A stretch of DNA of 64,000 bases from Escherichia phage 132. The notes under the pieces are model-generated. The model was not told the DNA's origin and did not search any database. It was given only the letters and a program-made list of their open reading frames with translations. The first letter of the stretch is position 1. Each line of letters opens with the position of its first letter. The DNA is taken from sequence record MZ417521; one strand, 5' to 3'. Below are positions 1 to 64,000 of the stretch, piece by piece. The translations under genes were made by a program, and so were the position numbers.

Positions 1-578
1 TCTTTTTTAACATCAAGCACTTGGTTTTGTGAATTTAATTCACGTATTAGTGCTTTATTAAGCTTATCCATTTCAGCTAATGTTCCTACCTCGAGCAGGT
101 CTTCGACGAGTTTTCTTCTTGCAGGAGTGGATAGGCCCATGAAAGGGGTATATCCAGCCGTGCCGAGTACGACGATCTGTTTGAAACTGGCGTATGACAT
201 TCCGATAAGCTGTTCAAATTCTGCTTGGAAATCTTTACTGCTGGCAGATTCATTAAGACGTGTACCGTTAACGGTGATTTCGAAAACATTTGGTTTTTGT
301 CCTCTTTTGATATAGTACTTTTTCTCATCATATTCCATCCACAGTTCAACTAAAAGCTCTTTCTTATTTGTGCTGTTTATTAATTGGCCTTTCTTTACAT
401 CACGAAATGGCTTGCCAAAAAGCCCAAATGTGATGGCTTCTAACATAGTAGACTTACCACCACCATTTCGTCCAGTAATAAGAGTTTTTTGAACCTTATC
501 TAATTGAATGTCAATAGGATTTCCACCTACTGACATTATATTTTGATATCTAACTCGGTTTAGTTTAAAATTCTTCAC
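1..578 (-). CDS. 46: Recombination nuclease subunit gp46 (Rad50/SbcC-like ATPase), N-terminal ~192 codons; gene runs off the window start
   Basis: Not in the ORF track. Minus-strand translation from GTG at 576-578 (AGGAA SD upstream) reads MKNFKLNRVRYQNIMSVGGNPIDIQLDKVQKTLITGRNGGGKST (Walker A) with no stop to position 1; lies downstream of gene 47 as in T4. Confidence 0.75.
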   Translation of the reverse strand, partial: MKNFKLNRVRYQNIMSVGGNPIDIQLDKVQKTLITGRNGGGKSTMLEAITFGLFGKPFRDVKKGQLINSTNKKELLVELWMEYDEKKYYIKRGQKPNVFEITVNGTRLNESASSKDFQAEFEQLIGMSYASFKQIVVLGTAGYTPFMGLSTPARRKLVEDLLEVGTLAEMDKLNKALIRELNSQNQVLDVKK

Positions 579-838
579 AAAAGATTCCTTTTAATGTATC
601 TTTTAGACCATTCTATCATATCATCATAATCTAAAAAGTATTCATCAAATTCAGCCATGCAAACAACACCTTGTGCTGCTTTTGATGTGATATAAATTAT
701 TCCAACATATCTAGAATCTTCTTCGGTGTAATCAATATTTGCTATGAATTCATCGTTAATGTCAAATGTCGAAAACTTCACAGTATGCATCCTTAATACA
801 AGATACAGCCATATCTTGTAATGATTTAGGTGTGTCAT
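575..838 (-). CDS. Hypothetical small protein between genes 47 and 46
   Basis: 87-aa ORF; stop overlaps the gp46 GTG start; true start uncertain (alternative ATG at 790). Confidence 0.4.
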   Translation of the reverse strand: MTHLNHYKIWLYLVLRMHTVKFSTFDINDEFIANIDYTEEDSRYVGIIYITSKAAQGVVCMAEFDEYFLDYDDMIEWSKRYIKRNLL

Positions 839-1025
839 TATCTAAAATGTTGAAGTTAAAAGATACAGCCCAGTCAGTGCAGACCGTGACCTTTTTAATA
901 CAATTATCTTCAACCTCTAACGGTTCAAACCAATATTCAATAATTTCTTTATGCCCAATATCATCTTTTACTTCACATTCAAAATGCTGACTCATCATAA
1001 CATTTTTAAATTCATCAAAAGTCAT
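762..1025 (-). CDS. Hypothetical small protein between genes 47 and 46
   Basis: 87-aa ORF; ATG overlaps gene 47 stop (translational coupling). Confidence 0.5.
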   Translation of the reverse strand: MTFDEFKNVMMSQHFECEVKDDIGHKEIIEYWFEPLEVEDNCIKKVTVCTDWAVSFNFNILDNDTPKSLQDMAVSCIKDAYCEVFDI

Positions 1026-2041
1026 TGTGTTGCCTCTACATATAACTGATTTGCATATTGAATAAGTGCTTCACGGTCAGAATCAGTGATGTCTGGAATT
1101 GCATTAATGTATTCTTCCATCAATGTCTGAAGAGATTGAACTTCAACTTCTTCGCTATCATCTGACTCAACAGAGTTATCAATCTTTGACACAACTCGTA
1201 ATGAATGCACAACTTTTTCTAGTTCAGATTCGAACTTCGTTAGATTTTTGTCTACATCAGTTACTATAACACGTACTGATAGATTTGTAAAATCTTTATA
1301 GTCAATTTTTCCCTTAAATGGGTATTGAATTCGACGATGCCAGGTAGTGTTGTTTGGAATAAATTCCATTCGTTCTGTTTCTGTATCAAACATCCAGAAC
1401 CCACGAGGGTCATTCTCGTCACCTGCAGTTAATGTCCATGGTGTCCCAATATATCTGACGTTAGCAGCCTCAGAGATAGTATGGAAGTGACCAGACCACA
1501 CCTCTTTATAAGTCTTAAGGAAATCAGGTTCAAGACCGTGAGATTTCATTCCTTTATAAAAATAAAATCCATTCAGTTCCCAGTGACCAACACAAAAAGA
1601 AGCAGATGAAGTTTTGATATGTTCAAGAATTTCACCAGTATTTTCTTCACACATCCAAGGAATTAAATCAATCAAACATCCGTCAAAATCTACTGTAGTA
1701 GGCTTATCATATACTTTAACATTAGGATATTTAGCCAAAAGCTCAGTAGAAGCATTTGGAGTTAAAGTATTTTTAAAGTGCATATCATGGTTTCCTACAA
1801 CAGTATGTAGGGTAATACCAGCATCATCAAGCATTTGAACTATTTCACGGGCGAACTCCATAGTTTTATGTGTGATTGCTTTTCGCACATCAAAAATATC
1901 GCCATATTGAATCCATGTAGTAATTCCATTTTTCTTAGAATATTCTATCGCCTGCTTAATTCCATCCAACTGGATTGATTGAACCCACTCATCATCGGCT
2001 TTAACGCCTAAATGCCAATCACCTAAATTTAAAATTTTCAT
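1022..2041 (-). CDS. 47: Recombination endonuclease subunit gp47 (Mre11/SbcD-like phosphoesterase)
   Basis: 339 aa; metallophosphoesterase motifs (GDWHLG, GNHD); same length as T4 gp47. Confidence 0.9.
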   Translation of the reverse strand: MKILNLGDWHLGVKADDEWVQSIQLDGIKQAIEYSKKNGITTWIQYGDIFDVRKAITHKTMEFAREIVQMLDDAGITLHTVVGNHDMHFKNTLTPNASTELLAKYPNVKVYDKPTTVDFDGCLIDLIPWMCEENTGEILEHIKTSSASFCVGHWELNGFYFYKGMKSHGLEPDFLKTYKEVWSGHFHTISEAANVRYIGTPWTLTAGDENDPRGFWMFDTETERMEFIPNNTTWHRRIQYPFKGKIDYKDFTNLSVRVIVTDVDKNLTKFESELEKVVHSLRVVSKIDNSVESDDSEEVEVQSLQTLMEEYINAIPDITDSDREALIQYANQLYVEATQ

Positions 2042-2195
2042 ATATCAAGAACCGTCATTGAAATGCAAAATAAAATTATTGAAATAAATCCATCTGGAGT
2101 GCTAAAGAACCCAATCCAACATGCTCTAGTGAACAAATAAAATGCTAGAAAAAGTATCACATATCCAAGAAATATCATTATATCAAACTCCGTAT

Positions 2196-2218
2196 AAAGC
2201 TAAAGGGCCGAAGCCCTT
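2196..2218 (-). terminator. Intrinsic terminator after a-gt (UUCG tetraloop hairpin)
   Basis: AAGGGC-UUCG-GCCCUU hairpin on the minus strand followed by a U-rich tract; overlaps the a-gt stop. Confidence 0.5.
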
Positions 2219-3420
2219 TATTTTGTAATAATGTCAAACTGTTCTTTAAAGCAGAAGCTTGAATCTTGATGCTGATACAAAAATTCATAAGCTTTTTCAC
2301 GTTCACGGTCATAAAGAGCTCGGTCAGATGACAGTTCTTTAATACGTTCAAATGTTGATTCCATGTCATTTTCATCAAACCAAACGATACCGCTATCATG
2401 AGAAATTAATGGAGTATTATCAACACGGAATTTTAAATTTTCGCCCGTAGATTTCCAAAATACCGGAATTGTTCCACATGCACCAAGCTCGAGATGAGTG
2501 TATTCTAAAGAACGCTGTAGATATTTTTTGTCCAACTTACTCAGCTGATAACCAAATCCGGATTTACTCATGCGTTCAAGCATTTCGCTATTTACATAAC
2601 GGTCGAGAATTTGCGTTGGCAAATTAGGAGCAATTTTAATTTGGTCTACTTGATGAAGACGATAATACTCGTATGGAATTCCTTTTTCTTTAATAGGAAT
2701 GAACGCTGGAGAACGTTCCAGACCTTCCATAATAGTACTTAGTCCTGCAGGTTTAAGATGTTTTTCGTGAAAATCAAACATCTGATAAAAGCCTTTCCAT
2801 GTAGTAGTACGACCAATCCAACGGTTGATATTCATGTTAATTTCAGAAACATCTTTCCAGTAGGTTGATCGAACCTTCGCAATATCCATAGGAGGCTGGA
2901 AGTTATATACGGTCGGTGCTTCTTCAATATCATCAAACAGAGAAACTGTTTCTGGATACCATTCTTTCATTAAAACTTTATTAAAATCACCATTATCAGA
3001 ATGGCTAAAAATAACATCAGCTCGACGAACAGTTTCTTCTAATCCCAAATTTCGGCGTAAAGAAAGAGAAGAATGGTCATGCTGATAAACTACAACACGA
3101 ACCGAAGGTTTAATATTATCAATAATTTTTTTATAGTTATTAATTGTGTCTTCTTCAACTGAAGTAGCAGGAACTGAATTGATAATTAGAATATCACAAT
3201 CATTTACCAACTTAAGTGTTTTATCGTATTCTTTTGCCAATAAAACCGGAATTGAAAATGACTTATAATCATGTGCGCAATTACGAGTAAATGATTTATC
3301 TTTAGCATAAACCAAAGTTACTTCATGACCATTTTTAATAAACCAATCACGTTGCTCAAGAGAAAATTTAGTTACACCGCAACCTTCAAGACCTCGAGCC
3401 ATAAAAATACATACTTTCAT
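2218..3420 (-). CDS. a-gt: DNA alpha-glucosyltransferase (hmC-DNA glucosylation)
   Basis: 400 aa; recognised as T-even alpha-glucosyltransferase by sequence and by position after gene 47; followed by a hairpin terminator. Confidence 0.85.
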   Translation of the reverse strand: MKVCIFMARGLEGCGVTKFSLEQRDWFIKNGHEVTLVYAKDKSFTRNCAHDYKSFSIPVLLAKEYDKTLKLVNDCDILIINSVPATSVEEDTINNYKKIIDNIKPSVRVVVYQHDHSSLSLRRNLGLEETVRRADVIFSHSDNGDFNKVLMKEWYPETVSLFDDIEEAPTVYNFQPPMDIAKVRSTYWKDVSEINMNINRWIGRTTTWKGFYQMFDFHEKHLKPAGLSTIMEGLERSPAFIPIKEKGIPYEYYRLHQVDQIKIAPNLPTQILDRYVNSEMLERMSKSGFGYQLSKLDKKYLQRSLEYTHLELGACGTIPVFWKSTGENLKFRVDNTPLISHDSGIVWFDENDMESTFERIKELSSDRALYDREREKAYEFLYQHQDSSFCFKEQFDIITK

Positions 3421-3444
3421 TTAATATCCTCATTGTTTTGGTTT

Positions 3445-3470
3445 ATTTTACCAAAAATTTATAAAGCAAT
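3445..3470 (-). promoter_or_regulatory. Middle (MotA-dependent type) promoter candidate for a-gt
   Basis: Minus strand reads ATTGCTTTA (MotA-box-like), 11 nt, TAAAAT; ~25 nt upstream of the a-gt SD. Confidence 0.4.
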
Positions 3471-3471
3471 A

Positions 3472-3489
3472 TAGGAGCCGAAGCTCCTA
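3472..3489 (-). terminator. Hairpin / terminator upstream of a-gt
   Basis: UAGGAGC-UUCG-GCUCCUA hairpin followed by AU-rich sequence. Confidence 0.4.
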
Positions 3490-3660
3490 TCCGCATAATA
3501 CGCCATACAGAGGCTCATTAGAGCTTCTAAATTTTATACGCTTATATGTTATAGTTCCTTCTGCTTTAGCTTTATCATGAGACTCTTTAAAACGTCTCAT
3601 CATTTCTACTTTAGAGGAACGAATTTTATTATAATCTATTTCAGAAGTCTGGGTGTTCAT
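3487..3660 (-). CDS. Hypothetical 57-aa protein
   Basis: Not in the ORF track (below size cutoff). ATG at 3658-3660, TAG at 3487-3489, translation MNTQTSEIDYNKIRSSKVEMMRRFKESHDKAKAEGTITYKRIKFRSSNEPLYGVLCG; weak SD. Confidence 0.3.
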   Translation of the reverse strand: MNTQTSEIDYNKIRSSKVEMMRRFKESHDKAKAEGTITYKRIKFRSSNEPLYGVLCG

Positions 3661-3663
3661 CTT

Positions 3664-3870
3664 TCACAGTTGCCACCATTTTTTGACTTGATAAGAATCA
3701 ACCCACACTTTCATATTAGGGTCTGCTCTTACAATAGGAGGATTAACTTCTTTGATTGAACTATCATGGTATTCTTTTTCAGAAATTTTCACGCAAAGAT
3801 GACCATTCAAAGATTCAGTAAATCCTGCATTAATTTTAAGACGCTTGAATTTTACGTGTGTAAGCATCAA
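3664..3870 (-). CDS. Hypothetical 68-aa protein
   Basis: ORF track; overlaps upstream ORF by 35 nt, so start is uncertain. Confidence 0.3.
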   Translation of the reverse strand: MMLTHVKFKRLKINAGFTESLNGHLCVKISEKEYHDSSIKEVNPPIVRADPNMKVWVDSYQVKKWWQL

Positions 3871-4153
3871 TCATATCCTCAATCTGCGATCTAGTAGTCT
3901 TCCAAAGAATACTAATGAGTTCATCGTTATATGGCTGTTTTAGAATATCCCGACTTTTCTTGATAGCATATTCGTATTGAGCAAAATTATTGTTTTCAGC
4001 TGCAATCTGAGCGTGTTTATAAAGACGGTTCAGTTCGCGTTTATTTTTAGACAATAACTTATTTGCTTTTCTTTCTGCTTCAAGACGGTTCTTTTCTTCA
4101 ATAAAAGAAATAAGCTTTTCCACTTCATCATTAATTTCGGGTTTATCAGTCAT
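3836..4153 (-). CDS. Hypothetical 105-aa protein
   Basis: ORF track; same strand and orientation as neighbours. Confidence 0.5.
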   Translation of the reverse strand: MTDKPEINDEVEKLISFIEEKNRLEAERKANKLLSKNKRELNRLYKHAQIAAENNNFAQYEYAIKKSRDILKQPYNDELISILWKTTRSQIEDMIDAYTRKIQAS

Positions 4154-4154
4154 A

Positions 4155-4373
4155 TTATTTCTCTAATATAAAATAAAAATCATCATCTGTTAAATGATAC
4201 CGATAGTTTAATTCTACACCATTAGATTTAAAAGCGGTATCATACGGATTTTCTGGATCAATATCAATGTCAAGAGCTAAAACTTCCCTGAGATACATTT
4301 TAAGTAAATAGGGAATAGCTTCAACTTCAGGTATTTCTTCCAAGAATCCGGAGAGGTTAATCGTTAGCCTCAT
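4155..4373 (-). CDS. Hypothetical 72-aa acidic protein
   Basis: ORF track; lies immediately downstream of gene 55. Confidence 0.5.
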
Positions 4374-4914
4374 ATAAAAAATCCAAACTAGGAGAATCGT
4401 CTACAACACTTTTCTTTTCAGCCCCTGGTGTTCTATAGGTTGATTCTTCGTAATGCGTCATTTTATCGTAGATGTCTTGAATAAAAGTTTCATCTACTAA
4501 CGCAACCATATCGTCGTCACGACTGTCATAGACATTGTGAACGAAGTAACTATATTTCTTTGCAACTTCCTTACGTTCTTTTTTAATACGTTGGACGAAT
4601 GCATTAAAACAAGCTTGAGTTATATATGCATGTGGGTTTTTATATTTCGTTTCATCAAAATTATGAAGCCCCTTAATAGAAGCTTCTATACCATCTGCAA
4701 TCATTTCTTGTTTCCAAGATTGGGTGTATCCTGAAAAGTTGAAACGTTTAGATAAGCCTTCTGCAATAAGCATAATGGCTAATCCGATAGTATCATTCTG
4801 ACGAACTACTTTATTTGGGTCTTTATTATTTGCTAATTCTGTTTTCCAATCAATAATAGCTTGTAAAAGCTCTTTATTGTTTACGTAATTATATTTAGGC
4901 TTAGTTTCTGACAT
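4357..4914 (-). CDS. 55: Late-transcription sigma factor gp55
   Basis: 185 aa from the internal ATG ([18 protein letters not shown]...); GAGGTG SD; the ORF-track start at 4920 is a GTG two codons upstream. Confidence 0.9.
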
Positions 4915-4951
4915 TTTCACCTCTTAGCTCAATTCATAGATCTATTATATC

Positions 4952-4981
4952 ATAATATTTGAAGATCTATCTTAAAGCATA
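4952..4981 (-). promoter_or_regulatory. Possible middle promoter for gene 55
   Basis: Minus strand TATGCTTTA box followed by TATTAT, but spacing is 15 nt, longer than typical. Confidence 0.25.
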
Positions 4982-4992
4982 GAGGATATCAG

Positions 4993-5262
4993 TTATCTAA
5001 GTAAACAGTATGCTTGGAACACTTTCTCCATCATCTTTTTAAATTCATGAATATCTATATAATGACTAGTTAAATCAGCATGATATAAAAAGTCTAAAAA
5101 CTTTTCATGTGTGCTAACATATTCGCTTTCATTTAATTCAGAAACATGGCTTTCCCAATATCCAACACCAGTCTTATTTGGGAAAAATGAAATTTTCATA
5201 TATTGGTCAACATAGAAAATTCCATAATTTTCAATAGTAATAGAAATATTAATAAATTTCAT
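4993..5262 (-). CDS. Hypothetical 89-aa protein
   Basis: ORF track; first of three ORFs coupled by 4-nt overlaps. Confidence 0.5.
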   Translation of the reverse strand: MKFINISITIENYGIFYVDQYMKISFFPNKTGVGYWESHVSELNESEYVSTHEKFLDFLYHADLTSHYIDIHEFKKMMEKVFQAYCLLR

Positions 5263-5480
5263 ACATTCATCAACTTAGCCGCTTCAAGAGCTGCATCTAG
5301 TGAATCAAATTGGTCAACGTATTCAATCAATTCGCCATAATTAGCGTATAACCACCATTGGCTAAATTCATACTCAAGGATGAATCCGTTTCCTTCAATT
5401 TGAGTTAAACCAATGCCATTTGTATTTACTTCATATCCGGCAAGACGTAAATCGTTAATAAGAGCTTCGTTCATATTCAT
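5259..5480 (-). CDS. Hypothetical 73-aa protein
   Basis: ORF track; 4-nt overlaps with both neighbours. Confidence 0.5.
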   Translation of the reverse strand: MNMNEALINDLRLAGYEVNTNGIGLTQIEGNGFILEYEFSQWWLYANYGELIEYVDQFDSLDAALEAAKLMNV

Positions 5481-5803
5481 ACCTTAGTAATTTTCAGGTC
5501 AGCAAATTTTTTCTTGCGTTGATTTTTCATACGACGAATAGTTTTATCAGAAATTTCATGCTTTTGATAAGCTTTAGATTCTACACCAAAAGCTTTAACG
5601 TCAAATTCAGACAAGATATATTGAACCAACAATTCACGGATAGTATTTCGTCCAATTTTCTGATCATTCTGTTTCATCGTCTGATGAAGCTCTTTTTCCC
5701 ATTTATCCAAAATTTGAGGAGTTACAATATCGCCTTTTTCTAGCAAAGAAACTACTTTATCATATGCATAAGAATTGATGGCGTTTTTAATTTGAATAGT
5801 CAT
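5477..5803 (-). CDS. Hypothetical 108-aa basic protein
   Basis: ORF track; coupled to the downstream ORF. Confidence 0.55.
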   Translation of the reverse strand: MTIQIKNAINSYAYDKVVSLLEKGDIVTPQILDKWEKELHQTMKQNDQKIGRNTIRELLVQYILSEFDVKAFGVESKAYQKHEISDKTIRRMKNQRKKKFADLKITKV

Positions 5804-5831
5804 ACATTATCCTCAATTACATTAAAATTTT

Positions 5832-5857
5832 ATTATCCAAAAAGGGCCGAAGCCCTT
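5832..5857 (-). terminator. Intrinsic terminator
   Basis: AAGGGC-UUCG-GCCCUU hairpin followed by UUUUUGG on the minus strand. Confidence 0.65.
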
Positions 5858-6056
5858 AGCTAAACTGTTTGGCACCCTTCCAGCCTTCATACATCATTGC
5901 GGCTGATATTAATATTGCCCCTGAACAGCTTGAATATTTGTGATTCCAAAACCAGTTCAGAAAAACTTCGTCATCAATACCTTGGGCTATCATATTTTCA
6001 AAGAACTGACGACGAGCTTCGGCAATTCGTTGTGATAATTTAGATTCAGGATTCAT
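5856..6056 (-). CDS. Hypothetical 66-aa protein
   Basis: ORF track; stop overlaps a UUCG-loop terminator hairpin. Confidence 0.5.
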   Translation of the reverse strand: MNPESKLSQRIAEARRQFFENMIAQGIDDEVFLNWFWNHKYSSCSGAILISAAMMYEGWKGAKQFS

Positions 6057-6188
6057 TTAAATTTTCCAATTGCCATTTTCATCAATGAATTTAATCCAGT
6101 CATTTACTGACCACTTGGTCGTATCGCCTTTTGGAGCAACATTTAAAGTGTATAATCCTTGTTTAAAAAGCATACGTTTGATATTCAT
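6057..6188 (-). CDS. Hypothetical 43-aa protein
   Basis: Internal ATG of ORF 6057..6272 preceded by GAGGAAAAT SD; the longer ORF-track version overlaps the upstream gene. Confidence 0.4.
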   Translation of the reverse strand: MNIKRMLFKQGLYTLNVAPKGDTTKWSVNDWIKFIDENGNWKI

Positions 6189-6195
6189 ATTTTCC

Positions 6196-6489
6196 TCAGC
6201 TGTAACGATAGCACTCGTTTGATTTACGTTTAGCAACTCGTTGAGAAGTATTATAATCAAAATCGTCATCAATGTAAACTGATTTTTTCAACTTTCTTAC
6301 TTCACTACGCAATTGACGATTTAGCTCATCTTTAACTTCTGAATCAATGCCTTTCATTCTACGCCATTTATCAGAGCGAAAAATGTTTTCAACCATATCT
6401 TTATGACTTACACCATCAGGAGCTTTACGCTTTCCGAAATAGTCATAATCACGTACTTTTAAATCTTTACGACGATACGTTTTACCCAT
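6196..6489 (-). CDS. Hypothetical 97-aa basic protein
   Basis: Internal ATG (MGKTYRRKDL...) with AAGGA SD; the ORF-track start at 6534 lacks an SD. Confidence 0.5.
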   Translation of the reverse strand: MGKTYRRKDLKVRDYDYFGKRKAPDGVSHKDMVENIFRSDKWRRMKGIDSEVKDELNRQLRSEVRKLKKSVYIDDDFDYNTSQRVAKRKSNECYRYS

Positions 6490-6658
6490 GGAGTTTAATT
6501 TCCTTAGCAACTGAACTAAATACAGCACGGTCACAAATCATGTGTTTGTTCCATTTAAGTACAGTATAATGAACATCTAGATCATCTACTGCTGTAACAA
6601 TAACAATATGTCCGTTAACACGATAATACTGATCCTTTTTAATCTCTTTATCAACCAT
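6482..6658 (-). CDS. Hypothetical 58-aa protein
   Basis: Not in the ORF track. ATG at 6656-6658 with GAGGA SD, directly downstream of an early promoter (6689-6718); translation MVDKEIKKDQYYRVNGHIVIV... Confidence 0.45.
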   Translation of the reverse strand: MVDKEIKKDQYYRVNGHIVIVTAVDDLDVHYTVLKWNKHMICDRAVFSSVAKEIKLHG

Positions 6659-6688
6659 ATCAAATCCTCAAAGGCAATTCATATGTTA

Positions 6689-6718
6689 ATAATACCACAG
6701 TTTGAACTTCTTGTAAAC
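6689..6718 (-). promoter_or_regulatory. Early sigma70-type promoter
   Basis: Minus strand GTTTAC-N18-TGG-TATTAT; upstream of ORF 6482..6658. Confidence 0.6.
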
Positions 6719-6789
6719 AACTTTGTGAAATTATTTTAGGGAATGATAAGAAGTGAATGATAGTTAGAATGGTAATATACAGAATGTGA

Positions 6790-6811
6790 GAAAGAAAGGC
6801 CCAGAGGGCCC
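6790..6811 (-). terminator. Intrinsic terminator after nrdH
   Basis: GGGCC-UCU-GGCCC hairpin followed by UUUCUUUCUC. Confidence 0.55.
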
Positions 6812-6814
6812 GTC

Positions 6815-7123
6815 TTAGTCTTCTATGATATCTCTATCATATCCAAGTGAAATGAGAGTTTCTTTGAAGTGTTTAATGTTCTTTTGTCTAGAATCATTAA
6901 TGAAAATGACTGGATAACGAATGTTAAGAGATGTGAATCCAGCGCGTTTAGCAAGAGATACAATCAGTGGACGATCATACTCAATCTTACCATTATTTGT
7001 AAGAACTTTATAGAAAGTAAAAGGAGCATTGAGCTCCTTTAGAAGTTTTGTAACTGATTGACATCCAGGACAACGACCTACTTCATCTGGAATTCCATAG
7101 ACTTCAATCTTATTTTGTTTCAC
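6815..7123 (-). CDS. nrdH: Glutaredoxin-like protein (NrdH-type redoxin)
   Basis: 102 aa with CPGC redox motif; sits between gene 55 and nrdG; followed by a terminator hairpin. Confidence 0.6.
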   Translation of the reverse strand: MKQNKIEVYGIPDEVGRCPGCQSVTKLLKELNAPFTFYKVLTNNGKIEYDRPLIVSLAKRAGFTSLNIRYPVIFINDSRQKNIKHFKETLISLGYDRDIIED

Positions 7124-7125
7124 AA

Positions 7126-7338
7126 CTATTCCTTACTAAGAGCAGCATTCAGCTTGTTAGTAATTTTATCCAGACGCTTATTGAACTCACTAGAAGATAA
7201 GCCTTTTTCTGGAGAAATTAAGCTAATCACGAAAAATATAGCAATAAAAGGAATAAGAAAAATAGCACCAACTGCCATAAACAAAAAGAACGTTACAGTT
7301 GTAAGAAAATCAGCTAAACCTTTACGAAATTTATACAT
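7126..7338 (-). CDS. Small membrane protein (one or two TM helices)
   Basis: 70 aa, hydrophobic core FLFMAVGAIFLIPFIAIFFVISL. Confidence 0.5.
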   Translation of the reverse strand: MYKFRKGLADFLTTVTFFLFMAVGAIFLIPFIAIFFVISLISPEKGLSSSEFNKRLDKITNKLNAALSKE

Positions 7339-7453
7339 ATTTTACCCTTAATTGATTAACCAAGCATTGATAAGCACTAAACTATATTGCGAATAAAATT
7401 CTGGACCAAAATGAAAAATCATATCATTTATAGTATCCATAATATAATTCAAT

Positions 7454-7924
7454 TTAATCATGTTTCCACACCCCATCAGTATTTGACCAAAGCCGCTGAT
7501 TATCTGATCCTCGCCACAGCTTTTTAGTCGGAAGATTTTTCTTATACTTCCCATCAATAATAACATCAACATATTTAAGCATTTCTAGTTGTTTAATATC
7601 TTCAAACTTATATCCTGTCCACAACCAAATGCTTTTATTGGGATAAAGATTTTTTACTGTTTGAACGATGCAATGAATAACATCTCGGTTATCAGGATAG
7701 AGAGGGTCACCTCCGGTTATAGTCAATCCTTCTATATAATCATTATTCAAACATTCAATCAATTGTTCTAGTGTTTCACCAGTGAATGGAATACCATTTC
7801 TAGCATTCCATGTTGATTTATTATAACACCCTTCACATTTATGCAAACAACCTGTAACGAAAAGAACGACCCTGCATCCAGGACCATTAACAAAGCAGCA
7901 CGGGTATATTCTGTCATAATTCAT
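7454..7924 (-). CDS. nrdG: Anaerobic ribonucleotide reductase activating protein (radical SAM)
   Basis: Internal ATG gives MNYDRIYPCCFVNGPGCR... with a 4Fe-4S Cys cluster; ATGA overlap with the upstream homing-endonuclease ORF. Confidence 0.85.
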   Translation of the reverse strand: MNYDRIYPCCFVNGPGCRVVLFVTGCLHKCEGCYNKSTWNARNGIPFTGETLEQLIECLNNDYIEGLTITGGDPLYPDNRDVIHCIVQTVKNLYPNKSIWLWTGYKFEDIKQLEMLKYVDVIIDGKYKKNLPTKKLWRGSDNQRLWSNTDGVWKHD

Positions 7925-8751
7925 AATAATATCCAATTTTTCCAAGCTTCATCAGTAGAATTACAGCGTTTTAGTATAAGATGTCTAGAAACTTTTATGG
8001 CATTTGAGCACTTTTTAATTGAATCATATTTAATACCGTCAACTGAAACGGTTTTGCTAGTTGGAGAAATTTTTCCATACATTGGATTTTTTGAACCAAC
8101 TTGAAGTCCTTTTAAAGCTTTTGAAAGCTTTTGTCTAGATTCCAATGACATGGGAGAATTCTTTTTACCTTCAATAATTCGCTTGCGATGAAGTTCGCGT
8201 TCTTCTTCACTCAAAGAATTGTAATATTTTTTAACACCGTTTGATATAGATAATTTATCTTTCTCAGACCGCTCTCCAGCTAATTTACTTCTAACATCTT
8301 TTCGCTTCATAGCTATGCTTACGGCTTTATTTAAATTTGCTTGATGCTCTGGCGTACGTTTATATTTCTTTAAAGCACGTGAAATAGCTATTTTAGTTTC
8401 TTCTGTTCTCTTTTTACCTTTATTTGCTAAACTATTTTTGTGGCGATGTTCAAGTGTCTGTTCATAAGCAGTTCCACCTTTTCCACCGGGTTTAATATTA
8501 TATGTATTTTCTTTTAGACAATACTCTTCGGTTACAAGTTCAGCTTCTTTATCATACATTTGTTTTTCATTATCAAAAACATGTAAAATTTCTTTATTAA
8601 AATTTTTTCTACCATATTTTAATAAAGCGGCACGAATCAATGTTCCTGATCCCATATAACCGTCATTTATGTTATCGGTGCTATGCGCACCGATATATTC
8701 CTTTGAATTAATTATATTTGTTATTTTATAAATTATATAATACCTATGCAT
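7921..8751 (-). CDS. Free-standing GIY-YIG homing endonuclease
   Basis: 276 aa; N-terminal GIY-YIG module (YIIYKITN...EYIGAH), repeated basic DNA-binding motifs, C-terminal helix-turn-helix; wedged between nrdD stop and nrdG start with overlaps at both ends. Confidence 0.8.
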   Translation of the reverse strand: MHRYYIIYKITNIINSKEYIGAHSTDNINDGYMGSGTLIRAALLKYGRKNFNKEILHVFDNEKQMYDKEAELVTEEYCLKENTYNIKPGGKGGTAYEQTLEHRHKNSLANKGKKRTEETKIAISRALKKYKRTPEHQANLNKAVSIAMKRKDVRSKLAGERSEKDKLSISNGVKKYYNSLSEEERELHRKRIIEGKKNSPMSLESRQKLSKALKGLQVGSKNPMYGKISPTSKTVSVDGIKYDSIKKCSNAIKVSRHLILKRCNSTDEAWKNWILL

Positions 8752-10561
8752 GTTTTACTCGTTTTACCATTTCTTTCATTTTACCTAAATTCCATGGAAC
8801 AACGCTAGGAGTTCCAAGATATCCGCATGTTCTTCTTATGGTGTTCATCTTTTTAGGATCAGTTTCTCCACAAATAGAACAAACAAATCCGTTTTCAGTA
8901 GGAGTCATTTCATGGGTACTTCCGCATGTAAAACATTTATCTACTGGCATATTAACACCAAAATAATCTAAATGTTGTGCAGCATAATCCCATACAGCCT
9001 CAAGACCCTTTAGGTTATTTTTCATATCAGGAAGTTCAACATAAGAAATGTGACCACCTGTCGCAATGAAATGATATGGGGCTTCGCGAGAAATCTTTTC
9101 AAATGGAGTAATATTTTCTTCTACTGAAACGTGGAAACTGTTAGTGTACCAGCCTTTATCGGTAACATCTTTTACACTTCCATATTTTTCGGTATCAAGT
9201 TTACAGAAGCGATAGCACAGGTTTTCAGCAGGAGTAGAATACAAACTAAAAGCAAAACCAGTTCTTTCAGTCCATTGTTTAAGATGAGTATTCATTTTAG
9301 TTAAAATTTCTTGTCCAATATCACGACCAACAAGAATATTCAATTCGTGAATACCAATGTATCCTAGGGACACTGAACTTCTACCGTTTTTAAATAACTC
9401 AATTATGTCATCGTCAGGTTTAAGACGAACCCCGAATGCACCTTCTTGGTAAAGAATAGGAGCAACAGTCGCTTTAACTCCTTTTAAGGAACTAATTCTA
9501 CACATCAATACTTCAAAACATAAATCCATTCGTTCATTGAACAATTCAGTAAATTTCTGTTCATTGAACTGTGTTCCAATATAAGAATCTAACGCAATAC
9601 GAGGAAGATTCAGTGTTACAACACCAAGATTATTACGTCCATCAAGAATTTCATTACCAGTCGAATCTTTCCATACGCCCAAGAAACTACGGCAACCCAT
9701 TGGAGAAACAGGAATAGATGAACCTGTGATAGCTTTATTGTTCTTAGCCGAAATGATGTCAGGATACATTCTTTTGCTTGCACACTCTAGAGCAAGCTGC
9801 TTAATATCATAGTTCGGATCGTCTTTATAAAGATTAACACCTTCTTCAACGAACATAACAAGCTTAGGGAAAATAGGAGTTATCCCATCACGACCGAGAC
9901 CTTTAATGCGATTTTTCAGAATTGCTTTCTGAATCATTCGTTCAGTCCAGTCAGTTCCCGTACCAAATGTAATTGTTACAAAAGGCGTTTGTCCGTTTGA
10001 ACTAAAGAGAGTATTTACTTCATATTCATAAGCTTGGAACGCATCGTATACGTCTTTTTCTGTTTTAGACTGGGCGTAATTCAACGCGTCAGCGATTTGC
10101 CATTTTTCTGCGTCCTCAATATGTTTTGCATAGGTGCGTTTAACATAAGGAGAAAGGACTTTATCTACATTCGCAAAAGTCGTTCCACCATATTGATGGG
10201 AAGCAACCTGTGCAGTAATTTGTGCCATAATTGCAGTAGCAACGCCAATTGATTTAGGAGTTTCAATCTGTGCATTACCGAGCTTAAATCCGTTCTCAAG
10301 CATTCCTTTTAAATCTACTAAACAGCAATTAGTAAATGGAAGAGCAGGGGAATAATCAATATCGTGGAAATGGATAATTCCGCTTTCATGCGCTTTCATA
10401 ATAAAAGACGGGACCATATTTTTGGCAATGTGTTTAGACACAATACCAGCCATAAGGTCCCGTTGAGTTGGAAAAACACGAGAATCTTTATTAGCATTCT
10501 CGTTTAAAAGGTCTTTATTAGTTTTATGAATTAATCCTTCAATTTCTTTTTCAATTGTCAT
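8744..10561 (-). CDS. nrdD: Anaerobic ribonucleoside-triphosphate reductase (glycyl radical enzyme), uninterrupted
   Basis: 605 aa continuous ORF; C-terminal Zn-ribbon and glycyl radical region; no intron-sized interruption. Confidence 0.9.
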   Translation of the reverse strand: MTIEKEIEGLIHKTNKDLLNENANKDSRVFPTQRDLMAGIVSKHIAKNMVPSFIMKAHESGIIHFHDIDYSPALPFTNCCLVDLKGMLENGFKLGNAQIETPKSIGVATAIMAQITAQVASHQYGGTTFANVDKVLSPYVKRTYAKHIEDAEKWQIADALNYAQSKTEKDVYDAFQAYEYEVNTLFSSNGQTPFVTITFGTGTDWTERMIQKAILKNRIKGLGRDGITPIFPKLVMFVEEGVNLYKDDPNYDIKQLALECASKRMYPDIISAKNNKAITGSSIPVSPMGCRSFLGVWKDSTGNEILDGRNNLGVVTLNLPRIALDSYIGTQFNEQKFTELFNERMDLCFEVLMCRISSLKGVKATVAPILYQEGAFGVRLKPDDDIIELFKNGRSSVSLGYIGIHELNILVGRDIGQEILTKMNTHLKQWTERTGFAFSLYSTPAENLCYRFCKLDTEKYGSVKDVTDKGWYTNSFHVSVEENITPFEKISREAPYHFIATGGHISYVELPDMKNNLKGLEAVWDYAAQHLDYFGVNMPVDKCFTCGSTHEMTPTENGFVCSICGETDPKKMNTIRRTCGYLGTPSVVPWNLGKMKEMVKRVKHA

Positions 10562-11031
10562 TTTAAACTCTTTCTAAGCTGCTTCTTAAATGAAGCTATT
10601 AATTGTGTTTTAGTGTCAGATTCATTATATTCAAATCCTCTTTGAAGCATCTCAGCCATCATTTCCTCTTTTCCTAAACGAGAAAATTCCTTTGATTTAT
10701 CTCCAACAAAGTTAGGGTGAATATTATTTTGGGTGTAATCGGATTTTAAATAAGTAAGTAAATTTTCTAACCATTCAAGATAATCAACACCTTGTCCCTT
10801 TAAGCCAGAACGATTAAATTTGTGTTTCATTTGACCTTCTGCTGCATTACAGAGATTACAGAGCAATCCACGTACCTTTCCAGCTTTCGGTCCATTTAAT
10901 TCATGGTCATGGTCAAGGTGATTAGCTTGAACATCAGGATTTAATTCTCGTTGGCAAATTAAGCATTTACCGTTTTGTGCATTATAAAATTTTTGTTTTT
11001 CTTCTTTGTATAATTTGCCAGTCAATAACAT
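10558..11031 (-). CDS. 49: Endonuclease VII (Holliday junction resolvase) gp49
   Basis: 157 aa with Cys-rich N-terminus (CLICQ...CNLCN); start site sits inside a hairpin as in T4 gene 49. Confidence 0.9.
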   Translation of the reverse strand: MLLTGKLYKEEKQKFYNAQNGKCLICQRELNPDVQANHLDHDHELNGPKAGKVRGLLCNLCNAAEGQMKHKFNRSGLKGQGVDYLEWLENLLTYLKSDYTQNNIHPNFVGDKSKEFSRLGKEEMMAEMLQRGFEYNESDTKTQLIASFKKQLRKSLK

Positions 11032-11037
11032 AATAAA

Positions 11038-11062
11038 ACCCTTACCTTAAATAGATAAGGGT
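11038..11062 (-). terminator. Hairpin between upstream gene and gene 49; covers the gene 49 SD
   Basis: 7-bp stem ACCCTTA / TAAGGGT with 11-nt loop, followed by UUUUAUU then the gene 49 ATG; the 3' stem half is the only SD-like sequence (AAGGG). Confidence 0.5.
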
Positions 11063-11069
11063 ATTTATT
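11062..11069 (-). promoter_or_regulatory. Late-promoter-like box (AATAAATA) at the gene 49 hairpin
   Basis: One mismatch to TATAAATA; adjacent to the hairpin that covers the gene 49 SD. Confidence 0.3.
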
Positions 11070-11080
11070 ATTTTCAAGTA

Positions 11081-11527
11081 TTAAAACGCTCGGTCAGAAA
11101 AAGAAATTTGAGTTTCAAGCCATTCAATATATTCTGCCGCAGCTTGCATCAAATTTCCTTCATAACCATCGTTATTTTCTTGCGCAGCCAATTTAGCTAA
11201 TGCATATGAAATGCGTTCACCTTGAAAAGCGGCTTTAGGTTTATGAATAGCTTGATCAACTCGTTCTACAACTTCTTCAATTTCGCCATTTTCTACTGAT
11301 TCAGTATTCCACAAGCACCAATACGTAATTGGCTTATCATAGATGTTAATAATCTTTCCGTCAGAAAGTTCAATTTCAATAATTCCAGTATCAGGTTCTA
11401 TATCATCTTCGCATTCTTTTGCAAGTTCACGAACTTTAAAGACAGTACCTGCACTAAGTTCCGGCCAGTAATTACACAACCCTATATCAGCACGATTAAT
11501 TCTAAACCACTTATCTACTGTAATCAT
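11081..11527 (-). CDS. Hypothetical 148-aa acidic protein (position of T4 pin; not verified)
   Basis: ATG at 11527 with GGAG SD, downstream of an early promoter; the ORF-track start at 11545 is TTG. Confidence 0.5.
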   Translation of the reverse strand: MITVDKWFRINRADIGLCNYWPELSAGTVFKVRELAKECEDDIEPDTGIIEIELSDGKIINIYDKPITYWCLWNTESVENGEIEEVVERVDQAIHKPKAAFQGERISYALAKLAAQENNDGYEGNLMQAAAEYIEWLETQISFSDRAF

Positions 11528-11567
11528 GTCCCATCTCCATATCAATTAAGTCATTTATCGTTGGTTC

Positions 11568-11597
11568 ATTATATACTGTTTCTTCATCAGTGTAAAC
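11568..11597 (-). promoter_or_regulatory. Early sigma70-type promoter
   Basis: Minus strand GTTTAC-N18-TATAAT; upstream of gene 11081..11527. Confidence 0.6.
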
Positions 11598-11650
11598 CGG
11601 TTCTTCCGGCTCTGGCTCTACTGTTTCCCATCTAGCCGTCCACCAAGGTT

Positions 11651-11959
11651 TTATAGCGTAATCCATTCTCGTACTGTCTGAGTTACTACACGTTCTCGTA
11701 GTTCAACTAACTCAACAGTTGGAACTGCATAATACCAGTCAGAATGATAAGAACCTGAACGGCATTCATTTACGGAAACATGTACATTATGTTTTGGGCT
11801 AAAATAAACACACTGCCGATATTGGCATTTGCCATCTTGTACCCAGTCTTCTATTTCGACGGGTTTAAGATAATCCGAAAAATCGAAATCATAATTTTCT
11901 GAAAATGCATCATGGTCTTCGATTATTTCACTCAAAACTGCATCAACATCGTAAATCAT
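11651..11959 (-). CDS. Hypothetical 102-aa protein
   Basis: ORF track; coupled to the downstream ORF. Confidence 0.5.
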   Translation of the reverse strand: MIYDVDAVLSEIIEDHDAFSENYDFDFSDYLKPVEIEDWVQDGKCQYRQCVYFSPKHNVHVSVNECRSGSYHSDWYYAVPTVELVELRERVVTQTVREWITL

Positions 11960-11961
11960 AT

Positions 11962-12177
11962 TTACCCCAGTTTAACCATACAATCGCCATATTTCCATTT
12001 AGAAATAGACTTTTCACCATTAGAATAATAAACTTCGAGTTTAGCGCGGCCATTTTTAATTTGAATAACCTTTGCTGTCATCAAAGTTCCATATCCATAA
12101 TAAACTGCAACCTCATCACCCACATATACCGCGCTTCCGCGGTAGTCATGGATATAATCAGTTCCTTCAAGCATCAT
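11962..12177 (-). CDS. Hypothetical 71-aa protein
   Basis: ORF track; 4-nt overlap with nrdC. Confidence 0.5.
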   Translation of the reverse strand: MMLEGTDYIHDYRGSAVYVGDEVAVYYGYGTLMTAKVIQIKNGRAKLEVYYSNGEKSISKWKYGDCMVKLG

Positions 12178-12437
12178 TTAAAGTATTCCCGCAATTGGTC
12201 AAATCCACCAATATGACTTCCATCAGGAGCAAATACTTGTGGCATCGTCAAACCAATTTGAGTATCACGACCTAGTTTAGTCAGAAGCTCAGCGATTTTC
12301 TCATCATCAAAAACACCTTTTTCCGGCATAATGTTGATAAATTCAAACGGCTGTTTCTTCACGGTCAAAAGACGTTTTGCATTATCGCAATACACACATT
12401 TGTGGATGTTGCTATCATAACCATATACTTTAAACAT
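12174..12437 (-). CDS. nrdC: Thioredoxin/glutaredoxin (NrdC)
   Basis: 87 aa, CVYC redox motif; begins MFKVYGYDSNIHKCVYCDNAKRLL. Confidence 0.8.
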   Translation of the reverse strand: MFKVYGYDSNIHKCVYCDNAKRLLTVKKQPFEFINIMPEKGVFDDEKIAELLTKLGRDTQIGLTMPQVFAPDGSHIGGFDQLREYFK

Positions 12438-12438
12438 A

Positions 12439-12681
12439 TTATTCCTTAATTCCTAGTACTTGTTTAAAAATCTCGTCATAATCAAGACTTTGGCCCGTTT
12501 GTTCTTTATGTTTGTATATAATATCACTTACTTCTGATAGCATATTTTTATATGAACGAGTTAAAGCAGATTTAAGAACGCTATATCTATCAGGAAATTT
12601 ACCGTGTTCATTATAATAAGCTATTGCTAATTCACGGACTGCTTTTTCAGCAATCTCCATATATTCTTTACGCTTGGTCAT
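12439..12681 (-). CDS. Hypothetical 80-aa protein
   Basis: First ATG of ORF 12439..12729 (the track start is TTG); overlaps the upstream gene stop by 14 nt. Confidence 0.45.
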
Positions 12682-12985
12682 TTTCTTCTCTCTCAAATCG
12701 GTGTTTGCAATGACGACATTTATATTCAAGCTCTGGTTTACGCCAGTTAATCAATTGGACCTGTTCAGTACCACATTTTGGGCAGTTCGGAACATTCTTA
12801 GAAGCCCTTTCGCGGCGTTCAACCATAACCATAATGGCATCCCAAGCAGGAGGTTTAAAGTCTAGATCGTCACAGCCATGAATCTTTCCACGCATTTCTA
12901 AATCGTCTTCTTCACCAGCCATAATAATTTTAATTAGACTGGAATTACTTGAAGCTGCAATATCTTCTAATAAGCGCTTTTTCAT
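12668..12985 (-). CDS. Zn-ribbon protein
   Basis: 105 aa with CPKC...CRHC four-Cys motif. Confidence 0.5.
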
Positions 12986-13911
12986 TTCAATACCTCAATA
13001 GCATTACGTAAACCATTTGCTTTGGCGGTTAAAGCCTTAAGAACTTTAGTATGCTCTTCAATCTGTTTTTCAACTTCAATTAAGCGTGTATTAAGATATT
13101 CGCGTTCTTCACTCAGGTTATCAATCTTTTCTACTTTAGGTTCTTTTACAACTGGCTTATATGTATTAGGATTCTTCAGTTTAATTAGAATGCGTGAACT
13201 GTATAACATTGAACCATTATCTTCGGTTTCGTCATACATTTCTACTACGTCCATAATTTTTAACATCATGCGGAGTTTATAAGACAACGAACGAATAGTT
13301 TTGTTGTGCTTATTAATTTCTCTAGCGTTCATGGTGCCGAGATTACGTGAGTAATAATAAGGAACCTGGATATTAATTAATACTGATGAACCACCTGGCT
13401 TGTGTGTTACTTCATCAGCAATAACCCAGTCCTTAACATGAACTGTATTTGTACGGTCATCGCCCGCAGTAAATAGTTTACGAGCATGCTTAAAAAGCAT
13501 ATTCACTTGGTCATTGAATTGACAAGCGAATTTATCAGCAAATTTAGTTTCAGGAATGGTAGATAACCAATCAGCCAAATGGGTCTTTTTAACATCGTTA
13601 ACAATAGTAAATTCAACCAAATCGGTTATAGATGTCGCAGATTTAATGAAGCTCGGCTTCATAAAGTTTTTAATGTTATCGCGAGCTACGGTAGAAGATA
13701 ACATACGAGAACGTTTAAACCATTCAAGCAAATTGCCTAACGAATGAGAATAAGCGTTTTGAGTATCTTTACAGATATGATTTTCCTGGCCAACATATTG
13801 AAGGAAATCACGAAGAATATTATTGATTACTGCTCTGTGCCCGATTTGATAATTACGGTGTTTAGTAATAAGACTGTCAAAATAATCAATATAATGTTTA
13901 CGAGTTTTCAT
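12982..13911 (-). CDS. Coiled-coil protein, paralog 1 of a four-gene family
   Basis: 309 aa; N-terminus MKTRKHYIDYFDSLI resembles the next paralog; C-terminal ~50-aa heptad-like region. Confidence 0.6.
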   Translation of the reverse strand: MKTRKHYIDYFDSLITKHRNYQIGHRAVINNILRDFLQYVGQENHICKDTQNAYSHSLGNLLEWFKRSRMLSSTVARDNIKNFMKPSFIKSATSITDLVEFTIVNDVKKTHLADWLSTIPETKFADKFACQFNDQVNMLFKHARKLFTAGDDRTNTVHVKDWVIADEVTHKPGGSSVLINIQVPYYYSRNLGTMNAREINKHNKTIRSLSYKLRMMLKIMDVVEMYDETEDNGSMLYSSRILIKLKNPNTYKPVVKEPKVEKIDNLSEEREYLNTRLIEVEKQIEEHTKVLKALTAKANGLRNAIEVLK

Positions 13912-13963
13912 GTTCTTCTCACTTAGTTAATGATTTATACTCCGAGCCATCCTTGGCTTTAAA

Positions 13964-14965
13964 TTACTTAATTAACTGTAAAGCTTGTTCAAGACGATCC
14001 AGGCGATTAACAGATTCTTCCCAAATCCTTTTAGCCTGTTCATATTCTTTCTGCGCTTTATTAGAAATTTCTAGAGCTTCTTTATAAGCTTTTTCTAATG
14101 CAATAACTTCTGGACGAATTTCTACCGATTCAGGTGAATCATCAAGATTATCCATTAATTCCTCAAGGGTAGTTTCTTCTTTAGGAGTATTCACAATTTC
14201 TTCGCATTTTTGTTGGTAAATTTCTTTATCAGTTAGTGAATAAGCACACTTTACTTCACGAAGACTAACTACAATTTTGTATCCTTCCCAACCGCACACA
14301 TTCTTAAAAGGATAAGTATGAATATTTTCTACTGTTTCCATACAAAGTAGTGCAGTCTCTAATTGACGAGTTATATCACTAGCAATTGAGAAAAATTTAT
14401 TAATGTTCTTTTGATTAGCTTCTGGTGTAAAAAATCCATAATTCACAAAAATAGCTGCTTTATTTTTATCAAGTTCATATTCTTTTATGATAATCATATC
14501 AGAAGCCCAAGGATGAATTTGACGATAATCGCCATAGCATAATTTAGAAGCTGATTTTAGAATTTGCTTTTTGAAAAGTCTGAAATTACTAATCCAACGA
14601 CGAGTAAAAATATTCTCAGGGTCTTCTTTAATATTAAGATGATAAGAATTAACATCACCGAACCAATTATATCCTACTACATCTTTAGTTCGTTTAATTT
14701 CTTTCCCAAATTTACCAAGAATATCTTGATTAACTAAATATGAAAGAAGACGAGAACCTTTAAATGTTTCCTTAATGTCATCTTTATATTCGCGACTAGA
14801 AATTTTATGAACTTCATGGATAAATTTGCTGGAAGAAACAATGCTTACATCAATATTATTGAGCCATTGATTGATAATGGAAATCACGCTATTCTGACTA
14901 GACACAGGTTTAACTTTATCATCAATAACGCTGTTGAATGATTTGATATATTCATTACGAGTCAT
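13964..14965 (-). CDS. Coiled-coil protein, paralog 2
   Basis: 333 aa; N-terminus MTRNEYIKSFNSVI; central motif WISNFRLFKKQILKSASKL; C-terminal coiled coil; own early promoter. Confidence 0.6.
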   Translation of the reverse strand: MTRNEYIKSFNSVIDDKVKPVSSQNSVISIINQWLNNIDVSIVSSSKFIHEVHKISSREYKDDIKETFKGSRLLSYLVNQDILGKFGKEIKRTKDVVGYNWFGDVNSYHLNIKEDPENIFTRRWISNFRLFKKQILKSASKLCYGDYRQIHPWASDMIIIKEYELDKNKAAIFVNYGFFTPEANQKNINKFFSIASDITRQLETALLCMETVENIHTYPFKNVCGWEGYKIVVSLREVKCAYSLTDKEIYQQKCEEIVNTPKEETTLEELMDNLDDSPESVEIRPEVIALEKAYKEALEISNKAQKEYEQAKRIWEESVNRLDRLEQALQLIK

Positions 14966-14993
14966 ATTAATCTCCTCAGTAGAAAGTAAGAAT

Positions 14994-15023
14994 ATTATAC
15001 CACATCCCTGTGGTAAAGTAAAC
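14994..15023 (-). promoter_or_regulatory. Early sigma70-type promoter
   Basis: Minus strand GTTTAC-N18-TGG-TATAAT; upstream of coiled-coil paralog 2. Confidence 0.65.
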
Positions 15024-16051
15024 TAGTTCAGTGCATTTAGTGCATTGTTCAGTTTAGAACGTTGCTTCGTGAGATTTTTGACTTTTTCTTGAGCTTTTTC
15101 TAGTGCCTTTTCAACTTCTAACATTTCATTAGTTGCTTTAACGAGTTCATCATCTACTGCTTTAAGAGACTTCTCAATCGCATCTGCATGCCATTTTTCA
15201 ACAGGTTTAAGACTCGGATTTTCAATAGGAAGAAAATTCACTTTATTGAATTTCCATGCATCCTTATTACCTGAACTATACATCCAAAATTTAGGATCGT
15301 TTGATGAGTAATTGGATAAATTTAAATTTAAGTTATCTTGCACTTCTTGCTTTTTCTCTTGCGTGACTTCGTCCTTTCTCAAAAAATCGTATTTAAATGA
15401 AACGATCATATCAAGTTCATACGTTGTTGTATGTTCCCAATTTCGCTCAAAATGAGGTAAAATCTTAGACTGAACAGCGGCAACAACATCCATATACTTA
15501 AATGCTTCTGTTAACTGCGATTTAAGGCATTCGCAAATTGAAAGAGAATTTTTTGTATTAGGTTTAAAGCTAATTCGTGCAGTTCTATTATTTTCTTTTA
15601 ATGGTCTTACTTCCATCTGAAGAGTATAACCATCAAATTTCAGATTCTTTAAGTTAATATCAGAACCTTTTAATCGACTCGCAGTTGATAAAATTTGCTT
15701 TAATTGTCTACGGAACAGAGCAATAAATCTCCATTCAATACGATAATGATTTGGATTGAAAAATCCAGATGATAAATCGACCTTACTTTGACCAACGCCT
15801 TGAACAAATAGAGGATTTTTATAATCAATAGTTTTACAGAAATCGGTAAGCTGCTCACGAGCCGTCATTTGTGTAATATACCCTGCTTCGCTAAAATTAC
15901 GCACCCATTCGCTGCTGTTCAGATGCTTAAAGGCATGAATGGAACAATTAACTTTATCAGGGTCTAAATTATTTTGGCACAAAAATGTCATAACGTCACG
16001 AGTATAGCTGGCATTACGAACCATATCTTCAATTTGAGAACGAGTTTTCAT
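15023..16051 (-). CDS. Coiled-coil protein, paralog 3
   Basis: 342 aa; central motif EWRFIALFRRQLKQILSTASRL; C-terminal coiled coil. Confidence 0.6.
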   Translation of the reverse strand: MKTRSQIEDMVRNASYTRDVMTFLCQNNLDPDKVNCSIHAFKHLNSSEWVRNFSEAGYITQMTAREQLTDFCKTIDYKNPLFVQGVGQSKVDLSSGFFNPNHYRIEWRFIALFRRQLKQILSTASRLKGSDINLKNLKFDGYTLQMEVRPLKENNRTARISFKPNTKNSLSICECLKSQLTEAFKYMDVVAAVQSKILPHFERNWEHTTTYELDMIVSFKYDFLRKDEVTQEKKQEVQDNLNLNLSNYSSNDPKFWMYSSGNKDAWKFNKVNFLPIENPSLKPVEKWHADAIEKSLKAVDDELVKATNEMLEVEKALEKAQEKVKNLTKQRSKLNNALNALN

Positions 16052-16059
16052 GGTGTTCC

Positions 16060-16950
16060 TTAAGATTTAAGTAAATCAACAATTTTAATCAGCTTTTCAC
16101 GCTCAGATTTAGCTTTACTACTCAATCCAGATAGTCTGAAAATTTCATCGTCATATTGTTGAATAGAAATATTCAGCTCTTCAATCTGCTTATTAAAATA
16201 ATCAATTTGTTCAGAATGTTTTTCGTTACTACGAACTGGTACAGGTTTTGTAGGCAATTTGGTTGAACTGGATTCATCCGGGCGATAAATTAAAATACAA
16301 CTTGAACCAATAGGGCATTTTGCACCAGATGAATATTCTAATGTTCCAGCTTCTTTTAAAACTTCAAAAGCTAAACAGAGATGATGTCCCATATTAACAT
16401 AATCTGTAGAGCGAGCTCTGATGTAATAATCATCTCTGCGAATACTAAATTTAAAGCATTTAAGGTCTTCTGTATTATTGGTCTTAAAAATCATTTGTTT
16501 ATCTAGACCTTTAGCTAATCGAGCGCCTAATGCTAATAATCGTCGTTGATTTTCCCACAAATCCGCAATCATTTGATCGAATGATAATTTCGGCATTAGT
16601 CGACCATAAAGGTCATATCCTTTATTATAATTACGAAGAATTTCACTCGCATTAATACGAGACAACGCTCCAATTTTATTAAGGGCTTTCATAATGCGAT
16701 TAGATAAACTCATTCCAGACCCATTTGTTCGCTGTAGATGTTTTTCTAATCCAAACCCAATATCAACTTTAAATTTATCTAAAATTTCGGCATGAACATC
16801 TCTGTCAATAACATTCAAATCCAAAGTTGGGTTAAATTTATGAAAAAATTTATCTGGCTCTCCACGACGAAATACAGTCCATTCATTCATCATTTTTTTA
16901 TTAACTAAAGATTTAATTACTGCATTGACATTATTAATTACTACTGACAT
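16060..16950 (-). CDS. Coiled-coil protein, paralog 4 (more divergent)
   Basis: Start taken at internal ATG (MSVVINNV...) with GAGGAAAAT SD, 296 aa; central motif LWENQRRLLALGARLAKGL; C-terminal coiled coil. Confidence 0.55.
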   Translation of the reverse strand: MSVVINNVNAVIKSLVNKKMMNEWTVFRRGEPDKFFHKFNPTLDLNVIDRDVHAEILDKFKVDIGFGLEKHLQRTNGSGMSLSNRIMKALNKIGALSRINASEILRNYNKGYDLYGRLMPKLSFDQMIADLWENQRRLLALGARLAKGLDKQMIFKTNNTEDLKCFKFSIRRDDYYIRARSTDYVNMGHHLCLAFEVLKEAGTLEYSSGAKCPIGSSCILIYRPDESSSTKLPTKPVPVRSNEKHSEQIDYFNKQIEELNISIQQYDDEIFRLSGLSSKAKSEREKLIKIVDLLKS

Positions 16951-16957
16951 ATTTTCC

Positions 16958-17365
16958 TCACTCAATTTCAATTTTACTAAATACACAGAATATGATTGAA
17001 CAGACTACATAAGCGCCACACACGGATTGAACTAATACCATCCCAAAGAACCAAACAATATTATCAAACAATGTCTGTTTTACGTCGAAAGGACGTAAAC
17101 TTACAGTAATATTATCACCTTTTTCTATTGAAGAATACATCTCTGGGGAAATATATTCACTAAATCTATAACCATCTTTGAGTTCATATACGGCAATAAA
17201 CGATAAACTAGACCCTTTTCCTTGTGTTCCTGTAATGGTATTAACTACAGTAACATCATAATCTTTATAATGCATATAATCATTAATTGCGTAATAACCA
17301 TATGCAATTACTACACATAAACAACATATCAATAAATTCAATCTTTTAATTATCAACTGTTTCAT
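16958..17365 (-). CDS. Membrane protein (N- and C-terminal TM helices)
   Basis: 135 aa; hydrophobic segments LLICCLCVVIAYGYYAI and VWFFGMVLVQSVCGAYVVCSIIFCVF. Confidence 0.55.
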   Translation of the reverse strand: MKQLIIKRLNLLICCLCVVIAYGYYAINDYMHYKDYDVTVVNTITGTQGKGSSLSFIAVYELKDGYRFSEYISPEMYSSIEKGDNITVSLRPFDVKQTLFDNIVWFFGMVLVQSVCGAYVVCSIIFCVFSKIEIE

Positions 17366-17420
17366 AATAATCTCAATTAAAAGGGCTTAGAACCATTATA
17401 CCATCCTTGGTATAAAGCGG

Positions 17421-17948
17421 TTATGCGAGTACCGTCTTTAACCGTTCTTCAAACTTCCGAAGAGTATTTTGGCGTTCAGCTCTTTGCTTTTTGTAAGTTT
17501 CAATACGCTCTGAAATGAGAGTGTATCGTTCATTTACTGATTCTTTCATAAAATCAGGAATTTCACGAGAAGCTTTAATCTCGTCAAATTTATCAATAAC
17601 AGCTTGCTCTTCAGCAATTAAGTTATCATACATTAAAATATCTTTCTTGATAAACTCAATATCTTCTTGAGTTACACGAGATAATTTAGATGCTTTATCC
17701 TTTTTGTACTGTTCGTTAGTATCACGAGACCAGTGTAATGTACGATTTTTATTCGTATTTTTGTAAATTTCTACAATACCAATCTCATCAATAATAACGA
17801 TCCAATTCCAACGGGATTTGTAAATTTGTCCTCCATCAACAGTGATTTCACCTCCGATTGAGATGTCATTAAAGAACTTGCTTTGCGCTTCAGATTTAAA
17901 TTTACCATCGTTGTAATTTACTAAGTTGAAAATATCTTTAGCGTTCAT
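17421..17948 (-). CDS. Hypothetical 175-aa protein with C-terminal coiled coil
   Basis: ORF track; early promoter immediately upstream. Confidence 0.55.
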   Translation of the reverse strand: MNAKDIFNLVNYNDGKFKSEAQSKFFNDISIGGEITVDGGQIYKSRWNWIVIIDEIGIVEIYKNTNKNRTLHWSRDTNEQYKKDKASKLSRVTQEDIEFIKKDILMYDNLIAEEQAVIDKFDEIKASREIPDFMKESVNERYTLISERIETYKKQRAERQNTLRKFEERLKTVLA

Positions 17949-17976
17949 TTTCTGTTCCTCCGTAGTTGATAGTTGT

Positions 17977-18006
17977 ATAGTACCACAGAGGAACAGTCTT
18001 GTAAAC
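17977..18006 (-). promoter_or_regulatory. Early sigma70-type promoter
   Basis: Minus strand GTTTAC-N18-TGG-TACTAT; upstream of ORF 17421..17948. Confidence 0.6.
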
Positions 18007-18008
18007 CA

Positions 18009-18311
18009 CTAAAAGAAACTTCTTTCACAATTTTTTCCACTGAACCATGCGCTTACCGCTTTCTTAGTCTCAGGAGCAGTGTTATCCATAAACCATTCAA
18101 AGGCAGCCTTTTTATGATTCTGGAGGGCTTCTCGGGCTTTAATCTGCTCACGGTCTATTAACACTAACATATGAGCCTTTCTTGTCACCATGGGCTTCTT
18201 ATGATTTTTTGAATACTCCCAATCATTTGTCCATCGCATCGTTGTTGCGAACTGATGAACCGCGTCTTTAATTTTAGTTTCATAAATTTCACGAGCCTTT
18301 GAGTATAACAT
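18009..18311 (-). CDS. Hypothetical 100-aa basic protein
   Basis: ATG at 18311 with GGAGG SD; the ORF-track start is 4 codons upstream. Confidence 0.5.
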   Translation of the reverse strand: MLYSKAREIYETKIKDAVHQFATTMRWTNDWEYSKNHKKPMVTRKAHMLVLIDREQIKAREALQNHKKAAFEWFMDNTAPETKKAVSAWFSGKNCERSFF

Positions 18312-18354
18312 CATTACCTCCATTTACCAGTTTAATTCTAGTCATCTTTTTAAT

Positions 18355-18392
18355 GGCAGTCCATATAATCTATTTCTGAACTGCCTTTTTGT
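18355..18392 (+). terminator. Plus-strand-oriented intrinsic terminator inside the minus-strand early region
   Basis: GGCAGT ... ACTGCC stem (19-nt loop) followed by TTTTTGTCTT on the plus strand; no plus-strand gene upstream. Confidence 0.4.
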
Positions 18393-18393
18393 C

Positions 18394-19113
18394 TTAGGAT
18401 TCTTCTAAATGTCTTTTCTGAAAAGTTGATACCATACTACGATACGGTTCATTTGGATACCCGTGTTTTATAGCTTCCTTTGTAAATTTTCTCCATCCAT
18501 ATTTAGTTTCTTTCCAAAGCTCGAATAATTCATCTTCATATTGCCATATAGTTAAATGAGAACGCTTTGCAGCTTTAATTCCATTAATATGCTTTTCTTT
18601 TACTACAGGATTGCTTAGTTTCTTTTTAATAATATTACTAACTTTTCTAACAAAAACTGGGTCCTTATATCGTTGCGAAGTTTTTATTGAAGTGTTTAAT
18701 TTAGCTTCCGGCGTGGATGTGACCTCTTTCATCTTTTTCTTCATATGCTGTATATGATTAGGATTTTTCCATAAATTTATAGAATGCTTTTTGCATTTTA
18801 TCCTAGTTTCATCTGCAACCTTTCCTCCTTCACCCCCGTATGACAGGTTAACACAGTTTTTTCCATATTTCAATTTACCTGCCATGATATATAATATTTC
18901 AGCTTGTACCATTTTATCATAATTATCAAAAACTTCTAAAACCGTTTTTGATAATATGTGGTCATTTGACACTTTTACACGTTCTATATAATTTCCACTA
19001 CCAACATACGAATCATTGATGTTATTAGTTATATGTCGACCATAATAGTATTTCTTAATACCTGTCTTTAAATTTAATATTTCAGTTTTATAGATAGTAA
19101 AATATTTTTTCAT
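18394..19113 (-). CDS. Free-standing GIY-YIG homing endonuclease (seg-like)
   Basis: 239 aa; N-terminal GIY-YIG-like module (YFTIYK...YYYGRH...VGSG) and basic C-terminus; start overlaps the stop of the upstream ATPase gene. Confidence 0.7.
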   Translation of the reverse strand: MKKYFTIYKTEILNLKTGIKKYYYGRHITNNINDSYVGSGNYIERVKVSNDHILSKTVLEVFDNYDKMVQAEILYIMAGKLKYGKNCVNLSYGGEGGKVADETRIKCKKHSINLWKNPNHIQHMKKKMKEVTSTPEAKLNTSIKTSQRYKDPVFVRKVSNIIKKKLSNPVVKEKHINGIKAAKRSHLTIWQYEDELFELWKETKYGWRKFTKEAIKHGYPNEPYRSMVSTFQKRHLEES

Positions 19114-20078
19114 TTTAATAATACCGTTTCAGCAATTTCTTCCCAATGATTTTTGTCGGTCATAATGAAGTCAGCAAGATAAAGAGCAGTACGCAGTGAA
19201 ACATTGCGTAAACGATTAACATTGACTTTCATCCATGATAATGCTTTATAAGTTTCTTCATCAGAAAGACCGCGCTTTTGCATCATGTCAGTTGAAAGAA
19301 TAACATCTTCAACCCTGACCATAATTTCTTCATTAGTATGAACACCCAAATCTAAATAAACTGAGCGGGACACTAATGCTTGTAAATGTGGAGCAAGTTT
19401 AGTACCACGGTCTAATTCGCGGTCAATGTCAACGTTTGTGATAAAAACAATCGTTCCTTTAAATTCAAACTCACGGTCAATGCCTTTTTCTTCTAAGTAA
19501 GAAGATGCAGTGCTCCAGCAGACTTTACGGGTCTCTCCAGTGTCCAGAGCAGCTTTTAGAAGATTAAGAATGTCCATATCAGAGAAAACATCCACATCAT
19601 CAATCAAAAGGACAGAATTCTCTTCACGATTGTTCCAAAGCTGCTCATAAAGACCAATACCAGAGATTTTACCATTAATGCTTTTATATTCAATGTATCC
19701 ATTATCATTTGCTTTATTTAAAGCTTTATCTAAAGAATACGTTTTACCAATACCTGCTGCGCCAGAGATAATTAATGAACGAATATTTCCATTAATAATA
19801 CCATTCGTCATCATTCCCATAACATTAAATCTTTTATTAATGCGGGTTTTCATATCTTCATATGATTCTTTAACTTCTTCAACTTTTACACCATCATATG
19901 AAATATCTGATTTGTAAACCCAAACACCGCGACGTTTACCGTCAATTTCAACAAAAACTTTACCATCTCCTTGTGCATCTACCGGAGCATTATCTGGGAA
20001 CCATTCGCCTAAGAGCTCAAAAGTTCCAGAGATTTCTTTACCGAAGTAGATACCCTTATTGATAGTTACAGTTTTCAT
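19110..20078 (-). CDS. AAA+ family ATPase
   Basis: Start at internal ATG (MKTVTINKG...) with GGAGAA SD; Walker A GAAGIGKTYS and Walker B LLIDDVD; the ORF-track N-terminal extension is a read-through of the promoter/terminator sequence. Confidence 0.7.
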   Translation of the reverse strand: MKTVTINKGIYFGKEISGTFELLGEWFPDNAPVDAQGDGKVFVEIDGKRRGVWVYKSDISYDGVKVEEVKESYEDMKTRINKRFNVMGMMTNGIINGNIRSLIISGAAGIGKTYSLDKALNKANDNGYIEYKSINGKISGIGLYEQLWNNREENSVLLIDDVDVFSDMDILNLLKAALDTGETRKVCWSTASSYLEEKGIDREFEFKGTIVFITNVDIDRELDRGTKLAPHLQALVSRSVYLDLGVHTNEEIMVRVEDVILSTDMMQKRGLSDEETYKALSWMKVNVNRLRNVSLRTALYLADFIMTDKNHWEEIAETVLLK

Positions 20079-20112
20079 TTTATTCTCCAAATCTGTATCA
20101 GTTGATAGTTGT

Positions 20113-20142
20113 ATAGTACCATAAAGCTTTATGCTTGTAAAC
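20113..20142 (-). promoter_or_regulatory. Early sigma70-type promoter
   Basis: Minus strand GTTTAC-N18-TGG-TACTAT; upstream of the AAA+ ATPase gene, just after a terminator. Confidence 0.6.
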
Positions 20143-20164
20143 CGTTTTGTGAAAAAATTTCTGA

Positions 20165-20192
20165 AATAAAAAAAGGGAGCCCGAAGGCTCCC
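20165..20192 (-). terminator. Intrinsic terminator after the nucleotidyltransferase gene
   Basis: GGGAGCC-UUCG-GGCUCCC hairpin followed by UUUUUUUAUUU. Confidence 0.7.
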
Positions 20193-20194
20193 TA

Positions 20195-21208
20195 TCATTT
20201 ATAATAACTTCGGTGGTTTTCAAGATAAACCCTCTCAAGGAAGTCATCCCAGAAACCCATGTCTACTTTTTGCTGCATACCGTTCTTAGAAGCTTCAATG
20301 GATGCTGCTTCTACTTGATCGACCACATCTTCCAAAAACTCTTGAACAGTTTTAAATGGATGTTTACCCAACTTCACGTCGAGAATAAATGGAGCATCTT
20401 GGAGTGGATAAACCAAGTCGCCAGTTTTGTAAATTTCCAATAGTTGGAGTCCACCACGACAAGCATGACTCAAAGCTTTCCAGTCAATACCCTCATTCGC
20501 TTCAGCTTTACGAGCACGTTCGCCGTATTCAGCATCAAGTTTATTCAAAGACTGCTTAAGCTCAATAAGAGAAAGAGTTGTCTGATATTTACGACCCAAC
20601 ACAGTATAGAACGTTTGTGGGCCTGTTTTCTCATGATTGTGGAACACCCATTCACAGAACTCGTTTTCTGGAAGACGATGCTTAATATCTTCAACTTTAG
20701 TTCGACGCTGCTTAATGGAACCGTCTTCTTGGTAATCAACCCATTGCTCGGGGATTTGATTAACTACTTTCAATACATCACGTAATGCAGCCAAACGAGA
20801 ACCCTTGACACCGTATTTAGAAGCTTGCTTGCGGACATATCCTAAATATGATTTCATGTTAGTCGTATAAAAACGAGAACGGTTGTCTTGAATAAACTTC
20901 CACACATCAGGCAAATCAGATTTAACCACTAGTTCAGGTGGAGTGTGAAGCATATCTAATGCTACAGTTTCACCATCTGCTGCTAATTTAAAGAAATATT
21001 TAAGACTGTATAGTTCATGGTCAATATCATCTTTAGTGTTTTTAGATGATGTGTTGTTAGTATTTTTACTCATGTGCTCTTTAACATTTCCAATAAGAAT
21101 ATCGCGAGCAGGAGGAACAAAGATTTCTTTAAAATCTACATCAGATTCTGGAGTAGAAGTTCCATAAAGATGACTACCAAAATAGCTTTTCATTACTGTT
21201 TTCATCAT
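20195..21208 (-). CDS. Nucleotidyltransferase-fold protein (MNT-like N-terminus, helical C-terminus)
   Basis: 337 aa; GSHLYGTSTPESDVDF matches the GS...D.D signature of Pol-beta-type nucleotidyltransferases; C-terminal R-x5-H; followed by a strong terminator. Confidence 0.65.
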   Translation of the reverse strand: MMKTVMKSYFGSHLYGTSTPESDVDFKEIFVPPARDILIGNVKEHMSKNTNNTSSKNTKDDIDHELYSLKYFFKLAADGETVALDMLHTPPELVVKSDLPDVWKFIQDNRSRFYTTNMKSYLGYVRKQASKYGVKGSRLAALRDVLKVVNQIPEQWVDYQEDGSIKQRRTKVEDIKHRLPENEFCEWVFHNHEKTGPQTFYTVLGRKYQTTLSLIELKQSLNKLDAEYGERARKAEANEGIDWKALSHACRGGLQLLEIYKTGDLVYPLQDAPFILDVKLGKHPFKTVQEFLEDVVDQVEAASIEASKNGMQQKVDMGFWDDFLERVYLENHRSYYK

Positions 21209-21666
21209 TCAGCCTTATATTCAATAACAGGACATACTTTAGCTTTACGAGCTTTTAAAAATTCAACGATAACCGATTTCTTGGGTTGAATAGGAGGTAA
21301 ACCTTTATACGCCCTATCAATATTTTCTACGTGTAAAGCATAATCCTTTTTCCATTTATAATCTTTATATTTTTCACGCAAATGTACAGGAATAACAAAT
21401 GAACCGATAATAAGTAAAACGAGCAAAATGGCAAGTATAAATGCTGATGGAAGAAGAGTCCATAAACTACCGAAAATAAGCCAACGTTGTAGGCTTTCTG
21501 CACAAATAATTGTTAGCCCTACGAGTATAGCACATCCAAAAATAGAAACGAAAAATGTAGGAATGGCAATAGACCAAAAATATGCGCATAGTGTCTTAGG
21601 TCGTTGCCATTCATCGTTAAACAATTTGAATAATTTATAGTGCCAAGAGTTTTCATTAATAATCAT
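21205..21666 (-). CDS. Membrane protein (2-3 TM helices)
   Basis: 153 aa; 4-nt overlap with the nucleotidyltransferase gene. Confidence 0.55.
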   Translation of the reverse strand: MIINENSWHYKLFKLFNDEWQRPKTLCAYFWSIAIPTFFVSIFGCAILVGLTIICAESLQRWLIFGSLWTLLPSAFILAILLVLLIIGSFVIPVHLREKYKDYKWKKDYALHVENIDRAYKGLPPIQPKKSVIVEFLKARKAKVCPVIEYKAE

Positions 21667-21668
21667 AA

Positions 21669-22190
21669 TTATCCTTTCATTGAAGGCGTAACAGTTGTTA
21701 AATACCTAATCATAGCCTCAGCTTCTGATTTTGATAGTGAAATTTCTTCACCGTTTTGACGAATAGAAATAAAATCTGGATGACGGTCACCACCAGCTTT
21801 TAAAACACACATATAAGTATCAGTTTCATCTTCAATATCTGAAATAATTGAAGCAGTTCCGCATGAATGTGGTTTTTGATAAATCAATGCAGCTTTTCTT
21901 CCACCGTTTGACTGTTCATAAACTTTTAATACATCAAACAAATCACTTCTTTTATCAATAGCTAAAATGTTATTTTCATCTTCAATGTTAAATCCTTCGG
22001 ATACTTCATAAAGTGTTACCCATAAATCACCGATGTCAATAACAGCATTTACTTTTCCACGGCTTTCAAGAGTATGACAAATTTTCTTGATTTCGTCATA
22101 ACTCATTTTAATAATATCATCTCCTTGACTAAGAAAGATGTCATTTTTAAATTCAACACGAATTAAACCGCTTTCACTTGAAATAAACAT
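21669..22190 (-). CDS. Hypothetical protein, paralog A (shares C-terminus with 22197..22754)
   Basis: 173 aa; C-terminus ...SEAEAMIRYLTTVTPSM resembles ...KDEAIALKTYLDSVIPTM of its neighbour. Confidence 0.55.
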   Translation of the reverse strand: MFISSESGLIRVEFKNDIFLSQGDDIIKMSYDEIKKICHTLESRGKVNAVIDIGDLWVTLYEVSEGFNIEDENNILAIDKRSDLFDVLKVYEQSNGGRKAALIYQKPHSCGTASIISDIEDETDTYMCVLKAGGDRHPDFISIRQNGEEISLSKSEAEAMIRYLTTVTPSMKG

Positions 22191-22196
22191 ATTTCC

Positions 22197-22754
22197 TCAC
22201 TTTGAAATCATAGTTGGAATAACAGAATCAAGATAAGTCTTTAGTGCAATAGCTTCGTCTTTGGTAAATGTGACAATATGCGATCGAAAATCATCAATTT
22301 GACGAATAGTTAAGACATCTCCATCTTCATAACATTTTGATACGTTTAAAACAGTTTCATCATTCTGATTGCAAGCGTTAGTAATAATAGCATTGCAATT
22401 TTTAAACCATTTTAAACTATGTTTTCTTTCATTAGAATCATAAAAATATTTAATGTAAGTTATAAAATTATCCCAATTATTAATTGATAAGCACATTGAC
22501 TCGCTTTTAATATTAAATCCTGGGCATGAAGAATAAAAATGAATTTTATGCTCATCATTAATGCTTACAATTTTATCAGTATAAGGATATTCAATTTGGG
22601 TTAAATGAATGATTTCACTAGGTGTAAAATACAGCATATCGTCTTCTTGTGTCAAACGATACATATTATTTACTTTTTCTATAGCCAATTCACCAAAAAG
22701 CGGACTAACTTCTAATACTAATCGTTTCATATTGATTCTCTTTGACTCACTCAC
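22197..22754 (-). CDS. Hypothetical protein, paralog B
   Basis: 185 aa; GTG start with AAGGAG SD 9 nt upstream. Confidence 0.55.
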   Translation of the reverse strand: MSESKRINMKRLVLEVSPLFGELAIEKVNNMYRLTQEDDMLYFTPSEIIHLTQIEYPYTDKIVSINDEHKIHFYSSCPGFNIKSESMCLSINNWDNFITYIKYFYDSNERKHSLKWFKNCNAIITNACNQNDETVLNVSKCYEDGDVLTIRQIDDFRSHIVTFTKDEAIALKTYLDSVIPTMISK

Positions 22755-22889
22755 AATTACATACTCCTTTGAATAATATCAATAATGTTGTTCACCAGAT
22801 TATAAGTAAACATTGGGTAATTATATTGAATCATCACATACACAACAAACAAAATTTTCATTCTCTTCTCCTTGACAGTTGACAAGATT

Positions 22890-22919
22890 ACTATACCATA
22901 ACCTTGCCAACTTGTAAAC
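22890..22919 (-). promoter_or_regulatory. Early sigma70-type promoter
   Basis: Minus strand GTTTAC-N18-TGG-TATAGT; upstream of the 34-codon uORF and gene 22197..22754. Confidence 0.6.
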
Positions 22920-22921
22920 CA

Positions 22922-23095
22922 TTAAATGACGTTTTCAATAAAATTCTGAAGCTTTGTGTGAGCATCAACCATGATTTTCATTTCTTCTTTGGCGAAAGCT
23001 GTACCTCTTTCCCGAGCAGAATACTCATAGTCAGAAACTGCATTAGCATATTCTTCAATTAGCTTCATTAAAAACATCTGCTTTTCAGTTTTCAT
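22922..23095 (-). CDS. Hypothetical 57-aa protein
   Basis: Not in the ORF track; ATG at 23093-23095 with AGGTGG SD; translation MKTEKQMFLMKLIEEYANAVSDYEYSARERGTAFAKEEMKIMVDAHTKLQNFIENVI. Confidence 0.35.
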   Translation of the reverse strand: MKTEKQMFLMKLIEEYANAVSDYEYSARERGTAFAKEEMKIMVDAHTKLQNFIENVI

Positions 23096-23279
23096 TATTC
23101 CACCTAATCATTTCAAGATATTGAACTAACTTAGCTTTGGATTTATCCAAATCCTTTTTAGCTGCTTCTATACCGTCGTATGAATATCCTTCACAATGCT
23201 CAACTGCCAATTGATATGAATCTATTTCAATATCACGTGCTAATTTAATGATTTTTTCAAACTGTTCGCGTGTTAGCAT
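23085..23279 (-). CDS. Hypothetical 64-aa protein
   Basis: ORF track; part of a chain of coupled small ORFs. Confidence 0.45.
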   Translation of the reverse strand: MLTREQFEKIIKLARDIEIDSYQLAVEHCEGYSYDGIEAAKKDLDKSKAKLVQYLEMIRWNNEN

Positions 23280-23281
23280 AA

Positions 23282-23485
23282 TTAAACTCTCGTATTATGA
23301 TCGATAATTTCATCAAGAAACATATCTAACGCTTCTAAAGCATTATCAACTTTAGCTTCAAGTTCATCAATACCTTTATTTGCAATGCCTGACGAAAACC
23401 AAGCAAAGTCACTAAGTTCCTCATCTGCTTTACGAATTGAAGCCACTAATTCCTTAATTTTATCCGCTTGTTCGATACTAATCAT
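23282..23485 (-). CDS. Hypothetical 67-aa acidic protein
   Basis: Internal ATG with GGTGG SD; ATGA overlap with the upstream ORF. Confidence 0.45.
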   Translation of the reverse strand: MISIEQADKIKELVASIRKADEELSDFAWFSSGIANKGIDELEAKVDNALEALDMFLDEIIDHNTRV

Positions 23486-23673
23486 TATTCCACCACATAT
23501 GAAAGAGAGAATATTGCACATGCCATGTGAGTTGCAACTTCATCACACATATTATAACGTTTCTTAAGAAGTTCTACAAGTTCTTCACTAGTAACTTCAT
23601 CCATGTCGACGAAAAAATCACCATTAATGATGACGTAGATATTTCCTTCTTGATTGAGTGCTTCAATTTTCAT
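23485..23673 (-). CDS. Hypothetical 62-aa protein
   Basis: Internal ATG ([10 protein letters not shown]...) with AGGAG SD downstream of an early promoter; the ORF-track N-terminus reads through the promoter. Confidence 0.45.
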
Positions 23674-23701
23674 GATGTTCTCCTCTTTATCCGATAGTTG
23701 T

Positions 23702-23731
23702 ATAGTACCACGGCTCAAACGAAAAGTAAAC
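23702..23731 (-). promoter_or_regulatory. Early sigma70-type promoter
   Basis: Minus strand GTTTAC-N18-TGG-TACTAT; upstream of ORF 23485..23673. Confidence 0.6.
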
Positions 23732-23739
23732 CGGTAAAA

Positions 23740-23764
23740 TGAAAAAAGTCTCCCGAAGGAGACT
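23740..23764 (-). terminator. Intrinsic terminator after ORF 23769..24155
   Basis: AGUCUCC-UUCG-GGAGACU hairpin followed by UUUUUUC. Confidence 0.65.
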
Positions 23765-23768
23765 AATG

Positions 23769-24155
23769 TTATTCGAGGGAAAGAAGATATTTACTCTGGT
23801 AAAACATTCCAGTAATATCATCTATCGTGCTTTGGATGGCTGGAGGCATTTCTTTATAAATGCTGTTAGATTGGTCTAGTATGCGATCAATCATTTTAAT
23901 TGTGTCGGTAGGAAGTTTACTAGCATCTGGAATTGAAGGTGTGTATTTTCTACCAGAATACCCCAAATACTGCTCACCAAATTTGTCAATCAAATCTGGT
24001 AACTCAGAAAAAATAAAATCGTATGCTTTGTGCCTAGCATAACTTTTAGTTTCAAAATGTGCAGAATGAAAATAAGCTTGCGCAGCCATTAATAAACCTA
24101 AGTATTCATCTGCCTTTGAAGGTTTTCCACTTTGTGAAAAGTCGCTGAATTTCAT
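23769..24155 (-). CDS. Hypothetical 128-aa protein (position of T4 rI.-1)
   Basis: ORF track; 4-nt overlap with rI; followed by a UUCG-loop terminator. Confidence 0.55.
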
Positions 24156-24445
24156 TCAGTCTCCAATTTAATGTTCATAATTCTAGCGTATGATTGTGCC
24201 ATCTCCGCGCCTCGTTCTATACATTCAAAATCAGAAGAGCACGGGTCATTTTTATAGGTCGTTCTCATAAAACTATAGAACTGTTCAGATGATTCTACGC
24301 TTTTATTTTCAAAAAGCATATAAACGTGCCTAATACCAGATTCCATAAATTTATCAAAATGAGGATCGACATTCGCTTCAATCGATGGAGATAAAACAAA
24401 TGACAATCCTAGCATGGCAAAAAGTGCCGTTGCTTTTAAGGCCAT
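24152..24445 (-). CDS. rI: Lysis-inhibition regulator RI (periplasmic antiholin, signal-anchor N-terminus)
   Basis: 97 aa, MALKATALFAMLGLSFVLSPSIEA signal-anchor; length and sequence match my recollection of T4 RI; GGAGG SD. Confidence 0.7.
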   Translation of the reverse strand: MALKATALFAMLGLSFVLSPSIEANVDPHFDKFMESGIRHVYMLFENKSVESSEQFYSFMRTTYKNDPCSSDFECIERGAEMAQSYARIMNIKLETE

Positions 24446-24457
24446 AAAGGCCTCCTA

Positions 24458-24670
24458 TCATTTTTGTCCTGTATTTACTTTATGCCGATGCACGGCCTTA
24501 ACTTTATCAAGGTATTTTTCAAAATTTCGCAATCTAGTATAGTCTGCCGGAGATTGGTTGAGTGATACTTCTCGACGCAAAGCTGAAATGATATTTCCAA
24601 CTTCCCTACGAATTTCATCTAATTGAAGAACAGTAAGATTGCGAAGTTGCTTTTCAGTTAATTGTAGCAT
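24458..24670 (-). CDS. Hypothetical 70-aa basic protein (position of T4 rI.1)
   Basis: ORF track; AAGGGG SD; TATAAATA late-promoter box 25 nt upstream. Confidence 0.5.
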
Positions 24671-24695
24671 ATATACCCCTTTAGTTAGATAAACC

Positions 24696-24703
24696 TATTT
24701 ATA
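24696..24703 (-). promoter_or_regulatory. Late promoter (TATAAATA) upstream of ORF 24458..24670 and rI
   Basis: Exact TATAAATA on the minus strand 25 nt upstream of the ATG, with AAGGGG SD between. Confidence 0.4.
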
Positions 24704-24712
24704 ACTTTTGCA

Positions 24713-25294
24713 CTAACCGAGTTTTTTAGTTAATTCATTCCAATGTTTTCTACACAAAGAAACATAAATTTCATCACCAATACAGATTTGATTACCTTCT
24801 TTAACTGGTGTTCCATCTTCCATTAATCGAGCTGTCATAATCGCTTTTTTGCCGCAATGACAAACTGCCTTTAGTTCAATAAGTTTATCTGCAATCGCTA
24901 AAAGTTCTTTAGAACCTTCAAACAATTTTCCAGCGAAATCAGTCCTTAATCCATAAGCCATAACAGGAACATTATATGTATCAACAATTCGACTCAATTG
25001 ATGCACCTGTTCAGTTTTTAAAAACTGAGCTTCATCTACAAATACGCAATGAATATCTTTTTGTGCTTCAGCCCATTTATAGAACTCGAAAATATCCATA
25101 TCATCTGTAATAATATTCGCTTCCTGTTTAATTCCAATGCGAGAAACAACTTCACAGACAGAATCGCGAGTATCAATAGCGGGTTTAAGAACTAATACAC
25201 TCATTCCACGTTCTTTATAATTATGTGCGGCAGTCAAAAGAGAAGCAGATTTTCCAGCATTCATTGCTGCATAAGTAAAAATTAAACTCGCCAT
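24713..25294 (-). CDS. tk: Thymidine kinase
   Basis: 193 aa; P-loop NAGKSASLL; C-terminal Zn-binding Cys pairs. Confidence 0.9.
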   Translation of the reverse strand: MASLIFTYAAMNAGKSASLLTAAHNYKERGMSVLVLKPAIDTRDSVCEVVSRIGIKQEANIITDDMDIFEFYKWAEAQKDIHCVFVDEAQFLKTEQVHQLSRIVDTYNVPVMAYGLRTDFAGKLFEGSKELLAIADKLIELKAVCHCGKKAIMTARLMEDGTPVKEGNQICIGDEIYVSLCRKHWNELTKKLG

Positions 25295-25303
25295 ATCACC
25301 TTC

Positions 25304-25489
25304 TTAAAGCGTATTCACATAAGCTATTAATTCATTTTCTTTCTTATCAAACCGATCAGCAAATTCTTCCTGCTGTTCGGGAGATAACGGGCCGTATTCA
25401 TCATAAAAGGTGTTTGCTTCTGTATGCTCATCTAGAAGTTCATGGATAAGCTCAAATAATTTATCTTTTTGTTCTTTACTCAGACTCAT
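25304..25489 (-). CDS. Hypothetical 61-aa acidic protein
   Basis: ORF track. Confidence 0.5.
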   Translation of the reverse strand: MSLSKEQKDKLFELIHELLDEHTEANTFYDEYGPLSPEQQEEFADRFDKKENELIAYVNTL

Positions 25490-25659
25490 ATATTAATTTC
25501 CAGGAGTTTTAAAATAATTCGCTTTTGCTTAAATATTTCCATAGTTAAATGACCAGTATCTTTTTGACCGATTCCAATGGCAAAACCTTTATTAACAGCG
25601 AGTTCAATTAAATTATCAAGCTCACGTAACACTTCGTATTGTAACTCAAAACTATTCAT
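25486..25659 (-). CDS. Hypothetical 57-aa protein
   Basis: Not in the ORF track; ATGA overlaps at both ends; translation MNSFELQYEVLRELDNLIELAVNKGFAIGIGQKDTGHLTMEIFKQKRIILKLLEINI. Confidence 0.35.
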   Translation of the reverse strand: MNSFELQYEVLRELDNLIELAVNKGFAIGIGQKDTGHLTMEIFKQKRIILKLLEINI

Positions 25660-25862
25660 TTTGGTTTACCTTCTTTAACGAAATCTGGATAAGGATAAAA
25701 TCCCGAATAAAATCCTTCACCTTTATGATTGATACATCCTTTATTAGAACAATAGCACCAATAATCGAAATCACAAGCCATTTCATCGTTGCATAAAGCA
25801 AAAACAACCGGCCACTTACACTTTTCACAATAGGCATTTTTAAGAATACTAGTTTGGCTCAT
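25656..25862 (-). CDS. Cys-rich small protein (possible Zn-binding)
   Basis: Start at third ATG with AAGGTGA SD; Cys-rich CEKCKW...CND...CDFDYWCYCSNKGCINH. Confidence 0.45.
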   Translation of the reverse strand: MSQTSILKNAYCEKCKWPVVFALCNDEMACDFDYWCYCSNKGCINHKGEGFYSGFYPYPDFVKEGKPK

Positions 25863-26071
25863 AACCATGTCACCTTCAAGCAATATTCTTCTACATGCTG
25901 TTTACGACCTTTCTTATCAATAAAGGTATATTCAACGAATGTTCCAATGTAGTCTTTATCTACATCATGTAGGCTATTAATTGGGCATTTAGTACGGCAA
26001 ATGCGTTCCCATTGACGAATAATTTCTGCTTTGTTTTTAGGATCAAACGGATGCGGGTAATGCACTTTCAT
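25859..26071 (-). CDS. Hypothetical 70-aa protein
   Basis: ORF track; overlaps the macro-domain gene stop by 29 nt. Confidence 0.45.
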   Translation of the reverse strand: MKVHYPHPFDPKNKAEIIRQWERICRTKCPINSLHDVDKDYIGTFVEYTFIDKKGRKQHVEEYCLKVTWL

Positions 26072-26522
26072 AATCCACCACTATTAAATCAATATCAGGA
26101 GTAAACATGTCGATTAATTTAGAAACCTTATCCCAATCACCGCCAGCAATACCACAACCTATGCGTGGAATGTAAATTACTGGTTTAAACAAAAGGGTTT
26201 CTGCCTGTAGATTTAATTCTATCATGCAGTTTACTAAAGCACCATAATCAAGATTAGGACCTGGTTCGTATTGCGTATACAGGTTATAGCATATACCAAA
26301 ACCATTAGGTTTATGTTTAAAAACAATAGACATATCGCCTAATTTATCACGCGAACCATATTCAGTTGTGGTCTTATCTATTTCTAAAATTTTGGGATAG
26401 GCTCTTGCTAATTGACCCGCTACACCTGAACCCATAGTATGAAAACAGTTACACCCATGCGCAATAATATTACCTTGAAGAAATAGGGCGACAATATCGC
26501 CCTTGATATATTTTACAATCAT
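26043..26522 (-). CDS. Macro-domain-like protein (putative ADP-ribose binding/hydrolase)
   Basis: 159 aa; motifs GDIV...NIIAHGCNC, GSGVAGQL, IYIPRIGCGIAGG line up with macro-domain signatures. Confidence 0.5.
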   Translation of the reverse strand: MIVKYIKGDIVALFLQGNIIAHGCNCFHTMGSGVAGQLARAYPKILEIDKTTTEYGSRDKLGDMSIVFKHKPNGFGICYNLYTQYEPGPNLDYGALVNCMIELNLQAETLLFKPVIYIPRIGCGIAGGDWDKVSKLIDMFTPDIDLIVVDYESALPASV

Positions 26523-26866
26523 CTAGTACTCAATCCTCGATTATAAGAATCTACCAAACGGTCAACCATTGAATGACAAGCGGCTTTATCTTTCTCCTCC
26601 GCAACTGAACATTCTAAGGTATTCCACTTTTTAGCATATCGTTTTAATAATGTATCGTTTTTGTATCTGCTTGATTTATCTCTTTCTCCGTCTTTATATG
26701 CATATATTAATTTCTGTGCAAATTCAGCTTGGCATGCTTTATTTTTCCCACAATAATCTGCCGCAGTGCGGTTTACATATTCTCTAATTTCAGTATATGA
26801 TGTATCTGCTGACGCAGAAGCAGAAAATGAAATTAATCCTATACATAAAACCAAAATTTTAGTCAT
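26519..26866 (-). CDS. Secreted/periplasmic small protein with signal peptide (position of T4 vs)
   Basis: 115 aa; N-terminus MTKILVLCIGLISFSASASA; several Cys. Confidence 0.5.
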   Translation of the reverse strand: MTKILVLCIGLISFSASASADTSYTEIREYVNRTAADYCGKNKACQAEFAQKLIYAYKDGERDKSSRYKNDTLLKRYAKKWNTLECSVAEEKDKAACHSMVDRLVDSYNRGLSTR

Positions 26867-27404
26867 TTACTATTTCCAAAAGTTTATTATTTTTAAGGTA
26901 ATTAGCCTTTTCTAGGACTTCAGAAGCATATTTAGAACCTGCTTTAACATTCCATCCCGAATTATAAGAGGATATTGCTTTTCTTATATCGCCCTTATGT
27001 ATATTTAACCAATAAGAAAGTTCAATGTACGCCCAGGAAGCTGAATTGGACCGTTTATTCAACATTCTTTTTATTTCAGCATCAGTCATATTATAACCAA
27101 GTTCCTTAACTCTTGCTCGCATAGTAGGCAAATAATTTTGGAACATTCCATAAGCGTGATGCTTTGGTTTAGATTTTAAATTAACTCCGCCAGAGCTTTC
27201 TTGCCATAAAATGGCTGCCATTATATGACCCAATCCACTCTTGTGGATATTTTTGTGTGTTTTATATTTTCCATCCTTAGAAAATTGTTCCCCGAATTGA
27301 TACGCGTAACGCATGTTATCGAGTTGGACATTACTGAAAGTATGCTCGGAGCTATGTGCCATCATTGAAATGGCCAATAGACCAGCGAGTAGTGCTTTTC
27401 TCAT
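26859..27404 (-). CDS. Periplasmic lytic transglycosylase-like protein (lysozyme-like fold) with signal peptide
   Basis: 181 aa; signal peptide MRKALLAGLLAISMMAHS; transglycosylase-like motifs ILWQESSGG and SYNSGW. Confidence 0.55.
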   Translation of the reverse strand: MRKALLAGLLAISMMAHSSEHTFSNVQLDNMRYAYQFGEQFSKDGKYKTHKNIHKSGLGHIMAAILWQESSGGVNLKSKPKHHAYGMFQNYLPTMRARVKELGYNMTDAEIKRMLNKRSNSASWAYIELSYWLNIHKGDIRKAISSYNSGWNVKAGSKYASEVLEKANYLKNNKLLEIVND

Positions 27405-27411
27405 GCTTACC

Positions 27412-27873
27412 TCATTGAGTTTTAATTACTGCTTTAGAAGCCTTTCCTGGTAAACGACGACTGTTGATAATTGCCATCCTGCATTGAAGTGACGGGTTTT
27501 TGAACTTCTCATTAGGCTTACAAACTGTAAATCCAAGCCAAAGATTTCCATCTGTGATTTCTAAACGCCCAGGACGATATTCAACACCATCAATAAAATC
27601 CTCGTCAATGTCAGGACGCGGAGGCATACTCAGGAATTCATTAACTTCTAAAACATGGTCTTTTATTTTATGGAATAATTCAAAAACATATGTCTCATCA
27701 ATCTCCCGTTGAATTGCGCGATCAAGAAGATGCTGAGAATATTTTAGATGAAACGATGAGACCCCTGCTGCTTTTGATGCCTCACGAATCTCATTGTTAA
27801 TTTGACGAAACTCCGACTCAAAGTGACGACGAAGCTTATTTCGACGGATAAAAACTTCTGTATTGATAGTCAT
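27412..27873 (-). CDS. regB: RegB site-specific endoribonuclease
   Basis: 153 aa; matches my recollection of T4 RegB; early promoter immediately upstream. Confidence 0.75.
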   Translation of the reverse strand: MTINTEVFIRRNKLRRHFESEFRQINNEIREASKAAGVSSFHLKYSQHLLDRAIQREIDETYVFELFHKIKDHVLEVNEFLSMPPRPDIDEDFIDGVEYRPGRLEITDGNLWLGFTVCKPNEKFKNPSLQCRMAIINSRRLPGKASKAVIKTQ

Positions 27874-27900
27874 GTTATTCTCCTCTTAACTGATAGAAAA

Positions 27901-27930
27901 ATTATACCACAGTCAAGAGGAAAAGTAAAC
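27901..27930 (-). promoter_or_regulatory. Early sigma70-type promoter
   Basis: Minus strand GTTTAC-N18-TGG-TATAAT; upstream of regB. Confidence 0.65.
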
Positions 27931-27932
27931 AG

Positions 27933-28211
27933 TTATTCTTTAAATCTAATCAATTTATTCATAGACTTTGAAACTTCTGCACGAACCTCATGCAGATTTT
28001 TGAGCTGTTCAAGACGCTGCGTATAGTAAGCAATTTCATCTTCTTCGAGACAGTCCTGTGAATCTTCTTTAAGATAACGTGCATAGTCCTGAAAAGCGTT
28101 ACGAACTACTTCCTGGAAATCATCAAGACTTTGAATTTTCTTAGGAGCAGCAGATACACGACGAGGGGCAGTATAATACTCATAACCAAACCCTGCGCTT
28201 AATTGAGCCAT
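27933..28211 (-). CDS. Hypothetical 92-aa protein (first gene after regB)
   Basis: Internal ATG ([13 protein letters not shown]...) with ATGA overlap to the upstream gene. Confidence 0.5.
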
Positions 28212-28477
28212 TAGTATTTTTCCTCTGGTTGGAACACTGCACGACAAGCCCACATACTGGCTTCTTTGAGTTTCGCTTTAGCAATAGTTAACTGATCGAG
28301 GCTTTCAGCATAATTCTTCGCGAATTCACAGTCTTCGCAATTATCTAGTGCTTCCCAAAATTCATCATATAAAGCGTCAAAGATAAGTCCTAAACGAACT
28401 TCAGCGTCTTTAATAGCATTTACTTTACCGATTTTTTCGTCGGTATGTGGCTTATAACCTTTAATATCTTCAATCAT
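28211..28477 (-). CDS. Hypothetical 88-aa protein at the T4 vs.4 (Acb2) position
   Basis: Internal ATG with GAGGAAG SD; second gene after regB; identity as a cyclic-oligonucleotide sponge is positional only. Confidence 0.45.
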
Positions 28478-28691
28478 ATTTGACTTCCTCACCAGTGCAT
28501 AAATCATATTCAACTAAACGAATAGGTTCATGAATGCCATATCCTTGAACAGAAATTTCTGTAGTAGGATAAATTCCATTAATATCACCCATGTTCCATG
28601 CTTCGTTAAATTGCTGTTCGCCTGAATTACTAAACCATTCGGCGAAAGCATTTAGCACATCTTCAGAACCTTCAATAATTATCTTTGCCAT
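28470..28691 (-). CDS. Hypothetical 73-aa acidic protein
   Basis: ORF track; TAATG overlap with the upstream gene. Confidence 0.5.
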   Translation of the reverse strand: MAKIIIEGSEDVLNAFAEWFSNSGEQQFNEAWNMGDINGIYPTTEISVQGYGIHEPIRLVEYDLCTGEEVKYD

Positions 28692-29053
28692 TACAAACTC
28701 TCGGTAAAGGTACGAGCGATAACGTCGCGCTGCTGTTCCGGAGTCAGAGAGTTAAAGCGAACTGCATAACCGGATACACGGATGGTCAGCTGCGGATATT
28801 TTTCCGGATGCTTAACTGCATCTTCCAGAGTTTCACGACGCAGAACGTTAACGTTCAGGTGTTGACCACCTTCAATTTTAACTGTAGGCTGTGGCTCAAT
28901 TTCAATTTCACGGGCATGCAAACCATAGAAAATTTCTGGGTCTACAAAAGAGTCCTCTTTAAAGGTTTTAGAAACGATAATTCGTGCTTGAATACCATCT
29001 TCAAAATAAATAGTACCTTTATGTGTGCCTTCAAGAATTTGATATGCTTTCAT
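28691..29053 (-). CDS. Autonomous glycyl-radical cofactor (GrcA/YfiD-like)
   Basis: 120 aa; C-terminal half ...[60 protein letters not shown] carries the RVSGY glycyl-radical motif and matches E. coli GrcA as I recall it; 3' part of the gene is visibly more GC-rich than its surroundings. Confidence 0.75.
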
Positions 29054-29060
29054 ATAAACC

Positions 29061-29390
29061 TCAATTAGAAAATAAATTTATCCAAGATTGTTCTTTAATT
29101 AAAAACGGCTCAGAATCATATGCCATTAAACTTTGGGTAATTAATCCTTTAAAAGGTCCATCAATAAATTCCATGGTAAAATATGGAATTTTATTCATTA
29201 ATCTTGCATTAGGAGCAGTGCACAAAACTCTGCATCCTTTGAATACGCCTTTTTGTAATTTGTATTGCTTAGGATAAAATTCGCTCAAGACGTTGTTATT
29301 TGCCAAAATTTCAAAATGATTCACCAATTTATTTTTAATAGTTTTTGGCGAAAAATAAAGATATTCGAAAAGTTGCGTATCTGTCATCAT
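29061..29390 (-). CDS. Hypothetical 109-aa protein
   Basis: Start at ATGATGA overlap with the upstream gene; the ORF-track start is further upstream. Confidence 0.45.
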
Positions 29391-29926
29391 TGCATCCCAA
29401 TTACGAAAAACTGTGGACGAGTAATACCACCAATGCAACATTTACTATTGCAGCAGTAATGTACAGTGTCAATATGGACACTATAAATTTTATCCATATC
29501 AGGAGCTTTAACAGGCTCATCAATTATATACAAAATTCGCGAAAGCAATAAACCCCTGAACTTGCTTCCTTTATTGCCAATAAAACTACGGACAGAATCA
29601 GTAAATAAGCGGAATCGAATATCATCGCTAGAATAACGAGAAAATTCTTTTTTAATGTGGCCTGCAGAAATTTTAGCATAAGCTGAAGTATTAGAAAGAA
29701 CAATAACTGTTCCACCGTCATACAGCCAATTAACAGCAAAATTAGTTACTGCGGTCGATTTACCTGATTGTCTGCCACCGTCTAAACGAAGTGTACAATA
29801 CTGCTTGAGTACGTCTTCAAATGGTGGGGCATAACCGTTCTTACAAATTTCTTCTACTCTAGCATCAGAATGGTGTGTAAAAGCATTCATCAGGGATAGA
29901 TAAGGACCAGTTAAAAATGTTCTCAT
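29387..29926 (-). CDS. P-loop NTPase-like protein
   Basis: Walker A GGRQSGKST and Walker B-like ILYIIDEP; start chosen at the ATG with the best (weak) SD; early-type promoter upstream. Confidence 0.45.
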   Translation of the reverse strand: MRTFLTGPYLSLMNAFTHHSDARVEEICKNGYAPPFEDVLKQYCTLRLDGGRQSGKSTAVTNFAVNWLYDGGTVIVLSNTSAYAKISAGHIKKEFSRYSSDDIRFRLFTDSVRSFIGNKGSKFRGLLLSRILYIIDEPVKAPDMDKIYSVHIDTVHYCCNSKCCIGGITRPQFFVIGMQ

Positions 29927-30006
29927 TTTATTCTCTCTAAGTTTGGGCCATTCCATGGCGCATGAATTGTCCATTTCTGTATTTACCACTCCAAGTAATT
30001 ATGAAT

Positions 30007-30036
30007 ATACTATCACAATTCTAGGAGAAAGTAAAC
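30007..30036 (-). promoter_or_regulatory. Early-type promoter (weaker -10)
   Basis: Minus strand GTTTAC-N18-TAGTAT; upstream of the P-loop gene 29387..29926. Confidence 0.4.
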
Positions 30037-30038
30037 TG

Positions 30039-30341
30039 TTATTTACCTTTAATTACTTTAGCTGCTTCGATAGCCGCTTGCTGAAGGTCATCCATAGACA
30101 TACCGAATTTAGAAGCAAAGTTATCAATTTTCTTTTCGACAGCATTCAAAGGCTTGGCCTGTTTACCTTCATTAGCGCCAGGAAGAGCGAGAATACGCTC
30201 TTTGTCAATATAAAGGCTTACAAGTTTCTTACGGTCTTTATCGGACAAATCGTGAAATGAATGAGCCTTTTTATTTATAGCGGCTTCTAATTTACCTGCA
30301 CTCACTCGCGCTTCAGTAATAAATTCTTGATATGTTTTCAT
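30039..30341 (-). CDS. ipII: Internal protein II-like (capsid-targeted, injected with DNA)
   Basis: 100 aa; N-terminal capsid-targeting sequence MKTYQEFITEA; same size and position as T4 IPII. Confidence 0.6.
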   Translation of the reverse strand: MKTYQEFITEARVSAGKLEAAINKKAHSFHDLSDKDRKKLVSLYIDKERILALPGANEGKQAKPLNAVEKKIDNFASKFGMSMDDLQQAAIEAAKVIKGK

Positions 30342-30354
30342 ATGTTTCCTTTAA

Positions 30355-30378
30355 ATGTAAATAGGCCGTATAGGCCTT
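30355..30378 (-). terminator. Possible terminator after ipIII-like gene
   Basis: AGGCC-UAUAC-GGCCU hairpin with a moderately U-rich tail. Confidence 0.3.
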
Positions 30379-30379
30379 A

Positions 30380-30958
30380 TTAATTACCACGGGCTGCATT
30401 AGCAACGGCGTAAGCGTACTGAACATTAGCGTCTTTAAACGTACCTTTAGAGGTGTCTATTTCTGCCTTAAAGCCGCCTTTAGCCATAACATCGGCAAAT
30501 TCTTTACGGAAAGCCATTGCATCAAGACCTTTCCATGATGATTTATGCTTGGCAAATTCAAGACCAGCGTAGTTGACAGCTTTAGCCAATTTATTATCAA
30601 TGACCCATTTACCAGCTTTAGGCACAAACACCGGGCCTTTCTGTTTAGAGAATAGTTTTAAATTCCAGCGACGAAGGTCACCGTCGGCTTTAACAAAAGC
30701 TGCGTCTAAGTTACTAGCAACAACATCTTCAATATGAGCAAATTTAAGCCCATCAACTTCAATATTTAGATCGTTACGCCAGCGTAGTCCTTCCCAAGCG
30801 AAGGCTTTAAAATCAGAAGCTTTTGTGGCTAGATATCGTTCAAGTGGAGCAGTTTTAGGATCAAAGCCGTTTCCGCCACGATAATTCCACTCGTCCTTAT
30901 TAATGCCTTGGACTTTTCCTGCAAAGGCCTCGGCGATAAATTCTTTATATGTTTTCAT
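30380..30958 (-). CDS. ipIII: Internal protein III-like (capsid-targeted)
   Basis: 192 aa; N-terminus MKTYKEFIAEA; basic Ala/Lys-rich; early promoter upstream. Confidence 0.6.
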   Translation of the reverse strand: MKTYKEFIAEAFAGKVQGINKDEWNYRGGNGFDPKTAPLERYLATKASDFKAFAWEGLRWRNDLNIEVDGLKFAHIEDVVASNLDAAFVKADGDLRRWNLKLFSKQKGPVFVPKAGKWVIDNKLAKAVNYAGLEFAKHKSSWKGLDAMAFRKEFADVMAKGGFKAEIDTSKGTFKDANVQYAYAVANAARGN

Positions 30959-30989
30959 TTTTTGTTTCCTTGTTTGTTTTGATAGAGTA

Positions 30990-31019
30990 ATTATACCATA
31001 TTAATACTTAAGCGTAAAC
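30990..31019 (-). promoter_or_regulatory. Early sigma70-type promoter
   Basis: Minus strand GTTTAC-N18-TGG-TATAAT; upstream of ipIII-like gene. Confidence 0.65.
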
Positions 31020-31022
31020 AAT

Positions 31023-31283
31023 TTAAGCTTTACCGCCAGAAATAATTCCGAAGTTGTTAAAATCGTATTCAATATCGTCAACATCTACTTTAGGACTTGC
31101 TACGACATAAGCAATTTCACTACGTTTTGCATAGGTGTTGATTTCTTTACCATCGCCACCTAAGAAAGAATACCCATTACGTTTTAATGAGCCAAAGTCT
31201 TCCGCATCACCAATGAAAGCTTTAACTTTAAATTTTGGACCTTTGGCATCTGCTTCAATGATAAATTCTTGGTACATTTTCAT
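31023..31283 (-). CDS. Additional capsid-targeted internal protein candidate
   Basis: 86 aa; N-terminus MKMYQEFIIEA; starts directly after the denV stop. Confidence 0.55.
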   Translation of the reverse strand: MKMYQEFIIEADAKGPKFKVKAFIGDAEDFGSLKRNGYSFLGGDGKEINTYAKRSEIAYVVASPKVDVDDIEYDFNNFGIISGGKA

Positions 31284-31289
31284 TTTTCC

Positions 31290-31703
31290 TTAGTAAATTG
31301 ATTTACCATAGTATTTGTACCAAGTCGGGCGCTGAGCAATTTTTTCATCTAAGCGAGCTTGACTTATCGCAATGGACGCTTCGGACGGGACATAATTATT
31401 ACGAAATTCGACAGGGATGTCGGAAATATCCTGGACAGTCGTGTCCTTGATTTTGAAACCACGTTTCAAGCATTCAGCGATTAGCTCGATTTGACGTAAA
31501 CGTAAAAATTCGAGTTTGTCGTAAAAGAATGTTACGTGACCTGTGCCTAAGATAAATGTTGGAGAGATTTTAAAATCCTTTACACGTTTACCGTTTTGAA
31601 CATGTTTACGGACTGCACCAAATACGCGTGGTAATTCACGATACTCAGCCATAAGATGTTGGTCGGTCAGTTCAGAAACAAGTGTTAAATTGATACGAGT
31701 CAT
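31290..31703 (-). CDS. denV: Endonuclease V (pyrimidine-dimer DNA glycosylase/AP lyase)
   Basis: Start at [12 protein letters not shown]... (GGAGGAAATT SD); matches T4 DenV; early promoter upstream. Confidence 0.9.
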
Positions 31704-31730
31704 AATTTCCTCCAAGTAGTTGATGAATGT

Positions 31731-31760
31731 ATAGTATCAAAGTCCTTGGAGGAAGTAAAC
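31731..31760 (-). promoter_or_regulatory. Early sigma70-type promoter
   Basis: Minus strand GTTTAC-N18-TGA-TACTAT; upstream of denV. Confidence 0.6.
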
Positions 31761-31761
31761 A

Positions 31762-33002
<1,241 letters not shown>

Positions 33003-33006
<4 letters not shown>

Positions 33007-33491
33007 TTTAATTTCCTGCATTCAGTGATAAAGTTATTTAAATTTTGAGCATATTTCTTTTCATCAAAAATCTTTTGTTGTCTGCGTAGCCGCCATGGCA
33101 TTTCAATGAACGTGTACCATATCCCAGATAATATTGCTGCTGTAAAAATATTAACAAGTATGGTTAAAAGAATCCAATCTCCTATTCTGTCCATTGGATT
33201 TTTTATAAAAAAGTAAAATACGAATGATGTCACAGGAAGACTAATAATATACCACAGAATCATAATTTTATCTGTGAACCAATCAGCGTTCGTTAACTTA
33301 GCGCGACTATTATAAATACACACGAATTTATCATCTGTTGCAGTAGATGGCTTAACTGGTTGATATCCCATTCTAAACTCCCTAATCAGCAAATTTTTCA
33401 TATCTTCGGAACAGCCATTCCAGTCAACTCTATCAACTGAAATGCCATCATCCCCATCATCTAAATCATACCAGCGAGTTTTTAAAATCAT
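33003..33491 (-). CDS. Two-TM membrane protein (member of a tandem family)
   Basis: 162 aa; two hydrophobic helices then basic segment; C-terminus ...ITECRKLK. Confidence 0.55.
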
Positions 33492-33850
33492 TTAATTTTC
33501 CTACAATCACTCACAAACTCTTCCATTGATTCTTTTTCAATATAAGACATGTAGCTATTATATTCTTTTAATTGTATTTTGTAATCTTTTTTTCTTTGCC
33601 AATTTATTTTAAAATTATCATAATGAAAATATAACATGGTACCAAAGAATGAAAACAATGAAATAATTTTGGTATAGTGAAGTTCACTCCAAACTTCTAT
33701 TATATTTACTGTGCCGTCAATGTTTAAAATAAGACAGTCAATTAACAATCCAAAAAGACTACCCGCAAGAGCTGCAGCCAACGCCACAGCAAAAATTAAA
33801 AATAACTCAGGAAGCGAATATTTGACTTTATTTAGTTTTGGCTTTTGCAT
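33488..33850 (-). CDS. Two-TM membrane protein (tandem family)
   Basis: 120 aa; C-terminus ...VSDCRKIK; ATGA coupling. Confidence 0.55.
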   Translation of the reverse strand: MQKPKLNKVKYSLPELFLIFAVALAAALAGSLFGLLIDCLILNIDGTVNIIEVWSELHYTKIISLFSFFGTMLYFHYDNFKINWQRKKDYKIQLKEYNSYMSYIEKESMEEFVSDCRKIK

Positions 33851-34224
33851 CGTGATTCCTTAACAAATTTCATAATTTCGTTAAATTCATGCATATCAAG
33901 TTTAAGCTGGTGTTCCTTTTTAATCTTTTTACACTGAGCTTTCCATTCACGTACGCGTTTACGATAATGTCTTCCTTGATACCAGTATCCTACCCAATTT
34001 ACAGGTACTAATAAAAGCGGAATTATTAATGGAAGAATTAGCGTTGCTCCAAATATTACACCGGATTCAATATCAGTCATAAAGTCTATAACCATTCCAA
34101 CAATCAATAGAATTACAAATGATATAGCTGTCACAGGACCTATTAATACATCAGTAGGAATTAGCTGACGCTTTAGTTCATACTTCACAGGTTCACTTGG
34201 AAGGTATAGTGATGGCTTTGACAT
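33832..34224 (-). CDS. Two-TM membrane protein (tandem family)
   Basis: Start at internal ATG (MSKPSLYL...); C-terminus ...KESRCKSQN. Confidence 0.5.
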   Translation of the reverse strand: MSKPSLYLPSEPVKYELKRQLIPTDVLIGPVTAISFVILLIVGMVIDFMTDIESGVIFGATLILPLIIPLLLVPVNWVGYWYQGRHYRKRVREWKAQCKKIKKEHQLKLDMHEFNEIMKFVKESRCKSQN

Positions 34225-34801
34225 ATTCTCTACATTCCTTAACAAATTTTTCTAATAATAAATCGCTTTCAAAATTAGGATTTTCTACGAATTTATCAAA
34301 AAGATCATCAACAATAGTTAAGATATTCTTTTTACTAAGAATACGTTTATTTTCATGCTTTGTTTCAGAATCAACTATAAGAGTAAAGAAATATTTCTTT
34401 CCCTGAAATTTTACCGTAGTATCAATATAAAATAAATTTGACTTTTGTAAATTACGTTTAAACCATGCGTCACTTAAACTATAAACGCCAAGATAATCAT
34501 AATCGTCGTTTAAATAACAAACCGTCCATTCAGGAGAAATGAAATCAGTAAATTCAACATCAAAATCACATGTCAATGAATGAATTGATTCAATACTGTT
34601 AATAAGTATTCCAGGACGTATTAAGGACTTTTTACCTCTATAAAATCTTCCAGAAAGACTTTCGTCAGTTTCATACGAAGACCCCCAATAGTAATTACGC
34701 CCTTCTGCCATACGTTTAAGAGCATTTAGTAATTGGTCTGGAACATCAACATGTCTTTGGAACTCTTCAAACATTGAATTGAAATCATTTTGCATTCTCA
34801 T
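34193..34801 (-). CDS. Hypothetical 202-aa protein
   Basis: ORF track; C-terminus ...FVKECREYV encodes the SD for the next gene. Confidence 0.55.
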   Translation of the reverse strand: MRMQNDFNSMFEEFQRHVDVPDQLLNALKRMAEGRNYYWGSSYETDESLSGRFYRGKKSLIRPGILINSIESIHSLTCDFDVEFTDFISPEWTVCYLNDDYDYLGVYSLSDAWFKRNLQKSNLFYIDTTVKFQGKKYFFTLIVDSETKHENKRILSKKNILTIVDDLFDKFVENPNFESDLLLEKFVKECREYVKAITIPSK

Positions 34802-34819
34802 TCCTATTTACTCCAGTAA

Positions 34820-34837
34820 TAGGGGCCGAAGCCCCCT
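34820..34837 (-). terminator. Stable hairpin (weak terminator) after gene 34842..35435
   Basis: GGGGC-UUCG-GCCCC hairpin; downstream tract only moderately U-rich. Confidence 0.3.
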
Positions 34838-34841
34838 ATCA

Positions 34842-35435
34842 TTATTTCAGAGAATTAATGTATTCCTGAACATCGGCAGAGGTGGTTTCAACCCCAGAAA
34901 TATTGCCATTAAAGGTTTCAACTCGAGCAAGAGTATCTTCAATATCAACCTTAGTCAGTGCTGCAATTTCAACTACATCATCAGCAGTACTAATTCCAAG
35001 GGCATTCGCGGCGCGAGTTTCACGGATATATTCCAATTTAACTGCAAGTTCTTGGCGAGCATCATCTAACTCAACTACTTTCTTGGCGATTTCAATTCGC
35101 ATTTCAGCATAACCATCAGCTTTAGTAGTCAACTGCTCAGCTGTTCGACGATATAGTAAACCAAGTTTAGCATGCATTGTTACATCTTGACCTTCCGAAA
35201 GGAGCTTGCGAATTTCACGCTCTTTTGATTCGGCCTGCTTATTCTTTTCGACAATAAGTTCACGAATACGCTTTTCTTCATTAATAGATTTAACAGAAGC
35301 AGTTTTTAGATCTTTAATTTTATCAAGCAATTTTGCTGCTGCGGCAGTATACTGCTCTTCAACAGATAGATTTTTAGCCATAGCAGAACCAAGTTTAGTG
35401 CGAATAAACTCAACAATTTTCTTCAGTGTGTTCAT
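34842..35435 (-). CDS. Coiled-coil protein (Ala/Lys/Glu-rich)
   Basis: 197 aa; long heptad-like helical sequence; early promoter upstream. Confidence 0.55.
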
Positions 35436-35477
35436 AGTATTTCCTTAGGTTGATTAGAAATTAAAATCTGCAGAAGA

Positions 35478-35507
35478 ATTATATCATGCTACTTAAGAGA
35501 TGTAAAC
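35478..35507 (-). promoter_or_regulatory. Early sigma70-type promoter
   Basis: Minus strand GTTTAC-N18-TGA-TATAAT; upstream of gene 34842..35435. Confidence 0.6.
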
Positions 35508-35997
35508 TATTTTTAATTTTACAAATTCGTTCAGCTTCTTCAACAGCGGCAGTGATAATGCTTTTAGCTATAGGAGTACTAATACTAGTAGCTTTTACAC
35601 TTAACACGATTTCTTTATCTTTACCAGGCCAACCCCACGATTTTTCACCATGGGTGCCTTTAATTACAGCAGACACCTCAAGTGAGCATCCATTATCGCA
35701 TGTTTTTACATTAACAACCCAAGTGTCACTTTTCTCAACCGGTTTATCCCAGTAAATATTAAGAATACGTGGAACATCAAATTTAGCAGGGCAAATCTTA
35801 ACCGTAAGACCTTCGCTTTCTAGCCAATTAATAAGAGGGCGTTCATACATGCGGCGATGTGGGCTTTGAACTCGACAAGCTTTGTACCCATTGCTTGCGG
35901 CTTCACTAAGCTCTTCTAATACCTGCTTTTGCATTATTGATAAGATACCATCAAAAGATTTTTCGGAAGTTTCATTCAGTTCGGTATAAAGAGACAT
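35479..35997 (-). CDS. Hypothetical 172-aa protein
   Basis: Start at ATG with GAGGAAAA SD (the track start is TTG); early promoter upstream. Confidence 0.5.
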   Translation of the reverse strand: MSLYTELNETSEKSFDGILSIMQKQVLEELSEAASNGYKACRVQSPHRRMYERPLINWLESEGLTVKICPAKFDVPRILNIYWDKPVEKSDTWVVNVKTCDNGCSLEVSAVIKGTHGEKSWGWPGKDKEIVLSVKATSISTPIAKSIITAAVEEAERICKIKNSLHLLSSMI

Positions 35998-36023
35998 AAC
36001 AGTTTTCCTCAAATTATAGGCTC

Positions 36024-36053
36024 ATAATATCTCAATCATGAGCCTATGTAAAC
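36024..36053 (-). promoter_or_regulatory. Early sigma70-type promoter overlapping a 9-bp-stem inverted repeat
   Basis: Minus strand GTTTAC-N18-TATTAT; inverted repeat TAGGCTCAT / ATGAGCCTA (about 36017-36046) spans the -10; upstream of gene 35479..35997. Confidence 0.5.
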
Positions 36054-36317
36054 TTATTTCATATTATTGAAATATTCTTCTGCGATTTCGTCGTTATCAT
36101 GGTAAACTTTAGAAGACAGTTTAACATAACCTTCAGCAGTGAACATGTTAATCACAACCTTTACAGTATACCACTGACCATCTTCATTACCCATTACTGC
36201 GTAAGTTTCAAACATCGGATGGTCAGGACCGATAACTTTAATATCATTCACCGTACGACCGAAATCTTCTGAAACACATTTCATAAAGAAGTTGAACAGT
36301 TCGCCGTAATTATCCAT
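36054..36317 (-). CDS. Hypothetical 87-aa protein
   Basis: Start at internal ATG (MDNYGELFNFF...); the ORF-track 43-aa N-terminal extension is a read-through of the early promoter. Confidence 0.5.
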   Translation of the reverse strand: MDNYGELFNFFMKCVSEDFGRTVNDIKVIGPDHPMFETYAVMGNEDGQWYTVKVVINMFTAEGYVKLSSKVYHDNDEIAEEYFNNMK

Positions 36318-36360
36318 TTTATTCTCCAAGTTGTTTTCTGTATCAGTAGTTGATATTGAT

Positions 36361-36390
36361 ATAGTACCATGGAAGAACAGGGATGTAAAC
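36361..36390 (-). promoter_or_regulatory. Early sigma70-type promoter
   Basis: Minus strand GTTTAC-N18-TGG-TACTAT; upstream of gene 36054..36317. Confidence 0.6.
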
Positions 36391-36521
36391 CATTTTGTGA
36401 AAAATTTTTTTAAAGTTTTAGGGAATTCTAGGGCAGGGAGGGGCAATTAAAGGATAGGATAATATATTATAAAGGGTAGAAACTAAATGATGCCTAGAGA
36501 GGTCCAAAAAGGCCTAGATAC

Positions 36522-36550
36522 TAAAAAGCCCCAACCTTTCGGCTGGGGCT
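36522..36550 (-). terminator. Intrinsic terminator at the distal end of the tRNA / small-RNA region
   Basis: AGCCCCA ... UGGGGCU hairpin followed by UUUUUA on the minus strand. Confidence 0.5.
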
Positions 36551-36856
36551 AAGCCTTGCGGCAACCTTGTCGGGGTTCCACCTGCTAAGGCAAGTGTTTG
36601 TACGAAACGCCGGGATTCGAACCCGGTTATTGAGCAGTTGACGCTACTCAATATTTTTAAAAGGCCATATCTCGACCATATCCGAACGTTCCGTCAAAAA
36701 CGCTACTCGGCTTACGGCAAAGATATTTCCTCGAATCGATAATTCGGTGCGCCGTTTCTGCTGTGATAGTAAAGAATCAGAACACAGTAAAACTGTGGGA
36801 GAAACTATACTCCAGGGAACATCAGTCCGACGACTTACCGGTAGCGACCCGGTTTC

Positions 36857-37207
36857 TTAGTATTCTTTTAAAGCATCAACCTGTCCACGACGTTTACGCC
36901 ATAAATCAATTACTTCATACGCAGATTCAGCATTTCGAATTGGACGGCATTTATATAAAGACTTGTGATTTTGATATTGTGTAGATAATGGAATTTTATC
37001 TAAAAGGTCTTTACGTTCAAAGTATTCGTAACCATCTAAACCAAATGAACGATTTTTGAGAAATTGCCAATGACCGTATTCGTTTTCGACATAAACATAA
37101 TCTGCATGCTGATAAAGTAAATTAATTACACGTTCAGAAATAACAGTGTCATTATGATTAAAATAGAATGTTAAATCATGAACTACTAAATAAACATTAC
37201 CTTTCAT
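36857..37207 (-). CDS. Hypothetical 116-aa protein directly downstream of tRNA-Arg
   Basis: ATG at 37205-37207 with GAGGAAAAT SD, 17 nt after the tRNA-Arg 3' end. Confidence 0.55.
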   Translation of the reverse strand: MKGNVYLVVHDLTFYFNHNDTVISERVINLLYQHADYVYVENEYGHWQFLKNRSFGLDGYEYFERKDLLDKIPLSTQYQNHKSLYKCRPIRNAESAYEVIDLWRKRRGQVDALKEY

Positions 37208-37223
37208 ATTTTCCTCACTTAAT

Positions 37224-37299
37224 TGGTCGAGGCAGTAGGGATCGAACCTACGACCTAGGACTTAGAAGGTCCTTGCTCTTCCTTCTGAGCTATGCCTCG
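37224..37299 (-). tRNA. tRNA-Arg (anticodon TCT)
   Basis: Cloverleaf folded by hand: D stem GCTC/GAGC, anticodon loop CTTCTAA, T arm GTAGG-TTCGATC-CCTAC, 3' CCA encoded. Confidence 0.8.
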
Positions 37300-37303
37300 G
37301 ATT

Positions 37304-37378
37304 TGGCGGACGTGATAGGATTCGAACCTATAACCAATCGCTTAACAGGCGATCGCTCTGCCATTGAGCTACACATCC
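37304..37378 (-). tRNA. tRNA-Asn (anticodon GTT)
   Basis: Acceptor GGATGTG/CACGTCC, anticodon stem ATCGC/GCGAT with loop CTGTTAA, T loop TTCGAAT, CCA encoded. Confidence 0.75.
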
Positions 37379-37382
37379 AAAT

Positions 37383-37469
37383 TGGTGGGGAGTGATGGAG
37401 TCGAACCACCCGAGTCGCAATGACAATGGATTTACAGTCCACACCGCTACCTCTACGGGATAACTCCCC
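37383..37469 (-). tRNA. tRNA-Tyr (anticodon GTA), long variable arm
   Basis: Acceptor GGGGAGT/ACTCCCC, anticodon loop CTGTAAA, long variable arm, T loop TTCGACT, CCA encoded. Confidence 0.7.
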
Positions 37470-37478
37470 AAATTAATT

Positions 37479-37553
37479 TGGTGGCCCTGGGTGGAATTGA
37501 ACCACCATCTGGCGATTATGAGTCGCTTGCTTGAACCTTCCAGCTACAGGGCC
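37479..37553 (-). tRNA. tRNA-Ile/Met (anticodon CAT; likely the lysidine-modified AUA-reading Ile as in T4)
   Basis: Acceptor GGCCCTG/CAGGGCC, anticodon loop CTCATAA, CCA encoded; 1 nt from tRNA-Thr. Confidence 0.75.
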
Positions 37554-37554
37554 T

Positions 37555-37630
37555 TGGTGCTGATTGACGGAATCGAACCGCCGACGTCCTCATTACAAGT
37601 GAGGTGCTCTACCTACTGAGCTAAATCAGC
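37555..37630 (-). tRNA. tRNA-Thr (anticodon TGT)
   Basis: Acceptor GCTGATT/AATCAGC, anticodon stem-loop CCTCA-CTTGTAA-TGAGG, CCA encoded. Confidence 0.8.
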
Positions 37631-37635
37631 AAAAC

Positions 37636-37725
37636 TGGCGGAGGCGATAGGATTTGAACCTATGAGTCGCCGGAGCGACTGCCGGTTTTCAAGACCGGTG
37701 CATTAAACCACTCTGCCACGCCTCC
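37636..37725 (-). tRNA. tRNA-Ser (anticodon TGA), long variable arm
   Basis: Acceptor GGAGGCG/CGCCTCC, anticodon loop CTTGAAA, long variable arm, CCA encoded. Confidence 0.8.
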
Positions 37726-37727
37726 AG

Positions 37728-37801
37728 TCTCCGCGGCAGGATTTGAACCTGCGACATTCTGCTCCCAAAGCAGACGCTCTACCAAACTGAGCTACACGGA
37801 G
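37728..37801 (-). tRNA. tRNA-Pro (anticodon TGG)
   Basis: Anticodon stem TCTGC/GCAGA with loop TTTGGGA, T loop TTCAAAT; CCA not encoded; 2 nt from tRNA-Ser. Confidence 0.75.
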
Positions 37802-37811
37802 TAAATTAAAT

Positions 37812-37885
<74 letters not shown>

Positions 37886-37890
37886 AAATT

Positions 37891-37977
37891 TGGTGCGAGA
37901 AGTGGGACTCGAACCCACAAGGAAATCATTCCGCAGCATTTTAAGTGCTGTGCCTTTACCAATTTGACCATTCTCGC
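37891..37977 (-). tRNA. tRNA-Leu (anticodon TAA), long variable arm
   Basis: Acceptor GCGAGAA/TTCTCGC, anticodon loop CTTAAAA, long variable arm, CCA encoded. Confidence 0.8.
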
Positions 37978-37978
37978 G

Positions 37979-38051
37979 CTGGGAATAAAGGACTCGAACC
38001 TTTGCATCCTGGAATCAAAATCCAGTGCCTTACCAACTTGGCTAATTCCCA
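37979..38051 (-). tRNA. tRNA-Gln (anticodon TTG)
   Basis: Acceptor TGGGAAT/ATTCCCA, anticodon stem-loop CTGGA-TTTTGAT-TCCAG; CCA not encoded; 1 nt from tRNA-Leu. Confidence 0.8.
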
Positions 38052-38120
38052 ATTATTAACAAAGGCTCTCAAGCAAGAACCCTTGATGATAGAGGGTATT
38101 AATCAGTGCGATATGAGTTA

Positions 38121-38146
38121 ATAATAACAAATAATTCTTAAAGCAT
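38121..38146 (-). promoter_or_regulatory. Middle-promoter-like element upstream of the tRNA cluster
   Basis: Minus strand ATGCTTTA box, 12 nt, TATTAT; located about 70 nt upstream of tRNA-Gln. Confidence 0.35.
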
Positions 38147-38148
38147 AT

Positions 38149-38436
38149 TTACCATTTATGATAATACATGTTTACGATGCATTCAAGACCCAAAGGATTC
38201 TTGAAAATATCATATTCAAGAGGACCTTTTTCTGTTTCAATAAAGAAATCAAAATTTACTGTATTAAATTTACGGTCTTCCTTCACTAATTTAACTTGAG
38301 AAGATGAACGGTCAATGTAAACCTTTTCAACTTCAAAACACGTTAAAATGCCATAATCATCAATCAAGGCTTTAGCTGCTTCTTGATCATATTTATATCC
38401 ATTTTCAATGGACGATACTTTCGCATAAAGAATCAT
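38149..38436 (-). CDS. Hypothetical 95-aa protein
   Basis: ORF track. Confidence 0.5.
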   Translation of the reverse strand: MILYAKVSSIENGYKYDQEAAKALIDDYGILTCFEVEKVYIDRSSSQVKLVKEDRKFNTVNFDFFIETEKGPLEYDIFKNPLGLECIVNMYYHKW

Positions 38437-38438
38437 TA

Positions 38439-38846
38439 TTAACCTTTATCAACAATAGTATGTGTATGGGCATTTACGATTTGCCACCAGTCAAAACTAT
38501 CGCCAAATCGTTTTGATTTATTGTCTTCAATAATTTGGCGTAATTCATCTTCTGTTTCAGCATACGCAATCAAATCATCATATCCACCGCAAGGATAGTA
38601 ATTATCGCCTGCGAACAAAAGAAAATTTACTTTAGATGGGTCTACATAATAATGCTCTTTAGGATATTTAGTTCCTTTCCAATCAGTTACTTCAACATAA
38701 CGATAAGAAATTCCGTCTTTATTACTTTCAACCCAGCTCCATGCTTCAAAAGGAGTATTAAAAACTTTATCAGGTATTAAATTACCTTCAAAATGAGAAG
38801 GATTTGCATAATACCCAGCATAAACATAATATTCGTTAATACTCAT
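38439..38846 (-). CDS. Hypothetical 135-aa protein
   Basis: ORF track. Confidence 0.5.
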   Translation of the reverse strand: MSINEYYVYAGYYANPSHFEGNLIPDKVFNTPFEAWSWVESNKDGISYRYVEVTDWKGTKYPKEHYYVDPSKVNFLLFAGDNYYPCGGYDDLIAYAETEDELRQIIEDNKSKRFGDSFDWWQIVNAHTHTIVDKG

Positions 38847-39032
38847 TTATTCACCTTTAGAAATTTTATCCATAACAATAGCAATTAAACCAATTAAAAA
38901 TGCTACTACAAGTGAAAACACATTTTCTGCTGTAGTTAATAATCCGCATATAAATCCAACAAACATTGAAAAACTAAAAGCGGAAGCAGAAATTGCAATA
39001 GCAACATTTCGAATTAATTCACAACGTTTCAT
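38847..39032 (-). CDS. Small membrane protein (2 TM)
   Basis: 61 aa, hydrophobic; early promoter upstream. Confidence 0.45.
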   Translation of the reverse strand: MKRCELIRNVAIAISASAFSFSMFVGFICGLLTTAENVFSLVVAFLIGLIAIVMDKISKGE

Positions 39033-39060
39033 TTTATTCTCCTCAGTAGTTGATAGGGTA

Positions 39061-39090
39061 ATAGTATCACTACCCTATCTAAAAGTAAAC
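39061..39090 (-). promoter_or_regulatory. Early sigma70-type promoter
   Basis: Minus strand GTTTAC-N18-TGA-TACTAT; upstream of gene 38847..39032. Confidence 0.6.
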
Positions 39091-39102
39091 TGTTTTTATA
39101 AA

Positions 39103-39411
39103 CTATTTTATTCCGCGTGATGCAATTGTATTCTGTCGTTTAGCACCAGTTTGTTTAAAGTCATGATTATCGATTTGATCGGTACGAGCAACACCGAATG
39201 ATGATTTAATCTTAGCTTTAGATCCTTTAGTTATAGAAATAAACATCTCGGAAGCCCCTTTCTTAAAGTCCGAAGCAATTACTTCAACACCGTTCTTAGC
39301 AAGTGACTTCAGAATTGCCTCCGCGTATTCATCGTCAAGACTCGCCTGAGTATTAATAACGAATGTCTTTGGTGCAGCCGCTTCATTGATAAATTCTTTA
39401 AATGTTTTCAT
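39103..39411 (-). CDS. Capsid-targeted internal protein candidate (ipI locus position)
   Basis: 102 aa; N-terminus MKTFKEFINEA; own early promoter. Confidence 0.6.
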   Translation of the reverse strand: MKTFKEFINEAAAPKTFVINTQASLDDEYAEAILKSLAKNGVEVIASDFKKGASEMFISITKGSKAKIKSSFGVARTDQIDNHDFKQTGAKRQNTIASRGIK

Positions 39412-39441
39412 TTTATTTTCCTAATTAATTTTGATGAGATA

Positions 39442-39471
39442 ATAGTACCACAACCCTATTTAAAAGTAAAC
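39442..39471 (-). promoter_or_regulatory. Early sigma70-type promoter
   Basis: Minus strand GTTTAC-N18-TGG-TACTAT; upstream of the internal-protein gene 39103..39411. Confidence 0.6.
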
Positions 39472-39744
39472 TCATTTTAAATAAATTGCATATTTTTTAT
39501 AACCCGCTGACTCATGACGAAGACCCTTATCATTAGCAAAACGCTCAATGTTGTTAATTTGATTCTGGTCAAGTTCAGAGATGTCAAACACGAAAAAGTT
39601 ACGTTTGTTACCAACTGTTACATAGTCAGTTAAATCAATATCATATAGGTAATTGATGTCAGCAATCAAAGTCTTGACAGCTTTGCTAATTTTTACTTTT
39701 TCGTTAAAAGTAGCTTCATTGATAAATTCTTTAAATGTTTTCAT
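39472..39744 (-). CDS. Capsid-targeted internal protein candidate (second gene at the ipI locus)
   Basis: 90 aa from internal ATG, N-terminus MKTFKEFINEA; GGAGAA SD; own early-type promoter. Confidence 0.55.
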   Translation of the reverse strand: MKTFKEFINEATFNEKVKISKAVKTLIADINYLYDIDLTDYVTVGNKRNFFVFDISELDQNQINNIERFANDKGLRHESAGYKKYAIYLK

Positions 39745-39780
39745 TTTATTCTCCAATCACTCATTTGTTTTGATAGGGTA

Positions 39781-39810
39781 ATAGTATCACAACTAAAACC
39801 CCGTGTAAAT
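39781..39810 (-). promoter_or_regulatory. Early-type promoter (-35 variant ATTTAC)
   Basis: Minus strand ATTTAC-N18-TGA-TACTAT; upstream of the internal-protein gene 39472..39744. Confidence 0.5.
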
Positions 39811-39822
39811 AACTTTGTGAAA

Positions 39823-40507
<685 letters not shown>

Positions 40508-40508
<1 letters not shown>

Positions 40509-41233
40509 TATAGTACCTTTAGTGTATTTTTAATTTTAGAAAAAAGTTCTTCAAGAGAACCATCGTTTGTAATTACTAAATCGCCATCACGAATTGGCAA
40601 TCCAGCTTCTGTAATATGAGTATCATTGGATTTTTGACCAGGACGAACTACATGAATTACTGTAGCACCCATCGCCCTAGCCGCATCCATTTCATGATCT
40701 TGACGAGTATCAGGAACGATATAATAATCATAACCTGAGTTAAATTTATCAAGATAATCTAAAGCAAATAATTTTACCCAATACATGCGGTCGAAGTTAT
40801 TAACAATCAAATCCGTACCTAGGGCTTGCATCAGACGACGGACTGACCATTGATCTTCAATATTATTTATAACGTCAGCAATCTTGTTGAATGCTACGAA
40901 ATTAACTGATTCTTTTCCTTCGTCATCAAAAACGAATACACCTTTAATTGGGCTTTTACTATTAAGATAGCAAAATGCTTGTTCCATAATAGTAATTACT
41001 TCTAATTTAGTCAGATTTAAATTAGTCTCACGATCATAGTCAATTCCTTCAAACTCTTTACGAGTTAAGCAAGGATAGTCAGTGTTTGCCGCAAATACGC
41101 CCCATGCATAAGCCAATGCATCCTTAATAGGACCAGCAAGTTGATATTTAACTGCAGAATAATTATTCATGATAAAATCTGCAGTAGTATCTTTTCCACT
41201 ACGCTTTACACCACTTAAAAAGATTAGTTTCAT
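40508..41233 (-). CDS. 1: Deoxynucleoside monophosphate kinase gp1
   Basis: 241 aa; P-loop GVKRSGKDT; T4 gp1 length. Confidence 0.9.
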
Positions 41234-41258
41234 ATGTTTCTCCTCAAATTTAGTTAAG

Positions 41259-41284
41259 ATTATAACACATGAAACTGAAGCATT
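41259..41284 (-). promoter_or_regulatory. Middle (MotA-dependent type) promoter candidate for gene 1
   Basis: Minus strand AATGCTTCA box, 11 nt, TATAAT; overlaps the gene 3 stop codon. Confidence 0.45.
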
Positions 41285-41813
41285 AAACTTCTGCTATAAT
41301 TTTACCATCTTTTTCTACTTGAAAATACGTATAAGGAATCGTTGCTGTACATACTAAAGCTGGGTCTGAATCTTCAGTGTAGCTAAATTCTACTTCAGAC
41401 AAGTCAGAAACCCAAGGCTTATAAAAATTTATTGACATTACAATTTCAGTTTTACTATTATCTAAAATGTAAAGCGTAATGTATTCGGGACCTGTTTTTT
41501 GGGCAGTATTTTCGCCTGTAAGATAGTTACTAGTTCCTAGCATCCATTCATACATTCCTATCCACGACTTAAGCTCTTCATCAACTATAAATCTCACAAT
41601 GAGTGGGTCGTACTCAAATGTAACACCTGGACGTTGTGCTCGGCCTAGTCCAAACGGCCCAGTCACGGTATCAGTAACAGGTATTCTAATTCCTGGAATA
41701 GGAACTGACTGAGCATTTAAAGTAAAAGCAGATGTAGTATTACTATGTGGTATTGATACTACAAAGTTAGTTGTATTTGCTTGGTTAAAAATTTGTTGTA
41801 GTGCTTGCGACAT
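41283..41813 (-). CDS. 3: Tail completion / sheath stabiliser gp3
   Basis: 176 aa from internal ATG with GAGGAAT SD (T4 gp3 is 176 aa); the ORF-track N-terminal extension lacks an SD. Confidence 0.75.
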   Translation of the reverse strand: MSQALQQIFNQANTTNFVVSIPHSNTTSAFTLNAQSVPIPGIRIPVTDTVTGPFGLGRAQRPGVTFEYDPLIVRFIVDEELKSWIGMYEWMLGTSNYLTGENTAQKTGPEYITLYILDNSKTEIVMSINFYKPWVSDLSEVEFSYTEDSDPALVCTATIPYTYFQVEKDGKIIAEV

Positions 41814-41919
41814 ATATTCCTCATAATGCTTCATAAATGTTGGTGGTATAATGGGTCTAAGTCCCTTCCATTCAATTCCAATTAGAACAAACAATAGAAA
41901 AGAATGGAAGATAATAGAA

Positions 41920-42744
41920 TTAGATATTTGACCAGACTTTGTTCGCAGAGAAACGTTTTCCTTTTGAAACGAACTGCTGAAGTGGCATTAACACAACGTT
42001 CGCCCAGTCTTTCGGGGCGATTTCAACAAGGCTACCCATAATATTACCAGGTATATATGCCTTAATCATTTGGTCTGCACCCCTAAATCCTTTCACTTGA
42101 CTCCAATCAATTTTTAATTTCGTTTTATTAGTAATAGTAGGTGTATTTGAATATTGCTTTAAAAGCTCTTCTAGAAATTGCTGACGAGCTTTAGGTGGAA
42201 TATAGTGCAAGTTCAATCCGTACATTAAATTATGTTTACCTAAACCAAGGTAAATTATCAAAGGAAATTTATCCCAATAAGGAAGAGTTTCTTTGTGTTT
42301 AGCATCGTAAGCAAAAGCATATATTCGTCCCGGCTGCGGGCGAACAACTTTATGTCCTTTTACTTGCTTAATAGTTTCAGCAAACCACTTTCTGGTTTTA
42401 TTATTAATTGCTGCACCTTCATTACGAATTTTATCACGTAATGTTTGTCTGAACGAATTTATCATAAGCAGTTGTCTTTCTTGCTTATTGAGTTTATTCA
42501 TTGGTTTTGATTCAAGCTTTTGAATCTTTTCAGCCGTTTTAATTCCTGAAGCATATTTTGACATTGCCGAAGTAAACGTAGAATATTTAATTCCTCTTTC
42601 TTCAGCAAATTGCTTTCCTGTCATTCCTTTTGCTTTGGCCTTTTTGTATTCAAGACCTATTTGAATCCATTTCTTTTCGTTTAATGATTGCTTAACCTTT
42701 GGAACTTGGGGAGTGCTTTCATTAATTATTTGAAAAATAGCCAT
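41920..42744 (-). CDS. 2: DNA end-protector protein gp2
   Basis: 274 aa; basic; order 1-3-2-4 as in T4. Confidence 0.75.
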
Positions 42745-43196
42745 TATGCCCCCTTAAAGCCAAGAGCTCGTAATCCATCTTCTGTTAAAATTCTAAATTT
42801 TATTCCACGCTTTTCAGCTAAAGCTTGCGCTGCTTTCCATTTGTCAGTATTAACGGAATATGTATAAATTTCATTCATAAATCTTTTCTTCGCTGCGGTT
42901 GTTAGATGTGCTGGTTTAACTGGTGGTTGTGTTTCTTTTTTAGGCTTTATTTCAATAAAAAATTCTTGTCCAGAAGAATCTTTCATCCAAATATCCATGA
43001 AGTATCTACGTTTTTTCCCTTCTGCATTACAAAAATAAGGAATTACTGCTGTTTCACTACCCCATGCAATAATTTCTGGATTTTTATCTAACCATTCAAA
43101 AAAGAATTTTTCCCAATTTGATCTATACGTAATTTTTTTAGGGTCACCTCTATATTTTGATATATTTTTAGGAACCCATTTTCCAGAATATGCCAT
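42744..43196 (-). CDS. 4: Head completion protein gp4
   Basis: 150 aa; AAGGAG SD; TATAAATA late box on the minus strand upstream. Confidence 0.75.
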
Positions 43197-43207
43197 TGGA
43201 TTCTCCT

Positions 43208-43215
43208 TATAAATA
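43208..43215 (+). promoter_or_regulatory. Late promoter (TATAAATA) for gene 53
   Basis: Exact TATAAATA on the plus strand 28 nt upstream of the gene 53 ATG; back-to-back with the gene 4 late promoter. Confidence 0.6.
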
Positions 43216-43222
43216 GATAATA

Positions 43223-43230
43223 TATTTATA
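43223..43230 (-). promoter_or_regulatory. Late promoter (TATAAATA) for gene 4
   Basis: Exact TATAAATA on the minus strand 26 nt upstream of the gene 4 ATG. Confidence 0.55.
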
Positions 43231-43243
43231 AACAGGAGGGCCC

Positions 43244-43834
43244 ATGCTCTTTACATTTTTTGATCCGATTGAATATGCGGCCAAAACGGTGAATAAAAAC
43301 GCGCCGACTATTCCTATGACAGATATTTTTAGAAACTATAAAGACTATTTTAAACGCGCTCTTGCGGGATACCGCTTACGTACTTATTATATTAAAGGTT
43401 CACCACGCCCGGAAGAATTAGCAAATGCTATATATGGAAATCCGCAGTTGTATTGGGTTTTATTGATGTGTAATGATAATTACGATCCGTATTATGGATG
43501 GATTACTTCGCAGGAAGCTGCTTATCAAGCATCTATACAAAAATACAAAAATGTAGGTGGAGACCAAATAGTATATCACGTGAATGAGAATGGTGAAAAA
43601 TTTTATAATTTAATATCATACGATGATAATCCGTATGTTTGGTATGACAAAGGTGATAAAGCTAGAAAATATCCTCAATATGAAGGAGCTCTTGCTGCGG
43701 TCGATACGTATGAAGCTGCTGTTCTTGAAAATGAAAAACTTCGTCAAATAAAAATAATAGCAAAATCAGACATCAATTCATTTATGAACGACCTTATACG
43801 TATAATGGAGAAATCTTATGGAAATGATAAGTAA
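43244..43834 (+). CDS. 53: Baseplate wedge protein gp53
   Basis: 196 aa (T4 gp53 length); AGGAGGG SD; TATAAATA late promoter 29 nt upstream. Confidence 0.85.
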   Translation: MLFTFFDPIEYAAKTVNKNAPTIPMTDIFRNYKDYFKRALAGYRLRTYYIKGSPRPEELANAIYGNPQLYWVLLMCNDNYDPYYGWITSQEAAYQASIQKYKNVGGDQIVYHVNENGEKFYNLISYDDNPYVWYDKGDKARKYPQYEGALAAVDTYEAAVLENEKLRQIKIIAKSDINSFMNDLIRIMEKSYGNDK

Positions 43835-45545
43835 TAACCTTAATTGGTTTGTTGGTGTTGTTGAAGATAGAATGGACCCATTAAAATTAGGTCGCGTTCG
43901 TGTTCGTGTGGTTGGTCTGCATCCACCCCAAAGAGCGCAAGGCGATGTAATGGGTATTCCAACCGATAAATTGCCATGGATGTCAGTTATTCAACCGATA
44001 ACTTCTGCAGCAATGTCTGGAATTGGAGGCTCCGTTACTGGTCCGGTAGAAGGAACTAGAGTATATGGTCATTTTTTAGACAAATGGAAAACTAACGGAA
44101 TTGTCCTTGGCACATATGGTGGAATAGTTCGCGAAAAACCTAATAGACTTGAAGGATTTTCTGACCCAACTGGGCAGTATCCTAGACGTCTAGGAAATGA
44201 TACTAACGTATTAAACCAAGGCGGAGAAGTAGGATATGATTCGTCTTCTAACGTTATCCAAGACAGTAATTTAGACACTGCGATAAATCCCGATGATAGA
44301 CCGCTATCAGAGATTCCAACTGATGATAATCCAAATATGTCAATGGCTGAAATGCTTCGCCGTGATGAAGGATTAAGACTAAAAGTTTATTGGGATACAG
44401 AAGGATATCCGACAATTGGTATTGGTCATCTTATCATGAAGCAGCCAGTTCGTGATATGACCCAAATTAATAAAGTTTTATCAAAACAAGTTGGTCGTGA
44501 AATTACCGGAAATCCAGGTTCTATTACAATGGAAGAAGCGGTAACTTTATTTGAACGCGATTTGGCTGATATGCAACGTGACATTAAATCACATTCTAAA
44601 GTTGGCCCAGTTTGGCAAGCAGTTAATCGTTCTCGTCAAATGGCGTTAGAAAATATGGCATTCCAAATGGGCGTTGGTGGCGTAGCTAAATTTAACACAA
44701 TGTTAACTGCTATGTTAGCCGGAGATTGGGAAAAAGCATACAAAGCCGGTCGTGATTCATTATGGTATCAACAAACAAAAGGCCGTGCATCCCGTGTTAC
44801 CATGATTATTCTTACAGGTAATTTGGAATCATACGGTATTGAAGTTAAAACACCAGCTAGGTCTTTGTCAGCAATGGCTGCTACTGTAGCAAAGTCTTCT
44901 GACCCGGCTGACCCTCCTATTCCGAATGATTCGAGAATTTTATTCAAAGAACCTGTTTCTTCATATAAAGGTGAATATCCGTATGTTCACACAATGGAAA
45001 CTGAAAGCGGTCATATTCAGGAATTTGATGATACCCCTGGGCAAGAACGATACAGATTAGTTCATCCGACTGGAACGTATGAGGAAGTATCACCATCAGG
45101 AAGAAGAACAAGAAAAACTGTTGATAATTTGTATGATATAACAAATGCTGATGGTAATTTTTTAGTAGCCGGCGATAAAAAGACTAACGTCGGTGGATCA
45201 GAAATTTATTACAACATGGATAATCGTCTTCACCAAATAGATGGAAGCAACACAATATTTGTGCGTGGCGATGAAACTAAGACAGTTGAAGGTAATGGAA
45301 CTATCCTAGTCAAAGGTAATGTTACTATTGTAGTTGAAGGTAATGCTGACATTACAGTTAAAGGGGATGCTACCACTTTAGTTGAAGGAAATCAGACTAA
45401 TACAGTAAATGGAAATCTTTCTTGGAAAGTTGCTGGGACAGTTGATTGGGACGTTGGTGGTGATTGGACAGAAAAAATGGCATCTATGAGTTCTATTTCA
45501 TCTGGTCAATACACAATTGATGGATCGAGGATTGACATTGGCTAA
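43818..45545 (+). CDS. 5: Baseplate hub / tail-associated lysozyme gp5
   Basis: 575 aa; central lysozyme domain paralogous to gene e; C-terminal beta-helix VEGN repeats. Confidence 0.9.
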   Translation: MEMISNNLNWFVGVVEDRMDPLKLGRVRVRVVGLHPPQRAQGDVMGIPTDKLPWMSVIQPITSAAMSGIGGSVTGPVEGTRVYGHFLDKWKTNGIVLGTYGGIVREKPNRLEGFSDPTGQYPRRLGNDTNVLNQGGEVGYDSSSNVIQDSNLDTAINPDDRPLSEIPTDDNPNMSMAEMLRRDEGLRLKVYWDTEGYPTIGIGHLIMKQPVRDMTQINKVLSKQVGREITGNPGSITMEEAVTLFERDLADMQRDIKSHSKVGPVWQAVNRSRQMALENMAFQMGVGGVAKFNTMLTAMLAGDWEKAYKAGRDSLWYQQTKGRASRVTMIILTGNLESYGIEVKTPARSLSAMAATVAKSSDPADPPIPNDSRILFKEPVSSYKGEYPYVHTMETESGHIQEFDDTPGQERYRLVHPTGTYEEVSPSGRRTRKTVDNLYDITNADGNFLVAGDKKTNVGGSEIYYNMDNRLHQIDGSNTIFVRGDETKTVEGNGTILVKGNVTIVVEGNADITVKGDATTLVEGNQTNTVNGNLSWKVAGTVDWDVGGDWTEKMASMSSISSGQYTIDGSRIDIG

Positions 45546-45579
45546 TATACTTCCAATGAGCGCTGATTTAGGAGAATCC

Positions 45580-46074
45580 ATGGAAGGTTCTTCTATCGAC
45601 GTCACCTTTACCGCTCAATTAGAAACAGGTGAAACGTTAGTATCTATAAATATAAATAGTTACGAAGAAACTCCTGGGGTTTTAGTAGAAGAAAATCGTT
45701 TATATGGAACGTATGAATCTGTATTTGGATTTGGAAATGACGCATTGAAATATCGTTTAGATAATGAATTTAAAACTGCTGCTTCATGGGAAGACCTTCC
45801 AACTGATTCTAATACTCAGTTATATCTATGGAAAGCTCCTCAAAACCTCCAGAAGACATTCACTTATGAAGTAACATTAATATATGACTATCAAGAACAA
45901 AGTGAATCTGGAGGTTCTGGCAGTAATTCTAGGTCATCTTCTGATACTACTGAACCAACGGATCCTCCTGCTCCAATAAGAAAAACTCTTGTTAAAAATT
46001 ACACAAAAACTATAGTTGGAAATTGGAGTCGTTGGGCTAATAAATTGAGAAGCTACGTATATGAGAGGCAATAA
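45580..46074 (+). CDS. Hypothetical protein at the T4 5.1 position
   Basis: Start chosen at the ATG with GGAGAA SD; the longer ORF-track version overlaps gene 5; Ser/Gly-rich linker. Confidence 0.45.
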
Positions 46075-46368
46075 ATGTCAGGATTAAGTTATGATAAGTG
46101 TGTTACTGCTGGCCATGAAGCGTGGCCTCCAACAGTTGTGAATGCCACACAAAGTAAAGTATTCACTGGAGGAATTGCTGTTCTCGTAGCAGGTGATCCA
46201 ATTACAGAACATACAGAAATTAAAAAGCCATATGAAACACATGGCGGAGTGACACAACCTAGAACTTCTAAGGTATATGTCACTGGAAAGAAAGCTGTTC
46301 AAATGGCTGATCCAATATCATGCGGTGATACTGTGGCTCAGGCATCATCTAAAGTATTCATTAAATAG
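46075..46368 (+). CDS. 5.4: PAAR-repeat spike-tip protein gp5.4
   Basis: 97 aa, small Gly-rich protein in the 5.4 position. Confidence 0.7.
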
Positions 46369-46376
46369 GATTCAAA

Positions 46377-48359
46377 ATGGCAAATACCCCTGTAAATTAT
46401 CAATTAACAAGAACAGCAAATGCTATTCCCGAGATATTCGTCGGGGGTACATTTGCTGAAATAAAACAAAACCTCATTGAATGGCTTAATGGTCAAAATG
46501 AATTTTTGGATTATGATTTTGAAGGCTCAAGATTAAACGTTCTGTGCGACCTTTTGGCTTATAACACATTATACATTCAGCAGTTTGGTAATGCTGCTGT
46601 GTATGAAAGCTTTATGCGTACTGCTAACTTACGTAGTTCAGTAGTTCAAGCTGCACAAGATAATGGATATTTACCTACTTCAAAATCAGCTGCTCAAACT
46701 GAAATTATGCTAACTTGTACAGATGCATTGAATAGAAATTACATTACTATTCCTCGCGGTACTCGCTTTTTAGCATATGCAAAGGATACTTCTGTTAATC
46801 CTTATAACTTTGTATCTACTGAAGATGTTATTGCTATTCGTGATAAAAATAACCAATATTTTCCACGTTTAAAATTGGCCCAAGGACGTATAGTAAGAAC
46901 TGAAATCATTTATGATAAATTAACACCTATTATCATTTATGACAAAAATATAGATAGAAACCAAGTTAAACTATACGTTGATGGAGCAGAATGGATTAAC
47001 TGGACAAGAAAGTCAATGGTTCATGCTGGTTCTACATCAACAATTTACTACATGCGTGAAACTATTGATGGAAATACTGAGTTTTATTTTGGTGAAGGCG
47101 AGATTTCTGTTAATGCGGCAGAAGGAGCATTGACTGCTAATTATATTGGAGGTCTTAAACCTACTCAGAACTCTACGATTGTTATTGAGTATATCAGTAC
47201 TAACGGTGCAGATGCGAATGGTGCAGTCGGATTTTCATACGCAGATACATTAACAAATATAACTGTCATCAATATTAACGAAAACCCAAACGATGACCCA
47301 GATTTTGTTGGGGCAGATGGCGGCGGCGATCCAGAAGATATTGAGCGTATTCGCGAATTGGGCACTATTAAACGCGAAACCCAGCAACGCTGCGTAACTG
47401 CAACCGACTATGATACATTCGTTTCAGAAAGATTCGGTTCTATTATTCAAGCGGTTCAGACTTTCACTGATTCTACTAAACCTGGTTATGCATTTATTGC
47501 TGCTAAACCTAAATCAGGACTATATTTAACTACTGTACAACGTGAAGATATTAAAAATTATCTCAAAGATTATAATTTAGCTCCTATTACACCATCAATT
47601 ATTTCTCCTAATTATCTTTTTGTTAAGACTAATTTAAAAGTCACATATGCTTTAAATAAGCTGCAAGAATCAGAACAGTGGCTAGAAGGTCAAATAATTG
47701 ATAAAATTGATCGTTATTATACCGAAGATGTAGAAATTTTTAACTCATCTTTTGCTAAATCTAAGATGTTGACATACGTAGATGATGCAGATCATTCTAT
47801 CATTGGCTCATCCGCGACAATTCAAATGGTTCGTGAAGTACAAAACTTCTATAAAACGCCTGAAGCAGGTATTAAATACAATAATCAAATAAAAGATCGT
47901 TCTATGGAATCTAATACGTTTTCATTTAATTCCGGACGAAAGGTTGTAAATCCTGATACTGGCTTAGAAGAAGATGTATTATATGACGTTCGTATAGTAT
48001 CAACAGACCGAGATTCTAAAGGAATTGGTAAAGTTATTATTGGTCCATTTGCTTCGGGTGATGTTACAGAAAATGAAAACATTCAGCCATATACAGGCAA
48101 TGATTTTAATAAATTAGCAAGTTCCGATGGACGCGACAAATACTACGTTATCGGTGAAATAAATTATCCAGCTGACATGATTTATTGGAATATCGCTAAA
48201 ATTAATTTAACATCCGATAAATTTGAGGTTCAGACTATTGAGCTATATTCTGATCCAATAGACGATGTTATTTTCACACGCGATGGTTCACTGATTGTAT
48301 TTGAAAATGATTTACGTCCACAATACTTAACTATCGATTTGGAGCCTATATCACAATGA
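46377..48359 (+). CDS. 6: Baseplate wedge protein gp6
   Basis: 660 aa (T4 gp6 length), syntenic. Confidence 0.9.
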   Translation: MANTPVNYQLTRTANAIPEIFVGGTFAEIKQNLIEWLNGQNEFLDYDFEGSRLNVLCDLLAYNTLYIQQFGNAAVYESFMRTANLRSSVVQAAQDNGYLPTSKSAAQTEIMLTCTDALNRNYITIPRGTRFLAYAKDTSVNPYNFVSTEDVIAIRDKNNQYFPRLKLAQGRIVRTEIIYDKLTPIIIYDKNIDRNQVKLYVDGAEWINWTRKSMVHAGSTSTIYYMRETIDGNTEFYFGEGEISVNAAEGALTANYIGGLKPTQNSTIVIEYISTNGADANGAVGFSYADTLTNITVININENPNDDPDFVGADGGGDPEDIERIRELGTIKRETQQRCVTATDYDTFVSERFGSIIQAVQTFTDSTKPGYAFIAAKPKSGLYLTTVQREDIKNYLKDYNLAPITPSIISPNYLFVKTNLKVTYALNKLQESEQWLEGQIIDKIDRYYTEDVEIFNSSFAKSKMLTYVDDADHSIIGSSATIQMVREVQNFYKTPEAGIKYNNQIKDRSMESNTFSFNSGRKVVNPDTGLEEDVLYDVRIVSTDRDSKGIGKVIIGPFASGDVTENENIQPYTGNDFNKLASSDGRDKYYVIGEINYPADMIYWNIAKINLTSDKFEVQTIELYSDPIDDVIFTRDGSLIVFENDLRPQYLTIDLEPISQ

Positions 48360-51300
48360 CAGTAAAAGCACCTTCAGTCACTAGTCTCAGAATTTCCAAG
48401 TTATCCGCAAATCAGGTGCAAGTACGCTGGGATGACGTTGGTGCTAATTTCTACTATTTTGTAGAAATCGCTGAGACAAAAACAAACTCGGGGGAAAATC
48501 TCCCGAGTAATCAATACAGATGGATTAACTTAGGATATACTGCAAATAACAGCTTCTTTTTTGATAATGCTAATCCATTGACATCGTACATTATTAGAGT
48601 AGCTACAGCTGCGCAGGATTTTGAGCAGTCTGATTGGATTTATACTGAAGAGTTTGAAACTTTTGCTACAAACGCTTATACATTTCAAAACATGATTGAA
48701 ATGCAATTAGCTAATAAATTCATTCAGGAAAAATTTACTCTTAATAATTCTGACTATGTCAATTTTAACAATGACACTATAATGGCTGCATTGATGAATG
48801 AATCGTTTCAATTCAGCCCATCATATGTTGATGTTTCATCAATAAGTAATTTTATTATTGGTGAAAATGAGTATCATGAAATACAAGGTTCTATTCAGCA
48901 AGTATGTAAGGATATTAACCGAGTTTATTTGATGGAATCAGAAGGGATTCTATATCTTTTTGAGCGTTATCAACCTGTAGTTAAAGTATCTAATGATAAA
49001 GGACAAACCTGGAAAGCTGTAAAGCTCTTCAATGACCGTGTAGGATATCCTTTATCTAAGACTGTATATTACCAATCTGCAAACACAACATACGTTCTAG
49101 GATACGACAAGATTTTCTATGGCCGCAAATCTACTGATGTTAGATGGTCAGCTGATGATGTCAGATTTAGTTCGCAGGATATAACATTTGCTAAACTTGG
49201 CGACCAATTACATCTAGGATTTGATGTAGAAATTTTTGCCACTTACGCGACTTTGCCAGCTAATGTATATCGCATTGCAGAAGCTATTACTTGCACTGAT
49301 GATTACATTTACGTTGTCGCCAGAGACAAAGTTAGATACATAAAAACGAGTAATGCACCTATAGATTCTGACCCATTATCTCCAACATATTCGGAACGGC
49401 TATTTGAACCTGATACGATGACTATAACCGGAAATCCTAAAGCAGTATGTTATAAAATGGATTCTATTGGTGATAAAGTTTTTGCTCTTATTATCGGAGA
49501 AGTTGAAACATTAAATGCTAATCCTAGAACATCAAAAATAATTGATTCTGCTGATAAAGGAATATATGTTTTAAATCATGCCACGAAAACATGGAAAAGA
49601 GTTTTTGGCAACACTGAAGAAGAAAGAAGACGTATTCAACCTGGATATGCGAATATGTCAACTGACGGTAAATTAGTTTCTCTATCTTCGAGTAATTTTA
49701 AATTTTTAAGTGATAACATTGTTAATGACCCTGAAACTGCGGTGAAGTATCAGTTAATCGGTGCTGTTAAATATGAATTTCCTCGTGAATGGCTAGCTGA
49801 TAAGCACTATCATATGATGGCATTTATAGCAGATGAAAAGTCTGATTGGGAAACTTTTACTCCTCAGCCGATGAAATACTATGCAGAACCATTCTTTAAC
49901 TGGTCTAAAAAATCTAACACACGTTGTTGGATAAACAACTCTGACAGAGCTGTAGTAGTTTATGCTGATTTAAAATACACTAAAGTTATAGAAAATATTC
50001 CTGAAACATCACCAGATAGATTAGTTCATGAATACTGGGATGATGGCGATTGTACTATAGTAATGCCAAATGTTAAATTCACGGGATTTAAAAAATACGC
50101 ATCTGGGATGCTTTTTTATAAGTCTTCTGGTGAAATAATTTCTTACTATGATTTTAACTATCGTGTTAGAGACACGGTTGAAATAATTTGGAAGCCAACT
50201 GAAATATTTTTAAAAGCATTTTTACAAAACCAAGAGCATGAAACTCCTTGGTCGCCTGAAGAAGAGCATGGATTAGCTGACCCTGATTTAAGACCATTGA
50301 TTGGCACAATGATGCCTGATTCTTATTTGCTACAGGATTCGAATTTTGAGGCATTTTGCGAAGCATATATTCAGTATCTTTCTGATGGATATGGAACTCA
50401 GTATAACAATTTACGAAATTTAATTCGTAACAAATATCCACGAGAAGAGCATGCATGGGAATATTTGTGGTCAGAGATATATAAAAGAAACATTTATTTA
50501 AATGCTGACAAACGCGATGCTGTTGCAAGATTTTTCGAATCACGTAGCTATGATTTTTATTCTACTAAAGGAATTGAAGCATCATACAAATTTCTTTTTA
50601 AAGTTCTTTATAATGAAGAGGTTGAAATTGAAATTGAGTCTGGGGCTGGTACTGAATATGATATAATCGTTCAATCTGATTCTTTGACTGAAGATTTAGT
50701 AGGACAAACGATTTATACAGCTACAGGAAGATGTAATGTTACTTATATAGAAAGAAGCTATTCTAATGGTAAATTGCAATGGACCGTAACTATTCATAAT
50801 CTTTTGGGAAGATTAATTGCCGGTCAAGAAGTTAAAGCAGAAAGACTCCCTAGTTTCGAAGGCGAAATTATTCGCGGGGTTAAAGGAAAGGATTTGCTTC
50901 AAAATAATATAGACTATATTAATAGAAGTAGATCATATTATGTAATGAAAATTAAATCCAATTTACCTTCTTCCCGCTGGAAATCTGACGTTATTCGTTT
51001 TGTTCATCCAGTAGGATTTGGATTTATAGCAATTACTCTTTTAACAATGTTTATTAATGTCGGTTTAACTCTTAAACATACAGAGACTATAATTAATAAA
51101 TACAAAAACTATAAATGGGATTCTGGATTGCCTACTGAATATGCTGATAGAGTAGCTAAATTAACTCCAACCGGCGAAATTGAGCATGACTCAGTAACAG
51201 GCGAAGCAATTTATGAACCTGGCCCAATGGCTGGTGTAGAATATCCTCTTCCTGATGACTATAATGCTGAAAATAATAATTCAATATTTCAAGGTCGATT

Positions 51301-51454
51301 GCCTTCTGAACGACGCAAGTTAATGAGTCCTCTATTTGATGCATCTGGAACAACATTTGCGCAATTTAGGGATTTAGTTAATAAACGTCTAAAAGATAAT
51401 ATAGGAAATCCAAGAGACCCTGAAAATCCAACACAGGTTAAAATAGATGAATGA
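48356..51454 (+). CDS. 7: Baseplate wedge initiator gp7
   Basis: 1032 aa (T4 gp7 length), ATGA overlap with gene 6. Confidence 0.9.
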   Translation: MTVKAPSVTSLRISKLSANQVQVRWDDVGANFYYFVEIAETKTNSGENLPSNQYRWINLGYTANNSFFFDNANPLTSYIIRVATAAQDFEQSDWIYTEEFETFATNAYTFQNMIEMQLANKFIQEKFTLNNSDYVNFNNDTIMAALMNESFQFSPSYVDVSSISNFIIGENEYHEIQGSIQQVCKDINRVYLMESEGILYLFERYQPVVKVSNDKGQTWKAVKLFNDRVGYPLSKTVYYQSANTTYVLGYDKIFYGRKSTDVRWSADDVRFSSQDITFAKLGDQLHLGFDVEIFATYATLPANVYRIAEAITCTDDYIYVVARDKVRYIKTSNAPIDSDPLSPTYSERLFEPDTMTITGNPKAVCYKMDSIGDKVFALIIGEVETLNANPRTSKIIDSADKGIYVLNHATKTWKRVFGNTEEERRRIQPGYANMSTDGKLVSLSSSNFKFLSDNIVNDPETAVKYQLIGAVKYEFPREWLADKHYHMMAFIADEKSDWETFTPQPMKYYAEPFFNWSKKSNTRCWINNSDRAVVVYADLKYTKVIENIPETSPDRLVHEYWDDGDCTIVMPNVKFTGFKKYASGMLFYKSSGEIISYYDFNYRVRDTVEIIWKPTEIFLKAFLQNQEHETPWSPEEEHGLADPDLRPLIGTMMPDSYLLQDSNFEAFCEAYIQYLSDGYGTQYNNLRNLIRNKYPREEHAWEYLWSEIYKRNIYLNADKRDAVARFFESRSYDFYSTKGIEASYKFLFKVLYNEEVEIEIESGAGTEYDIIVQSDSLTEDLVGQTIYTATGRCNVTYIERSYSNGKLQWTVTIHNLLGRLIAGQEVKAERLPSFEGEIIRGVKGKDLLQNNIDYINRSRSYYVMKIKSNLPSSRWKSDVIRFVHPVGFGFIAITLLTMFINVGLTLKHTETIINKYKNYKWDSGLPTEYADRVAKLTPTGEIEHDSVTGEAIYEPGPMAGVEYPLPDDYNAENNNSIFQGRLPSERRKLMSPLFDASGTTFAQFRDLVNKRLKDNIGNPRDPENPTQVKIDE

Positions 51455-52451
51455 TTCAAGTGTTATCTATCGTGCGATAGTTACTTCAAAATTTAGAACA
51501 GAAAAAATGTTGAATTTTTATAATTCAATTGGAAGTGGTCCGGATAAAAACACTATCTTTATTACATTTGGAAGATCAGAACCGTGGTCATCAAACGAAA
51601 ATGAGGTGGGATTTGCCCCACCTTATCCCACCGATTCTGTGTTAGGTGTAACTGACATGTGGACTCATATGATGGGAACCGTGAAGGTTCTTCCATCTAT
51701 GCTTGATGCAGTTATTCCTCGTCGAGATTGGGGAGATACTAGATATCCGGATCCATACACATTTAGAATTAACGATATTGTAGTGTGTAACTCAGCTCCT
51801 TACAACGCTACCGAATCAGGCGCAGGCTGGTTAGTATATCGTTGTTTAGATGTTCCTGATACTGGAATGTGCTCAATTGAGTCTTTAACTAATAAGGATG
51901 AATGCCTTAAGCTAGGTGGAAAATGGACTCCTTCTGTTAGGTCAATGACTCCTCCTGAAGGTCGAGGAGACGCGGAAGGAACAATCGAACCTGGAGACGG
52001 GTATGTATGGGAATATCTTTTTGAGATTCCGCCTGATGTATCTATAAACAGATGCACGAATGAATATATCGTGGTTCCTTGGCCCGAGGAATTAAAAGAA
52101 GACCCGACTAGATGGGGGTATGAAGATAACCTCACTTGGCAGCAAGATGATTTTGGATTAATTTACCGGGTTAAGGCAAATACTATTCGTTTTAAAGCAT
52201 ACTTAGATTCAGTTTATTTTCCTGAAGCTGCATTGCCAGGAAATAAAGGATTTAGACAAATATCGATAATCACGAATCCTCTTGAAGCTAAAGTTCATCC
52301 AAATGACCCAAACGTTAAAGCTGAAAAGGATTACTATGATCCGGAAGATTTAATGAGGCATTCGGGCGAAATGATTTATATGGAAAATAGGCCACCTATT
52401 ATTATGGCAATGGATCAAACAGAAGAAATCAATATTCTGTTTACATTTTAA
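51447..52451 (+). CDS. 8: Baseplate wedge protein gp8
   Basis: 334 aa; followed by a strong terminator. Confidence 0.9.
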   Translation: MNDSSVIYRAIVTSKFRTEKMLNFYNSIGSGPDKNTIFITFGRSEPWSSNENEVGFAPPYPTDSVLGVTDMWTHMMGTVKVLPSMLDAVIPRRDWGDTRYPDPYTFRINDIVVCNSAPYNATESGAGWLVYRCLDVPDTGMCSIESLTNKDECLKLGGKWTPSVRSMTPPEGRGDAEGTIEPGDGYVWEYLFEIPPDVSINRCTNEYIVVPWPEELKEDPTRWGYEDNLTWQQDDFGLIYRVKANTIRFKAYLDSVYFPEAALPGNKGFRQISIITNPLEAKVHPNDPNVKAEKDYYDPEDLMRHSGEMIYMENRPPIIMAMDQTEEINILFTF

Positions 52452-52456
52452 ATTAA

Positions 52457-52483
52457 GGGAGCCCATGGGCTCCCTTTTTCTTT
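52457..52483 (+). terminator. Intrinsic terminator after gene 8
   Basis: Perfect 18-nt palindrome GGGAGCCCA|TGGGCTCCC followed by TTTTTCTTT. Confidence 0.75.
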
Positions 52484-52490
52484 ATAAATA
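52483..52490 (+). promoter_or_regulatory. Late promoter (TATAAATA) for gene 9
   Basis: Exact TATAAATA directly after the gene 8 terminator, 24 nt upstream of the gene 9 ATG. Confidence 0.65.
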
Positions 52491-52514
52491 CTATAAACTC
52501 ATAAGGAAACCGCT

Positions 52515-53381
52515 ATGTTCATTCAAGAACCAAAGAAATTGATTGATACCGGCGAAATTGGTAACGCTTCTACTGGTGATATCTTATTCGACGGTGGTAA
52601 TAAAATTAATAGTGATTTTAATGCAATTTATAACGCGTTTGGCGATCAGCGTAAAATGGCAGTAGCAAATGGTACTGGTGCTGACGGCCAAATTATCCAT
52701 GCTACTGGATATTATCAAAAGCATTCTATCACAGAGTACGCAACTCCAGTAAAAGTTGGCACTAGACATGATATTGATACCTCTGCTGTTGGTGTTAAAG
52801 TTATCATTGAAAGAGGAGAACTCGGCGACTGTGTTGAATTCATTAATTCTAATGGATCGATATCAGTTACTAATCCTTTAACAATTCAAGCCATTGATTC
52901 AATTAAAGGTGTTTCGGGTAATTTGGTAGTAACTAGCCCATATAGTAAAGTAACTTTGCGCTGTATTTCATCTGATAATTCTACGTCAGTTTGGAATTAT
53001 TCTATTGAAAGTATGTTTGGCCAAAAGGAATCACCTGCCGAAGGTACATGGAATATTTCTACATCTGGATCAGTTGACATTCCATTATTTCATCGTACTG
53101 AATACAATATGGCTAAATTGCTAGTTACTTGTCAATCGGTAGATGGAAGAAAAATTAAAACGGCAGAAATAAATATTCTTGTAGATACTGTTAATTCAAC
53201 GGTCATTTCTTCTGAATATGCTGTCATGCGGGTTGGGAATGAAACCGAAGAAGACGAAATCGCTAATATTGCATTTAGTATTAAAGAAAATTATGTAACG
53301 GCGACTATAAGTTCTTCAACTGTCGGTATGAGAGCAGCAGTTAAAGTTATCGCTACGCAGAAAATCGGGGTGGCTCAATAA
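52515..53381 (+). CDS. 9: Baseplate wedge / long tail fiber attachment protein gp9
   Basis: 288 aa; TATAAATA late promoter and AAGGAAA SD upstream. Confidence 0.9.
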   Translation: MFIQEPKKLIDTGEIGNASTGDILFDGGNKINSDFNAIYNAFGDQRKMAVANGTGADGQIIHATGYYQKHSITEYATPVKVGTRHDIDTSAVGVKVIIERGELGDCVEFINSNGSISVTNPLTIQAIDSIKGVSGNLVVTSPYSKVTLRCISSDNSTSVWNYSIESMFGQKESPAEGTWNISTSGSVDIPLFHRTEYNMAKLLVTCQSVDGRKIKTAEINILVDTVNSTVISSEYAVMRVGNETEEDEIANIAFSIKENYVTATISSSTVGMRAAVKVIATQKIGVAQ

Positions 53382-55186
53382 TGAAACAAAATATTAATAT
53401 CGGTAATGTTGTTGATGATGGTACCGGTGACTACCTGCGTAAAGGTGGTATAAAAATAAATGAAAACTTTGATGAACTTTATTATGAACTTGGTGATGGA
53501 GATGTTCCATATTCAGCCGGTGCCTGGAAAACTTATGATGCTTCATCTGGACAAACACTAACGGCAGAATGGGGAAAATCATATGCCATTAATACTTCGT
53601 CTGGAAGAGTAACTCTACAACTTCCTAAAGGAACTGTTAATGATTACAACAAGGTAATTAGAGCTAGAGACGTATTCGCTACATGGAACATCAATCCAGT
53701 TACTTTAGTAGCTGCTTCCGGAGATACAATTAAAGGGTCGTCATCGTCAGTTGAAATTAATATTCAATTTAGCGATTTAGAGCTCGTTTATTGCGCTCCA
53801 GGACGTTGGGAATATGTCAAAAACAAACAAATTGACAAAATTGTTAGTTCAGATATTAGTAATGTAGCTCGCAAAGAATTTTTAGTTGAAGTTCAAGGAC
53901 AAACTGACTTTTTAGATGTTTTCAATGGAACTAGTTATAATGTCAATAACATCAGAGTAAAACATCGTGGTAACGAATTGTATTACGGTGATGTATTTAG
54001 CGAAAACAGTGACTTTGGCTCTCCGGGCGAAAATGAAGGCGAATTAGTTCCTCTTGATGGATTTAATATTAGGCTAAGACAGCCATGTAATATTGGTGAC
54101 ACCGTTCAAATTGAAACATTTATGGATGGTGTATCACAATGGAGAAGTTCATATACAAGACGCCAAATAAAAGTACTAGATTCAAAACTAACATCAAAGA
54201 CTTCTTTAGAAGGAAGCATTTATGTTACTGATTTATCGGCGATGAAATCAATTCCATTTTCTGCATTTGGATTAATTTCTGGTGAACCTATTAATCCTAA
54301 CTCTCTTGAGGTTCGTTTTAATGGAATTTTACAGCAGCAGGCTGGAACAGCTGGATATCCTCTGTTTTTGTGTGAAGGCGCTAATTCAGATACGCAAGAA
54401 GGATGTATATCTCTTGGTGGCGAATGGAAAGAATCAAACACGGATTATTCTATAGAATATGAAGACGGAAAACCTATCAGTCTTTTATTTGATAGAAAAT
54501 TTGAATCCGGCGACATTATCGTTATAACATGGTTCAATAATGATTTAGGAACTCTTTTAGAAAAAGATGACATTATTGAATTAACGGATGACCGTTATGT
54601 TAGCAAAGGATCATCTACCGAAGTTACTGGTGATGTAGCCTTAACCGATTTTGATAAAATCGGTTGGCCAAATGTTGAAAAAGTTGATTCTTATACTAGA
54701 ACGTATAATTCAATATCATCTATTTTCGATAGCATTTATCCTGTAGGTTCAATTTATGAAAATGCTATAAATCCAAATAATCCGGTGACTTATATGGGAT
54801 TTGGTTCATGGAAATTATTTGGTAAAGGACAAGTTTTAGTAGGATGGAATGATGATGTTACGGATCCAAACTTTGCTTTAAACAATAATGATTTAGATTC
54901 TAGCGGAAATCCTTCACATACTGCCGGTGGAACGGTTGGAACAACAACGGTGACACTTGAAAACGCAAATCTTCCTGCGACTAAAACCGACGAAAGAGTT
55001 TTAATTGAAGACGAAAATGGATCGGTTATTATTGGGGGTTGCCAATATGACCCAGATGAAACTGGTCCTATATATACAAAATATCGTGAAGATTACGCAA
55101 CAACAAACTCTTCACATACTCCTCCTGCTAATATTAGTAATATTCAACCGTCTATTACTGTATACCGTTGGATAAGGATTGCATAA
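53381..55186 (+). CDS. 10: Baseplate wedge / short tail fiber attachment protein gp10
   Basis: 601 aa; TAATG overlap with gene 9. Confidence 0.9.
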
Positions 55187-55845
55187 TGAGTTTACTTAAT
55201 AATAAAGCGGGAGTTATTTCCCGCTTAGCAGATTTTCTTGGTTTTAGAACTAAGAAAAATGATATTTCGGTTATGAATAATCAGCCAGTAGGTGCTGTAA
55301 CAATTTCACAAATAGCAAAAGGTTTTTATGACCCAAATGTAGAATCTGCTATCAATGATGTTAGAAATATGGCAGAGCAACAGGTTGGAGCTGTATTAGT
55401 TAATATAAGTGGCGTATCTCCTACTGGCGTGCAGCAAACAGACTATTGGTCATTTGAAGGAACTGTCAATGATACTTCAGCCAAACCAGGTGACCCAGTT
55501 ATTGTTAACATGTTTGGCATTCCTGTTAAAGCTACTAATGGAATGACTTCAATCGAATTTACCAGTGCCGTTAGAACAGCTCTGCAGGAAATGGTTGCAA
55601 AATTTATTGCAATTGATTCATTTGAAGACCATCCTACCATAGGAAATAAAATACAAGTTAAGTATTTAGATAACCAAGAACATATCTTAGAACAATACTC
55701 TGATAAAGGAATTACTTTCAAACAAGAAATAATTTCTCCTTCTAAACCTGGATACGGAACTTGGCAATTATTAGGTGCGCAAACTGTCACGCTAGATAGT
55801 CACACACAACCTACGGTATTTTATTATTTTGAGAGAATAGCATGA
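55186..55845 (+). CDS. 11: Baseplate wedge protein gp11
   Basis: 219 aa from [20 protein letters not shown] (T4 gp11 length); TAATG overlap with gene 10. Confidence 0.9.
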
Positions 55846-57392
55846 GTAACAATACATATCAGCACGTATCAAATGAATCAAAATATGTTAAATTCGATCC
55901 AGTAGGATCGAATTTTCCTGACACTGTCACGACAGTGCAGTCTGCATTATCAAAAATAAGTAATATCGGTGTAAATGGTATTCCTGATGCAACTATGGAA
56001 GTTAAAGGAATAGCAATGATTGCGTCAGAGCAAGAGGTTTTAGATGGAACTAATAATTCTAAAATCGTTACACCAGCTACATTAGCAACAAGATTATTGT
56101 ATCCAAATGCTACTGAAACTAAGTATGGTTTAACGCGCTATTCAACAAATGAAGAAACATTAGAAGGCTCAGATAATAATTCATCAATAACGCCGCAAAA
56201 ACTGAAATACCATACTGACGATGTGTTCCAAAATAGATATTCGTCTGAGTCATCAAACGGGGTTATTAAAATATCATCAACACCTGCAGCTTTAGCTGGA
56301 GTTGATGATACTACGGCAATGACTCCATTAAAAACGCAAAAACTTGCAATAAAATTAATTTCACAAATAGCTCCTTCCGAAGATACTGCATCAGAATCTG
56401 TGAGAGGTGTAGTTCAATTATCTACTGTTGCGCAAACTCGTCAAGGAACTCTCCGCGAAGGATATGCAATTTCTCCGTATACCTTTATGAATTCTGTTGC
56501 AACACAAGAATATAAGGGTGTTATACGTTTAGGAACACAATCGGAAATTAACAGTAATTTAGGAGATGTTGCAGTAACAGGTGAAACACTAAATGGTCGA
56601 GGAGCTACTGGTTCTATGCGTGGGGTGGTAAAATTAACGACGCAAGCCGGTATTGCCCCCGAGGGTGATAGCTCTGGAGCATTAGCATGGAACGCAGATG
56701 TAATTAATACTCGTGGTGGACAAACTATTAATGGTTCTTTAAATTTAGACCATCTTACAGCAAACGGAATTTGGTCACGCGGCGGTATGTGGAAAAATGG
56801 CGATCAACCTGTTGCCACTGAAAGATATGCGTCCGAAAGAGTTCCAGTTGGAACTATTATGATGTTTGCGGGTGATTCAGCACCTCCGGGTTGGATTATG
56901 TGCCACGGCGGAACCGTGTCAGGAGATCAATATCCTGATTATAGAAACACAGTTGGAACAAGATTTGGTGGTGATTGGAATAACCCTGGCATTCCTGATA
57001 TGCGAGGTCTTTTCGTCAGAGGAGCTGGCACGGGCGGTCATATTTTAAATCAACGAGGACAAGATGGCTATGGGAAGGATAGACTTGGTGTAGGATGTGA
57101 CGGAATGCATGTTGGTGGTGTTCAGGCACAACAAATGTCATACCATAAACATGCTGGTGGTTGGGGTGAATATAACAGAAGTGAAGGCCCATTTGGCGCG
57201 TCAGTTTATCAAGGATATCTTGGAACTAGAAAATATTCCGACTGGGATAATGCTTCATACTTCACTAATGATGGATTTGAATTAGGTGGACCGAGAGATG
57301 CTCATGGTACACTTAATCGTGAAGGATTAATTGGTTATGAAACTAGACCATGGAATATATCATTAAACTATATTATTAAAGTTCATTACTAA
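55842..57392 (+). CDS. 12: Short tail fiber gp12
   Basis: 516 aa; syntenic between 11 and wac. Confidence 0.9.
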
Positions 57393-57401
57393 GGATTACA
57401 A

Positions 57402-58859
57402 ATGATTGAATTAAAAGAGTTACCTTTTGTTGATAGCGTTCCTGGCGAAGGTCAGGAACGTATTTCATGGATTAAAAATGGTGAAGAAATATTAGGAGCT
57501 AGTACTAAGTATGGAAACGATGGGTCAATGAATAGACCAACTGTTTCCGTGTTTAAAAATGTCGAGGTTCTCGACGAAAATGTAGGAATTCTTAAAACTG
57601 CCATTGAAACATCTCAGGAAGATATTAAAACCATTCAAGGCATTTTAGATGTATCAGGAGATATAGAAGCGCTATCACAGATCAGCATTAATAAAAATGA
57701 TATATCAAATTTAAAGACACTCACGAATGAACACACTGATATATTAAATGGCACAAATACTACGGTTGATAATATTCTTTCTGATATTGGTCCATTTAAT
57801 TCGCAAGCAAATTCAGTTTATAGAACGATTAGAAATGATTTGTTATGGATTAAAAGAGAATTAGGACAATATGCTGGGCAAGACATTAATGGTCTTCCTG
57901 TTGTAGGAAATAGCAGCACGGGTATGAAGCACCGCATCATTAATAATACAGATGCTATAACTTCCCAAGGAATACGTCTAAGTGATTTGGAAGAAAAATT
58001 TATTGAATCTGATGTAGGTTCACTGACAATTGAAGTCGGAAATCTTAGACAAGAACTTGGACAAAGACCATCTTCATTCAGTGAAAGCATATATTCACGT
58101 GTTCATAATTTAGATCAATCGCAGATTAATCTTAGTTCCGAAATTAAATCTATCAAAACTTCTATTGGATATCCAGGAAATACTTCAATAATCACAGATG
58201 TTAACACTAATACACGAGAAGTTTCAGCTTTAAATGATGAACTAAATAAAAGCGGAGGTATTAAACAACGATTGACTGTCATTGAAACGTCAATTGGCTC
58301 AGATGATATTCCTTCTAGTATTAAAGGTAGAATTAAAGATAATACCACATCAATTGAGTTTTTAAATGGAATTGTTGGTGAAAACACTTCATCTGGACTA
58401 CGAGCAAACGTTTCATGGCTAAACCAAATCGTTGGAACTGATTCTAGTGGAGGTCAGCCTTCTCCTCCTGGGTCTCTTTTAAATAGGGTTTCAACTGTTG
58501 AAACTTCAGTTAATAGACTGAACAATGATGTTCAAAACTTACAAGTTGAAATTGGTAATAACACTACTGGAATTAAAGGCCAAGTTGTTGCACTAAATAA
58601 ACTAGTAAGCGGCACAAATCCAAATGGTTCAACAGTAGAAGAGCGCGGATTAACTAATTCAATAAAAGCTAATGAAACTAACATTTCTTCTATTAATCAA
58701 GAAATGCGTAGTATTAAAAGTAATGTATCTTCATTACAGGGGGATGTTCAGACTTTACAGGAAGCAGGTTATATTCCTGAAGCTCCAAAAGATGGCCAAG
58801 CTTACGTTCGTAAAGACGGCGAATGGGTACTACTTTCTACCTTTTTATCACCAGCATAA
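57402..58859 (+). CDS. wac: Fibritin (whisker antigen control), trimeric coiled coil with C-terminal foldon
   Basis: 485 aa; heptad repeats; C-terminus [27 protein letters not shown] is the foldon motif. Confidence 0.9.
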
Positions 58860-58862
58860 CAT

Positions 58863-58890
58863 GGGGCCGCAAGGCCCCAAAGGATTTTTA
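58863..58890 (+). terminator. Intrinsic terminator after wac
   Basis: GGGGCC-GCAA-GGCCCC hairpin followed by AAAGGATTTTT. Confidence 0.45.
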
Positions 58891-58891
58891 A

Positions 58892-60591
<1,700 letters not shown>

Positions 60592-60593
<2 letters not shown>

Positions 60594-60606
60594 TAAATAT
60601 TATAAA
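60592..60606 (+). promoter_or_regulatory. Late-promoter-like sequence upstream of gene 15
   Basis: AATAAATA / TATAAAC, near-matches to TATAAATA, about 30 nt upstream of the gene 15 ATG. Confidence 0.25.
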
Positions 60607-60634
60607 CTAATTAAAGCCCAGATTAGGAGAAATC

Positions 60635-63775
<3,141 letters not shown>

Positions 63776-63804
63776 TATTAAAGCATATTAAAGAGGATTA
63801 AAAA

Positions 63805-64000
63805 TGACTTTATTATCTCCGGGCATTGAGCTCAAAGAAACTACGGTTCAAAGCACCGTGGTTAATAACTCTACTGGTACAGCAGCTTTGGCCGGTAAAT
63901 TCCAGTGGGGTCCTGCTTTTCAGATCAAACAGGTTACAAATGAAGTAGATTTAGTTAATACTTTTGGTCAACCTACAGCTGAAACTGCTGACTATTTTAT
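63805..64000 (+). CDS. 18: Tail sheath protein gp18, N-terminal fragment (continues past window end)
   Basis: ATG at 63805 after AAGAGGA SD; MTLLSPGIELKETTVQSTVVNNSTG...; TATAAATA late promoter at 63768. Confidence 0.85.

Follow-up and report, generated by a model that had tools for sequence, protein, structure and literature searches.

Layout of the locus

The window analyzed here, a stretch of 64,000 nucleotides from Escherichia phage 132 (MZ417521), is a mosaic Tequatrovirus (T4-like) segment that shares, over 18 kb, about 96% identity with several isolates of known sequence. All genes of the region discussed lie on the minus strand, in the order gene 1 (40508-41233), 57A (40278-40508), 57B (39823-40278), ip9 (39472-39744), ip7 (39103-39411), tRNA.4 (38847-39032), tRNA.3 (38439-38846), tRNA.2 (38149-38436), and an array of ten tRNA genes reported by ARAGORN (37224-38051). 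The two ORFs in the middle of this series, of 90 and 102 aa, encode putative internal head protein precursors, and both start with the residues MKTFKEFINEA. A previous reading of this DNA, made from the letters alone (the sequence-only reading), had described the two ORFs with exact coordinates. The 90 aa of ip9 are counted from the ATG; a TTG upstream would add 4 aa.

The locus is delimited by two conserved genes. The left anchor is 57B, an Acb1 anti-CBASS phosphodiesterase by Pfam (PF23474, E = 2.6e-60), and the right anchor is tRNA.4, a 61-aa hydrophobic protein (phrog_1692, E = 6e-35, and the annotations of RB32 and T4). The slot occupied by ip9 and ip7 between these anchors is the one that holds Ip5, Ip9 and Ip7 in RB32, and in T4 a single internal protein (IP) gene, ipI. 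The sequence-only reading had placed T4 ipI between the tRNA region and 57B, which is right as to the single gene and its equivalent position, but passes over tRNA.2 to tRNA.4, conserved in both genomes.

Two side observations concern the neighbors. 57B, which adjoins the IP cassettes on their upstream side, is labeled 'RNA ligase' in PHROGs and in many GenBank records; its Pfam assignment as Acb1 sets the IP locus in an anti-defense neighborhood. The tRNA cluster has ten genes in the window, including Asn, Tyr and one with a CAU anticodon, compared with eight in the T4 annotation of the same cluster, and the segB ORF that interrupts the tRNA array is absent from the window.

Identity of the two genes

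Judged by sequence, these ORFs are ip9 and ip7, independent cassettes of the hypervariable IP locus between 57B and tRNA.4. The 102-aa protein is identical to RB32 Ip7 at all 102 residues, and the 90-aa protein is identical to RB32 Ip9 at 85 of 90 (94%) and has 92% identity to UniProt Q38376 ('Ip9, phage RB15'). Two families described as 'internal head protein' match them, phrog_2667 over residues 1-102 of Ip7 (E = 2.1e-41) and phrog_7673 for Ip9 (E = 1e-54). The RB32 record (NC_008515) calls each an internal head protein, 'similar to RB15 and K3 Ip7/Ip9 ... flanked by 43 bp direct repeat'. These are the genes of RB15, K3 and RB32. In RB32, as in the window, ip9 comes before ip7 and the pair has the same position relative to 57B; the RB32 annotation notes the flanking direct repeat that the window also has, and RB32 differs in having a third cassette, Ip5, ahead of Ip9 and Ip7. 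Scans of Ip7 and Ip9 against Pfam and NCBIfam return zero matches over threshold, and sequence searches of the PDB with both proteins give no meaningful match. By tblastn, 283 phage records contain the Ip7 body, among them T2 and T4-like phages of Klebsiella and Enterobacter, and 199 contain the Ip9 body.

These genes are not new. They have names, are represented in family databases and have been known since 1994, and the original observation is a correct re-discovery of an ordinary, textbook hypervariable locus of T-even phages.

The bodies of the two proteins are unrelated. BLASTP of Ip7 against Ip9 aligns only the 11 shared N-terminal residues. The window has four more ORFs with the same type of N-terminus, all on the minus strand (30039-30341, 30380-30958, 31023-31283 and 31762-32043). 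They form the other IP locus (30039-32043), where T4 has two genes (ipIII and ipII) and the window has four, of 100, 192, 86 and 93 aa. A body-only BLASTP comparison among all six window ORFs finds nothing better than E = 0.1, which bears out the earlier claim that the two bodies differ from each other and from the other four. The 86-aa ORF starts with MKMYQEF, its third residue being Met. After predicted cleavage, two of the four second-locus proteins are acidic or neutral (pI 5.3 and 6.3).

As an example of a mixed sequence, the 77-aa protein P0017 from Escherichia phage OLB35, annotated 'ip7 protein', joins Ip7 residues ~29-72 to Ip9 residues ~58-90 and has no targeting sequence. This chimera either arose in nature by illegitimate recombination or reflects an artifact of assembly or annotation.

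The capsid targeting sequence

According to a review of the T4 head (PMC9026906), the capsid targeting sequence (CTS) consists of 10 N-terminal residues resembling MKTYQEFIAE. In IPIII, residues 1-10 are enough for targeting to the head; targeting involves residues 4 and 7, processing involves residues 8 and 10, and the gp21 protease cuts after the Glu of the motif L/I-x-E (PMC9026906). Both ORFs have Phe at position 4 (as T4 IPI does), Phe at position 7, and the gp21 motif as I8-N9-E10 followed by Ala, so that the description of these N-termini as capsid-targeting agrees with the published features. Among the CTS ORFs surveyed in related loci, position 4 is Tyr or Phe in 59 of 59, and position 7 is Phe in 56 of 59. 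Cleavage after Glu10 would leave mature products of about 92 aa for Ip7* (pI 9.6) and about 80 aa for Ip9* (pI 8.2).

The same peptide is encoded in many different ways. We compared the CTS codons of related loci in a set of 62 unique 5′ coding sequences. In this set, the Phe7 codon shows 510 synonymous pairwise differences against 61 non-synonymous ones, and all of ACT, ACA, ACC and ACG are in use for Thr3. The CTS residues are kept while their codons vary, which indicates selection on the peptide and not on the DNA alone. In the literature searched, we found no report of virion proteomics or N-terminal sequencing of Ip7 or Ip9.

Promoters, stem-loops, and the 42-nt module

The beginnings of the two genes are almost the same at the DNA level as well. 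A 42-nt direct repeat that spans the RBS and codons 1-11, GGA[A/G]AATAAAATGAAAACATTTAAAGAATTTATCAATGAAGC, has exactly two copies in the window, 98% alike, at the start of ip7 (39380-39421, minus strand) and of ip9 (39713-39754, minus strand). In 100 dinucleotide shuffles this module has 0 matches.

Upstream lie the three members of a 49-nt family of promoter repeats, one each before tRNA.4 (39050-39098), ip7 (39431-39479) and ip9 (39770-39818). On the coding strand the layout resembles that of T4 early promoters: G/ATTTAC, a 17-nt spacer, G(A/G)TACTAT, the RBS GGA(G/A)AATAAA, and the ATG. The alignment of these -35, spacer and -10 elements upholds what was first read, an early promoter copy in front of each gene.

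The three copies differ in detail. The ip9 element (39745-39822, minus strand) has the -35 ATTTAC, the -10 GATACTAT and the RBS GGAG, and a promoter scan reports a match at 39809-39781 with a TG extension. Its stem is interrupted (GGGGT..TAGT / ACTA..ACCCT), with a fold of -14.3 kcal/mol and z = -1.15. We considered this stem as 'chimeric' and dropped the idea, since the GGGGTTTTAGT...ACCC form recurs in many loci; from such sequence comparison the ip9 promoter is best described as a variant in its own right, whose stem has an interior loop, and not as a fresh hybrid. The ip7 element (39412-39471, minus strand) has the -35 GTTTAC and the -10 GGTACTAT. Its left half is of the tRNA.4 type and its right half is of the T4 ipI type, the right half CTCATCAAAATTAATTAGGAAAATAAA being identical to the T4 sequence upstream of ipI, and the ip7 promoter looks like a hybrid of a left and a right half. 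The ip7 stem is degenerate and does not fold (z = +1.4 and +0.1). The third copy is the tRNA.4 promoter (39033-39102, minus strand), the right-hand boundary of the variable segment. It has a perfect 12-bp stem over the -10, at -16.5 kcal/mol and z = -2.83 (z = -4.1 in a second estimate), and it is the only one of the three IP-locus copies in the window with a strong stem.

Across related loci, the inverted repeats around the -10 have arms that vary by lineage and yet stay complementary: TGATGAGGTA/TACCTCATCA, GATAGGGTA/TACCCTATC, GGTCTATAG/CTATAGACC, AGGGCTAT/ATAGCCCT, and GATGGGATAA/TTATCCCATC. A single consensus stem for all loci was ruled out, because the center of the palindrome moves by 3-4 nt between lineages. 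For that reason we calculated folding z-scores element by element, and for 49 unique elements of related loci the median is -2.85, with 59% below -2.

Other early-promoter-like sites on the minus strand of the window, at ~15023, ~22919 and ~36053, have strong hairpins over the -10 (z = -4.1, -4.9 and -6.3), so the combination of promoter and stem-loop is not limited to the IP loci. Elsewhere, in locus L021 of our survey, about 80 nt upstream of a 102-aa ip7 homolog, the -10/right-arm segment 'gatactattacctcatcaa' is tandemly duplicated inside the promoter element, which looks like a trace left by slipped or unequal recombination within the module.

Neither gene has a canonical late promoter (TATAAATA) directly upstream; the nearest copy on the same strand is at 40864-40871. 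Thus, late supply of Ip7 and Ip9 would need read-through, for instance from that site. In T4, the IPs are abundant both early and late (Kutter et al. 2018), which accounts for finding an early promoter on a protein that is packaged in the head.

Cassette exchange among related loci

We compared the locus across 40 loci, 36 of them IMG/VR loci anchored on 57B, and the others from RB32, F25, P922 and T4. In this set, the interval between 57B and tRNA.4 holds from 0 to 5 CTS ORFs, with 16 unrelated body families, and it is empty in two loci (L009 and L010). Ip9 and Ip7 are neighbors in the window, F25, RB32, L028 and L021; in other loci each occurs alone or with other partners.

The points at which similarity stops are informative. 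Against T4, the left homology stops at 39723, seven codons into ip9, and the right homology resumes at 39070, inside the tRNA.4 promoter. The joints with P922, which has ipI and ip7, fall at 39723 and 39454, and those with L035, which has ip7 only, at 39713 and 39455. Thus 39723 and 39713 fall within the CTS, and 39454 and 39070 within promoters. Recombination between the two 42-nt copies would remove the ip9 body and leave an ip7-only architecture as in L035, and the joints of L035 make it resemble the product of such an event.

The CTS itself is also exchanged between bodies. The variant MKTYQEFINE occurs on four body families, and we find six CTS variants for Ip9 and four for Ip7. The window Ip9 bears an Ip7-type CTS and the RB32 Ip9 does not, with 4 of the 5 differences between the two Ip9 proteins in residues 4-12. 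Cassette exchange, which had been proposed from the window alone, is borne out by the presence, absence and replacement of cassettes in the 40 loci: cassettes are replaced from locus to locus with breakpoints inside a module of about 110 nt formed by promoter, RBS and CTS.

This model has been published. Cassette shuffling at the IP locus by means of promoter/stem-loop repeats goes back to Repoila 1994, in the summary given by Arbiol 2010 (PMC2839356), and Comeau et al. 2014 restates the hypothesis. Rao & Black 2010 describes the IPs as diverse defense proteins with only a CTS in common. The closest described arrangement is that of the PeSL (promoter-early stem-loop) cassettes of RB49 and phi1 and of the analogous T-even elements associated with IP genes (Arbiol 2010, PMC2839356; Comeau 2014), in which a repeated early promoter with an overlapping stem-loop surrounds small variable ORFs. 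The recombination breakpoints are likewise inside the promoter/stem-loop elements; the differences are that in the window the homology module reaches into the coding region, that is, the CTS, and that of the window's copies just the one at tRNA.4 retains a strong stem, the ip7 copy being degenerate.

Seven of the loci (L005, L008, L012, L013, L015, L035 and L036) also have CTS-like ORFs of 153-157 aa, starting with MKSYAQFLNEA or MKTYNEFLTEQ. Upstream of them we see a terminator hairpin rich in GC together with a TATAAATA late promoter, and no early promoter. The window has no ORF of this kind.

Predicted structures and the Ip9 body outside T4-like phages

The models for the two proteins are different. 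Ip9 is predicted to consist of the CTS MKTFKEFINE (residues 1-10), a linker (~11-19), and a compact alpha-beta-beta-alpha-beta-beta domain (~20-90), with an AF2 model of pLDDT 87 and pTM 0.72. For Ip7 the prediction is the CTS (1-10), a beta-alpha-beta-beta core (~14-62), and a basic C-terminal tail (76-102) that is predicted to be disordered; from a shallow alignment of 12 sequences, the AF2 model has an overall pLDDT of 64, with ~84 in the core and <50 in the tail. The Lys/Arg-rich residues of this tail are invariant in the family alignment, and a disordered tail so conserved suggests, as far as the model goes, a segment that folds on a partner. A Foldseek search with the Ip7 model gives no match below E = 0.058.

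The Ip9 body is also found without a CTS in other phages. Kagunavirus siphoviruses have a free-standing, CTS-less homolog of 72 aa as the first gene of an early-looking operon; one of them, JSSK01_64, has 50% identity to the Ip9 body and matches phrog_7673 with E = 6.8e-27. In the Ackermannviridae, the Ip9-like domain is part of large proteins of 535-1096 aa (755, 1096 and 535 aa). In the Kuttervirus protein maane_82 (755 aa) it forms the C-terminal 80 residues (34% identity, E = 1e-12), and in a 1096-aa protein of Aglimvirinae it is an internal domain. The CTS-less homologs lie at L041:2507-2725, L042:467-2734 (domain residues 670-752) and L043:1-3067. In the family alignment they begin exactly at the end of the T4-type linker, which supports an origin of Ip9 as a CTS added to pre-existing cargo.

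The existence of these CTS-less relatives outside T4-like phages is possibly the one new detail of this analysis. They hint that the cargo of Ip9, about 70 aa long, may be a portable accessory domain whose use as an internal protein came later, an idea that we hold tentatively and would not yet bet on. If it were true, the IP locus would recruit ready-made anti-host modules of unrelated phages by placing a promoter and a CTS before them. In that case Ip9 would act on a host system shared by the hosts of phages that differ widely in DNA chemistry, rather than on a type IV nuclease specific for glucosyl-hmC, and the null GmrSD screens described below would be explained. In any case, CTS-less Ip9 domains in phages unlikely to have glucosyl-hmC DNA weaken the guess of type IV restriction as the target of Ip9. 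In practice, these relatives provide a handle, since the search for the target can be carried out in Kagunavirus and Kuttervirus hosts too.

Function

Several proteins of the IP loci have known targets. Ip1, Ip2 and Ip3 each inhibit one variant of the GmrSD type IV nuclease (Silas et al. 2025, PMC12373910). In phage Bas37, bas37_0260 (234 nt, 77 aa), another cassette of the same locus adjoining an 85-aa Ip5-like gene, inhibits McrBC, and the Bas37 genes at the IP locus are non-essential (HIDEN-SEQ preprint). Thus four IP-locus proteins (Ip1, Ip2, Ip3 and Bas37_0260) have known targets, and all four are inhibitors of type IV nucleases. Moreover, IPIII is active in the cytoplasm even without its CTS (Srikant et al. 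2022).

T4 IPI/IPI*, a GmrSD inhibitor, shares with Ip7 and Ip9 the slot, the kind of early promoter, the MKTFKEF start, the small size, and the logic of packaging and injection. It differs in having a longer propeptide (MKTFKEFTSTTTPV...) and a body without sequence similarity to either protein: the homology to an IPI*-type GmrSD inhibitor is absent, the IPI body belonging to our family FAM 5, against FAM 1 and 2. It also differs in that it inhibits GmrSD; neither Ip7 nor Ip9 is known to inhibit any GmrSD variant. T4 Ip2 and Ip3 and Bas37_0260 are alike in bearing a CTS, being non-essential and residing in IP loci, and provide the precedent for subtype-specific anti-restriction, but their bodies are unrelated to Ip7 and Ip9. 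We considered whether ip7 or ip9 could be the McrBC inhibitor Bas37_0260, and length and architecture rule it out. The Bas37 architecture (77 aa plus an 85-aa Ip5-like gene) is that of L005, and the 77-aa cassette of L005 and L036, which we equate with Bas37_0260 by length and neighbors and not by sequence, is unrelated to Ip7 and Ip9.

From these precedents, we propose the following mechanism. The Ip7 and Ip9 precursors would be made early and, through read-through, late, as in T4. The 10-residue CTS would direct each precursor to the scaffolding core of the prohead, as it does for T4 IPIII, and the gp21 protease would cut after Glu10 to leave Ip7* and Ip9* in the DNA-filled head. The mature proteins would then be injected with the genome to neutralize a strain-specific first-line host defense before the phage genes are expressed. 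The likeliest target would be a modification-dependent (type IV) nuclease of a subtype outside those screened. New combinations would arise by homologous recombination of the repeated promoter/CTS modules in co-infecting relatives.

The identity as ip9 and ip7 together with delivery to the capsid we consider very probable. The explanation as a whole, that is, CTS-delivered ip9 and ip7 cassettes with an anti-defense purpose, we regard as probable. For the anti-defense role taken separately, which is drawn by analogy with the proteins of known target, we lean to the affirmative by a modest amount.

The sequence-only reading had suggested assaying each gene for protection against type IV restriction. 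That experiment was already published for ip4-10: against further GmrSD variants there was nothing reproducible, and a signal for ip7 with CLS_011 failed on repeat (Silas 2025, PMC12373910). Given Repoila 1994, Arbiol 2010 and Comeau 2014 together with Silas 2025, both the interpretation and the proposed experiment were in the literature, as were the model of shuffling and the hypothesis of anti-restriction, and the interpretation restates established knowledge. Each time an IP cassette has been paired with its target, a further subtype of restriction enzyme has come to light, along with a determinant of host range that matters for phage therapy.

The alternative that survives best keeps Ip7 and Ip9 as injected anti-defense effectors, and gives them, in place of type IV enzymes, a different first-line host system or host factor as target, common to the hosts of phages without hmC DNA. 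We find it rather unlikely, even though the negative results of ip7 and ip9 against the screened GmrSD variants speak for it, as does the use of the Ip9 domain in the 72-aa Kagunavirus protein and in the 535-1096-aa proteins of Ackermannviridae. All four of the known targets at IP loci are type IV nucleases, the diversity of GmrSD far exceeds the panel screened, and Kuttervirus DNA is hypermodified as well.

It could also be that Ip7 and Ip9 are mainly structural, small basic proteins for charge neutralization or DNA organization with no specific host target. The predicted pI values of the mature products fit this idea, as does the conserved, disordered, Lys/Arg-rich tail of Ip7, and charge balancing by abundant IPs is mentioned in the literature. 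A structural role is nevertheless improbable: the locus can be empty, as it is in L009 and L010, and the Bas37 genes there, which are different cassettes, are dispensable. Two CTS proteins of the second locus are acidic or neutral, and Ip9 is a folded domain used too by phages without IP packaging. Moreover, hypervariability of the locus combined with strong conservation within families fits an arms race rather than bulk charge.

Still less credible, in our view, is a shared 5′ end that works only as a DNA module for expression and recombination, with early, cytoplasmic, unpackaged products. It is true that both genes have early promoters and lack a late one of their own, the Ip9 homologs elsewhere do without the peptide, and the presence of Ip7 and Ip9 in the virion is a prediction. 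But the peptide is retained through synonymous change, its conserved residues are those that experiments on IPIII have linked to targeting and processing (4, 7, 8 and 10), and in T4, IPs that bear this peptide are packaged and are likewise made early.

Finally, the idea that a single ip gene was duplicated in tandem and the two bodies then diverged is very hard to believe despite the head-to-tail order and the near-identical promoter, RBS and CTS (42 nt at 98%), for the bodies have no detectable similarity and differ in predicted topology, each gene occurs in other genomes alone or with other partners, and the Ip9 body has CTS-less homologs in unrelated phages. With ip9 and ip7 as independent cassettes, the identical CTSs in the window represent secondary homogenization, given that the CTSs of RB32 Ip9 and Ip7 differ.
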